DNA from: Callorhinchus milii
Taxonomy: Eukaryota
Direction of reading: 5' to 3'
Length of the DNA: 64,000 nucleotides
Assembly: GCF_018977255.1 (NCBI RefSeq)
Contig: NW_024704743.1
Location: 28,832,001 to 28,896,000 of the forward strand
The position numbers and the translations under genes are program-made. The notes under the pieces were generated by a model. It saw only the letters and a list, made by a program, of their open reading frames with translations. It did not search any database and was not told the DNA's origin. Of this stretch, positions 1 through 64,000 are shown piece by piece; the first letter of the stretch is position 1, and every line of letters starts with the position of its first letter.

Positions 1-480
1 AATTATCCAACCAAAACACAAACACCCACCCATCCACCCACAATAAATAAACTTGTGTACAAGGAAACAAAGAAAAAAAAACTCAAAACACGCAACATTT
101 TCTCTCCTGAAAGATATCACACATCCCCAAAAAATCATAGGTTCTTGAATCTGAAATAATTAATTTCAAAGAGCTCCTAGGTACGGGAATGTTTGGCTTA
201 GATATTCCCCAAACCCCTCGATGGCCAGCAATTTGCAGTATGCTATGTTGAAATTTACCTCCTAACATGTAGTATATGGACAAACCCTCGTGACCCTTCT
301 GCCTCCACCACTCAGTTTGTGCAAGCCTTCAGCCATTCAGCCCCCCCATCTCCCGTCTCTGGAACAAACTCCCTCCTTCCCTCCCTTCCTTCCAGACCGA
401 CCTCTTTGCCCAACTTCCCCCCCACCACCCTTAAGCTCACGCTCATGTGAAGCGTTCTGAGACTCCCACTGTCATAATAC

Positions 481-860
481 TAATAATCCTTACATCATAT
501 TTTGCGCCTCATCACGTCTTTGAGACAACAACAACTTGCACTTATATAGCCCCCTCCACTCAGGGTGCCATCTCAGAGTGCTTAACAGTGGCGGAGCCTG
601 ACTCCGAGCCAGAAGTGGGGGGAAGGGAGGTGACCGTAAGAACGGGCGAAAAGAAAAGTTTTCAGGCGGGACTTGAAAAAGGGGAGAGAGGGGGCAAAGT
701 GGAGGGACGTCTCAAAATACTTCACAGGATATACTCTAAAGTGAATTGAATGTATTTTGTGGGTGAAACGTGGCAGCCAATTGTGCACCGCATTGTCCCA
801 CCAACAATCTTGGACTAAGCGACTAAGTTATTATTATTTTTTTGGAGGGATTATTACCTG
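481..860 (-). mobile_element. Degenerate SINE 3' half interrupted by an L2-type LINE 3' end (~527-705)
   Basis: SINE tail taataatcctt...tttgagac resumes at gacgtctcaaaatacttcacag; the insert begins with a (CAA)n tail. Confidence 0.7.
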
Positions 861-1012
861 TAAAAGGCATTAAATAAATGTAAATAGTTGTTTCAATTAA
901 AAATATTTAAATATTTTTTTTCCTCAGGAATCCCGTATCGTGTTGGAATGAAAGGTATATTGAAAGAATTCTTACACAAAATAAATTTATGCAGTGAGAG
1001 ATGAAGAGATAC

Positions 1013-1137
1013 CTGAAAGTGCATCCTGAGCCTCAAAGAAGGTGCTGAGGCCTCCCTTCACATATGCCAGGCTTCCTTCATTCTTCTTGTTAGCCTGCTT
1101 CCTTAAATAATTTGCAGCAACTTTCAGCTGATCAAAA
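1013..1137 (-). CDS. EXOC2: EXOC2 coding exon (exon 6), 125 bp; not in the ORF track
   Basis: Read manually: (S)[41 protein letters not shown]; acceptor ccttttcag, donor AG|GTATCT; frame continuous with the previous exon. Confidence 0.96.
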
Positions 1138-1420
1138 CTGAAAAGGACAAGGGAAGACATTTTCTAGTTTGCTGATGTAATAGAAGTGAGAAAAAGACAG
1201 CAGACAAGAAATAATAATAATCCTTGTATTCGAAATAGCGCCTTATCACGTCGTTGAGATGCCTCAAAGTGCTTCACAGAATATACTGCAACGTGGACTG
1301 ACTGTGTATTTCAGCAGCCTTATTGCAGGAAATTAAATATATCTGTATATCAGAGAAACAGTTCAAATAAACCCTTATAGGTAACTTTAATCTTTGAAAC
1401 CCAATAAACTTGCAAAGGAT

Positions 1421-1744
1421 TTAATAATAATAATAATAATCCTTGTATTTGATATAGTGCTTTTTACGTCGGGAGGACGTCCCAAAGTGCTTCACAGAAC
1501 ACACTGTAAAGTGAATTGACTGTATATTTGTGGGCGAACGCGGCAGCCAATTGCGCACAGCAATGTCCCACAAACAGTCGTAGATTGAAAATGACCAATT
1601 TATTATTGTTTTTGGTTTTGGAGGGATTATTATTAGGTGTGTGGAGTCAGGAAACTTGCCCAAGGTTTCGCCCTCTGCCTGGAATTGAACTCAGGTCTCT
1701 CACTTGCAAAGCGAGTGCTCTAACCACTGAGCTACAGGACTCCA
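1421..1744 (-). mobile_element. tRNA-derived SINE, young short subfamily, full length
   Basis: tRNA-like head GGAGTCCTGTAGCTCAGTGGTTAGAGC, Deu-like TTTGTGGGACATTGCTGTGCGCAATTGGCTGCC, tail ending (ATT)n; near-identical to other copies. Confidence 0.93.
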
Positions 1745-2789
1745 CGCCTAAATTTTCTATAGCTGAATGATATGTGTCTTAACTACTTTGATTATAAAAT
1801 AGTATCCTAGGAACAGGGATAGGTAATTCTGACCTTGTCCCACCATTCTGCCTACAAAATATGCAATCAATTTTACAGTACTTCCTGTGAAGCGCTTTGA
1901 GATATCTTGATGACGTGATAAGGTGCTTATCAAATGCAAGGATTATTATTATTAGATCATGGCTGCTCTGAGCCTCAACTCCATTAACCCACCTTTTCTC
2001 CATACCCATATCTAACAAAGATCTATCACTCTCAGTCTTGAAAAGTACAATCGAGTAAAATTTCAATTCCAATAAAATTTACTTTAGTTAAGGTTCCAGG
2101 AGCCACACAAACCCTGTATTACACAATATTTATGTGCAGTATTCCATTGAATATCTAAATGGAAACAAGTATTTTATCTTAACAGCTTATCATTAAAACG
2201 TTGTATGAAATGTGAAAAGAATGTCTCAAGCACCATGCTCAGTCAAAAGGAATTGAGCATTTTTTTGAAAAAAGTGTAAAGTAGACTTAAAATAGAGAAG
2301 CAATTACTCATCTTGCATTGGTTTAGTGATGTGTTGTAAACCTATCTATAACTTTTTTTAAAAAAAGCCTCTAAAAAGTACATTTTAAAGCCCTTTTTTA
2401 AAATAGACACTTTTTCCGAATTCCCAGATGTAACATCAGAGTGGAGGTACACCGCAGGCTCTTTTACTGCTTAGTTCCCACGAGACAATTACTTACAAAT
2501 AGGTATTGTGTTATCCTTGTAATGGCACAGAACTCAAACCCCTTCATTTTTAGTTTTTTGTATAAATTTCTCATCGTTAATAACACGGGATAGGGAAGTG
2601 TTCACTGCTTATATCAGGGTGTACAGAGAAATTCACTGCTAATAACAGGCTATCTGGAAGTGTTCACTCCTATTAGTTTAGGGATGCTCAGAAATGTTGT
2701 GAAGCATTTTGAGACATTAAACGTAAAAGGATAGATGACCGAGTCCTACAAGTTTGCAGACCAACTGAAGGAATTTGATTATACAGTAA

Positions 2790-3190
2790 AACTCACGTAT
2801 GTCATATCAGTCGAGATCATAAGATTTCATACGTCTTAAGCAAAGTACGAGTTGCAGGCAAACTGTAGAAGTCGTATTAAATCCGGTAAGTGTGCATGCG
2901 GCGACGCTCAAGACTACATTTCCCGCGATTCAATGCGTCTTCACCCGTCACCACATGCACACTTGCGGCAAACATTAATCAAATAATAATCATTATTATT
3001 CATTGCATTGAATCAGGGAAATGAAGTTCTTCTGCACACGTGATGACAGATGGAGACTACGTTTCCCCTGATAGAATGTAAGTGCACGTGCGTTGATGCG
3101 TCCGGACGTCATTTCCCGCAATTCTAGGCCTTTGGTAAGCGTGGGTGTAATGGAGGATAGGGGAGTGACATTATGGGTTAGGAGGTGAGT
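2790..3190. promoter_or_regulatory. CpG-enriched ZNF143(Staf)/THAP11-type promoter within EXOC2 intron 5, likely bidirectional
   Basis: AGACTACATTTCCCGCGATTCAATGCG (2911-2937), reverse copy ACTTCATTTCCCTGATTCAATGC (~3004-3027), GAGACTACGTTTCCC (3053-3067), GACGTCATTTCCCGC (3105-3119); two CACGTG E-boxes; NRF1-like GTGCATGCG; outward-facing donors GTGAGT at 2791-2796 (-) and 3185-3190 (+). Confidence 0.65.
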
Positions 3191-3662
3191 AATTCGAGTA
3201 GCGTAAAGAAATCTAAGTATTTTTGATAGGAAACTGAACGATACTGGGGGTGAATGTACAATTTAGGCATTTATACAATTTATAAAGATAAGACTTACGC
3301 GAGTTTTACAACTCGTATATGATCTGAACTTTGTTACGTTTCAGGATTCAAACACACTGAATGCAAGTTATTGTATGCAGGAAGACAATTCAATTAGGCA
3401 AGAGTGAAAATACATATCTTTAACTTTGTATGTAGCTATCCAAAGTGTTGATCAGGTTTAAAAGTGAAAACATGAAATAGTTTGGGAATATTACCAGCTT
3501 TTTTGTATGTACTGCAATCGTAATGTAGGACTCAGTTTTGGTGAACAAATTTGTGTATTTCACTTGAATATTTTTTTCTTTTAAATAAAGATTTTAATGG
3601 CGTTGTGTTCACAGATTATCAGCACTGCAGCTTTCACCCTGATAACACCACCAGTTTGACAT

Positions 3663-4588
3663 ATGACACCCAACTCTATTTTTCCACCTCTCTTTGCGAC
3701 CCCCAGTCCCCTGATGTTTTGTCAGCCTACCTTTCAGATCTCAGGGGCTGGACGAGCGCAAATTTCCTTCAACTGAACGTCGACAAGACGGAAGCCATTT
3801 TCGTTGGCTATCGTCAACATCTCAAATCCCACGGCTCTTACCTCCTCCACCTACCCGACTTCCCCCTAAAACTCTCTGAACCCGTACGCAACCTTGGCGT
3901 CAGGTTCAACCCCCAATTGTCCTTCCTCCCCCACATCCAGTCCCTCACCAGCACTGCTTTCTTCCATCTCCAACGCATCGCCCATCCCCGCAAATATCTC
4001 TCTCCGAAAGCCGCTGAAACCCTGGTCCATGCCTTTGTCACCTCTCGGCTGGACTACTCTAACTCCCTCCATGCCGGTCTCCCATCCACTACCATCCATA
4101 AAATCCAAATCATCCGAAACTCTGCCATCCGCATTCTCACCCGCACCAAACTACGTTCCCCGATTACCCCAGTCCTTGTCAGACTGCACTGGCTGCCTAT
4201 CCCAGAGAGGATCGACTCCAAGATCCTCACCCTTACCCTTGTATTCAAATCCCTCCACTCCTCTGCACCCCCCCCTATCTCTCTGACCTCCTTTCTCCTC
4301 AAAACAGGGTCGGGCCTCCTCCTCGTCCCCCGAGCCCTCCGCTCCACCTTCGGTGGCCGTGCCTTTAGCCACTATGCCCCGAGGCTCTGGAATTCCCTTC
4401 CTCACTCCCTTCGTCCCCTCTTTTCCTACTTTCAGGTCCCTTCTGAAGACCTTTCTTTTCGACCGCGCCTTTGGTCACCTTCCTCCCCCTCCCCCTGGCT
4501 CGGCCCCGGAATTCATTACTGTGAAGCGCTCTGAGACGCCGTCCAGCGTGGAGGGCACTATATAAATCCAAGTGGTTGTTGTTGTTGT
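3663..4588 (+). mobile_element. 5'-truncated L2-clade LINE (RT C-terminus + 3' UTR)
   Basis: ORF contains DTQLY, FLQLNVDKTE, VRNLGVRF, LVHAFVTSRLDYSNSL, LHWLPI, FSHYAPRLWNSLP; (TTG)n tail. Confidence 0.93.
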
Positions 4589-5876
4589 ACAATTAATGAG
4601 CTGTAAGGTTGCAGTGTTTGTAAATCACCTTCCAAATCACCACTTTCTAACTAGAAGTAAACATTATGAAAATTCTAAAATGAACATTTTTGAAGCAAAC
4701 ACTACACATTTTAAGGATTATACTACAATATATATATTTTTCATATATTTTTTAAAACTGTCTATTCTAGATTTCCTTTAATGTTGGGTGCACTTATCAT
4801 TTATTTCCTATTAAATCAAGGTGCCTGCCTGAATTTTGGAAAATTATATAACAGAAAGGGAAACAGACTGATATTTTAGAGTCAACTGCTCAAAAAAGGA
4901 TTTGTATCCTATATAAAATGGAGCCAATTTGCTTTACTCCATTTATTGACATGTATCCCACAATGTCCCACCTCTTAGCAACTAGAATTTCTCAGTAAAT
5001 GTCCAAATTTGGACTAATACAGGATCTTTAAGAGTCATCCAAATGTTTTAACACCCCACATGAATCCAAAATGAACTTTTGGTTTATCAGATGCATTTAC
5101 TTCCAAACTGGCTTGGTAGCCAAGACACTGGGGTTTTAAAAGACTTGCTGGAGAAATTGCAGCTTGCACTGGGCAAGAGCCTCGGGACATTAAACACAGC
5201 TCCTCCAGGGAACCCCACGAGTGTCATGTCAATTCAAGAGGGAACTTGTCTTGGAACTAAGATCTCATCAGAGCTGAGATCACATGGATTGACGTGATAC
5301 ACATGTGGATCCATTCAGAACAAATACTCACTTTAGGCCTCAAGGCTCTTTTACCAATAAGAGGCAACATTTATGGTGCTGTTTTCCTCTCAACCTCAAA
5401 GCCCCAGTACAAATACCACTATTCCCTCCTTTGGTTTCTTTTCTTTATGCTGAAAACACTTCCTCCAATAGAAAAATAATCACGGAATAGCCTCTGTCCC
5501 ACTGCCTTAATAACCTTAAAATCTTTATTAAAAAAAAGTTTAAAAGGGGACAAATATTACATCGTTTTAATGCTGCTATCTTAGACATCCAAAGGTGATA
5601 AATAAAGTATAGAATTTTGAAAACTTTTGTGGCTGAAATCCAGAAACCTACTTCAAAACCTATAAAGAACAGGACTGAGCAATTTTCAGCAAAGAACGGG
5701 CAACAGCAGTTGGACAATATCTTCCTGTCCCTCTGTCCTCCCTCTCCCACCACTCCACCAGCCCCCCACCCCGAAACCCCACACCCCATATTGATTACAA
5801 CTTATGCATATATTGTAGCACTTCAGGATCTGTTGCAAAGCAAACTTTTACAGTACATTCAGTTTCTCCTCAAATA

Positions 5877-6183
5877 TGGAGTCCTGTAGCTCAGTGGTTA
5901 GAGCACTCGCTTTGCAAGCGAGAGACCTGAGTTCAATTCCAGGCAGGGCGAAACCTTGGGCAAGTTTCCTTACTCCACACGCCTAATAATAATCCCTCCA
6001 AAAAACAAAACAATAATAAATTGGTCATTTTCAATCCATGACTGTGGGATATTGCTGTACGCAATTGGCTGCCGCGTTCGCCCACAAATATACAGTCAAT
6101 TCACTTTACAGTATATTCTGTGAAGCGTTTTGGGACGTCTAGAAGACGTGAAAAGCACTATATCAAATGCAAGGATTATTATC
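5877..6183 (+). mobile_element. tRNA-derived SINE, young short subfamily
   Basis: Full head-to-tail match to the family; possible TSD AAATA. Confidence 0.92.
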
Positions 6184-6882
6184 ATAAATATAAAAATTGG
6201 TTGCGGCAAAAAGCCTTGGGGGTAACTGAATATTGAGTCAACAGCGGCATCATTTTCTTTATAAACCATACACCGAGGTCTAATGTGAGAAATCCCCAAA
6301 ATAGATGCACTAATTATGACTTCCAATGTGCAAATATCAAAAGCTGTTCTTTTTCCAATAATCTCAAAATGGGTAATTGCTATTTCTAAAAACAAAGTTA
6401 GAAAAAAGTAGGAGGGCACTGCAAGACACTGTACTCACTTTTTTCTAATGAAAAGTGTACTCACTTTTTTCTAGTGAAAAATAGTTCTGGGTAGTTCTAG
6501 TGTCAAAATTAAACATAGAATTCCAAAAATGTAGCAAAGCATGAAAAATTCAACCTGGATTCAAACTATTGTTTGAGTTTGCTTCTAATTTTTGCACAGA
6601 AATGATAATAATAATAATTAGAATAAATGTTAGTATAGCCCTGCAAAAAATAATTGTTTATGGAATTGGATCCCTATTGCATCTTTTGATCCAATCTTAG
6701 CTTTTAAAATACTTGAAAATACACAAAATTGAACATTGTAACATTATCTGTCATTAGAACTTAAAAAGCCTTCTGATGAGATTTGTGTTTTTTTAAATCA
6801 AAATTCAATAATTCTCATACTTATCCCATTCCCTTGTATATGCCATTTCTAAATTTAAAACACAAAATATTGCACATAACAA

Positions 6883-7023
6883 TTCTCAAAAGGGAATTAA
6901 ATAGGTACTTGAAAAGGAAAAACATTGCAGGGAGATAGGGAAAGAGTGGGGCAGTGGGACTGATTGGGAAGCTTTTCCAAAGAGCCAGCAATGGCATCCT
7001 TTTGTGCTGTAATATTCTATGAT
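6883..7023 (+). mobile_element. CR1-type LINE 3' end fragment
   Basis: aaagggaattaaataggtacttgaaaagg...gggcagtgggac...tgtgctgtaatattctatg resembles a CR1 3' terminus. Confidence 0.65.
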
Positions 7024-8617
7024 CCCATAATAACAGAGTCGCAATGATGCTGAAGGAGTTGAGCCAATTTTACAACATTCATTGCGCTAACATTTTTGTG
7101 CTTTTAACTGCAGTTTCTAAACATTCTTTACACCACTCCAAGGGAGGAGACTTCGACAATAAGAAAGCAAACTGGCTATTCCAAACTCAACAAGCTGAAT
7201 ATCCACTCCTTCCGATAAAGGAACACACAATTTAGCTGTGTTATTACTCTTTTTTACACCTAAAGCCTTTTATTCACTGCTAAGAAGCATTGATCGTTTG
7301 TCAGTCTAGGGTGATAATCACACATCAGAACTTGCATTTCGAAAAAGATATTTTTGTCTACGAACTCCAATACTTTAGCAAAAAGGTTATGTTGTTATAC
7401 CCATCAGCAGCCTGACCTATTTTTGTTGTTTTATATGTGGTCAAAGCTAAGATTGGACTTCCATTTCCTGTTACCTGGTGAACAAATTTAGACTACAGGA
7501 CATTGTTTACACTAGTCACAAGTTTCAGGCAGGAAAGTAAGTAATTTTAGGTACAAATCAGTTTCCTTTAGCAAAAAAAACAGACAAAAGTTAACCAAAA
7601 CAGCGGAATTCTGAAAGTTCAGATTTCCCATTACCTGGGTTAAGCAAAGTGCACATTTTTTTAAAAGTAAAAATGGACAATGGTTCATTACATTAACTCT
7701 GCGTTAAACTTACAAAAAAAATCCTACATTGCACCAGCGCTCTTTGCGTAGTGTTTGATAAATTTCAAGAATATAGGTCAACAGATAATTCTGTGCATGG
7801 ACAAGAGATTCTCTGCCCTCTTAAATTTTATTGGTGTCTGAAACAGTAGAGACCAGTGGCTCAGAAACCTAAGCGTTTAGCTCTTTAGGAGGGTTTCTGG
7901 AAGGGAAGTTGCTCAATCGGACAAAACAATACACCACCCAATTTCTGGCTATTGGTACATATAAATCCAGTTTTACATCATTTCTCTCAAATTAGAATTC
8001 AAAAGGCTCCTAACCCCTTAAAGGCACAAGACGACAACTCAAAACAGTCATTCAGACTCGACCGTTTACCAACGAATAAAAAAACCAAATAAATGCATCA
8101 TATAAGTGTTTACTCTATTTCTTGGCAAGGAAAATTTCTCAGGACATTAACCCACAAAAATTCCCTCTGTAATACAAATCGTATCCCATGGAAGGATCCC
8201 GTGCAAATACAACGCAATATTTAGTTTGCAGAGGTCACCTGTGGAATGCAATGTCTACAAGAGTCTGTGGCTAATATTACACGTTTATCTGAAAGTGTTT
8301 ACATGGCACTGATGAAAGAAGGTTCAACAGCAGCAGAGGGCAATCAATGAGCCAGCGTCAGACAGACTTCTCATAGTCTGCAGGTGGTCCCATGGGTTTC
8401 CTGAGAATTTTCTCCAAATACATTTAAGAACAAAGGGAGCTACGGTGGCACAATATGCACACGGAGGGGGGGGGAACCAATGCACAATGCCATGAAGTGT
8501 AGGCACATAGCCTCAAAGTCTTTTAGCAGACTGGATGGAGCAATTGTGTACTCCTGCCTGAAATGGTTAATATGATATGCACTCTCAAAGCAGAAATGCC
8601 CAGCTGTGGTCTGAAAT

Positions 8618-8646
8618 TTGTGTGTGTGTGTCTGTGTGTGTGTGTG
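8618..8646 (+). repeat. (TG)n microsatellite
   Basis: Visible TG run with one interruption. Confidence 0.9.
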
Positions 8647-9495
8647 AGAAAGATCAGACAGCCCCTAGAAGTAAATTATCAAATTCAGCCAACCCCAAAT
8701 GGTGCTGAGTTCCTCTGAAACCACACTTGGTGTTCATAATGCCCAGTGTGAAACCAGCCATACAAATCTGGATGATCCCACATCTGATCCTTTGACTGTA
8801 GGCTTTGGATAAACTCGTTTAACAATCGAGAGCCCAAGTAGTATTTAAAAAAACATGCTTATTAGGATTAAAAGTATGTTTTCCAATACCATTTCATTTT
8901 GGCCCTTGAACTGTATTTCCGCCAATCGACAATTCAATTTGCTGTTGAATGCAGATTTCAGAATCCACTTTTATCTACAAAACACAGTCACTGCACTTTA
9001 CAGTAAATCCTGTAAATTGCTTTATAAATTATAAACCTTACATATGATATAACGTCTTTCACATCAGAAGGCCATCTCAAAGTGATTCTAAGATTTTGCT
9101 GCAGATTGTAATGACTGTCTAGTTTGTGTATTTAATAACAAATTTATTAAAAATCTTACAAACAAATCTTATGTTGATTTTTCTTTCCCCTGTAATAATG
9201 CAATGTACTCACATGAATGCACAAATATTTGAAACAGACTGTGCAATGCAATAGTTCAGGAAAACATTTAAATCTGTGTGAATTTCTCCACGTAAGAAAT
9301 TTGGAGAAGCACTGTATCACATTTCCATACTGATACCAAGTTTAGACAATCCTATGAAATATTCCATGGTCGATAACAATTCCCGTTTTCTATTTTATAA
9401 TATTCATCTCTAAAATGTTCTAGAAAGTCATTAATAGATCATATGATTGATAAAGTATTGCCGATTCACCATCCCAACCGTTAGTCAAGGGGTTG

Positions 9496-9850
9496 TAATA
9501 ATAATAATCCTTGGATTTGATATAGCGCCTTATCATGTCAATGAGACGTCTCAAAGCGCTTCACAGAATATATTGTAAAGTGGATTGACTGTATTTTGTG
9601 GCGAGACCCAGCAGCCAATTGCGCACAGCAGCGTCCCACAAACAGCCATAGATTGAGTGGGGGGGAGGGATTATTACCTCCAGAAAGTGATCTCCTAATC
9701 AACCAACAACCGGGTTCCTACTTACTGCTAGGTAAACAGAGGTGTGTGGGGTAAAGAAAGTTGCCTAGGGTTTTGCCCTGTCCAGGAATCAAACCCAGGG
9801 TCTTCTTCTTTGTGAAGCGAGCACGCTAACCACTACGCTATGGAACTCCA
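9496..9850 (-). mobile_element. tRNA-derived SINE, older long subfamily
   Basis: Contains the extra CCTCTGTTTACCTAGCAGTAAGTAGGAACCCGG segment; more diverged. Confidence 0.88.
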
Positions 9851-9932
9851 CAGTGAGTTAAACTCACTTGACAAGACCAGACATTTAAAACAAAACATTG
9901 TTCCAATGACGAGCACATGCATTGTTACTGAC

Positions 9933-10046
9933 CTTGTAACTGAGTGGTTTTCTATCAGATACCAGGTGGCTGAGAAGTTTTCACTGGTAAAATCTCCGCT
10001 CATGCCTTCAAACAACCCTTCCAGGTCCTTCTGAGGGACTTTGCCT
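9933..10046 (-). CDS. EXOC2: EXOC2 coding exon (exon 5), 114 bp
   Basis: (K)[37 protein letters not shown](S); acceptor tttttgtag, donor AG|GTCAGT. Confidence 0.96.
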
Positions 10047-13000
10047 CTACAAAAAGAATTCCAATTAAATATTTATAGAATGTCATTTGCTTGTTAAACA
10101 AAGCAAATGTACAGATCTTCAATGCTTCTGACACAAGCAACAATTCCCGAAGCAGCAGTTCTTAGAGAAAAAATATTTAACGAAAAGATGTTGCAATTTG
10201 TAATGATGTCTGTTGTATTTAAAATTATGCACAATAAGATTATTACTCCTCTTCCCCTGCCTTCAAAAAGTCTGAACATTTCGTATTGATTTCAGCGCAT
10301 ACTTTCATAGCTAAAAGCATTAAAGAAAAGCTGGATCAGAAACTGTACTGCATTTTTTTTAAACAATTGCGACCAAAGCTTCTATTCCTATAATTGAAGA
10401 GTTGAATGAATCCACACAGCTTCCATTTTCTACAGTTCAGCGTGTTATGTATCCGGTTCTCCTAAGTTTAAAGATACAAATTATTTAAATTGGTTTAAAG
10501 TTGTAAAGGTTTCTCTATACGTAGAAATGCTTAGTTTATATGATGGGATTATTGGGGGGACAGGAAGAACTAAGAACATTATGTCCGCTTTCCTTTCTGC
10601 ATTCGGTTCAATACCTTAGGAGACTTTATCAAAATCTGATAGAAATCAATTCACACAGGATTTTTTTAAAAAATGGATGGACATAACCAGCAGAAGCCAA
10701 TTACTGTACGTTACTGCTGCCCAAAAGTCCAGGATCCGGTATAATCTTATACCATTTAAAATGAGTAAAAGTATTTGCTTTTTCTGTAAACAACCGTGTT
10801 TGCTCTTAACCGCACTGCAAGAAACAAAATACCTCCATGTCAGGAAGCTTCCTGAGCCACAGATTTCAGAAGGAAAAGAATAAACTCCTAACACTTATGC
10901 CTGTGCAGCTTTGGTTCAGCTGCTCGCTCAGTAATTTTATTTGACTCTGGATAACTTTGCCTGTCTTGCCCACACATCTGTAGAACTTTGTGATGTACAC
11001 CAGAGAGAACGGAGGGGGGGAGGGGGGAGAGAATAAAGAAAGCGAGTGAAGACTCTGAAAAAAATAAGTTATCCAAATGTAGTGTAATAAAAGTGATGAG
11101 GAATAGAGTAGAATACATTAATAACGTGTTCTAGCCCACAAAGATCAAGTTGACAAGATGTAAGTGCTTGAAACCATTACAAATGTAGGTTCACTTGGAG
11201 TTCACTTTTCCCTTTATATTACACAGCCGATTGTGTCTCGAATATATCAAGTACCATGTAAGTGCAACTCCTCACTGTATCACGTTAAACTCTCTTCAGC
11301 ATTGATTTTGCTGCCACTCTCTCGCTCAAAATCTTACATCTTTCAAACCATAATATTAAGGCAGTAGAAATCTAAAGGCTGGGGCAACTTATGTCTTAAA
11401 TCACAAGTTTAAACCTAATTAACAATCTGATAACACCATATCTGTGGTTTAAAAATGGGATTAAAATGCTTCCACTCATCATGCAACTCAAGTTATATTG
11501 AGCCAACATTAAAATTGTACAATACACGCATTTAAAAATGTGCCTTTGAAGTATTGCAGACTATCTACCATGGGGTGGCACTGTGAGATTGTGTTTGTTT
11601 GAGCGTAATTTAATGAAACAACAAACATTGGAAGATGAAATGCTCTGTCAGTGGCTGAGTATTGTGGGTGGAGACCTTGCTCGGTGGGACCAGCCATATT
11701 TTATATGTTGAAATCCACTCTGGTACACAAGTTTGATCTGTGCTAATGATCTGTGCAGAGAACTCATGCTGACATGATGATTTACACCCATACTGTTAGT
11801 CTGTGCAACACTGTATGCTTGTGAGATCCTGACATCTGTGTCTGCCATGATCTACGAAGAACGTTTAAACTGAAGCAGTACTTCAGTTTATGGTGCAGTT
11901 TTAAGTGGTAGAAATAAAATGCATACATGCAGATAAATTACTCTTTCCTCTTTTACGGGGCAAAATACATCCCTGGAAGGGTGAGGGCACAATGATATTA
12001 TAGCGAGAGCAGAGAGCATACCTGCCACTCCAGGCAGCACAAGGACAGTGATCTAAGAGCCAACTGCATTCCCACAAAGGGCAAACCAACCTCTATAGAC
12101 ACCCTGGGGCCCTGAAGCATTCAATAGTAATGTAGACAAGAAATATGAGCACTGATAGATTTCAAAATTAAAATGCCAAGTTCAGCAAACCGTTCATATT
12201 TTCAGCTGGTTGGCACAAAAAACATTTCAGACATGTTGAACAGTTAAATTGCTATGCAACTTTTAAACTAATAACTTTACAGAACCTGCAAGTGTTTAAT
12301 CCTTAGGCCCAGTTCGTTTTAAGAAGAATTGACAATACAAATCTAATGAAACTTTAAAAAGCACAATTTTTTTAAAATCTCCTTAAATAATTATGCAATG
12401 GCATTTTAAATACGATTTTATTTTAGCTATATGCTCCATAACTTTACAGCATATTCTTTGAAGCACTTTGAGACGTCTGGAAGACGCAAGGATCCAAGGA
12501 TTATTATTACAACGGATGCAAGGATTATTATTATAACGGAACATATCTTGAAGAAATAGGCTTTGGTTAAAACTGGAGTACTTCGAAAGTGATTATATTT
12601 CATGTATGTAAAAGCCATAACAAGCTTCATAAAATTTGAGTTGAATACATGGATGCAGCAAGCTAAATATAATGCTCCTTTGACCTGAAAACTGACCATT
12701 TTGCTAATGAAGGCCAACAAACCACCAGTAAGAAAAAAAACCTCATTAGCTAACTTCCTCGGCCAATGTTTTGTGCAGCAGTGCATACATAGCAAGTCTG
12801 TGAGGCACTGAATTTTAAATAGATCAGCTGCAATCACTGGGATGCCGTGATCTTTGAAGTTCCCAGTCTTTAATTTGAAATGGAGTTGACAACTTCTTCA
12901 GTAAAAGTGGTTGCTTTTGGCTGGAAAGAAAACTCTGTGCAACCACTGTTACATAAACATTCAGCAGTTGTTTTACTTGCAAATGGACTCATTGGCACGT

Positions 13001-13064
13001 AACAATTTAGCAACTTTATTTTTGGGGGAAAAAATGGTTGTGGCTTCCCCAGTGAGCCCACGAG

Positions 13065-13190
13065 TATATCCAAGGAGCAAGTGAGCCAGTCAGACCAGGG
13101 AGATACCCAGGTCCATTGCCTTGGTCTGTCCTGAGTTTGCGGAGTTCAGTCACAGCAGTAGTCGGGAGGCTGTAACTGACAATACTGCTC
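13065..13190 (+). mobile_element. LF-SINE-like relic
   Basis: gagccagtcagaccagggagatacccaggtccattgccttggtctgtcctgagt resembles the LF-SINE head (recalled, not searched). Confidence 0.5.
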
Positions 13191-13414
13191 CTGCATACTT
13201 TTTTGGGGGTCAGCCACACGTCGGACACATGCAGAAACTGATCCATCGTGCTTAAGAGTATCCAAATCAAACAGAGTTCCATGCATCCCACCTACACATG
13301 GAAATCCTAGATATTGATAGGATACTCATAGAAATGGAAAGCTCTATCTCTCCTTGGAGGGATGCATTCTGCTTACCTAATTCTGGAAAGTATTAGGCGC
13401 AGGTTGGCAAGAGC

Positions 13415-14487
13415 CAACAACAACAACAAGATTCCATTTATAGAGCGCCTTTCACGTCGGGAGGACATTCCAAGGCGCTGTAGTAATAATAATAATAATA
13501 ATCCTTGTATTTGATATAGCGCTTTTCACGTCGGGAGGACGTCCCAAAGCGCTTCACAGAACACACTGTAAAGTGAATTGACTGTATATTTGTGGGTGAA
13601 CGCGGCAGCCAATTGCGCACAGCAATGTCCCACAAACAGTCATAGATTGAAAATGACCAATTTATTATTGTTTTTGATTTTTGGAGGGATTATTATTAGG
13701 CTCTGTGTGGAGTAAGGAAACTCGCCCAAGGTTTCGCCCTCTGCCTGGAATTGAACTCAGGTCTCTCACTTGCAAAGCGAGTGCTCTAACCACTGAGCCG
13801 CAGGACTCCCAACTGTACAGTCCTGACCCAACTGTACAGTTGGGTCAGGACCTGAGCAGAGGGGAAATGGTCAGTGTGAGGGGAGGGAAGGGAGGGAGCG
13901 AGGAGGGGGTAGAGAGTCGAGAGGGGAGCTGAAGGCACGGTCAAAGAGAAAGGTCTTGAGCCAGAGGAACGGAGGGTACGGGCAGGTAAGTAGGGGGATA
14001 GTAGGTCAGAGAGGTAGGAGGGAGCGAGGCCGTGAATGGCCTTGTAGGTGAGGGTGAGGACCTTGAATTCGATCCTCTGGGGGATGGGGAGCCAGTGGAG
14101 GCGAGCGAGGGTGGGAGTGATGTGGTCGCGAAGCCTGGTGCGGGACAGTACACGAGCTGCAGAGTTCTGAATGACCTGCAGCTTGTGGAGGGAGGTGGCG
14201 GGAAGGCCGGCGAGGAGAGAGTTCCCATAGTCCAGCCTTAAGGTGATAAAGGCGTGAACCAGGGTTTCAGCCGCATGAGGGGTGAGGTAGTGCCGTAGTC
14301 TGGCGATGTTCCGGAGGTGATGGAAGGCGGTGCCAGTTGTGGTGCGGATATGAGGGAGAACGGACATCTCAGGGTTGAACAGAACACCGAGGTTCCTGAC
14401 TGACTTTGAGAGGTGGAGAGTGCAGCCTTGGATGCTGATGCTGTCAGCGCCTGAGGTGCGGAGGCGCTGACGCGAGCCAATCAGGAG
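13415..14487 (-). mobile_element. 5'-truncated L2-clade LINE, split by a SINE
   Basis: ORF 13786-14367 has HLRNIARLRHYLT, LVHAFITLRLDYGNSLL, LHWLPI; (CAA)n tail at ~13415-13430. Confidence 0.92.
13483..13809 (-). mobile_element. tRNA-derived SINE, young short subfamily
   Basis: Full length, inserted in the L2 3' UTR. Confidence 0.93.
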
Positions 14488-16304
14488 GGCTTGGGGACCC
14501 CAGAGTGTGCATTGAGGTACTGCTGGAGTCTAACCAGCTAACATCATTGATATCACTGTCTTGCAAGTTTTCCCGCTGCTTGTCCAGCCAGGACCACCCT
14601 ACCCTCTGCAGGGTTAACGGGAGCTGAGGTGAGCAGGACGCGTCCCTCCAGGGAGAGAGTGCGCATTCCATTCCAAAAACCTATCTCTGGGATTTTCGCG
14701 TCTAAGAGGGATACATGGAATTCTCAGTTTGGTTTGGAAATTCTTATGCATAGTGATAGGTTTCCGCATGTGTTGAGACACCTGGCTGACCCCCCAGAAA
14801 TTAGTTGAACGCATCGATTTAACATCAGTCGGAATCTGTTCACATGCATAAATCTTACATTCCAATGGAGCAACACGAAGCAATAAACTGGCATTGGAAG
14901 TGCTAAATAACGCATTTCTGGTTATTTTAAGCTATAGCTTATGGCTTGTTCATTTCCCCTCTCCCACCAGTCATTGTGGGTGGTGTGCGTGGGTATTTAT
15001 TACAGTGTATTTATTCGATGGCTGTGCAATCCCCTCTTTGACTAAATTGCTGCGGTGTCTGGTTGCTGTGGAGACGTGTCTAGTGATGTCATATAACACA
15101 GCACATGTTGGGAAGCTGGCGCACTCCAGAGAGAGACTTGTACTCCTGTCACCCAGTGTTTCACAACAAGAAGAAATATGTATGTTGTAACGGTTACCAC
15201 AAAATGTTGGGAAGCTATAACCATTGTATAAAGTACAAGTGTACTGAGCCAAAGAGCAATCATTGGTTTGTGGAGTTTTGGAAAGTAAAAATGTCCTATT
15301 TAAGGCCAATAAGTTACCACGGTCAACGAGAGGTTAAACTGGAGCTTCAGACAGAAACTTCAACTTATTTGCAACTGTCGCTCTCTGCATGTTAACTTGT
15401 CTCTCTCTTTCAGACACTGATCGATCTGCTGTGAGTTTCCACATATCCTATTTTTCCTTTCTTTTTTTAACCTCTTCTTGCACTCCTCCACAATGAAACC
15501 AGTGTCTGCACAATTGGTTTGAAAAGGTCAAGTATTACAATGAACAAACCTCAAAACAAAGTATGCGCTGCTTGGAGATTCATCAGATGCATCTGAATTT
15601 AGAGGGAATGACACAATGGAAATTTTAAGTATTTGGAAAAGTCAGGTTCTTTAATGGGAAACATCAGTGATTCAACAACTAGTTAACTTCCTAGTGATAT
15701 TTCATACTCTTTGGGTAACAATGTTATTTTATTTTTCAGGTCAGCAGGAAGGCTTACTCCCGAGAGTAATCCTTATCATACACAGGGCAAATTAGGTGAG
15801 AAGTTGTTGCATGAAACAACACATAAGATTTCATTGATGTTCAATGTATAGTCACCGCACAGAGAACTGTAAAGGCAGAGAGACAGGGAAATCCAAAATT
15901 TTGCAAGGATGTAACACAAAACAGTCACCTGGATTGACAATTGATGAAAACATTGGCAGCGATTGATAAGAAAAGTTGGAACACTGCTGTACACGTTTTA
16001 AGTAAGAAACTATGCTTCAGAGAACCAAAGAAATTTGCAGCACTGAAGAAATTCTGCCCATTGGGTCTGTGCCGGCTCCTTCAAGAGCATTCCCTTCATC
16101 CCATTTTCCTGCCACAGTAACAGTGCAAATAGTTACCAAATTCAATCAAACGGTTAACATTCTACCTCAACATGATTATTTTTAAATAAATACTACTGTG
16201 CAGTCTTGTAAATAGGTTTGCCTGCTTGGTTTAGCACTAAATAAGGCAGGATTGGGAACGGTGTGAATCCAAGCTAATGCATCAGCTCAAGCAGTGACCT
16301 TTAT

Positions 16305-16585
16305 AATAATAATAATCCTTGATTTTGGTATAGAACCTTATCACGTCAGAAGGAAGTCTCAAAGTGCTTAAAGGTTTACTGTGAAGTACAGTGACTGTGT
16401 AATTGTAGGCAAACACAGCAGCACAATTGCACACAGCAATGTCCCACAAACATCCATTAAATGAAGACTAATTTGATTTGGGGGATTGTTTGCATGAACT
16501 CCTTTCTCTTTTCGAATAGTGCCATGGGACTTTTAACATCCATCTGAACAGGCAGACGGGACTGTGGTTTAACGTCTCAATCGAA
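16305..16585 (-). mobile_element. Old Deu-domain SINE fragment (SacSINE/AmnSINE-like)
   Basis: cgaatagtgccatgggacttttaacatccatctgaacaggcagacggg...gtttaacgtctc plus Deu core; similar pieces at ~22345-22700 and ~53780-53930. Confidence 0.6.
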
Positions 16586-16944
16586 TCATAATAACAAAAT
16601 ACTGGGAGCACGGATTCATCGCACTGAGCTCCTGTTAACCTGCAAGTAAAAGTCTGCGGAAAAAAAACTGCAGTTAAAAGTAAAGCAGTGTGGCCAACCT
16701 TTATGTCGGCCATCAAAATAATATTTCTTGATTGAACATTTCTTGATTTATGCCATAAATTAAGAAATATTCAGTCAAGAAAAATAACTGAAAACACACT
16801 GCCGGTCAAACATGAATCTACCTAGACTCATGTGAATCTTCACTGTGAGTGAGGGGTGAATTGGGGGGTTTGGGGGTAGCGCTTCTTGACGGCCGTGTGG
16901 GCCACTTCCAGCCGCGAGTCACAGGTTGGCCACCACTGCTCTAA

Positions 16945-17245
16945 AGGGAAGGATGTCCCAACTGGACAAACAGTGGGAAGCTACACAGTTTTAGCTGGGT
17001 AAACTCCAGCAGCACCCCAAGGCATAGGCTGGGGTCCACAAGCCTTGATTCTTGCCAACCTGCGCCAAATACACTCCAGAATTAGATAAACAGGCTGCGT
17101 TCCTCCAGAAATAAAGTACACCATTCCACTCCAGACAGGGAAATTGTCATGTATAGATTGCACACACATGCGGAACTGAGTCTGGCTTGGATACTCGAGC
17201 AGGGTGTTGGGTTCCCACGTGTGTCAGTCACTCGATTGACCTAAA
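16945..17245 (-). mobile_element. Second copy of the foldback/MITE-like family
   Basis: Reverse complement aligns with 13198-13415 joined to 14487-14610 (e.g. gagtatccaa, ggcgcaggttggcaaga, tgctgga). Confidence 0.65.
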
Positions 17246-18001
17246 CAAATTATAAGCAAAACAGATTACTCTGTCCAGCTTACTTTGTTGCTTGCTATTA
17301 TTGAACTGTGCAATTCAATTACAGCTGATTTTTTTTACAGGCTGACTGACAAAGGGCAGCTTTAAATTGCACAAATGTATTCTGCACTGCCACACAATAA
17401 TTCATCTTGCTCCACAATAATAGGCCCCCACCTTTTCATAATATTTTTAAGAAAATTGGAGTTGATGGAAAACTTAGCTGTTTCTCAGAAACCATCAACA
17501 TTTTCAAGTCTCCAAATTGTGACAATGATAAATAATCACTTACGATTTGGACTCGAGAGTTCAATTATTCTGCATTTGAAATGAAAAAGAACCTCAATGG
17601 AACCTCCTGGAAAAGGTAACATTAAGTGCACTCGATAGACTGATATAGTTTTAGTGAGATTGGAAATCTGGTCACTATCAGGTTCAAAGGGGGAAAAAAA
17701 AGTTACCCTTTAAGGTCCCCATAAACGGAAACTCTACTACATATCTTAATTATCACACTTACACTTCATATTGTAATAAGACTGGCAGCTGATACACACC
17801 TATGATATTGACATATTGCAGCTTATCATATTGAAGCACCTCAAATGCTTCACATAATGGGTTGCTGTGAATGTCTACGATGGTTATATAGTTAAATGCA
17901 GTAGCTAATGCGTTTCAGTCCTCAACTGAAGGTTTGTTCAATTCTGGTGCCTCATAGCAGCTTCTGCTGCTGATGGAAATTGAGCTACGGCAGTTGTAAC
18001 A

Positions 18002-18317
18002 TAATAATAATAATCCTTGCATTTGATATAGCGCTTTTCACGTCGGGAGGACGTCCCAAAGCGCTTCACAGAATATACTGTAAAGTGAATTGACTGTATA
18101 TTTGTGGGCGAAACGCGGCAGCCAATTGCGCACAGCAATGTCCCACAAACAGTCATGGATTGAAAATGACCAATTTATTATTGTTTTTGGTTTTGGAGGG
18201 ATTATTATTAGGCGTGTGGAGTAAGGAAACTTGCCCAAGGTTTCGCCCTGCCTGGAATTGAACTCAGGTCTCTCGCTTGCAAAGCGAGTGCTCTAACCAC
18301 TGAGCTACAGGACTCCA
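18002..18317 (-). mobile_element. tRNA-derived SINE, young short subfamily
   Basis: Full length; TSD ACATAA. Confidence 0.93.
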
Positions 18318-18772
18318 CATAAGGTGAAATACATAGCAGAGATCTGCCTAAGACATGGGGGTTAAAATATGTTTTTGAGGTGTCCTTGCTAGACTTTTAA
18401 GCAATCATCAGGCTTAGGCTGATCGACTTATAATATAGAAAAAGGCATCTGAAGCACAACATTTTTATTAACATGTATTACGCCATTCTTGCATTAAATT
18501 ACACTCCCAATAAAGAAAGCTTTGCTTCTTAATTTTGCAAATGTAACTACTATTTTCTTTCCCCTCCCCATCCTACACAATCTCCCCTCAGTAAGGAGAA
18601 TGGGTTGGTGAATACTGCATCATATCTTCATTGATGCAAGTACAGGGAGGGAATGTTTAAAAGATTGAGAATAAAAAAATAAATTAAACCATCAACAACT
18701 GATACTGTGTTTTCATCTACATGTGCTACAGCATTTGTAACATAAGGTGAATGACACAACACAGAGATCTGC

Positions 18773-19110
18773 CTAATAATGATAATCCTTGCATTTGACA
18801 TGGCTCTTTATCACATCTTTGAGACATCCCACAGCGCTTCACAGAATATACTGTAAAGTGAATTAACTGTATATTTTGTGGGCAAAACACAGCAGCCAAT
18901 TGCACACAGCAGTGTCCCACAAACAGTTGTCGATTGAGTGACCAAATTATTATTATTATTATTTTTTAAGGGATTATTACCCCCCATAAAGCGATCTGAC
19001 AATCGACTAATAACCAGGTTCCTACTTACTGCTAGGTAAATAGAGGCATGTGGAGTAAGGAAACTTGCCCAACGTTTCACCCTGCTGAGAATCGCACTTA
19101 GGTCCACTCG
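18773..19110 (-). mobile_element. tRNA-derived SINE, long subfamily, slightly 5'-truncated
   Basis: Long-form middle segment; flanked by CTAA. Confidence 0.88.
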
Positions 19111-19217
19111 CTAAGACATGGGTGTTAAAATATGTGGCATCTTCAGAAAGAATTCTTACTGTGCCACAAGAATATACTTGTCCCAGAAAACACTCAGCTG
19201 CAGGATTTGATACCTAC

Positions 19218-19344
19218 TTGTCTATATCTATGCCAAGAGGATTTGCTGGACGCAGAGACAAGGGAGAGATCCCCTTGTTCCTATCAGTGCGCATGTCGTA
19301 ATAGTTCATCTCTTCAACCCACACAGCCGACTGATCCAGGATGC
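19218..19344 (-). CDS. EXOC2: EXOC2 coding exon (exon 4), 127 bp
   Basis: (G)[41 protein letters not shown](K); acceptor ttttccaccag, donor AA|GTAGGT. Confidence 0.97.
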
Positions 19345-20059
19345 CTGGTGGAAAACAAGAATGTATAGCAAGTGAATGAAGTCCAGCATTGAAAAAAAGG
19401 CACGTAAGGAGCTGGTCTATCACCCACGCATTGAGCCAGTAAAAATTCTCCCCATCTGTTCACAGAAGCAGTTTTTTTGCAGTGGTTTCTATCCATCATT
19501 GCATTGTGCACTGCTTTGCGTTCTGTTTTACAAAATACGGCTGTATAAATTAAATCAATTCAATGAAAAAAAGTTATTTCAAACAAACGGTTAATGTCTC
19601 AGACTCACATTTCTTGTAAATAACATTTACTGTTATTTTACAAATGTTGAAATTGATTTTAACTCAACAGTAGCACAAGCTGCAAAAATACCATTTATAC
19701 TGGCCCCATTTGTTGCACTATGAACAGTCAGTATAAAAACATCATAAACTTATTATTAGATCTAAGCTAAACTGGGTCAAATCACAAACATGAGACTGGA
19801 TTACCCAAAACATACAACCAGAATAAAGAGTTCTACTCTCAAATAAAATGAGAGTAGAGGCAACTTTTTCTAAATTAAGCGAAAATTAAGGTGTACTTTT
19901 TCCCTCCTGCAATGATTCCCCAACTGTTCCTATGCTGAAGAGAGTGACTCAGACTGTCCACATACTGTTGTACAGATGGTAGTGATGCTTAACTATCTCA
20001 GGCAAGTAAAGGTATTTGATGTGAGATTCTCAATAAACTAACATTTGCTGCTCGATTAT

Positions 20060-20250
20060 TGGGTATTAATAGTGAATTCCTGGCTGGACTTCACCCGTTA
20101 CCCACAACCTAGACACTGGAGAGTGAGAAGAGCTGGAGCGATAGCCAATTATCTATAATCTAGCCCGTGGTCAATTGTAGCATTAGCGGAGATCAGCTAA
20201 CAGTACAGACTGGGGCTGAAACCTCAGCCCTTCCTGGTCTGACCCATTGG
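20060..20250 (-). mobile_element. LF-SINE-like relic
   Basis: gagatcagctaacagtacagactggggctgaaacctcagcccttcctggtctg resembles the reverse LF-SINE head. Confidence 0.5.
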
Positions 20251-21514
20251 GAGTAAGCTCAAACGGTGCGGCATCTTTTCATTCTTATGTAAATCCCATG
20301 ACTCAGCCTTTAGTAAAGTCTAATTTTAGACACAACATAAACAGTGCATTCCTGCTAACCATATAACTGATGTCCCACCATTTGTATACACGTTTTAACA
20401 GTCCTTATAAAGTATACTACAGTACAAAAGCTAATTTAGAAAAATGCTGTTTTGCCTCTATATATGTATCGTGGAATAATTTAAATCATTATCAACAGGG
20501 TTAGTATTTCTGCACCCGGATTTCAAAAAAAATTCCAAGGACATTTGGTTGAAATGATGCTTTGTGATTATGTATACTTCTGTAGCATATTGGATATATA
20601 TTATACTGAAAGTTTACAAAAAGTGTTTTGTTGAAAAGGTTACAAAGCTATGCATCTTTTGAAAAGGTCTTTCAATACTCAGAGTTGATGAGTTGGATCT
20701 ACAGTTATATTCCTAAACTTGAGTATTTGAACAATTAATATTTAATTTTTTTAATTAAATTATATTTCTCTTGCTATTTTCTGTTAAATAAAATCCTGAT
20801 GCAAAAAGGCCAAAAAAAATTGCGGTTACATTTTCTTGATGAAAATCAGAGGCAAAATACAACATTTTGGGAACTGTTTGGAAAACTTTTGGACACTTAT
20901 TCCCATGGTCTTTTACAAGTTCTACAAACTTTTACTAGTTACATTTCTTAAGGTTGTACAAGTCCTTTTTCTATATTGTGATAATGTAAGAGATGAGGCA
21001 AAATGCTAGATTGAAAGAGACGCACAGAACTAAGATTTAAGGAAACCACACAGGTTGCCAGGTCGGTCAATACTTTGGTTACCAATAACAATTTGTTGAT
21101 TTTAACACCTGAACAAGAAACCTGATGAGCAGTAAAGACAGAGACTGACAAAAAACGCTGTGCATAAAATCACAAAAAATGGATGGCTCAAGTACCCAGA
21201 TGTGGTTCAGGTTGACTCTCTGAAGCTTGTTTTGGACTCCAAATGGTCAGTGTCAACCTCTTGCTGGGCGCCATGGGCCTCCTTTGACCACAAGCATATG
21301 GAGATAGAAATAGAAACGGAGATTGGGGACCGACTGAAGAGAGTCAGTCTGTGATATCGCCAAGTACCTGCGGGACTCAATCTTTGTTAACTTTGCGAAT
21401 CCTCACCCCTTCTGCCTCCACGTTGCAGAAGAGACTTCCAGGCAGTGAAGACGGAAATCTTTTTGTCATGTTTATATAAAAAAAATTTCAGTGGAACATA
21501 TTTAATTTGTTTAC

Positions 21515-21691
21515 CTATTTTTTCTGGCTTCATCAGTCTGAAGGACACAGTTGACGTTCCTCTTCCACCGGATTTAGTTGTCACAATTATGTCTCCCTTA
21601 TCATTTTTAGCTGGTCCAACTCGACAGACAATCTTACTTGCAGACATCCATTCTGCAGTCAACAGGCAGTTGTGTCCACAGATCGTTAGAC
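21515..21691 (-). CDS. EXOC2: EXOC2 coding exon (exon 3), 177 bp
   Basis: (G)[58 protein letters not shown](G); acceptor ttttag, donor AG|GTAAAC; phase 1-1 fits neighbours. Confidence 0.97.
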
Positions 21692-22122
21692 CTAAAATGT
21701 ACAGGGATAAATTTATTTTAATATTCCTAAACGTAGTGTAATAACTTGACTCACTACATTCATGCATGAAGTATATGTTTGTGAGAGAGGGGAAGGCAGG
21801 AGAGAATGCACCCCTGAGATTTACAAGACTGGTAAGACTGGTCAAGAGGTTGAGACAGCATCATACATTGCTAAAGTGAAGCAGGAGTTGTTTGTGATCA
21901 TTGCAAACTCCTTCCCTGACCAAATTATAAGAGTTACCACCAATTCACACGCACCTTGTGTTTATTAATGAAACAAACACCCAACTTTAATTTTTTTTTA
22001 GAAAGTCAACTTATTATGTGAACAGGTTTCAAAAAGTCAGGATGCATGACTGAGGGATAAAAAGATATTAAGTCTACCTATGAATAAAAGGTATGTATCA
22101 CCACATAACAATAAAATAACAG

Positions 22123-22334
22123 TAATCCTTGCATTTGATACAGTACTTTTCACGTTTTCTAGACGTCTCAAAGTATTATTAATAATAATAATGAAAACAA
22201 CTGACATTTTTCTTTCTATCCTCCAACTACTATTGGTCATAGAAAGAAAATGGCAGTTGTTTTTATTATTATTAATAATAATACTTTGAGACGTCTAGAA
22301 AACGTGAAAAGTGCTATATCAAATGCAAGGATTA
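22123..22334. repeat. Foldback inverted repeat, ~97-bp arms, ~19-nt loop
   Basis: 22123-22219 is the near-exact reverse complement of 22239-22334. Confidence 0.9.
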
Positions 22335-22706
22335 TTATTATTATTTACTTGCATTGATATAGTGCCTTATCACGCCAAGTCTCAAAGCACTTTACAGGAT
22401 ATACTGAAAAGTAGATTGACTGTATTTTTGTGAGTGAAACGTGGTAGCCAGTATGTGCACAGCACTGTCCCAGAGACACCCATGATGTAAGTGACCAATT
22501 TTATTTGTTGACCAGGACACTGGGAGAAACTCCCTTCTCTTTTCAAATAATTCCATGGCATCTTAATGCCCAACAACAACTTGCATTTATATAACGCCCT
22601 TCACGTGTAGCGTCCACCTGAACAGGCAGACGGAACCTCGGTTTAAAAAGGACGGCACTTCTGAGTACTGCATTGGAGTAGCACCTTAAGACTATGTGCT
22701 ACTTTG

Positions 22707-23024
22707 TGGAGTCCTGTAGCTCAGTGGTTGAGCACTCGCTTTGCAAGCGAGAGACCTGAGTTCAATTCCAGGCAGGGCGAAACCTTGGGCAATCCTTACT
22801 CCACACGCCTAATAATAATCCCTCCAAAACCAAAAACAATAATAAATTGGTCATTTTCAATCTACGACTGTTTGTGGGACATTGCTGTGCGCAATTGGCT
22901 GCCGCGTTCGCCCACAAATATACAGTAAATTCACTTTACAGTGTGTTCTGTGAAGCGCTTTGGGACGTCCTCCCGACGTGAAAAGCGCTATATCAAATGC
23001 AAGGATTATTATTATTATTATTAT
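22707..23024 (+). mobile_element. tRNA-derived SINE, young short subfamily
   Basis: Full length with (ATT)n tail. Confidence 0.93.
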
Positions 23025-23435
23025 GTGATTTTGATTGTGCTTATAGTCACCTCCCCCCTCCCCCTCCTGGCTCAGGGTCAGACTCCATCACTGTCAAGCG
23101 CTCTGGGGCGCTATCCCACGTGAACACAGTTACATAAATGCAAGTCGTTGTTGTTTTAAGCAAGGACTTATAAATGGTGAATGATGCAGAGCATTGAAAG
23201 CCTCAAACCCCAAAGTTGCAGCTCTACAACTATGATGGTCCAGGTTCTGAGTTCCTGATTTCAGTCAACTGCTACAGAGCGTACACCAGGTAAAGGTTGA
23301 CTCGACACTCACATCTGGAATTCAGCAATCTGTGTATGTCTAAATGTCTGCTCCAGTACATGCCGTTGATTGGGTTGCGTTTTACAGCAACTAACTAACT
23401 ATCAGATTGAAACGTCTGTCTGACATGAAATATAA

Positions 23436-23723
23436 TAAAATAATCCTTGCATTTGATATAGCGCTTTTCACGTCTTCTAGACGTCTCAAAGCGCTTCACA
23501 GAATAAACTGTAAAGTGAATTGACTATACATTTGTGGGTGAAACGCGGCAGCCAATTGCGCACAGCAATGTCCCACAAACAGTCGTGGATTGAAGTGACT
23601 AATTTATTATTGTTTTTTTTCTTGAGCGATTATTATCAGGCATATAGAGTAAGGAAACTTGGTTATGGTTTTACCCTGCAGGGAATCAAACCCAAGTCTC
23701 TCGCTTGCAGTTACAGGATTCCA
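23436..23723 (-). mobile_element. tRNA-derived SINE, intermediate variant
   Basis: Family tail and Deu core; head partly deleted. Confidence 0.8.
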
Positions 23724-26068
23724 CAAGTCCTGAAAGGTACTATATCAAATATGAAAATGGTGACAATATGTGGTCTACCTTTCATCTATTCTCTGGTGCT
23801 TGAAGACATATTCAGAATTTTGGATTAATGTTTCACTTTAAGATCTTATTTTCAAAAATGTGTGACCAGAAACAGTAGATCGCATATTGCCATCATTATA
23901 TTATAAATATATTATTATTTATAATAATGATATATTATTGGTATATCAGTATGCATCATGTTGGATGTTCCAAAGCTCTTCACAGGATTTACTATATGTT
24001 TGTGGAACATTGCTGTGTGCAATTAGGCTGCTGCATTCGCTTACACAGCCATTCCACTTTACAGTAAATCCTGTGAAGTGCTTTGGGACATCCTCCCAAC
24101 ATGAAAGGCGCTATACCAATAATATAGCACCTTTTATGTTGGGAAGATATAATATAATATCATAACAGACTTATTAATTGTAATAAGTCAACTTATTATG
24201 TGGAAAACAGGTTTCAAAGCGGAGGTGGTATAACCAAGGGAGAAAAGGATATTACGGTTGCCTATGAACACAACAATTATAATAATAATAGTAATACTAT
24301 CTTCCAAATAAAATTGGCCATTCATTTCATGGCTGTTTGTGGAACATTGCTGTGGCCAGTTGGCTGCTGCATTCGCTTACATTCCAATTCACAGTAAATC
24401 CAGTGAAGTGCTTTGGGACATCCAACACGAAAGTCTCTATACCAAATGTGACTGTTATTATTATAATTTAGAGAAGACCAAACTGTGCTGCCAACAGTGG
24501 GGTCTGTTTAGATTGATCCAATAGGATAATATATATAGCCCAGTTCTTTTGTATCATATACATTGTGGCATTTAATTAGGGATGGTGTTTGCTCCATTAT
24601 ACTACAGGTACCTAGTGGCAATAAGACCCTATGCAGCAGATTATTGACCGAGAAGTAATATTGGAAAAAAGTAAAAATCGAATAGATCTATCCACAGTAT
24701 TCCTAAAACTGAAAAATTCCAATTGTTTTACATGATTTGTCTCCCTGTTCTGGTGATTCAGGTGGACATTAAACATCCACTATTTTAAAAGAGCAGAGAA
24801 TTCTCCCAGACTAATATTCTACCTTATCCAAACCCCAGATAAATTGGATCATCATGTCACTGCTGTTTGCAGTATGTTATGGTCACAACTTATCCGTGTT
24901 TGTCAACATAAGTCATTTTCAGAAATTACTCATTGTGTGAAATGCTTAGAGACATTTTCAGATGATAAGGTACAATTATACCACATAATGTATTTGTTCA
25001 GTATGTCATGGATGTCAAGGGATCTGTGAATTTAATTACATTTAATTAGTATTGCTTGTCTGGGGGCGGGAACATATCTTTTCAAATATAAGAGTACATC
25101 AGTGCTATCTTCCCCTATTGAAAACAAGCATAGAAGTAACATTCTGATTGTGGCTAAATGGAGTCCGAATAATCAATCATCTCAATAGAAAAACATGTAG
25201 AACTAGATTTAAAAAATGGAATAGTTACTAAATGGCAGAATTTGGGTTTGATGCGCATACACTAAAACATGTTTACACTAAGAACAGTGGAAAATCATGA
25301 AAAAGGTCAGTAAACAGACTGAGGAATTTGGACCACATTAGAGGGTTGACCTCACTCATGAGTCTGTATTATTGCACTATAATGACACAATGTTGAAATG
25401 AAAAAAGCTACAAAAAAAAACTGACAAGCCACCCATATTAGTGGGATGAGTTTCCACTGTCCCTTATTTATAGAGAAATTTGATTAAACTTTATTTGAGA
25501 CTACATTTATAATGGGAGAACAAGAGAAAGTGTAAAACAAAAGAGGCACAAACAGAGGTTCCTGCCAGAAACCGGAAGTGTATCGTGTCGACATGGAAAT
25601 TCCACCTGGGTCCAGATTTACTCTATTTCTATAATAATTCAGTGTCCAGAATTTGGTGAATCGCTCCTTAAATTTGAAGCCACTTTTCTAGAAGTTTTTC
25701 TTTAAGAATGAGAGAAAATAGCTTCAAAGTTGCATCTGAATTCAGCAATTGAATATTTCTAAATTCTGGATTCTCTGAAATGCTACATAAATAGAATAAA
25801 TCCTGAACTTTCTAAGAACTTTCACATAAGCTCCCTCTTCCCATCCAGAATGTTTCTTTTAAAGATGGTGTGAGCTTTTAAGATAATTTACAGTAAAATG
25901 TATTCAGAGCAAAATTTACATGGAGTAAAATTGAAAAGGGAATGTAAATTCTTTGCTGTTAATTTTTACCTTTTGTAAATTATCCTTAGCAGTCAATTAT
26001 AGACTAAATTGCTACCTAAGTGAAATTACAGGGTACTGAGATATTCAAATGTCACAATTACAAATGTG

Positions 26069-26380
26069 ATTCTTATGCCTTCCCACCTCCACATGGAAAT
26101 TCCAGAGAAAGATTACTGAAATGGAATGCACACTCTCTCCCTGGAGTGATGCCTCCTGCTTACCTAATTCCAGAAAGTATTAGGCGTAGGTTGGCAAGAG
26201 CCAAGGCTTGGGGACCCCAGAATGTGCGTTGGGGTACTGCTGGAGCCTAACCAGCTAAAACCTCATAGCTTGCCATTGATAGCATCGTGTAGTAACTTCC
26301 CACCGTCTGTCCAGCTAGGACCACTCTACCCATTAGGGCTTTGACTTGCAGAGTGAACAGGAGCTGAGTGCGAGGATTTC
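26069..26380 (+). mobile_element. Third, uninterrupted partial copy of the foldback/MITE-like family
   Basis: cacatggaaattccagag...gaaagtattaggcgtaggttggcaagagccaaggcttggggacccc...ccagctaggaccactctaccc aligns with the 13-14 kb copy. Confidence 0.7.
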
Positions 26381-27526
26381 CCTGCCCCCAGTTACTGGAA
26401 ATTTCAAGCCTCGGAAACCTCGAGCCTCGAAAACAGTTACATATATTTTTAACCACCTAATATGAAATTTATAGATGCGATTTAATTAAATTTTGTATTC
26501 CTTTGATTTTTATCTTCCTTTTAAAAAAGAAAGGAAACAGGATCATCTGGGAGAGGTGGGAAAGGTAAATTGAAGGAGTGAACACTTTCTGTATCATCCA
26601 ATTGCACTTTCTGACGGGATACCAAAGATACAAACTCAATGGCATCCATTAAGATGCTTGTGAGCTGGACCACAACATGTATCACCCCAATCAAGCAGGA
26701 AGACAGGAAGGATCTAAATTTCGAGTTACAGTAGCAAAACCTAGAAGTGTGAGTGATGCGCACACAAAAAAAATTGCTTGAGGGAGTCCCAGAAATTATT
26801 CAAATTTCAAAAAAAAATTATTACGACAACCATGCAAACTGAACTGTAAGCTAATCCATAAAGTGCAAATACTTTTTAAGCACTTTGACCTCAAAACATT
26901 CATTGGTTTTCAGAATTTGCATGCTTTTTCACACAGGCAATCTGCATGAGTACTTTGTGTTTAGTTAGTTTTGGAATGGTGCGATGCTGTTGAGGGGAAT
27001 GAAGTCAGTAACCACCTACACTCAAATTGAAAGCTCCCATTTAATACTGAATGTTTGCAGTATTATGGTTCCAGAGTCCGATACCCAAGTTTTAAGATCA
27101 ACCTAAAAAATGAGAAAGAAACTTACTGATCCAGCTCCATTGGAAGTAGTTAGTTAAATCATTCCAGCCTCAACTGCGGTTGTTGGGAATCGGTCATATC
27201 CTCGATCACAACCACACAAATGTGGTTTCTTCTCAGTTATTTGAATTAACATTGACCAAAAAGCCAAGTTGGCATGCTTGACGTCTGACTACAATTGTAG
27301 TATTTATTCACTGGCAGCCTTGGTGAATTAAAAACACTTCTGAGTAAACCTGAGCTGTCTGCAACTACAAACGGCACAAACTTCCGCTATCCAGGAAGTC
27401 ACGAGGGACAAAACAAGCTTCAGAATTAGAGCTTATTTCTGCGGCAATGAAGATTTTAAAGCGACTTGAAATCTCTAAAGAACCCCCAAACCTCAAATAC
27501 AAGTCCAGCTAGGACCGTGGAGCTCG

Positions 27527-27853
27527 TGGAGTCCTGTAGCTCAGTGGTTAGAGCACTTGCTTTGCAAGCAAGACACCTGGGTTCATTTCCAGGCAGGGCG
27601 AAACCTTGGGCAAGTTTCCTTACTCCACACGCCTAATAATAATCCCTCCAAAAACCCAAAACAATAATAAATTGGTCATTTTCAATCTACGACTGTTTGT
27701 GGGACATTGCTGTGCGCAATTGGCTGCCGCGTTCGCCCACAAATATACAGTCAATTCACTTTACAGTATATTCTGTGAAGCGCTTTGGGACGTCCTCCCG
27801 ACGTGAAAAGCGCTATATCAAATGCAAGGATTATTATTATTATTATTATTATT
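27527..27853 (+). mobile_element. tRNA-derived SINE, young short subfamily
   Basis: Full length, long (ATT)n tail. Confidence 0.93.
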
Positions 27854-28075
27854 AAGTCACGTTTCCCCTTCAGCTGAAAGTGTATAAGAATCTCTTTTCT
27901 TACCGTTTAGGAGCAATGCATTAAGATGCGAGTTATACAGCAGACTTTAGAGTAAGTCCATCAATATGAACATTTCATATTGTCACCTAACTTTCCTCAA
28001 TGGTGCCCACAGATTCTGGCACAGGCTTTACAAATGAGTCAACAACAGCTTTCCTGAATAAAACTAGATGCTTAC

Positions 28076-28193
28076 CTGTAAGATCAGTGGGTCCAGTTCC
28101 CAGGTTTTCCCCTCGGATTGTTACTTTTGTCCATGTAAATCCTTCATTAGGAGAAATCCCAGTTACCAGGGGTGGTTGTCGTGGTCGAGCCAT
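28076..28193 (-). CDS. EXOC2: EXOC2/Sec5 first coding exon (exon 2 by human numbering), start of IPT/TIG Ral-binding domain
   Basis: Translates [39 protein letters not shown](G), matching the vertebrate EXOC2 N-terminus; Kozak-like GCCATGG; donor AG|GTAAG at 28075. Upstream acceptor is either ttttcag (exon from 28220) or tttgcag (from 28255). Confidence 0.97.
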
Positions 28194-28380
28194 GGCCAGC
28201 CTTCAATTGCTGGATCGATTCTGAAAATAGCATCCAAGGTACAATAGACAAAAATCTGCAAAAAAATATACAGAAAAAGAACAAGCAATTAATTAAAATT
28301 AAGTCCTTCCTTTGGTGAGGGAATAGTCAAGCATATAAACACTTTCACTTGAAATAAATTTGACAGAGTTCCACACATAT

Positions 28381-28660
28381 AATAGTAATAATCCTTGCAT
28401 TTGATATAGCGCCTTATCACATCATTCCGATGTCTTCTTGGGACATCCTCCTGATGTGAAAGGCTTTATACAAATGTAAATTGCTGTTGTTGTCTCAAAG
28501 CGCTTCACAGAATATACTGTAAAGTGGATTGACTGTGTATTTTGTGGGTGAAATGTAGCAGCCAAATGCGCACAGCAGTGTCCCACAAACAATTGTGGAA
28601 TAAGTGACCACATTTTTCTTGAGGGATTACCCCCGGAAAGCGATCCACCAATCGTTAGAT
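28381..28660 (-). mobile_element. SINE 3' portion (long subfamily) with a small oppositely oriented L2-type tail insert
   Basis: Family tail and Deu core; 28437-28493 is a + strand tail ending in ttgttg. Confidence 0.7.
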
Positions 28661-31437
28661 TGTATTTGTAACGCATATCCATCAATATGCGTTACAAATA
28701 CCAGTAACTGGAACCAAAGTTCAATGTATCAATTAAAAGATTCCGTCAATATTTTACAAAGTATGTACAATCATATTAGTCCTGTGGTTTAAGAATAAAA
28801 TTGTGTTCAAATAGTCAGTAAAATAATGATGCAAATGTTTTTACTTTACTTGAATAAATGCAATTTTTACCCAACTTGAAAAAGCAAGTTTATTTATATT
28901 GCATTGCATTTACTCCACTTCCATAACAGGATGCCTGTGTTCACATATATTATAAATACAGAAAACAACATAGAATACTTAAGTCATGCATACAAATAGT
29001 TCTCCAAAATGTCTACAATACATACTATTGCACCATAAAGAGCAGACTATTTACCCGGAACCTTTTAAAAATCTATTCAACCTTAAGCAGAAAAAAATAA
29101 GATAATAATAATCCTTCCGTTTGATATAGTGCCTCATATTAGGAGGTGTTCTCGAAGAACATCACAGGAGTCACTTTAAAGTGCAGTGATGGTGTATTTT
29201 TGTAGATGAACCTTTAGTAAATGAGTCAAACATTAGAAAACCTTCACAGCTTCAATCTTACAATATTCTGCCCCCCCCCACCCCCAACCCCCCAGTTTAG
29301 TTGTGCTTTGTTTTCCAACATTTACCTGTACTTGTCATTCACGGGTTGTTTTACATACTGATCTTAGAAAAAATACAGTTTGACATAGACAGGAAGAAAA
29401 TATTCTGAAGATTTTGATTACTTATGATACACACAAAGTTAGAAATAATAATAAGATAATGCTTTTTATTTTGAAAGTTTTTATTGCAACAACAACAGGA
29501 CCAACTGGTTCTATCAAGTGAATAAAAACAAATCTGTAAAATTTGTTCTTACTATACAGGAATCAAAAGCAATAAAGGAAAGCAGCACAAATGACGGTTG
29601 AACAAATGAATTGTGCATTTGTGTACTTCTGACAACAATTGCAAATAAAACTGTGTGGAGTAAAGTGAAAAATACAATATTTAATTTCAACTTGGATCAT
29701 TACACTTCAGATTCACTTCTGACCCCTGGTGAGTCTATGTGTAACTTTGGAATTGATCTACGAGCTGCGAGGGCGATTAGCACAAGTAAAGTATTTCAGA
29801 CTGTTCAGCAGCTGTGATGGACTGGCCACTGCTTATGGAACCAGCACACCAGAAATGTTGGGCAGAGTTCCTGCGTCCAAGCAAATTAAAGTAAACAGAC
29901 TAGGTCTTTCTCATCCACCCTGTTAGCAGCCTCTCAGCCATCCTGGAGACCACACACCCAGACCACACATCGCCAGCTGAACTCACTCGCACGCAAAGTC
30001 TCGAAGCTGTCAGTTTACTGGAGCACCAGTATGTATGTATGTGTATGTATGTATATGGGGGGTAATTACAGACAGAGGCACTAGGTTTCTAACATTAAAC
30101 TGGGTGGGGAAACATACTTGCTTAGCCTTTCACCATCCAGTCTCCCCCCCCCCCCGTCTGCTAACTAAATGACTGATGAATGGTGATTCCAGCACTTACA
30201 TCTCCTCCACATCACAAATTACGTGTAACACAAGCCGTGTGTAAAAAAAGATCTTGCTGAACAGCCAGAATTAACAGTACAGCTCTCTGAGGATTACACA
30301 CCCCACACCCAGTTACGCATTTACATTTTGCTCAGAGAGCAGCCACACGTTAAGTCAGAAAAGACATTCTCCAGTTTCTGAAGAGTTTCCTTTGATTTTG
30401 TAATACTGTACTGAATATTGCAAACACTTCAATTGCAAAATAATTTATCTAAAAGTTTATGATGGAAAAAAAATGAAAACTTGAAACTGGTAATGCTTTA
30501 AAAAGTTGTATTACACAAATTATTATTAATAATACAATACCAAATTATTATTAAGAATAATTATCGCATTTGATATAGCACCTTTCACGTGAGAAGGATG
30601 TCTTAAAGCACTTCACAAGATTTTACTGTAAAGTGTAGCGACTGTGTTTTGAAGGAGAAATGAAGTTCCTTGGAAATGACTATTTTCACTGAAAAAAATA
30701 TCATTGACCAGTCATATCCAGGGGGGAAACAAAAGAATGGTCAAACTGTGCTTATTAACAGATTATAAAATTCAACAAAATTTCATAAAATGCATGTGTT
30801 AATTCAACTCACTCGTTAATTCAACGCTGTTAAGTTTTTTTACGACTTAACTTTGAATTATTAAATTATTAAATCCAGGTATTAATTATTTTAGTTTTAA
30901 AATTAAGAAACACATTAAGTAACAATGCATTGTACATCAATTATATGGTAGGCATAATCATCACAATCGGTCAACGTTTTGTTCACAAAATATGCAAGTC
31001 AATTCACTTTACAGTATATTCTGTGACACCTTTGAGAGGTCTCGAAGACCTGATAAGGCACTATATCAAATGCAAGGATCACTATTATAACATTTAGAAC
31101 TATTTAAATTCCCAGTTCCATATACCCAGTCCTATAGAAAAGGTGAGCATCAACTTGCTTGGCTCAGTGTTACTTTGCTATGCCTGCCATGACTGCAGGA
31201 GTGAAATCCAACTCGCTCGGGTCCCAACTCCGCGGAGGCCGACATCAGACGACATTCACCATGTAGAAGAGCCTCTCCGCAAAAATGAAACATATAAGAA
31301 TAAAATGTCTGTATCGGGTTACAGAAAACAGAATGTTGTGTTTTGTTGTTTTTTTTGTTGTACCAAATATATTTCCAAATAAATGTATGTATTTAAAAAA
31401 CAGAGCGACAAGAGTCACCTTCACTTCGACATTTTTT

Positions 31438-31548
31438 CCCTCTCTCTCACCCCTCTCTTACTCTGGTTTCTCTCTCTCTCGCCTGTTCTGGTTTCTCTCT
31501 CTCTCTTGACTTCTCCCTCTCACTCAGACTTTTTCCTCTCTCTCTCTC
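31438..31548 (+). repeat. CT-rich low-complexity tract
   Basis: Repeated (CT)n blocks. Confidence 0.7.
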
Positions 31549-32391
31549 GAACTCCCTCATGTGAAAATCTTCGTATCAAACCTATATCCTACAGCTCCAA
31601 GGTGCAGTATACCAGCTAGTGAACAAAAAAGTTTTTTTTCTTTTGATGAGTTATGCTGTTGACGCACAAGTTTAACGCATTTAAATGTTCAAACTTTTCA
31701 GCAAGAATGCAATCAGTTCCCAATATAATTGACTGACACGAAAGTTGTTCTTTCTAAGTTGAGCTACGGTTGAGCTATATATTGTTCTTGTTTACATTTA
31801 ACTAGTATGATGACATTTCATTGTTTTTTTGTACAAAATTAATATTGTCAATCTTTTGTATAAAATTAGTAAAAGTAATTCAAATTCCCTCCTTTTCTAA
31901 GGTCGGTGAACAACAAATGTGTACTTTAGGTAATAAGGCAAATAATAGTCAATTCACTGGCCTAAGTTATAGCATTCCAATATAGGAGGAAGACACAGAA
32001 AAATTATATTAAAAAGTTCAAAGTGATTGTTATAAACAAACTGATGAGTGGTAGGAAATTCATCAAAAGAAGTATTCTTTTTTATAGCACTGCTTGATTT
32101 ATTTATAACATTGACTGCTTTACACAGATGAAAAGATTTAAGCCAGATTTTGAAGGCGGGAAGAGAGAGCTGAGGCAAAGGGACTCTGGGTTGGAGTTCC
32201 AGAGAGCAGGACTGAATAGCTAATAGCTCAGCCATCAATGGATCTTCACTTGGCCACACCGTCTCTCTATCCCCCAACAAATCAAATTCAAGATCCTTGC
32301 CCCCACTTTCAAATCTCTCCACGGCCTCACTCACCCTCTGAAACCCTCTCAAATGCTCCAGCTGCTCTCTGGGCTGAGCTGAAAGACCAGC

Positions 32392-33120
32392 TGGGGTGTT
32401 AGGGTTACAGAGGTGGGGTGTTAGGGTTACAGAGGTGGGGTGTTAGGGTTACAGAGGTGGGGTGTTAGGGTTACAGAGGTGGGGTGTTAGGGTTACAGAG
32501 GTGGGTGTTAGGGTTACAGAGGTGGGGTGTTAGGGTTACAGAGGTGGGGTGTTAGGGTTACAGAGGTGGAGTGTTAGGGTTACAGAGGTGGGGTGTTAGG
32601 GTTACAGAGGTGGGGTGTTAGGGTTACAGAGGTGGGGTGTTAGGGTTACAGAGGTGGGGGTTAGGGTTACAGAGGTGGGGTGTTAGGGTTACAGAGGTGG
32701 GGTGTTAGGGTTACAGAGGGGGGGGGGTTACAGAGGGGGGGGGGTTACAGAGGGGGGGTGTTAGGGTTACAGGGGGGGGGGGTTAGGGTTACAGAGGTGG
32801 GGTGTTAGGGTTACAGAGGTGGGGTGTTAGGGTTACAGAGGGGGGGTGTTAGGGTTACAGAGGGGGGGGGGTTACAGAGGGGGGGGGGTTACAGAGGGGG
32901 GGTGTTAGGGTTACAGGGGTGGGGTGTTAGGGTTACAGAGGTGGGGTGTTAGGGTTACAGAGGTGGGGTGTTAGGGTTACAGAGGTGGGGTGTTAGGGTT
33001 ACAGAGGTGGGGTGTTAGGGTTACAGAGGTGGGGTGTTAGGGTTACAGAGGTGGGGTGTTAGGGTTACAGAGGTGGGGTGTTAGGGTTACAGAGGTGGGG
33101 TGTTAGGGTTACAGAGGTAG
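32392..33120 (+). repeat. G-rich minisatellite, 22-bp unit GTTAGGGTTACAGAGGTGGGGT, about 33 copies
   Basis: Direct tandem repeats with variant poly-G units in the middle. Confidence 0.97.
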
Positions 33121-33660
33121 GGTGAGGCCGTGGAGAGATTTGAAAGTGAGGGCAAGGATCTTGAATTTGATTTGTTGGGAAGCCAAGTGAAGATAATAAT
33201 AATAATAATAATAATCCTTGCATTTGATATAGCGCTTTTCACGTCGGGAGGACGTCCCAAAGCGCTTCACAGAACACACTGTTAAGTGAATTGACTGTAT
33301 ATTTGTGGGCGAACGCGGCAGCCAATTGCGCACAGCAATGTCCCACAAACAGTCGTAGATTGAAAATGACCAATTTATTATTGTTTTGTTTTGTGGAGGG
33401 ATTATTATTAGGTGTGTGGAGTAGGGAAACTTGCCCAAGGTTTCGCCCTCTGCCTGGAATTGAACTCAGGTCTCTCACTTGCAAAGCGAGTGCTCTAACC
33501 ACTGAGCTCCAGGACTCCTGTATGGGGTATGGGCTTGCGGAGCCTGCTGCAGGAGAAGGTTTGGGTTGCAGAGTTCTGGATTGTCTGCAGCTTGTGTAAG
33601 GAGATGCTGGGGAGTCCGGCAAGGAAGGCATTGGAATAACCGAGCTGGGATGTGATGAAA
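33105..33660 (-). mobile_element. L2-clade LINE fragment split by a SINE
   Basis: Encodes QQIKFKILALTFKSLHGL on one side of the SINE and a LHKLQTIQNSA-like segment on the other. Confidence 0.75.
33193..33518 (-). mobile_element. tRNA-derived SINE, young short subfamily
   Basis: Full length. Confidence 0.93.
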
Positions 33661-36600
33661 AACAAGGTTGATTAAAGGAACTCTCTAGCCCCCACATGCA
33701 CGCTTAATTGCAATCATCTTTCAAGAAAAGCAAGAGGTTTCAAGTGCGTGTCTGCTAACACTTGCTCAAAGGAAGATTCAGTCATTTGTCGATCAGTCCT
33801 CCAGAGGGCAGTCAAACTCAACAGAATGCTTTTGCAATAGAAGTTACATTAATATAGCTCTTTTCACATCGGGAGGATGTCTCAAAGAACTTGACGCTGC
33901 GGGCTGGGCACTTGAGCTGGGGGCCTAAGGCGATGGGGAGAGAATAGATTACCAAAAACGCAGTCAAAGAGGTCTTGAGATGTACAGGTTAATCATATTT
34001 AATAAAAGTACACTACCATTTTACATGTACATTTGGACCTTAAATACACTGAGGGATAAGCCACATTTTCCATATTGGGGGCTTGTACTATGTGAATTAA
34101 GTACAAAATGTGGTGCAGTGTTTTGACAGTACGGGTCCTCAACACCTGCTGCTTCAGGTTTGAAATAGACTCAGATTGGGGATGGGGGCAGAAGAGCTTT
34201 TGTGCATATCACATACGTTCAAAAATGTTTGACAGGTATTCTTGCAATCTAACATTCTTCCTCACTTATAAGGAGTGTCTTGAAAACTGAGCAGACGCTA
34301 ATGCCTCCAGGCAACTTCACTCAGCTTGTGGCTAATGAATGCTGTACTTTAGGTAGAGCGGGGATTGACGTCAATAACGCTATCAAATGTAGTTTACCTG
34401 TAAAGGTAATACTTTCCAGACCACAATAGCACAAAAATGCTGCAATACTCCGTTTGGAGTAACCACAACAAATTGCATTTATACATCATAAGTAATGCAC
34501 CATTAACTGTAGACTTAGGTCATGCACTCAATCTGAACTATTGGAGGGAAAAACAACAACAACAAATTACACCTGTATGGCTCTCTTCACATCAGAAAGA
34601 TGTCCCAGGGCACTGGACAGTCAAGGTTTTTTGGACCTGAGCTGGGAGTCAGGTGTGGAGGGCAGTGGGTGGGGGTAAAACCATGTAATTGGGTTAGTGC
34701 AACATTGCTTTGGACAATACTTTCTTATGATTATAGTGTAGGATTTAGACTTCAGTTCATTGAAGGGGATATTTTGTGTACTGTTATGAAGTCCTCAATC
34801 TTCATGAACCTTTTGTAAAAATTATGCTTGGATAATTGTGCAGTTAATTCCTTATTCCAGTCTCCCGTCTTAATCCAACCTCTGTGTAGAATCTATATAA
34901 AAGGATATAGGGGAAACGTACATTTATACAGTGCCTTTTGTGATAAGGCACTATGTCAAACACAAGGATTATTACTATCTGTCCCTTTCAGTGTCCACAG
35001 CAGTGACCACAATGAAAGGTTCAGGAATTACATCTGTCAATTCAAAATTGTATGTTAACACAATCCATTATGCTTCAAGTACTTTGAGATGTCCTCCCAA
35101 CCCGATCATCAAAATGTTTCAAAGCTGTACTGTAGAGTGTAGTGGTCATGTATTTTGTAGGCACACTCGGCAGCCAGTTTGTGCACAGCAATGTCTCACA
35201 AACAGCCTTCTGATTCAGAGGCGAGAGTTCAACCAACTAAGCAGACTGCTACCTGACAGACGCAAACCTAGTCTGCTCAGCCTCACCTACTTCCAAGTGA
35301 CCACTGTATCACAGTACCACTCTGCCTTTGACAGGAGGAACATTATTAACATGCCAAATAGTGAAAACATTTTTTTATCACAGAGATGTAATTGTGTTAT
35401 TCAACTCCCTACAACCCAAGGATTACTTGTATCGTATATCACTGCAGAAACGTAGCATAAAAATACCTGTACTTGATGAATTTGGCTTCATTTCCAAACC
35501 CAATTGATTAAAATATGACCCAATAATTTAAAGAGAATGGTTTGTTATTCCGTTAAATAATATTAATTACCAAAAGCACAGAGGGAGAGAGGTGAAGATT
35601 ATTAAAAAAAGATTTTCGCCCGCAAAATACAGTCACTACACTGTACTGTATATTCTGTGAAGCGTTTCGAGACGTCTCAACAATATAAGGCGCTATATCA
35701 AATACAAGGAATGTTATTATTATTGTTAAAATGTGGAATATTCTACCCAAAAAAACTTGTATTTGGTATAGCGCCTTCCACATCAGGAAGACGTGCCAAA
35801 GTGCTTCACAGGATTTACTGTAAAGTGTTGTGACTGTGTGTATTTTGTGGATAAACAATGCAGCCAAATTACACACAGCAATGTCCCACAAATAGCCAGG
35901 GAGTGTTTGAAACAGAATCCATAATTGCTTTTAATGGGGAATTAGGCAAACCTCCAAAAAGGGAAAATATAAAAGGGTACAGGGAAAAGGCAGGGAGGTG
36001 GAATTCAAAAGATGGCTCTTGCTGATCCATAGCCAGAATGGGTCGAATATACACCTTCTGTGTTGAAAAATTCTATGATTAAATATTTCACTTGTTAAAA
36101 AGCAAGTTTCAAATTTGTACTGCACTGTAATACACTTTACATACATTCTAAGTGCTGTGGGATGTGAAGGGGAAAAAACACACAATTCTTCTCCTCAAAA
36201 CTATTACGTCTAGTTTACAAACGTGCAAAGTTTGCTTTTCCCTCTCTTCCCTCCCATCTCCACAGACACAGTCTGTGCTACCATGGACCACATAAGACTG
36301 CAATCGGCTCGTCCGCATCAATATACTGTATGATTAGTTGGATTTTTCAGAGTATGAAACAACATTTTATTGCACTGATAAATCTCTTTACTCTGGGGGT
36401 GTTGACAGTGGCAGCAGCTCCTACCTCCATGTGGGAACGTTACTGACTGCATGCCGCCTGGAGGCAGGGGCCACTTCAGTTCAACTTGTAAAGATCAACA
36501 AGTCCAGAAGTCTTAACTGTGCTGCTGACATTCTTTTCCTGACTTACACGAGTCATAGATCACATTCTCACTGCTCGGCAGAGACCAGAACCTGAGCACT

Positions 36601-39355
36601 GATTGCTATATTTTGCAGCAAGAATGTGATACTGACTTTGATTTATAACCAGACACAACCAATGCATTTTGACTGGTCGTGGAAAATGTTACCCTGTGCC
36701 TTTTTAAAAAAAAGGACACAAAACTTTTAAACCGGAGGAGGGAAATCCATCTCCAAAGGAAAGTAGTCAGGTTGGACTGAGCTCTTTTATAAGAATTCTT
36801 AGCACTGTGCAACCGCTTACATTCACTTCATTAATAATTAATCTCCTTCTGAAAATCACTTATGAGACATATATTTTAAGTGAAACACACAATATAAATG
36901 GCATATGGAAAAGGACACAGAAAGTGTATTTTGCAAATAGAAAAGAAAATCATTTTGGCACCAATTTTGCAGTATTGAACAGATTCCTGATTTCTTAATT
37001 AAGAAATAGCACAAAATTGACTCTAGAGTGTTTTTTTCCCTTCTATCTCTGCAAAATGTGTATGATGAATGAGTCTTTTTTAAACTCTAAACCGAGCGCG
37101 GATGCCTCCTGGCAACTGGAAGCATATCACGCACATCATTCCAACAGGTGAAATCCACACTCCAGAAAATCATTTCAGTTTGAGCAGTATTCCTGTTAAA
37201 TTCATATCAAGGACTTTTGGATTTTCCACAATCTACTATTGAACTATACACACTTGGTGAATGCTTTTAAGGAAAAACTTTACTTTGTGATTTTCGTAAT
37301 TATTCTGTAAACCAAGCCTACGACTATTCGTATTCCTGAATACACTGGGCATACAATAGTTTGAAAATTGAACTTAAATAACATCTCTACCAATTTGTGG
37401 TCAATGTTTGTTTCCATACAGCACACCTTGTGTTTTTGGACCCATTTTCCCATCTACGGTGGTTGACGTTATAGCCTAACAATATAACCCTGGGCCGTTA
37501 CAACTATTACACCGACAGAACTTAGTAGCTAGAAATTATTTTAGTTAGAACACAAAACACAAAACATGGATTTCTTCCGTTCGCACCAATAAAAAAATAA
37601 TAATCATTGCATTTGACATAGAAACTTATCACTTTGTCGAGCTGTCGCAAAGCGCATCACGTATTTTGCTGTAAAGTGCATTACACTGGTGCGTTACCTT
37701 TCGGCTGTCAAGAAGTGGCCTGCCGAACAAGCACACCAGATCAGGCAAGTCCGCACCAAATCAATACCTTGTTTCCAGTAGCTACCAAGCCACGATATCC
37801 CATGGCACGACCATAAATTAAGAAAAATTAAATAAAGAAAAAAAATGTGTTTATTTGGTTGGCCACCACTGCACTGATGCAACTGGACAAATTCAAGATG
37901 CATGAATTTTGTAAATTATTCCATACTCTTTCTAGTGATAATATCTAAGCTAAGAATCATATCCAAGCATAACCATATACAAAGCTAATCTTTGCACACA
38001 TGGTTTTCCAATCGATCGGACAAAACACAAAAGAGTAGAGAAACTAAAGCAGCCTTACTGTGAAGCGCTCTGAGACGCTAAATCCAAGTTGTTATTGTTG
38101 TTATGATGTTTAAGAATGATACCAAACGCAAATGTATCAATTCACAGTCACAATGAATTTAAATATTTGTGTCACAGTTTATTCAGGCGATAATCACTCA
38201 ATATGTCACCATTAAAGATACATTCAGTATTCCAGAAGCAGCTGGAGGCACAGTTATTAAACTCCGCTGATCCTAATGGGTTGGTGCCTAAAACGCAAAA
38301 TCCAGGAATGCCGAAAGAACGTTACAATTCCTCCTCTAATTCACTCTTGTGGATCTCACGACTTTTAGTATCCCCTTGAATGTGGATTCTGGGAATTCAT
38401 CCAAACAACATACGGGAACCAGAAAAAANTTATCTATACTGTACTGTATTATTACAGGATTTGCAGACTTTTCCCCAGATGTTAAGAGGACTTTATAAAA
38501 CTAACTTTTTTAATTTTTTCCAGGGTCTAAGGGATTTCCAGAGGTCTAAAACTCCCCATGCAGAAGTAGAACTGTGGAAATAAAAAGGCTTCACAACCTC
38601 AATGTCACCAGATAGTTTACTCCCATTTCCCAGCCTTGAATAATCCACTGAAATTATTTAAAAATCAAACAATGTACAAGTATAAGTGTAATAATATATA
38701 ATATAACTACAGTATAAGTGTACAAGTTCAAGGGACTTGAGCAGAATACTTCCACCAACATCCATGTAATAAGCTTCTCATTGCCACGAGTAAGAAGGGT
38801 CACCTCCCCATGAAAATAAATAAATTGCAACAGGACCTCCATGAAGCAGTGCATCCATCACAATTTTTCACAAAAAGTTATCATTCTGCTCACTAAAATG
38901 AACATCCATTGTAATTACAATTTAAAATTCCCTGTGTTTTTTTAAAAACCAACAAGAATGCAACAATGCAATATTTTGCCAGCCAACATCCATGAAGCAA
39001 TCCCAATAAATATTCCACTGAAAAATAAGGAAACATAAGGCGTTTCGAGCTGAGCTGTTCGTTTTCTAAGGAAACGTTTCACAAAAATACGTTGACTGCT
39101 TCTGAAGCTGGGAGTGAAATCAAACAACCATCCCAAAGCTTTTCATGTTGATTCTATGAAGAAAAATATTATAAAAACACAATTGGGCAGGCTTTCCTGG
39201 AAGTTAAATCATCTTCCAATAGTGGTTTCCTTTTATGTACTGCAACTTAAAAGATTCTTGCTCCCTGTTAGTCTATTGGAAAAAAGGTGAAGCTATTTTA
39301 CTATTACCCTTTGTTATTATATGCAGCAACTTTTACAATGTTTAATTTTAAGTAA

Positions 39356-39936
39356 ATGTTTTAAAAACATTATTTTAAAGATGTTCCTGCAATTCAGGAG
39401 AAATTATGTGCATTTTTAAGCAGCAGAGAAGATTTTGCATTTTGAGATGAACAACTCCAGGACTGTGTTAAACAATGGTTAGACATTGTGTGGGACCCAA
39501 ACTGCATTTTTGTCACAATACATTGGCTGATTCGTTCATGATCCCCAAAAAAGGAAGTGAAAAAGCTAAAGCCTCAGAACTGCTAATGTATGTCGTGGAG
39601 TATTGTGTATCAAAAATAAGAAATTCCAACAAATCTAAATCATAAATTGTAAATGATTTAACAGAATCTTACAGCACAGAGGGAAGACATTCAGCCCATC
39701 GTGCCAGCATCGTTCTGAGGCCTTAGCATTTTCATTTCCTTTTTTGGGGATCATGAACGAATCAGCCAATGTATTGTGACAAAAATGCAGTTTGGGTCCC
39801 ACACAATGTCTAACCATTGTTTAACACAGTCCTGGAGTTGTTCATCTCAAAATGTAAAATCTTCTCTGCTGCTTAAAAATGCACATAATTTCTCCTGAAT
39901 TGCAGGAACATCTTTAAAATAACATTTCTAAAACAT
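39356..39936. repeat. Long inverted repeat: 225-bp arms (39356-39580 / 39712-39936), 131-bp spacer
   Basis: Manual comparison gives about 7 mismatches and no gaps. Confidence 0.95.
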
Positions 39937-40185
39937 GTGACAACTCTTTGAAAGAGCTAACCAATTAGTCCAACTCCCCCGCTCTTTCCCTATAGTCTTT
40001 CAAAATTTGAAATTTTTCCTTTTCAAGTATATATCCAATTCCTCTTTGAAAGTTATTACTGAATCTGCTTCCACCATCCTTTCAAGAAAGTGTATTCCAG
40101 AACGTAACTAAATTTTTCCTCATCTGCCCTCTTATTATTTTACCAATTACCTTAAATCTGTATCTTCTGGTTACCAACCCACTTT
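39660..40185 (-). mobile_element. CR1-type LINE 3' fragment interrupted by the right arm of the inverted repeat
   Basis: agaatcttacagcacagaggg...cagcccatcgtgcc resumes at ctctttgaaagagctaaccaattagtcc; ORF has TRRYRFKVIGKIIRGQMRKN..TFWNTL. Confidence 0.75.
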
Positions 40186-40609
40186 CTTTCATACGTAGGC
40201 CCAGTTTTTCAGGCAATCTGCTCAGAAACACTGCTACACTATGTCCTACACTGGCCTTTAACTTTCTCTCTAAAACACTGAGAAACATTCTGTTAAAAAA
40301 TAGTTTAGGCCACACATATTGTTGGAATTGGTGTTTATTACTCTGGAATTTCACAAAATACCAACAAAAACAACATTTTTTGAGCTATTTCTTCGGTTAG
40401 CAATTGCTTGCTGCTCTGTTCATATCACCCATCCTGTGAGGAAGACATTTGGAACAACACATTACAGCAGTTGTTTGTTAAATGAATCCAATGTCCTGAC
40501 CTCAACCACCCTTCCTGGCAAAGTGTTCCAGTCGTTTACCCACTGTTTAAATAAATACTTCCCAGGGTCTGCCCTTAAATTGCCCTTTACAACTCTAAAC
40601 CTATGTCAA

Positions 40610-41325
40610 AAACAACAACAACAAATTATATTTGCATAGCGTTTTCAAGTTGGGAGGATGTCCCAAGGCGCTGGATAGTCAGGGATTTAGACAAGGGCAG
40701 AGGGGTTGGGATCAGGAACGGTCACCGAAGGCACGGTCGAAGAGGAGAGTCTTGAGATAGGTCTTGGAGGAGGCAAGGGAGGGAGCAAGGCGAATGGACT
40801 GTGGGATGGAGTTCCAAAGGGTGGGGCAGAGAGGCTGAAGGCCCGACCAATGGACAGGCTGATATAGAGTTAACAGGTCATGGAGGTCTCTAAAGGTGAG
40901 GACGAGGATTTTTAACTTTATTCTCCAGGGAATGGGGAGCTAGTGAAGCCGGACGAGGGTGGGGTAATAGGGTCATGGAGCCTGGTGTGGGAAAGTTCTG
41001 CAGCTTGTGGAGAGAAGAGTTGGGAAGGTCAACAAGCAGGAAGCTGGCATAGTCGAGCCAAGATGTGATGAACATGTGGATGAGGGTTTCAGCGGCCTGA
41101 GGGGTGAGGTAGTGGCAGAGCCGGGCAATGTTGCTCTTGTGGGGGAAGGCAGAGTAGGTCATGGCACGGATGTAGGGTAGATGGGACAATTGAGCATCAA
41201 ACAAGACGCCTATGTTCCAGACTGGCTCAGTGAGGCTTAGAATAATGCTGACAGTGCCTGAGGGGTGGAGGCGCTGTCGGGTGCCAATCAGGAGGGCATC
41301 GGTCTTGTTGACATTCACCTGGAGA
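40610..41325 (-). mobile_element. 5'-truncated L2-clade LINE
   Basis: ORF 40890-41318 has NVNKTDALLIG, NIARLCHYLTPQAAETLIH; (CAA)n tail at ~40610. Confidence 0.88.
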
Positions 41326-42825
41326 ACAGCCTGAAGTCTGGATTACCAGCCATCATATCTTGCAATACAGTCTATCTATCGCCCAGAATGATTCTGATTC
41401 ACTAAGAACTTGAATATATTTTACACTGCATACAGTACAGTGTGATGGACTATATCTCAACCCACTCAAGCATAACACCACTGAGGAAGCAAGAACTACT
41501 TTGCATTTCATTGACATGATTCCCATTTGACAGAAAAGTTGAGGCTCTTCTGCTAGGCAGAGCACATGGGACAATATAATTGTCCTCACCACTCCTGGGT
41601 AGGAACAAGAAAAACAGACACGGTTCCTGCTCATGGACATAATCCAGACATCACCGCTGATAGGTGCAAGTTCACAGACATTTCTGTCAATGGGAATGGA
41701 CTAGACTGTGACGTATCTTCCCCCTTACCACCCTCACAATTCAATAACCAGCCAACATTGACTGTTCAAGATCACATGTGAATATTGCCTCTCGGACAGA
41801 GTACCGAACAGCAAACTCCATCCTTGGAACTGTGCCCCAGTAGAAGGAAAACAAAGTTAAGATTCTTCAGAAGCGGAAGAGGCAGGGCCAGCAAAGGGAA
41901 AACATTGGAAAAAATATACAGGGGGGAGACCCTGTTTTGATGCTGATTTAAGTCGATAATCTCAGACACTGCGATAAAATGAGACACGATAAAATATGAC
42001 TGTCAGTCATCGCTTTAGCAGTGTCAGACATCACTTCCTACACTTGTATGCATGTGCACTATGTGCAGGAAGCATTGCTCACTTCCTGTGCACTCCATAT
42101 GTGCTCTACGCCAGGAAGCTGGCCAGTCAATGTCGGAAGTGTAGCTGCACTATAGGTGGACCTAATATAATAGGGTCACCCTGTTTCAGGCAAAAAATAC
42201 CCTAAAAGTCAAGGATCTGGTGATTAATACGCAGCTGGAAACAGCAAGTAGCATTAAACAAAACAAAAGAAATTATTTCCATGTGAAAAATACCAACTAT
42301 CTCAATTTCAACACAATGTTGCTCACCCTCCAATCCAAGTAATAAGAGAGAACAGGACATTAGTTACATAGTTACATAAATGTGAAATAGTAAGTTAACA
42401 AGTTTAAACATGGTTGATATGACCACATTTGGTTAAAAAGTTAAATATTTACACAACATTTCAGTGCCCTGAATAGATGTAGTATGAAACAGCAATAGAG
42501 CATTGCTAAACTTCTGGGCAAAGTATTTGGGAATGGAAATCTTGTAGTCAAACTGAAGAGAAACGGGAATAGTTGCTGTGAGGTTCTGTAGTTCCCAGAT
42601 TGCAAAAGGTGAGAACCAGGTGAAGTTTAAGAACATCCCAATGGCCGAAATAAGCAGGTGATAGGCAGTGGAAAAGTTCTCCCATTATTTTTAAATCAAA
42701 GAAAGCAATAGGTTGAGTTTAATCAAGGTGAGTGCGAGGTGAACATTTCCACATTATTGTGCACCATTATGGTAAACTCCTGCTGCCCCCACTAAATAAG
42801 CCCAACAGCAACAGGACAATATAAT

Positions 42826-43422
42826 TATCCTCATCCTCACTTTCAAAGCCCTCCATGGCTTTACTCCTCCCGTGACTTGCTAAACCCATAGCGGCCTGTC
42901 ATCTCCCTCCGCTCGGTGAAATTCCACCTGCTCCATGTCCTCCCATCGGCAATCAGGCCTTCAGCCTCTCTGCCCCCACGATGTGCAACTCCATCCCAAG
43001 CCCCCGTCACTTGCCTGCCAATCTGCCCGCTCCCTCCGTTCAGTGGGCTCCAGCCCGCTCCATGTTTCCTTCGATTGTGCCTACAGTCACACCCTCCCAC
43101 CTCTCCGCCTTCCCTCATCCTTACCCCACCCCTCCCCCATGCTCGGTGAAATTTCTGACCCGACTGTCCAGCGCCTTGGGACGTCCTCCCGACGTGAAAG
43201 GCGCTCTATAAATGTAATTTTGTTGTTGTTGCCTCCTTCAAGGCCCTTCTCAAGACCTTCCTCTTCGACCCCACCTTCGGTCACGCTCCTACCACCACCC
43301 TCCCTGCCCTCCACCCCTCTTGATACCAACCCCCAGCTCGGGTGCACATCCTTGCCTGTCCAGCACTTTGGGATGTCGTTCCGACATGAAAGGCGCTACA
43401 CAATTGTAATTTGTTGTTGTTG
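42826..43422 (+). mobile_element. L2-clade LINE 3' region with two successive 3' tails
   Basis: atcctcatcctcactttcaaagccctccatggc; tails ending (TTG)n at ~43230 and ~43422. Confidence 0.75.
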
Positions 43423-43905
43423 TAATTAAGTGTAATTAAAACACATGTATTTAAAATGGTCACTATCAGTCACGGGCTGTACTTAATTGTCAATACTGTT
43501 ACAGTAAAAGAGACTCGGGAGACAGAAAGTTCAGAAAACCTTTATCTTTTATAATATCAGTAATATTTTGGGCATGAGGCTTCTAGCCGTCCGTGCATAA
43601 GAAAAATAATTAGATATCATATCCCAATCAAAAAGATGACAATACATCAATTGGAGCCAGAGAGCTTTTCTCCACCTCCACCCAATACTTAAACAATGAT
43701 CTTCAACAGAACAAATTGTGGCATACCCTGTTTGCAAACATAGCAAAGTGCTCTGAGCTTCAAAGAAAAATAAACCCAATCCTGAAAAGAATGTGAAGCC
43801 TTTGGCATTATCAGAATGTTGCACAGACCCAGACCCATGAACATTCAGTTTGGTGTGGCTCAGCTGCACTCTCACCATTGCTTTTACCAATACAGTATTT
43901 AATTA

Positions 43906-44265
43906 TGGAGTCTTGTAACTCAGTGCAGTGAATAGAGCAGAAGCGAGAGACCTGGGTTCGATTCCCAGCAGGGCGAAAGGATGGGCTTCCACACGCCTCT
44001 GTTTACCTAGCAGTAAGTAGGAACCCAGGTGTTACGTCGATTGGCTTTTCAGGGGGTAATAATTCCTTTAAAAAAAAACAATAATAAATTGGTCACTTCA
44101 ATCCACGACTGTTTGTGGGACACTTCTGTGCGCAAATGACTGCCATGTTTCGGCCCCAAAGTATAGTCAATTCACTTTACAGTATATTCTGTGAAGCGCT
44201 TTGAGACATCTAGAAGACGTCATAAGGCGTTATATCAAATGCAAGGATTATAATTATAATTATTA
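43906..44265 (+). mobile_element. tRNA-derived SINE, long subfamily
   Basis: Head, long middle, Deu core, tail. Confidence 0.88.
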
Positions 44266-45628
44266 CTAATAGCAGCTACAAGAATGACAAGTGCACATTT
44301 TCAAAGACTGCCAGCACACCAACTTTATCATAATCATTCACAACAATCTTAGCCATTTAAAACTTAATCGGAGTATCTTTACTCAATTTCTCTGTTAATT
44401 GCTAAAGTTGTCATACAAAGTCAGCATATTTAAATATTGAAGGAGTAAGTTCTGTATACTGTAAATAAGATATAATTTACAGTATATCCTCCTCCCCCGA
44501 CATGAAAAAGTGCTATTTCAAATGTAAAGATTATTATTTCTGTGATACACTTAAATAAGAACTTCTCCTCAGCCCTCCTAAACAGTGATGGAAACCCACC
44601 CTCATTACATTGATAATCTTTTCTCTTTCCCCCCACCCCATCACTCAGGCTTCTAGGCAGGCTCCAGACCAGCTATAAAAACAGACAAGGTAATGTGCCC
44701 TCCGTGTTGAAGGGTATATTGACTGGTAAATTAGGACAGATTGTAGGGGGTGGAAGCGGGTAACTCAACACTGTACAACTGTGAATCGCTCTGGGCCCCC
44801 TCTGCACTTTACAGGGTTAATCATGCAAGCCAATGTGCTATCAGGTAGGGTGTTGTAGCTCAACAAGCTCTTGCTATGCTTAATGCTCTCAGGAATTAGG
44901 CAAGAAGGGTGCTTTCCTCTGGGGAGAGAGTGAGTGCACAGCCCATTCCAGACATGGGGAAATTTCTGTTCTGTACGTATGTGGAACTCTCAGCCTAGTT
45001 TCAATACTCTTAAGCACGCTGATGGGTTTCTGTATTTGTCAGACACCCGGCTAACGAGAGAGAAAAAATTCACTTTACAGGTAGCAGCTCTCATATTACC
45101 AGAATTTTTTTTTAAGGGGAAAAAGAAAAATCAAACTTTTGGGAAAAAATGTATATAAGGTGAGGTAAGATAAGACCCTTTCCTTTTGTTACCTTCTCTC
45201 TGCAGATTACAGAAGCAGAAGTGCGAAGCTGAGTTTTACCCTCAGTAAAACTCCTCACAGAGTCGCCACAATTACTGAGACAAAGTTTTTTAAAAGAATA
45301 AAGAATCATTTATCTTCTTTACCTGGCGCTATCACTGACACGGCACCAGCAGTAAACGCCCTTGAATAATCGCTGGGTTACAGCTAACAATCATTTGCCT
45401 TCTCAAACTATTATGTACGAGCATCACTTCAAAACCTCCAATCCAAAAATCATTTGAATGCATTTAACTGCTTGATGGGGGGGGAAGGGAAAACAACAGA
45501 AGAATGCAGAGATACATTGAACCACGATGATAGGACAAGATATATCTTACTTTCTTTTCTCTTGCCCCCAGCCCCCCGACACTGACTCAATGGTTGTATA
45601 CTTTACATGTGCACCTATTACCTCTTAC

Positions 45629-45991
45629 TGTAGTTTATTGGTTAGAGCACTCACCTCGCAAGCGAGAGGATCCGGGTTCGATTCCCATGCGGGGCGAAAC
45701 CTTAGGCAAGTTTCCTTACTCCACACACCTGCTTCTCTAACATTAAGTACAAATCCGGTTGTTAGTCAATTGGTTGAACCCTTTTATGGGGGTAACAAAC
45801 CCTTTTAAAAAAAATTGGGTCACTCAATCTAGGATTGTTTGTGGGACACTGCTGTGCACAATTGGCTGCCGAGTTTCGACTACAAAATATACAGTCAATT
45901 CACTTTCCAGTATATTCTGTGAAGCGCTTTGAGATGTCTCGAAGACGTGAAAAAGCGCTATGTCAAATGCAAGGATTATTTATTTTATTAT
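45629..45991 (+). mobile_element. tRNA-derived SINE, long subfamily
   Basis: Head with B box GGTTCGATTCC, long middle, tail. Confidence 0.88.
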
Positions 45992-47277
45992 CAAGTGGGA
46001 ATTGAGACAATGAGCATCAGCAGGCTATTTGACCATGGGGGGGGGACACCTTTTCTCCTTTCCTATCCATGGATGGGCATAGCTAATTATAATGCCTCTC
46101 ATCAGCTTTTCAAACTATTATTTATGGGCGCGTTTCAAAATCTATACACAGGCAATCTCTGGATGCCATGGTTATGCTTCAGTTCGGAGAGTTTGAGACA
46201 GAGGCCAGCGAAGTGGTGGAGGTCAGAACCAGATACCAGTTGAGGTAGTTCCCTCAGCCTGTGGGTCATGGTGGTGGGTCAATTTGTGAAAGAATAAGGG
46301 GAAGGAAGAAAAAAAATCAGCTAATACTTCCACTCCTGACCTTCCACTCACGGCACCTCTGACAATGTAGTGGATTCCCGGCACTGGATTTGAGTGTCAG
46401 CCGAGATTAAACTTCAATTCCTGACATGGGGCTTGAACGTCATGACTCAAGAGATGAGAGTGCGGCAAACTGAGCGAAGCAAGATGCTGTGGGGTGTGGC
46501 TGCAGGAGAGGAGAGTAAATGGAAGGGTGGGAAAACAACAAATTAAAGCTGGTTTTGCATTTAGAAATGCTGCCAATTTTACCTCAGGCTGGAAACAGCG
46601 CATTGTAGACTGAAGTCAACCAAGTTTATGGAGGTGGTCAAGAATCAATTAGAAACAGCATTCTCTGGCTACAATGACTGACTGTAACTCTCATGCTCTG
46701 AATCAATCAAGAATGCTATTTTTGAGCCTCTATGGGCAGACCAGAGAAACGTTTTGAATTTGCATTTTCATCCAAAGCACCTTATAATAATAATAATCTG
46801 TTACTTCTTCTTAGCATTCTGGCCTGGATCAATGAAATCTTTCTTACAAGTGGCATTTGTAAGGAAACAGCTCCAGAGTGGAGATAAAAACGTAAATGGC
46901 TCTAAACAGCATTAAAACATGCAGTATACGTAATTTACTGTTAAAAATCTAGATAAGGTAATTAAACAATTTTTATTTACTCCCAACACCACTCCAGCCC
47001 CCGATAAAATTTGCTTGTTCATTTGTTTTGTGGCTGTTTGTAGAACATTACTTTGCGCAAATTGGCTGCTGCATCGGCCTACAAATACAGTCACTATTAC
47101 TTCGCAGTAATTTTGCGAGCTGCTTTTGAGACATTTTGTTAATGTAACTTCCTTTCCTTCCCTCTCTTTGCCTCACCCTGATAGCACTCCTGAGCTAACG
47201 CAGCAGAGCATCTCTCGTTTATGCCACAGCTGCTGGTGGACAGCAATCAGAGAATCACCAACAAATTCACATTCTTT

Positions 47278-47938
47278 CATAAGAACATAAGAATTAGGAG
47301 CAGGAGTAGGCCATTTGGCCCCTGGAGCCTGCCCCGCCATTCGATAGATCATGGCTGATCTTCTGACCTAACTCTAATTACCTGCCCTATCCCCATATCC
47401 CCTAATCCCTCTTTTTTTAAAAAATCTATCAGTCTCAGCCTTGAAGATGTTCAAGGACTGAGCATCTACAGCCTTCTGGGGTAGTGAATTCCATAAATTC
47501 ACTACCCTCTGAGTGAAGAAATATTTCCTCAACTCTGTTCTAAAAGGCTGACCCTTAATTTTAAGACTGTGACCCCTGGTTATAGATTCTCCTACCAGGG
47601 GAAACAGACCCTCTGTGGCTACTTTATCCAACCCTTTAAGAAACTTATATGTTTCAATAAGATCCCCCTTAATTCTTCTGTACTCTAGAGAATATAGCCC
47701 TAGTTTATTCAGCCTATCCTCATAGGTCATTCCCCTCATCCCAGGAACTAACCGAGTGAATCTACGCTGCACCCCCTCTAGGGCAAGTATGTCCTTTTTT
47801 AAATAAGGAGACCAAAACTGCACACAGGTGCGGTCTCACCAAGGCCCTATACAGTTGCAGCAAGACTTTCCTACTCTTGTACTCTAAACCTTTTGCAAGG
47901 AACGCTAACATGCCGTTCGCCTTCTTAGTTGCTTGCTT
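47278..47938 (-). mobile_element. 5'-truncated CR1-clade LINE (ORF2 C-terminus + 3' UTR)
   Basis: QFWSPYLKKDILALEGVQRRFTRLVPG...RGHSLKIKG...FFTQRVVNLWNSLP; tandem CATAAGAA tail. Confidence 0.95.
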
Positions 47939-49040
47939 TCTTTACGACATAGCCACCATCATAAGATCACTGTGTGGAACTACTGGAATGAATCGTGCCT
48001 TGCTACTCTATGCATCACTGGGATCTACCTATTCAAAAAAGGATGGGAAGGGTTACTTTGAGCCTCCGCAGTGGGCCAGAGAGGTCAGATTGGAGTCAGG
48101 GAAATCCGCCAAGGTGCAAGAAGAGGCTGGCAAGCACAATGGATGGGTGTGGGAGATAGCTGCTCAGAGGATGTAATTATGTGATAATAATCCTTGCATT
48201 TGATCCCTAAGATCCTCTAATGTGGGGGCTTTGCATGTCAATGTCTCAAAGCAATTTACAGAGTTTTTCTGTAAAGTGTAGCGATGGTGTATTTGTAGGT
48301 TATAATGCAGCAGCCAATTTAGCAATTTAGCAAACAGCTACAAATTGATTAGATTCAGATAGGAGCTTGGTTTATCACTCATCTGAAGGCGAGACTGTAG
48401 ACAGTGCAGCGAAACTTAGCACACCACTGGAGGATCTGTCAAGACTAACATGGGGCTTGAACCCATGACCTCCTGCCTCAGAGGAGTACAGTCAAATGAG
48501 CCAGCCTGACACCTAATGGGAACTTTCTGCCTCTTTTTCAAATACCATTAAACTATTGCAGCTTGTCCACATTTCTAAGAAGCATATTCAGCATTGTGGC
48601 ACTGCGACATTGTGGTGTAAACAACAGTACAGGCGACAGATGCAGAGATTGCATCTCTGAAAATGTGGACAATTAAGAGGCATGAGGTCCATGACACTGT
48701 ACTTGGAACATTCCCAGGACTTCAGCCCACCTCTCACCAGATGAATTAGCTGTGTTAATTGAATACATCTGAGACAAGGATTGATGTACGAAAAACAAAC
48801 ACCAAAAGGATACTGGACAGGTGACAATGTTCAAACCTGTATTCATTTAGTACTTCTCTGACCTGCACGACCCGCTGCCTCCACTTGGCTGAGCCAGGAC
48901 CCTCTTGAAACTGAAAGCTTTCAAACTAAAAACTTACGTGTTTTAGAAAATGTTTGCAAAGTCTCTTCAATTATTAAGCAAAGTGTGGAAATAGCTTAAA
49001 ATAACACACATAAATACTGCCAGATTTCATTTTGAAGATG

Positions 49041-49416
49041 TGGAGTCCTGTAGCTCGGTGGTAAGAGCGCTCGCCTCGCAAGCGAGAGACGTGCGATCAT
49101 TCCCGGCAGGGCGAAACGTTGGGCAAGTTTCCTTACTCCACACACCTCTGTTTACCCAGCAGTAAGTAGAAACCTGCTTGTTAGTCGATTGGCGGATCGC
49201 TTTTCCGCAGATAATGATTCCTTCCAAAAAAAACAATAATAAAACTGGTCACTCAATCCACGACTGTTTGTGGGACACTGCTGTGCGCAATTGGCTGTCA
49301 CGTTTCGCCCACAAAATATACCATCAATTCACTTTACAGAATATTCTGTGAAGCGCTTTGAGACGTCTCCAAGACGTGATAAGACTATATCAAATGCAAG
49401 GATTATTGTTATTATT
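49041..49416 (+). mobile_element. tRNA-derived SINE, long subfamily, well preserved
   Basis: Complete head-to-tail copy. Confidence 0.92.
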
Positions 49417-51845
49417 TACTGTAAAATACATCAAATACTTTAGGAATTTGCAAGATTAGCAAAGGATTACATTACTTTGAACCTTAAAGTGGATTTTTTA
49501 TGATATTTCCTCCTCTATATTTACTTACATATCTGTAAAAGATGCCACGTTGAATGCCTGAAAAGTATGTCTGTAAAACTGGTCTTCGTGAAAATCACAT
49601 CACTATAAACTGTGCTACATCAATTCCCCCAAGGCCGACAGGTGGAAACTGATCATTCGGAGTAGCGAGAAAGGGATGAAACTCCCCCAGAGAAGGTGTT
49701 GTAGCCAAATGCAGGCTCTCATTGCACTGTTCATCCTGCGACTGTACTTGATGCATTTTAATGTGAAATAGGTGTCTGTATGTTTGGTACAAATCTTAAT
49801 AGCAGCAACTGACCTTGAAGCTTGAAAGGGAAAATTTAAAAAAAATTATTGGCTGTCCTTTCATTCCAGGTTTGCCCACTGTCCAAAATCAAATCGACAA
49901 CACAGTGTTAAACACTGCACCATTTTATAAATGCTACAAAGTCATCTGATCCGTATAGTATTACTATCCCAGTATTCAATTAAATGACTGCCCTTTGAAG
50001 ATCCTCGTGGCAGGAGGGGGGGGTGGGGGGGGAATCTGTTCTGTGTTAAGAAATGTGTTGAAAATGCTGACCTAGATTACAAACATAGAGCAGTATTTTT
50101 CTAATATGTAGCTGGATATGTCAAGCTATACAAGGGTAATTTTATTAGAAGTGGAGCAGGTGCAATAATATCAATTCTTACATTTGGTATTACGCCTTTC
50201 AAGTTGGGAGGAAGTCTCATCGTGCTTCACATAATATACCGTATAGATTTTTGTAAGCAAATGCGGCGGCCAATTTGGACACAGAAGTGCCCTTCAAATA
50301 GCCATGAATGAATCACCAATTGTTGTATTGTATTGGGAGGGAAAAAATACTCCTTAAAATTTGAATATGTACTATTTCATAGCCACTCCTTGTGAAAATC
50401 TTATGGAAGAATTATGAAAGAGTTTCATCAAGACAACAGGAAACAGTTTTGTCAAATTAAAACTGGTTTTATGCAAAGCAGCTGTTGTGAAGGCCATCAC
50501 CACAATTATAAACTTACAAATTTCACAACCAAATCATTTGTTGTTTACGGAGTACAGTACTAACTTTTCACATCTGAACTTACAAAGTTACAAAAAATAC
50601 TCCCTGATATTATTCTAAGGTGTAACGTTTACCCTCTACAAAAGCTTCTACTCCAGCTCCTTCAGAGTGGTTTATTTGTGGAATGGTTAAGAGCTGACCA
50701 GCTTCAAAAAATATTAGGTTAAGTTCTGGCATGATCCATAGGAATGGAATATCGCTAACCTCCAGAGAGCGAGGTTTGAAACCAGCTCAGCCAACGGATG
50801 TCTCTACTATGAGTGCAAGTTATTACTATTGTTAATAATCTTTCATTTGATACAGTGCCTTATCCTGTCTTCAAAACATGAAACGTTTGCTAGATATTGC
50901 AAGCAATTAGTTTACAGTGGGCTTCAAACATGCATTGCTAATAGCTCAGTTGTCAAAAGTGCTGGTGCACTAATAGTCTGCACTTTATACTCATGTGATT
51001 GCTCACACATGAGTTAAGCTCACACAAGAAGCTCCTCTCTTCTCAACCTGACCATCAGAGGGAATAATAGGCTGTTGGGAACCATCCCAACAATAACCTG
51101 TTTTATCTTGTACTGAACAACAGAACCGGAGGACACAGCTTGCGAATGAAGGGGTGTAAATTCACAACGAATCTGCGGAAGCACTATTCGGTGAGTGAGT
51201 AGCAAACATATGGCCACAGGCTCCCGAGGGAGATGGTGGTCTCATGCTTTCGAGATTCTTTGAAGAATAAATTAGATAGATTTCTCTTAGGAAATAATGT
51301 CTCGGGATATAACATATAGTTTGGGACATGACATGTCATGCAACTGCCAGGATGGTGGAAGGCGAACTGGATGGATCTTGGTTTTCTTTCCCCAAGCAAG
51401 TACTTAAGAACACAAAGATAAACTGGAAGGTGGGTCTTCTTGGTTGCTTACAGAACAGCATTAACAGAACTGTTTCCAACTCCTCCCACCCCCATTTAAT
51501 CTGGGAAAGAGCGTAAATAAAGGAACCTACAAGGCACCGTTTGCAAAATGATTACTGTCCAATAAACTTCAAAACAAACTGCCATACAGATGCACAGTTA
51601 CTACGCGTCACAGTAAAAATCCTGTGAAACGCATCAAGACGTTTTTATGGTATACGAATTCATGAAATAATCTACAACAGTTCTTGTTATTATTATTACT
51701 ACAAGTGCAAGCTTGGCTTAATAAACCGTTTGATAATTTTGGCAAAAATAAGATAAAAATACAGATTTTTTTTGACAATCAATGCTCCTGATCCAAATTT
51801 GTAGAAAAAATTCCCATTTTGCCTCATTTTTCAGCTATTGTACTT

Positions 51846-52188
51846 ATAATAATAATAATAATATAATAATAATAATAATCCTTGCATTTGATATAGCGCT
51901 TTTCACGTCAGGAGGACGTCCCAAAGCGCTTCACAGAACACACTGTAAAGTGAATTGACTGTATATTTGTGGGCGAACGCGGCAGCCAATTGCGCACAGC
52001 AATGTCCCACAAACAGTCGTAGACTGAAAATGACCAATTTAATTATTGGTTTTTTGGTTTTTTGGAGGGATTATTATTAGGCGCGTGGAGTAAGGAAACT
52101 TGCCCAAGGTTTCGCCCTCTGCCTGGAATTGAACTCAGGTCTCTCACTTGCAAAGCGAGTGCTCTAACCACTGAGCTACAGGACTCCA
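51846..52188 (-). mobile_element. tRNA-derived SINE, young short subfamily
   Basis: Full length; TSD TACTT; long (TAA)n tail. Confidence 0.93.
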
Positions 52189-54953
52189 CTACTTCAGTGA
52201 AGTGTTTGTGCACCTCCCTCCTCCTGTCATTTGGTTCATGGCTTTTTGTATTCGCTGCATAATGAAGTCTTGAAGGAAAGGTTACTGCCAAACACCAAGT
52301 ATCAATACAGTAGTAACAAGGCAAAAGATCAATTCCTAATATGAGTAATTTGGTTCAATGTTTCGCTGTAAAAATTTCATTTGGCCTCAGGATGAACAGA
52401 AAAGTATTTTGAATTCCTCTTTCCTTTTCTCTCTTGCCACCACCCCCCACCCCCATCTCTCCCCCGCCACCCAATGCACTCACTCGCCCAATTTAAAATG
52501 CACTTGATTGCATTGATGAAATGTATTGTTTCAATTTATTAATGTATTGTAGAACTTGCCCAAATCCCTTTTCTAAGTTGTTTAAAAAAAACATTTCCAG
52601 AATTCCCGTGAAAACATGTGATGCACTAAACCTCCGCATAGCACACAAAACGGCTCTGTTGACACAGAAACATGGTATAATTCAAACAACACTGTAAGAC
52701 TTAAAGAAAACAACGGCTGTTTATGTTGCTAGAGAATTTTCAAAAAGGTTTTAAATGATATAAAGTGACTAAATCAAATTAGGCCTCACAATCCTTTTTG
52801 CCTTCAGTGATCTCGGAGACTGAAATTTTGCACTGCTGAGAAACTGCCACAAAAATATAACCCACTGCATTCCTTCAAAATAAATAAGCAAGGCCACCCA
52901 AATTTTCAATTAGTGTTAGTGTACAGCGCAGGAAATGGCTAGCTATCTGTCAAAAGACGCCCTAGGCTGGGTCGTGGCTACGGAACAGTGACAGGAAGAC
53001 TTCAAGCAGGAATACAAGCTCAGCGTGAAAGTGGCTCCTCTCCAATCAAAACTGGATGGTAATGGGTTAATGCATATTTCTTTAGACATACAGGACAGAC
53101 ACTGCTGATGTGTAATTTAACTCTGACAAAGATTATAACAAGCTCCCATTCTCCTTCTATTGGTAATGACATAACCCCAAAAAGGTATAACTTTGACATC
53201 ACATTTTTTGTTTGGGAAGGGGGGAGGGGGAAAGATACTAAAGCTAACCAAATATTTAAACTGCTGACAGTGCAGATTACTGGCTTTCTAACTTATTGTA
53301 AATCGAAATAAAAAAAAGCAGAGATCAAATTGGCCCACACAACATTGTCAGGCACCTTCTCAGCGGCTTGCTACAAGACGAGAGGAGGATGTGAGCAGCC
53401 TACTCATTCCTTCTTTCTCAGTCAGAAAATGGTATGCATCATTGGGAGGGGCAGAATCGTTACCAAATAGAAGTGTTTGGTATCGCAATCCCAGCAGATC
53501 TATTTGTTAAAAATATAAAAATAATAAAAAATACTAGTTAGATTTAATATATTGCCTTTTACGCAAGGATGATGCCTCAAACTGTGACGTGTAATCGTTG
53601 GATATCTGGAGTCAAAACTTACATGAAGCATCGAGCATGAGGATGCAGGGATTTTTGCAAAGAGAGTAGGAGACGGAAAAGACACATAAGAGCCCCCTTC
53701 AGCCTTGCGGTAGCAACCATTCCCATTAGCAGAGGGCTGTGAGCAGCTATCCGGCCACTGCTTGTAGTTTACAAATAAGTTTCTCTTTTTTTAAAAGTGT
53801 GATGGATCTTTAACAAGCACCTGAACGAGCAGGCATGACCTCGATTTATGTCTCATTTGAAGGATGTCTTGACACTCTGTCAATGTTGCAGTGCTCCCCT
53901 GATACATTGGGGTGTATTGGTAAGACTACACTGGCGAGACTGTGAGCCGCAGATTGCCAGAAATGAGGAGAAAGAGAACCCATAAACTGGACAGTTCACG
54001 TGTGATCCTCGTGCATTCAGGAAATAATGCATTTAAATTAAATAAAAGAACCAGAAGAATGGGTCTATAACAAAGGATGTGGCCAAGTTCTATCTGGATA
54101 AAATTGGTTGTTCATTTCATACAATCTTACATTTATATAGTGCTTTTCACATCGAGAAGACGTCCCGAGGCTGGGGCTGTGGCGTTCACCACAAATGCAC
54201 ACTTTATTAGTAAAATCTTGTGAAATGCTTTGAGAAGTCCCGATGATGTGATAAGGCGCTGTATCAATTGCAAGGATAATTATCTATTTGGTTGCTATCA
54301 AATATCAAATGTAAAGATTATTATCTCTAGGCATTGCTGTATGAAGTTATCAAGTTTTAGTGTGAGGCTCAAATCCACAGCTTTGTGATCCGTTTCTTTT
54401 TTCCCTAATCATCAAAATGTTGGCGTTAAAATTGACTGTCTGGGTCTAAAAATGAACAAGCTAAACAAAGGCTTTGTCCCTGGAGTTATCTGGTCAAGTC
54501 ATCGTAGCATAGTTTCCATGCAACACATTTCCCTCCCTCCCTCCTCCACTTTATTTGTTGTTTAACGTTTCAGAAGCTGCTGGGTGGTCTCTAGGATTTT
54601 ATTTATATAATTTTTTTATCTATATAAAAGGCATCAAATTACAGGATTATTCACTTATAAATAGAAGGCTGCAGAATTAAAAGGTTAGCAATGTTTACAG
54701 CATCCAGCACTTCCCTTAAAAATTTCACAGGCTCGACAAAGCTAGAATGTTGTCGCGTTTTCCTTTACCATAGACTAACAATATATTCGCCTCTATAACA
54801 GGGTGTTTCAATCAGATTTAAAATTGCATTTTTCCTTTTAGCACAAACATAAGGTACCTAGAATTAGTAAAAAGATTTCTGCATTGCGCTCAAGATTTTG
54901 AACACCGCTTTGCAAGAAATAATAATAACCCTTTCATTTAATATAGCGGCTTA

Positions 54954-55631
54954 TGGAGTCCTGACGCTTAGTGGCGAGAGCACACACCAGGCAAGCAAGA
55001 GGATCTGGGTTCGATTCCCGGCAGGGCGAAAGATTGGGCAAGTTTCCTTACTCCACATAACTCTGTTTACCTTGCAGTAAGTAGGAACCCGGTTGTTAAT
55101 CGATTGGCGGATCTCTTTTCCGGGGGTAATAATTCCTTCAAAATAAAAATAATTTGGTCTCTCAAACCACGACTAAAGTTTGTGGGACACTGCTGTGTGC
55201 AATTGGCTGCTATGTTTCACCTACGACATATACAGTCAATTCACTTTATAGTATATTCTATGAAGTGCTTTGAGATATCTCGCGTGAAAAGGCACTAAAT
55301 CATAATAATAATCCTTGCATTTGATATAGTGCCTTATCACCTCTTAGAGACGTCTTAAAGCGCATCACAGAATATACTGTAAAGTGAATTGACTGTATAT
55401 TTGTGGGCGAAACACGGCAGCCAATTTCGCACAGCAGAGTCCCACAAACAGTCATGGATTGAAGTGACCAATTTTATTATTTTTTTCTTGAAGGATTATT
55501 ATCAAGTTTGTGGAGTAAGAAAACTTGTCCAAGTTTTCGCCCTGCCAGGAATCTAACCCAGGTCTCTCGCTTGTGAGGCGAGTGCTCTAACCACTGAGCT
55601 TATCAAATGCGAGGATGATTATTATTATTAT
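54954..55631 (+). mobile_element. Long-subfamily SINE with a second SINE nested in its tail
   Basis: Tail breaks after aggcactaaatca and resumes tatcaaatgcgaggat at 55601. Confidence 0.85.
55303..55600 (-). mobile_element. Nested SINE, opposite orientation
   Basis: Family tail to head, 5' end slightly truncated; TSD ATCA. Confidence 0.88.
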
Positions 55632-56569
55632 CACTTTATTATTGAGACGTCGCAAAGCTCTTCACAGAATATCCTATAATTCACTGTATATTTTGTGGGT
55701 GAAATGAGATCAACTGCAGGCCCTGAAGGGTTAATTCGCATCCCTGATCTCAGTAATTGCAGGAGCTAATGAGACAAACCCGATTTTACAAAGGACAGCC
55801 AAATTCAGTAAACTTCAAAGCACCGGCTGTGTATGTGGTTCTAGCGTGCTGTGGTTCAAATCATACCCATTATAGTACTACAATGGTGAATTTTCGGAAG
55901 GAAATGCTTAACAATGCTTTACTCGCCCTTTCAACTACAAACGTATCCACAAAGACGACCGCTCTGCTTTGGTATTGCTGCACAAGTTTAAAGGAGCACC
56001 AATCAGGAAAAAAATATAGCAAAACAGAAAATCCCCCAGGGTATTGTTTTACTTAAAACTCTCTCCTGCTCTTTTTCTACCACTTCCCTGAGATCTGGGA
56101 CAGTATGAGATATACATCAGCTGGAGTGGTGGAGCAGAAGACTGTGCTGCAAGTGCTGCAAGAGACAATATGCCAACAGGTCAACAAGCAGAGATCTTTC
56201 AAGTTGGTTTGATAAAAATAATGACAATTCCCATCCCTCCCCAGTTTGCAGATATTGCTATTTACAGCCCTCTATCTGCTTCAACACTTAACATCAACAG
56301 ACAAATGTCACAAGCACATCGATGATTAACTGGGATGCTACATTTCCACACTGGAATTCAGTGACCAGAACAGAATTGATAACATGAATTTAATTTCAAC
56401 TATTCTCAGATTAATAATAAAGAAAAGGAACCTGTAGAAAGAAAACTGCAAAAACTATTTAAAATGGAAAAGATTAGTGTAGAAAATGCCCTTTAATAGC
56501 AATAAAAGGGAGGGAAAAATGACTTTAAAAAAAGCACCACCTACATAAATGTATACATGGGGTGGAGCA

Positions 56570-56832
56570 TTATAATCCTTGCATTTGATATAGTGCTTTT
56601 CACGTCTGTTAGACATCTCAAAGCGCTTCACAGAATACACTGTAAAGTGAATTGACTATATATTTTGTGGGTGAAACGTGGCAGCCAATTGCGCACAGCA
56701 GTGTCCCACAAACAGTTGTGGACTCAATGACCAAATTTTTTTTATATATAGGGATTATTATCCCCAGAAAAGCAATACGCCAATCAATTAACAACCGGGT
56801 TCCTACTTACTGCTAGGTAAACAGAGGAGTGT
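56570..56832 (-). mobile_element. SINE, long subfamily, headless
   Basis: Tail, Deu core and long middle present. Confidence 0.85.
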
Positions 56833-57584
56833 TTCTAGGATGGACCATGATGGTGTAAAATCATGACGTGCCATTGAAAAAACTAACCTGTGGCTAACGG
56901 GTTCATCTAAACCCCTCACTGTACTGATCTTTGTTATAACACAGTCCTGTATATTTTAAAATTATTGGTTATAAGAATATTTTAGATCAAGTTGGTAAAT
57001 TGACCACATGGAAGATTTTGGAAGCATTATATCAATCTTAAGAAAACAAAGTTTGGTATATCCTTGATATCAGAACTTTGAAATACAGTATAAGATTTTT
57101 GTTTCAGTCTGAAAAACCATGAAGAATTTACCATTCTGTTATGTACAGTGTACAGCATAATTGCTGATCAAATGCACAAAATTAACATGTGGGCTTGATT
57201 TTGTAAGCATCACAGCAGAAAATGGGTCAAAGGAAGTTTTATGCCATAGAAAAACCCTGATTCTCAGGTGGATAATATCTTACTTGACGGTGATGTTATG
57301 CCAATGATGTATTGTGGTTATTGTAAAGTGTGTTATGAGGAACAAGCTGTGGCGAGTATCAGCTGTCTAGGATATGGCTAAAAACATTGCACAGCTTATT
57401 TAAATGATATCTGAAAATTTCAACACAACTTCATATAAGCTTACGAACAGAACATGGCACATGAAATGACTCACAGAACCATAGAAATCCTAGATTCAGT
57501 GCCATACGTATGCCCATAAACATACTCGCACATGAAATATAATGATAACAACTCTTGATTTTGTCATTGACAGTGATCAGTTTG

Positions 57585-57745
57585 AGGCTAGCAAGTCCCC
57601 AGGTTTGATTCTGCTCCTGTCCTGGGATCAGTAGTCCTGGCTAGGATAGTGGTAGGGGAACATCAGTTAGACTCTGTTCCCCTAGGATAAAGAGGGGAAA
57701 ATCATCCAGATTTTCTGCTCCCGATTACGAAAGTTCCAGTGGAAG
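57585..57745 (+). mobile_element. LF-SINE-like relic
   Basis: gtccccaggtttgattc...ggtagggg...cccctagg...ggggaaaatcatccag...gctcccgat resembles LF-SINE. Confidence 0.5.
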
Positions 57746-59874
57746 TCAATCCTACTGAAGAATTCAACAGAATAATTACTGATTGCAAGGAACACAGAAA
57801 ATCGGCCATTCACTTTGACTGTTTGTGGGACATTGCTGTGTTACACATTGCTTGTCACCTTCACCTGCAAATAGTCATAACGCAAAACCCAAATGTTTCG
57901 ACATAACGCGCTATATCAAATCGAAGGATTATTTAACAAGCAATGACAGCAACCTTAGCCTGAGAGCAGTTTAACTTTCTCTGTATCATGATGTGCTTAT
58001 TGCAACAATAGAATTCTAGGATAAATCATGATATCCTAATATTATTTTGTACATACTAAATTAGAGACATATAATACTATCCCAGAATTAAAAAAATATA
58101 TGTAATCCCATGATTGAATTATAAATATACAAAGTGCTATCACTACATTCCATGGTAAAATCCAGTGAAGCATTTCGAGACGTCTTGACCACATAAGGCA
58201 TTATATCGAGTGAAAAGATTATTTTTATTATTATTATATCTTCATCAGCAGTAGGACAAAAAATTATAACGATAGAGCTGAACAATCCTTTTTTATAAAG
58301 CAAATACAGTGATTTAAAATCAGTTAATTGTTAGGGTAAATTATAGACTCAGTAAATACCAGCATATCTAGCAGCTGCATTTTGCACCTATAAAGCCAAC
58401 TCATTTTGAATCCACATTCCTGACAAAAATGTGACAAGTCACAGTGACCACCATAAAATCACACCTTCACGGCTAGGGCTATGGGAAAAATAGAAACATA
58501 ACTTTTCTTTTCATATGCGATCAAAAAAGCTGTGGCCTAGAGCAAGATTTGTGAGTAGCCCTAATTTCACTGTTATTTTATCCTGTTACAGGCCACACAT
58601 ATAGTGTAAGTGACACATCATTTAACAGGAAGAACGCAAATTGAATCCGACTAGGTTACATACTCTTAACTGTCTGAGAAACTCTGCCAAACATGGATAG
58701 AACACACAACGTAACTGACAATAAAAACAGTTTTTAAAGTTAATAAAAAATTCTAGGAAACGATAGTCCAATTCTTCTAAAGACGTTGTAGGTTTGAAAA
58801 AGACAAAAAAATCGGGTTTGAGTTTTGCATCAGACTAAAAACTAACTCTGAGCTAATCAGGTTTCTAAACAGACCAGATGTTCCCGATTATTATTAAGAT
58901 TGTTTTTGAAATTGTAAGTATAGGTCACGGACCTGGAAACCAAAAGCTCAATGAGGAATTCTCACAGCGGCTATAAAACACATAAGAAACAGCAGGTACG
59001 CCAACAAAGCTATAAGCTGGATATATGTTCGTTTAGCAACTAGATTAGCAGGGAATCTGTGTATGACACAGTAGTTTCAGTGGCTGAGAACCAGATCTGG
59101 TCGAGCATTGTGAGATGGAACCTACTCCTCAACTAATAGCAGAACCCACCAAAGACACGCAACCCTCTGGTAAACTGTCTCATCGTTCTTCCTTAGACTG
59201 TAAAATGTCTACCTCATGCGAGTGAAGGAGAAACTACAGATCAAGCTCTCAAAAGGTTCACTCCACTTAATTCAAAGGCAAGTGAAATTGGTACTGTCCA
59301 AAGCATTTCACCCATCTGGAAGTGGAGAAAGAAGTGGGAACAAAATGGAGGCGGTAGGAATAATGAGATACACACGTGTAAAATCTCATACATAAATTAC
59401 AACTCCAATGCAGGTTTTATGATCTACAAAGCAAAATTTTAATCTTTTAATGATCAGCACAAAATTCACAGTGAGGCTTTATACACGTGTGATTAATACT
59501 CGTAATTTTTTTGTAACGACAAACAAACACTCCAGGACCATCCGAGTTACCCAGTTACAGCAACTGAATGGTCACTATCCCAAACCAACACAATTGCTAC
59601 AAAACAGAAGTCGCTGGGAACACTCAGCGGGTCAGGCATCATCTATGTACAATTGCTAATTTGGTTGAATGCTTTCCCCTCCATTACTCAACACAAGATA
59701 GAAATTATAGAAATGCATTCAGTGTCAAACAATAAAGGTTTTGTACCACATGGTAACCCAGCACACTGAAATGTTGTCAGATCACTGAAAGTTCTCATTT
59801 GGCTTCACTGTGTGATGGATTGGTCATTTTTTTTAATGAAATCACAAGACAAAATTTCTCCATTGTGTGATTTA

Positions 59875-60124
59875 TAATAATAATCCTTGCATTTGATATA
59901 GCGCTTTTCACGTCTTCTCGACGTCTCAAAGCGCTTCACAGAATATACTGTAAAGTGAATTGACTGTATATTTGTGGGTGAAACGAGACAGCCAATTGCG
60001 CACAGCAATGTCCCACAAACAGTCATGGATTGAAAATGACCAATTTATTATTGGTTTTTGTTTTGGAGGGATTATTATTAGGCTCTGTGTGGAGTAAGGA
60101 AACTTGCCCAAGATTTCGCCCTGC
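59875..60124 (-). mobile_element. SINE, young short subfamily, tRNA head missing
   Basis: Similarity ends at ttcgccctgc. Confidence 0.9.
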
Positions 60125-60409
60125 TTACACAACATACACAGAAAAAAGGAAGTTATGCATTCGACCAGCAAACTGCCCACATTACATTGAGAATGATTAC
60201 ACCGATAGAGAAACATAGCAGCACCCCACTGCAGAGATTTGAAGCAATGTCAACAGGATTTATGTCACATATAAAAATATGAAAAACATTTGAACATGGA
60301 ATATTGAATTGGGGCAAGTGGGTTAGAATTTAAAAATAAAATTCTGTGTTTCAAATAAGATATTGTTAACATCAGCATTCTTGGTGTAGAAAATTATACT
60401 ATGCTACGT

Positions 60410-60690
60410 AGAATTACATAGACTTTACAATCCGGAAACGGGCCATTTGTCCCAGTGTCCATACTCCACATGAGCCTCCACCACTCTCAGTCCTCTCTAT
60501 TCCCTGCTCCCTACTCTATGCATCAAGTTTCCTATTATGTACATTCATTCTTTTTATTTCAGCTGCATCGACAGCAAGTTCCACATTCTCAGCACACACT
60601 GCGTAAAGATATTCATTCTAAACTCCCTTTTAGATCTGCTGCTGTCTATCTTGCATTTATGTCCCTCGTTTTGGACTCACCAACACATAA
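60410..60690 (-). mobile_element. Degenerate CR1-type 3' fragment
   Basis: acatagactttacaatccggaaacgggccatt...gttccacattctc...tttatgtccctcgtt. Confidence 0.55.
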
Positions 60691-62550
60691 AATCCAAATA
60701 ATAAATGTAAAATCCAATAATACTGTTATATTTTAAACAATTGGCTGCCGCGTTTCTCCCACAAAACACACAGTAAATCACTTTACAGTATATTCTACGA
60801 ACTGCTTTGAGACAACTCAAAGACATGATAAGGAGCTATATCAATTGCAATTATTGTTATACTAAGCCACACCATCATAGAAGGAAATAATAGTCTTGTA
60901 GAACCTTTTTTTGGAAAGAAGAAAAGCTAATGAATTCACATGTGATTTAATAATGTGTTCCAACAAAACTTTAACTTTTAAAAAAAAGACAATACAGTAG
61001 TCCTTCAAGTGCCTCCTTAAAAAGACCTCCTTCAAAGGCATGCCATGCAATAGACTGCTTTAAATTGTCGACTTAATCTTTGCCCTACACAGAAAATGCT
61101 TCCATAAAGAAATATTGAAAATCTGTATCTCATTTCTTGAATAAAAATATACAGGTAAAATTATATCCTAGATCTAATAGTGCAACGCACCAGAATCTCC
61201 CATTTAAACACGGATTCCACTTTTACTGTCATGTGGGTGGCTTCAGTTTATCCCACTTCTTCAAGATTTTACCGAAGTTTAATAAAACTAAACTAACAAA
61301 AGGAGTAAAAAATATTATTAGTTACCAACAAAATCTTTTTCACTTTGTGTGATCCTACTACACACTGAGTATATCAATTATCTAATCTTCTCTCTATCCA
61401 CGCGCACACAATTTGCAGCCTTGACAGTGGATCCTCCAGAGATGCAGTGAGTCTGTCACTGCTAACCACTCCAAGACTCTACCCACTGTGTAAATGCAAG
61501 TTGTTGTTAAGTGAACATAGTTCAGAAAAAGGTTGTGGAAAGGGTCATCAGAATATGCTCTGAGGATATAACACTTCAAGAATGGCCTCATCATTTTCTG
61601 TTACTCCTACAGGATACCACAGTAGAGATTTGGTTATTCACACTAATTGGAACCAGAACCTTTGCGGAAAAAAATGGTGGATAATAAATAGGTCTTTGTG
61701 CGGGGACGTTCAGATTGTCACACAAAATATAATCTGAAAACCCCGGAAGCCCCTCAAGTACAGCGGGGGCTTGCGGCCATTTGCACCTGCTCCCTGAACT
61801 TCCATCCTGGAATCCCTCCAACTCCTTCCCTTTTTTTTTAAAAAAAGACATCTCAAAATGTAACTCTTTGTCCACATTTTCCCTTCCCCCCGTCTCCGAC
61901 CTTCAGCTCAGATACCAATCGGGTGAAGCATATGAGACGTCCTCCCGACGTGAAAGGCGCTATACAAATGTGTATTGTGTATACTTTGGCCATCAATAGT
62001 TTCGGAATCATTTAATAGCTAGAATAATAATAATAATCCTTGCATTTGATATAGCGCTTTTCACATCTTCTCGACGTCTCAAAGCGCTTCACAGAATAGA
62101 CTGTAAAGTGAATTGACCGTATATTTATCCGGGATTGGTGCAGTCACCTGCAAGCTATTTGGAAACATTTTCTCTGTTGACACCCTCACATCCTTTTACG
62201 TTTTTTTAAGTTCTCCACAAAATTTTCCATAGTTGACTCCTGCGCCTGCTCTGATTTCAAGCTTTCCTCACTCTCAGCCACAACTTTTTCCATGAATGTA
62301 GCTGCCTCACTTCCTGTACCTACTCCCAAGCAATGGCTATAGAATACTTTATGCTTGATGTTTTTCCAGAATGCCAACAAGTAATTTTCCACATAAAAGG
62401 CGAGACTATTCAGCAGTTCCTTCCTATAGCGAGTTTCACATTTTATGCTACTCCCTGATAATAATATCCTTGCATTTGATAATATAATCAAATCCTGTTG
62501 ATTGAATACTCAATTTGACAGCAAAAATATTTCAATAAACTGAACTATTC

Positions 62551-62926
62551 ATAATAATCCTTGCACTTGATACAGCGCCTTATCCCGTCTTCGAGACGTC
62601 GCAAAGCCCTTCACAGAATATACTGTAAAGTGAACTGAATCTATGTTTTGTGGATGAAACACGGCAGCCAATAGGGCACAGTAGTGTCCCCAAAACAGTC
62701 GTGGACTGAGTGACCAAATTATTATTGTCTAATTTTTTTTAATGGGTTATTACCCCCAGAAAAGCAATCCGCCAATCGACTAATAACCGGGTTCCTACTT
62801 ACTGCTAAGTAAATAGAGGTGTTTGGAGTAAGGAAACTTGCCGAAGAGTTCGCCCTGCCCAGGAATCGAACCCAGGTCCTCTTGCTTGTGAGGCAGGTGC
62901 ACTACCCACTATGCCACAGGATTCCA
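62551..62926 (-). mobile_element. tRNA-derived SINE, long subfamily
   Basis: Complete head-to-tail copy. Confidence 0.9.
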
Positions 62927-62949
62927 TATAACTGGACTAAACATAAGAG

Positions 62950-63110
62950 ACTCTTCTCCGAGAGCTCAAGCTGTGCCGCTTCCGAGTGCACCGAAACCGG
63001 AAATGCTCTCCTCCGCCAATCAGACGGGTCCTCACTCGCCAACCAATCGATTATCAGTGATCTCTTTGGGGCGTGAGGCGAGGGGAGGGGAGGGGGGGAA
63101 GGAGAGGACA
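62950..63110. promoter_or_regulatory. Candidate promoter (CCAAT x2, GC box, ETS), possibly the EXOC2 TSS region
   Basis: CpG-rich patch with CCGGAAAT (62997), GCCAATCAG (63015), ACCAATCG (63042), GGGGCGTG (63068) and a GGGGAGGGG tract; no convincing first-exon donor found. Confidence 0.45.
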
Positions 63111-63454
63111 CTGACGATGTTCGTGCTGTACTGTAGAACTGATTTGGGGCTATAATTTTATCCAGACTCAGATGAATTGTATTTATGCAAACTGTCACAG
63201 GGAAAATTATTCAATAAACCGAATTATTCGTATATCTGACATTCAATGCATTGAACTATCGTCTTAGATTATTCACCTATTTTTTTATATAGGAAAGTCA
63301 AAAAGCTTTTTTTTAAAAATAACACATGGGTAGCAGTTGCATATTTAAATGCCTTCGGATTTCCAGACTTGCCAGTTACAATCCAGCAGCATTTGAATAT
63401 GTCAGCCATTCCTTATTGACTTAGTGGCTAGTTTATTATTGCCCCTTAGTTCAC

Positions 63455-63927
63455 ATACGCCTACATGTACTACCACCAATGTAGTTTACTGCATTCGGTG
63501 CTCACGATGTGGTCTCCTCTACATTGGGGAGACGAAACACAATTTGCCGAACACCTCCATTCTGTCCATAAGCACAAACCCGAGATTCCGCTTTTTTGCC
63601 ACTTCAACTCTCTCTCCCACTCGCACTCTTATCTCTCCATCCACGGTCTCCTACGCTGTTCCAATGAACCACAGCGGAAGCTCGAGGAACTCATTTGCAA
63701 CCCCCTTTGTTTTGCATCATTAACACCTCTCAAATCATCATCTACTGTTCTCTACCCCATTTTCTCCGTTGTCTTCCTTGTCCTGCCTCCCCCCCTCTCT
63801 GTTAGTCCTTGAAAGCCTCTCTCTCCCAACATGCCCCAGTTCTGACGAAGGGTCGTGGACTCACTTTCCTTTGTCCAGAGATGCTGCCTGACCTGCTGAG
63901 TGTTCCCGGCAACTTCTGTTTTTTTTC
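63455..63927 (+). mobile_element. Penelope-like element 3' fragment (frameshifted GIY-YIG endonuclease + terminal repeat)
   Basis: TCTTTNVVYCIRCSRCGLLYIGETK then, in another frame, AEHLHSV...HFNSLSHS...QRKLEE; followed by ctgacgaagggtc and gatgctgcctgacctgctgag, which also occurs reversed at ~59600-59648. Confidence 0.88.
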
Positions 63928-64000
63928 CGATTGCCTCTTGCCTGCCGTAAATATACAGGTTGGGAAACACTTCCAAAACAGCCACTTTCACTTGCATTGT

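Follow-up and report, generated by a model that had tools for sequence, protein, structure and literature searches.

Within a stretch of 64,000 nt of Callorhinchus milii DNA (here called the window), an intron of EXOC2 carries a tight group of promoter-like motifs, and the question raised by this locus is whether the group marks a hidden bidirectional promoter of the ZNF143/THAP11 type, serving an unannotated divergent transcription unit nested in EXOC2 as a preliminary description had proposed, or whether it has another origin. The promoter-like motif cluster is real, but it is embedded in a short repeat, probably of transposon origin; most likely, what is seen is an unremarkable remnant of a mobile element, with no concealed gene pair.

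The window carries vertebrate DNA in which a tRNA-derived SINE is abundant (12 tRNA-like hits; about 16 kb of self-matching sequence). The EXOC2/Sec5 exons lie on the minus strand, according to Pfam and PDB hits, with TIG/IPT exons at about 28,190 and 21,600, minus strand (Pfam TIG; PDB 1UAD Sec5, E 2e-34). Positions 9-51 of the Sec5 profile map to 10047-9933 and positions 52-99 to 1137-1013, with single-exon scores that are both under the whole-protein cut-off, as expected for lone exons. These two Sec5-domain exons are consecutive, and removal of the 8,795-nt GT-AG intron between them (9932-1138, minus strand) preserves the reading frame; the placement of the cluster inside an EXOC2 intron is thus borne out by the exons that flank it. 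The number 5 given to this intron, and the names exon 5 and exon 6 used here, follow what we take to be the human scheme, in which exon 1 is non-coding. Contigs from four public runs (X1, X2, X6 and X8; 4 of 12) were matched to positions 930-3860 at a likeness of at least 90%.

9933..10047, minus strand: EXOC2 exon upstream of the 8,795-nt intron (exon 5), from the Sec5 profile and the GT-AG intron.
1013..1137, minus strand: EXOC2 exon downstream of the 8,795-nt intron (exon 6), with a phase-2 start and no in-frame Met, found in contigs of X1 and X6.

Some 35 kb upstream of the first EXOC2 coding exon, and adjoining a SINE, the segment 62940-63110 is a candidate native EXOC2 promoter, with CCAAT boxes at 63016 and 63043, CGGAA at 62998 (plus) and 62984 (minus), and a GC box at 63068; its CpG O/E of 0.76 makes it the second-best non-repeat CpG cluster in the window.

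As to the intronic cluster itself, ACTACAnnTCCC is matched with at most two mismatches at the four sites described earlier (2913 plus, 3027 minus, 3056 plus and 3106 plus; sites 1 to 4 in this order), a number reached in 0 of 2,000 dinucleotide shuffles (mean 0.28) and, when the window is cut into 159 tiles of 401 nt, in one tile. The two CACGTG boxes are likewise present, at 3037 and 3085 (shuffle P 0.0065; two boxes in 2 of 159 tiles), and the high local CpG was confirmed, its O/E of 1.21-1.36 ranking first among 681 non-repeat 300-nt windows (background 0.39). TTTCCCGC, which we take to be the E2F consensus, occurs at sites 1 and 4, these being two of its three occurrences in the window. 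A segment resembling an NRF1 site can be recognized near 2891, but a core sequence of NRF1 is not matched there with one mismatch or fewer. Similarly, the donors GTGAGT (2796 minus, 3185 plus) and GTAAGC preceded by TG (3135 plus) are all in place, but the outward-facing arrangement attributed to them is not clean; further GTAAGT words occur within the cluster (2886 and 3078, both plus), and another, at 3298 on the minus strand, is directed inward. The GC content of the core is only 46%. Since SINE copies in the window have CpG O/E values of up to 0.74-1.07, CpG richness alone does not demand an island; the value for the element delimited below is 1.26, higher than in all the SINE and LINE copies measured (0.57-1.07).

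3185..3190, plus strand: donor-like GTGAGT in the right arm of the element, from a sequence match; the contig rows listed include no product spliced from it.

Comparison with published definitions leaves a single good site. The strict THAP11 site ACTACANNTCCCA (PMC3627581) is found at none of the four sites and nowhere else in the 64-kb window. The M4 motif ACTAYRNNNCCCR (PMC5006282) is present among the four only at 2913, and TCCCA occurs in none. Identities to the SBS2 probe of PMC3627581 are 18, 12, 15 and 14 of 25 for sites 1 to 4: the value at 2913 is the sole top score in the window, and the other three sites are at background level. Over the full 18-bp SBS, which overlaps the ACTACA half, compared with one published probe, the identities are 12, 7, 10 and 10 of 18, with 4 positions in the window scoring 13 and 19 scoring 12. 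With its one good site of the M4/SBS2 type, its E-boxes and its abundance of CpG, the cluster has what is, judged by its letters, a real promoter-like grammar.

2913..2937, plus strand: site 1, the best M4/SBS2-like site, overlapping TTTCCCGC; 18/25 to the SBS2 probe (PMC3627581) and M4 ACTAYRNNNCCCR.

The only other M4 match, at 4150, falls in a LINE. Two CR1/L2-like LINE 3' fragments are found, at 3545-4583 and 13786-14695, with open frames of 329 and 247 aa; the first, which holds this match, starts about 230 nt to the right of the element.

The number of motifs is less informative than it appears. The core consists of partial copies of one unit:

2872..3147, no strand: motif-bearing core, about five direct or inverted partial copies of one unit of about 45-50 nt, from gapped alignments.
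3003..3027, minus strand: site 2, which repeats site 1 in inverted orientation with one base fewer (14/17 complementary to 2920-2936).
3056..3080, plus strand: site 3, a direct copy of site 1 (80% over 25 nt).
3078..3124, plus strand: direct duplicate of 2886-2931 (74% over 47 nt), with the donor at 3078, the E-box at 3085 and site 4 (3106, second TTTCCCGC).
2946..2964, minus strand: inverted copy of 2888-2906 (17/19), both differences being CpG-to-TpG.

The duplication that relates 2886-2931 to 3078-3124 includes a donor, a TTTCCC site and a segment that resembles an NRF1 site or an E-box. For the most part, then, a single unit has been copied to give all four sites, the NRF1-like site, two of the donors and one of the E-boxes, which therefore do not count as independent evidence. 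Gapped alignment and the motif held in common are what reveal this unit; among ungapped direct repeats the best one does not rise above controls, 9 of 44 control tiles being as good. Across five paired internal stretches, which overlap in sequence and were picked after inspection, CpG-type changes make up 9 of 22 differences, whereas simulation expects 2.4-4.9 (P 0.0002-0.033, varying with the assumed transition bias). Such decay is suggestive of past germline methylation after the duplication, which may have occurred at the EXOC2 copy or in an ancestor copy. In contigs of X1 and X2 an extra C behind 3015 gives site 2 the spacing of site 1, and TG is read for CG.

On both sides of the core, candidate ends can be recognized for a repeat element:

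2784..3315, no strand: inferred extent of the element, ends uncertain, from depth, the inverted repeat, and TA at 2782-2783 and 3316-3317.
2786..2808, plus strand: left arm of a 23-nt inverted repeat, a candidate TIR (20/23 complementary to 3287-3309), holding the minus-strand GTGAGT donor at 2796.
3287..3309, minus strand: right arm of the inverted repeat, from complementarity to 2786-2808, holding the inward GTAAGT at 3298.

The inverted repeat has a score of 14, matched by 0 of 44 control tiles, with a narrow margin over the best control (13). On the left a TA precedes CAGT (2784), 2 nt outside the arm; on the right the TA at 3316-3317 is 6 nt outside the 23-nt mirrored arm, and the right end is thus an imperfect mirror of the left. 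Raised depth spans the bins from 2694 to 3379, which at a bin size of 98 nt do not fix the true termini. A wider boundary (2708-3352) with longer arm sub-repeats was considered and rejected: its 13 direct and 19 inverted low-stringency segments are within the range of 26 control tiles, and all three global alignments fall under the shuffle maximum. The element thus delimited is about 530 nt long, and the sole stop-free frame of at least 60 aa that overlaps it (88 aa) encodes no protein recognisable by eye. Its fold (2780-3320) has a z-score of −5.4, a stability that is not unique, the tile at 2801 being joint third of 184 (15 shuffles each). Non-repeat tiles at 35201-35400, 47401-47800 and 57601-57800 also have fold z-scores of −3.6 to −5.2 (15 shuffles each), and are maybe more fold-back relics. 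Directly to the left of the element, at 2571-2671, a 31-nt unit is repeated three times in tandem, in bins near single-copy depth.

Contig depth indicates that sequences related to the element exist elsewhere. X2 is unlabelled, and was taken as DNA because of its even coverage of the intron; its own-locus contigs (2072-2959, 2936-3287 and 3270-3692) have a depth of 6.5-9.3, and in the flanks (2106-2693, 3380-3575) the summed depth is 8.8-19.2 for 7 of 8 bins. Over the seven consecutive bins of 2694-3379 the summed depth is 511, 667, 377, 106, 126, 2,887 and 1,178, highest in the arms (such sums do not measure copy number, and the X2 tables are incompletely counted). By 3-mer entropy none of these bins is of low complexity, and the one at 2694-2791 is partly a SINE-tail-like 20-mer. 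A C>T variant at 3276 recurs in 17 separate X2 contigs (depth 408 of 2,442). In X6 and X8 the share of exact words is 0.00, yet the pile-up is seen in 7/7 and 6/7 bins, respectively, and must therefore stem from diverged sequences elsewhere. Its RNA/DNA depth ratios broadly resemble those of the SINE. An X8 contig links the two arms, passing from 2871 to 3148 with the motif core skipped or replaced, and a SINE end is joined to 3214 in three runs and to 3248 in one, as expected if other copies of the element carry SINE insertions. Matching is patchy, with depth at the single-copy value of 9.3 at 2823 and no more than 36-44 at 2905 and 3015, and the flank bin 2302-2399 summed to 103, near the values of two core bins (106, 126). 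What lifts this flank bin, which is raised in all four runs, is a 48-nt A/T-rich palindrome (2356-2403, 83% self-complementary), a low-complexity tract or a tiny repeat.

The preliminary description had called for a search to exclude a multicopy element; the outcome speaks against uniqueness, as many other contigs match the segment in patches at 90% or better, the inverted repeat is of a terminal type, and the motifs are largely internal duplicates. The contigs point to dispersed relatives, from which we infer tens to a few hundred diverged copies in the genome. There is no second copy elsewhere within the 64-kb window, and four pattern scans of viral and metagenome contigs returned no homologues. 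Listings of the literature showed no description of the element or of a promoter in the EXOC2 intron.

Our preferred reading, to which we assign a probability of about 60%, is that the stretch, non-coding and about 530 nt long, represents one copy of a non-autonomous TIR (MITE-like) element that is moderately repeated, and that it is passive in the EXOC2 intron. A transposase supplied in trans would have acted on the inverted ends and inserted the element, two arms flanking a 276-nt core, into the intron, possibly at a TA. The duplication of one unit of about 45-50 nt is visible in the core; the route, presumably local direct and fold-back copying, would have made one M4/E2F/E-box-like module look like a cluster of motifs. 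The core may derive from the promoter and first-exon region of a parent element, core-less derivatives appear to exist (one contig), and the EXOC2 copy is most likely a passive passenger that would be removed with the intron by splicing. The CpG O/E of 1.26 resists the passive reading, being odd for a diverged, methylated copy, and the narrow margin of the inverted repeat (14 vs 13), the unclean right end and the patchy depth count against a MITE-like one.

The strongest of the alternatives, in itself unlikely, is that the same repeat copy is active or co-opted as an intronic promoter, which ZNF143/THAP11 at site 1, together with the E-box and E2F-like sites, would keep unmethylated; its output might be short divergent RNAs, or a tissue-restricted (e.g. 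testis) alternative EXOC2 first exon spliced through the donor at 2796. The top CpG density among the 681 non-repeat windows is in favor of this idea, as is site 1, which is the best match in 64 kb to the SBS2 probe and retains CG where related contigs read TG at site 2. Moreover, a single SBS is enough for bidirectional activity (PMC3082894), and zebrafish has DNA transposons within introns that function as testis promoters (PMC9341505). The only own-locus intronic contig listed for X1, an RNA-like run, covers 2584-2819 at a depth of 3.7, directly to the left of the core; its source may be pre-mRNA, DNA, or transcription leaving the core on the minus strand, but it is unspliced across the donor at 2796. 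Exon 6 lies mid-contig in X1 and X6 (depth 175 and 183), and the match extends through 1139, which fits exon 5 upstream (it ends in AG) and not a candidate exon ending at 2797 (AC). A splice from 2797 to exon 6 would have an in-frame stop just upstream and would lack any start codon in frame as far as the end of exon 6, which is itself without Met; the idea of an alternative first exon of EXOC2 that supplies an in-frame ATG of its own was accordingly rejected, the frame being closed. The CpG-type decay among the internal copies and the failure of three of the four sites to match M4 also speak against activity.

For the divergent transcription unit that had been proposed we obtained no positive support. 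No partner or nested coding gene was recognised by eye on the plus strand in the filtered ORF list, and for a structured ncRNA there was no Rfam match at the gathering score, the best of 15 sub-threshold hits in 1950-3900 having an E-value of 0.36. No RNA run was listed by record for 2400-3600, which tells neither for nor against transcription. None of the 15 joints listed starts from 2797, 2885, 3077, 3134 or 3184 (897 more are masked by SINE noise, and contigs drop rare forms); contigs cannot reveal transcript starts, strand or absence.

We consider improbable the interpretation of the stretch as a solo LTR or as an element of some other class, in which case the core would resemble a U3 enhancer built of duplicated units, a reading for which the ZNF143-bound human MLT1J (PMC3627581) provides a precedent. 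A length of about 525 nt, the right end ACA at 3308-3310, the promoter-like motifs and the variable core content would suit an LTR; however, AATAAA is absent on both strands, there is no TATA box near the core, the left end reads AGT and not TGT, and no target duplication of 4-5 nt can be seen by eye at the candidate ends. Inverted termini and inverted internal units suit DNA elements better than LTRs, and the 23-nt terminal inverted repeat and inverted units found here argue in the same sense.

Highly speculative is the scenario in which a chimaera TIR family with a self-amplified ZNF143/E2F/E-box cassette scattered bidirectional promoters, the EXOC2 copy being unmethylated and germline-active, and giving rise to antisense RNA and to a 5'-truncated EXOC2 that lacks the N-terminal IPT exons (the IPT domain presumably being the Ral-binding one). 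Least probable of all is a single-copy host bidirectional ZNF143/THAP11 promoter with two unannotated spliced transcripts and with raised depth due to unrelated short matches: motif clustering and donors above shuffles, a single copy within the window, the patchy depth and one unrelated A/T-rich bin that is raised too would agree with it, but the seven consecutive raised bins between near single-copy flanks, the variant shared by 17 contigs, the arm-to-arm joint, the internal duplication of the motifs, a left donor that belongs to the inverted repeat, and the lack of a recognised plus-strand partner ORF or Rfam family in the searches above do not. A Crypton was also considered and found no support, animal Cryptons being without terminal repeats (PMC3212892).

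If the element is a passive relic its importance is small, that of one more repeat family to annotate, with the warning that motif clusters may arise by duplication within a single repeat. If core-bearing copies were active, they would constitute a DNA-element counterpart of MLT1J, spreading ZNF143/M4 sites in cartilaginous fish, and the comparison of core-bearing with core-less copies would be a natural controlled test.

These results can be placed beside known systems. With the SBS2/M4 promoters of ZNF143/THAP11-HCF1 (PMC3627581, PMC5006282, PMC3082894) the locus shares one M4 site at 18/25, degenerate copies in both orientations and CpG richness; it differs from them in having TCCCA at no site, three of four sites that fail M4, a core GC of 46%, no divergent gene pair found, and a repetitive stretch. 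The active reading too has precedents. Human MLT1J retroelements are bound by ZNF143 at SBS2 sites (PMC3627581), and like the EXOC2 element they are dispersed repeats with an SBS2-type motif; MLT1J, however, is a retroelement with ChIP support, whereas the EXOC2 element looks TIR-bounded and its binding by ZNF143 would be hypothetical. Promoters within Tc1/mariner elements are already known (PMC6446368), and in zebrafish DNA-X-6_DR in intron 11 of gpib is an intronic DNA-transposon alternative promoter (PMC9341505). The zebrafish intronic transposons resemble our case in being intronic DNA elements that could act as promoters and have a donor directed towards the next exon of the host gene, but they carry ATAC, CAGE and junction reads, while the EXOC2 element is known from its sequence and from contigs. 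DNA transposons are a minor class in the host genome, according to a review (PMC5381603). Compared with non-autonomous pogo/Tigger (IS630-Tc1-mariner) MITEs, the element differs in a right end with extra bases, which makes the TA duplication only a candidate, and in a motif-dense duplicated core that is not a defining feature of such elements, and no transposase partner was found for it; it is alike in its short non-coding form, 23-nt inverted repeat, TA at both candidate ends, dispersed relatives and internally deleted form. Chondrichthyan Tigger elements have TIRs of 18-23 nt and a TA duplication (PMC9219625, PMC7386202), and the arm length and TA of the EXOC2 element fit this type, of which it may be regarded as a candidate member.
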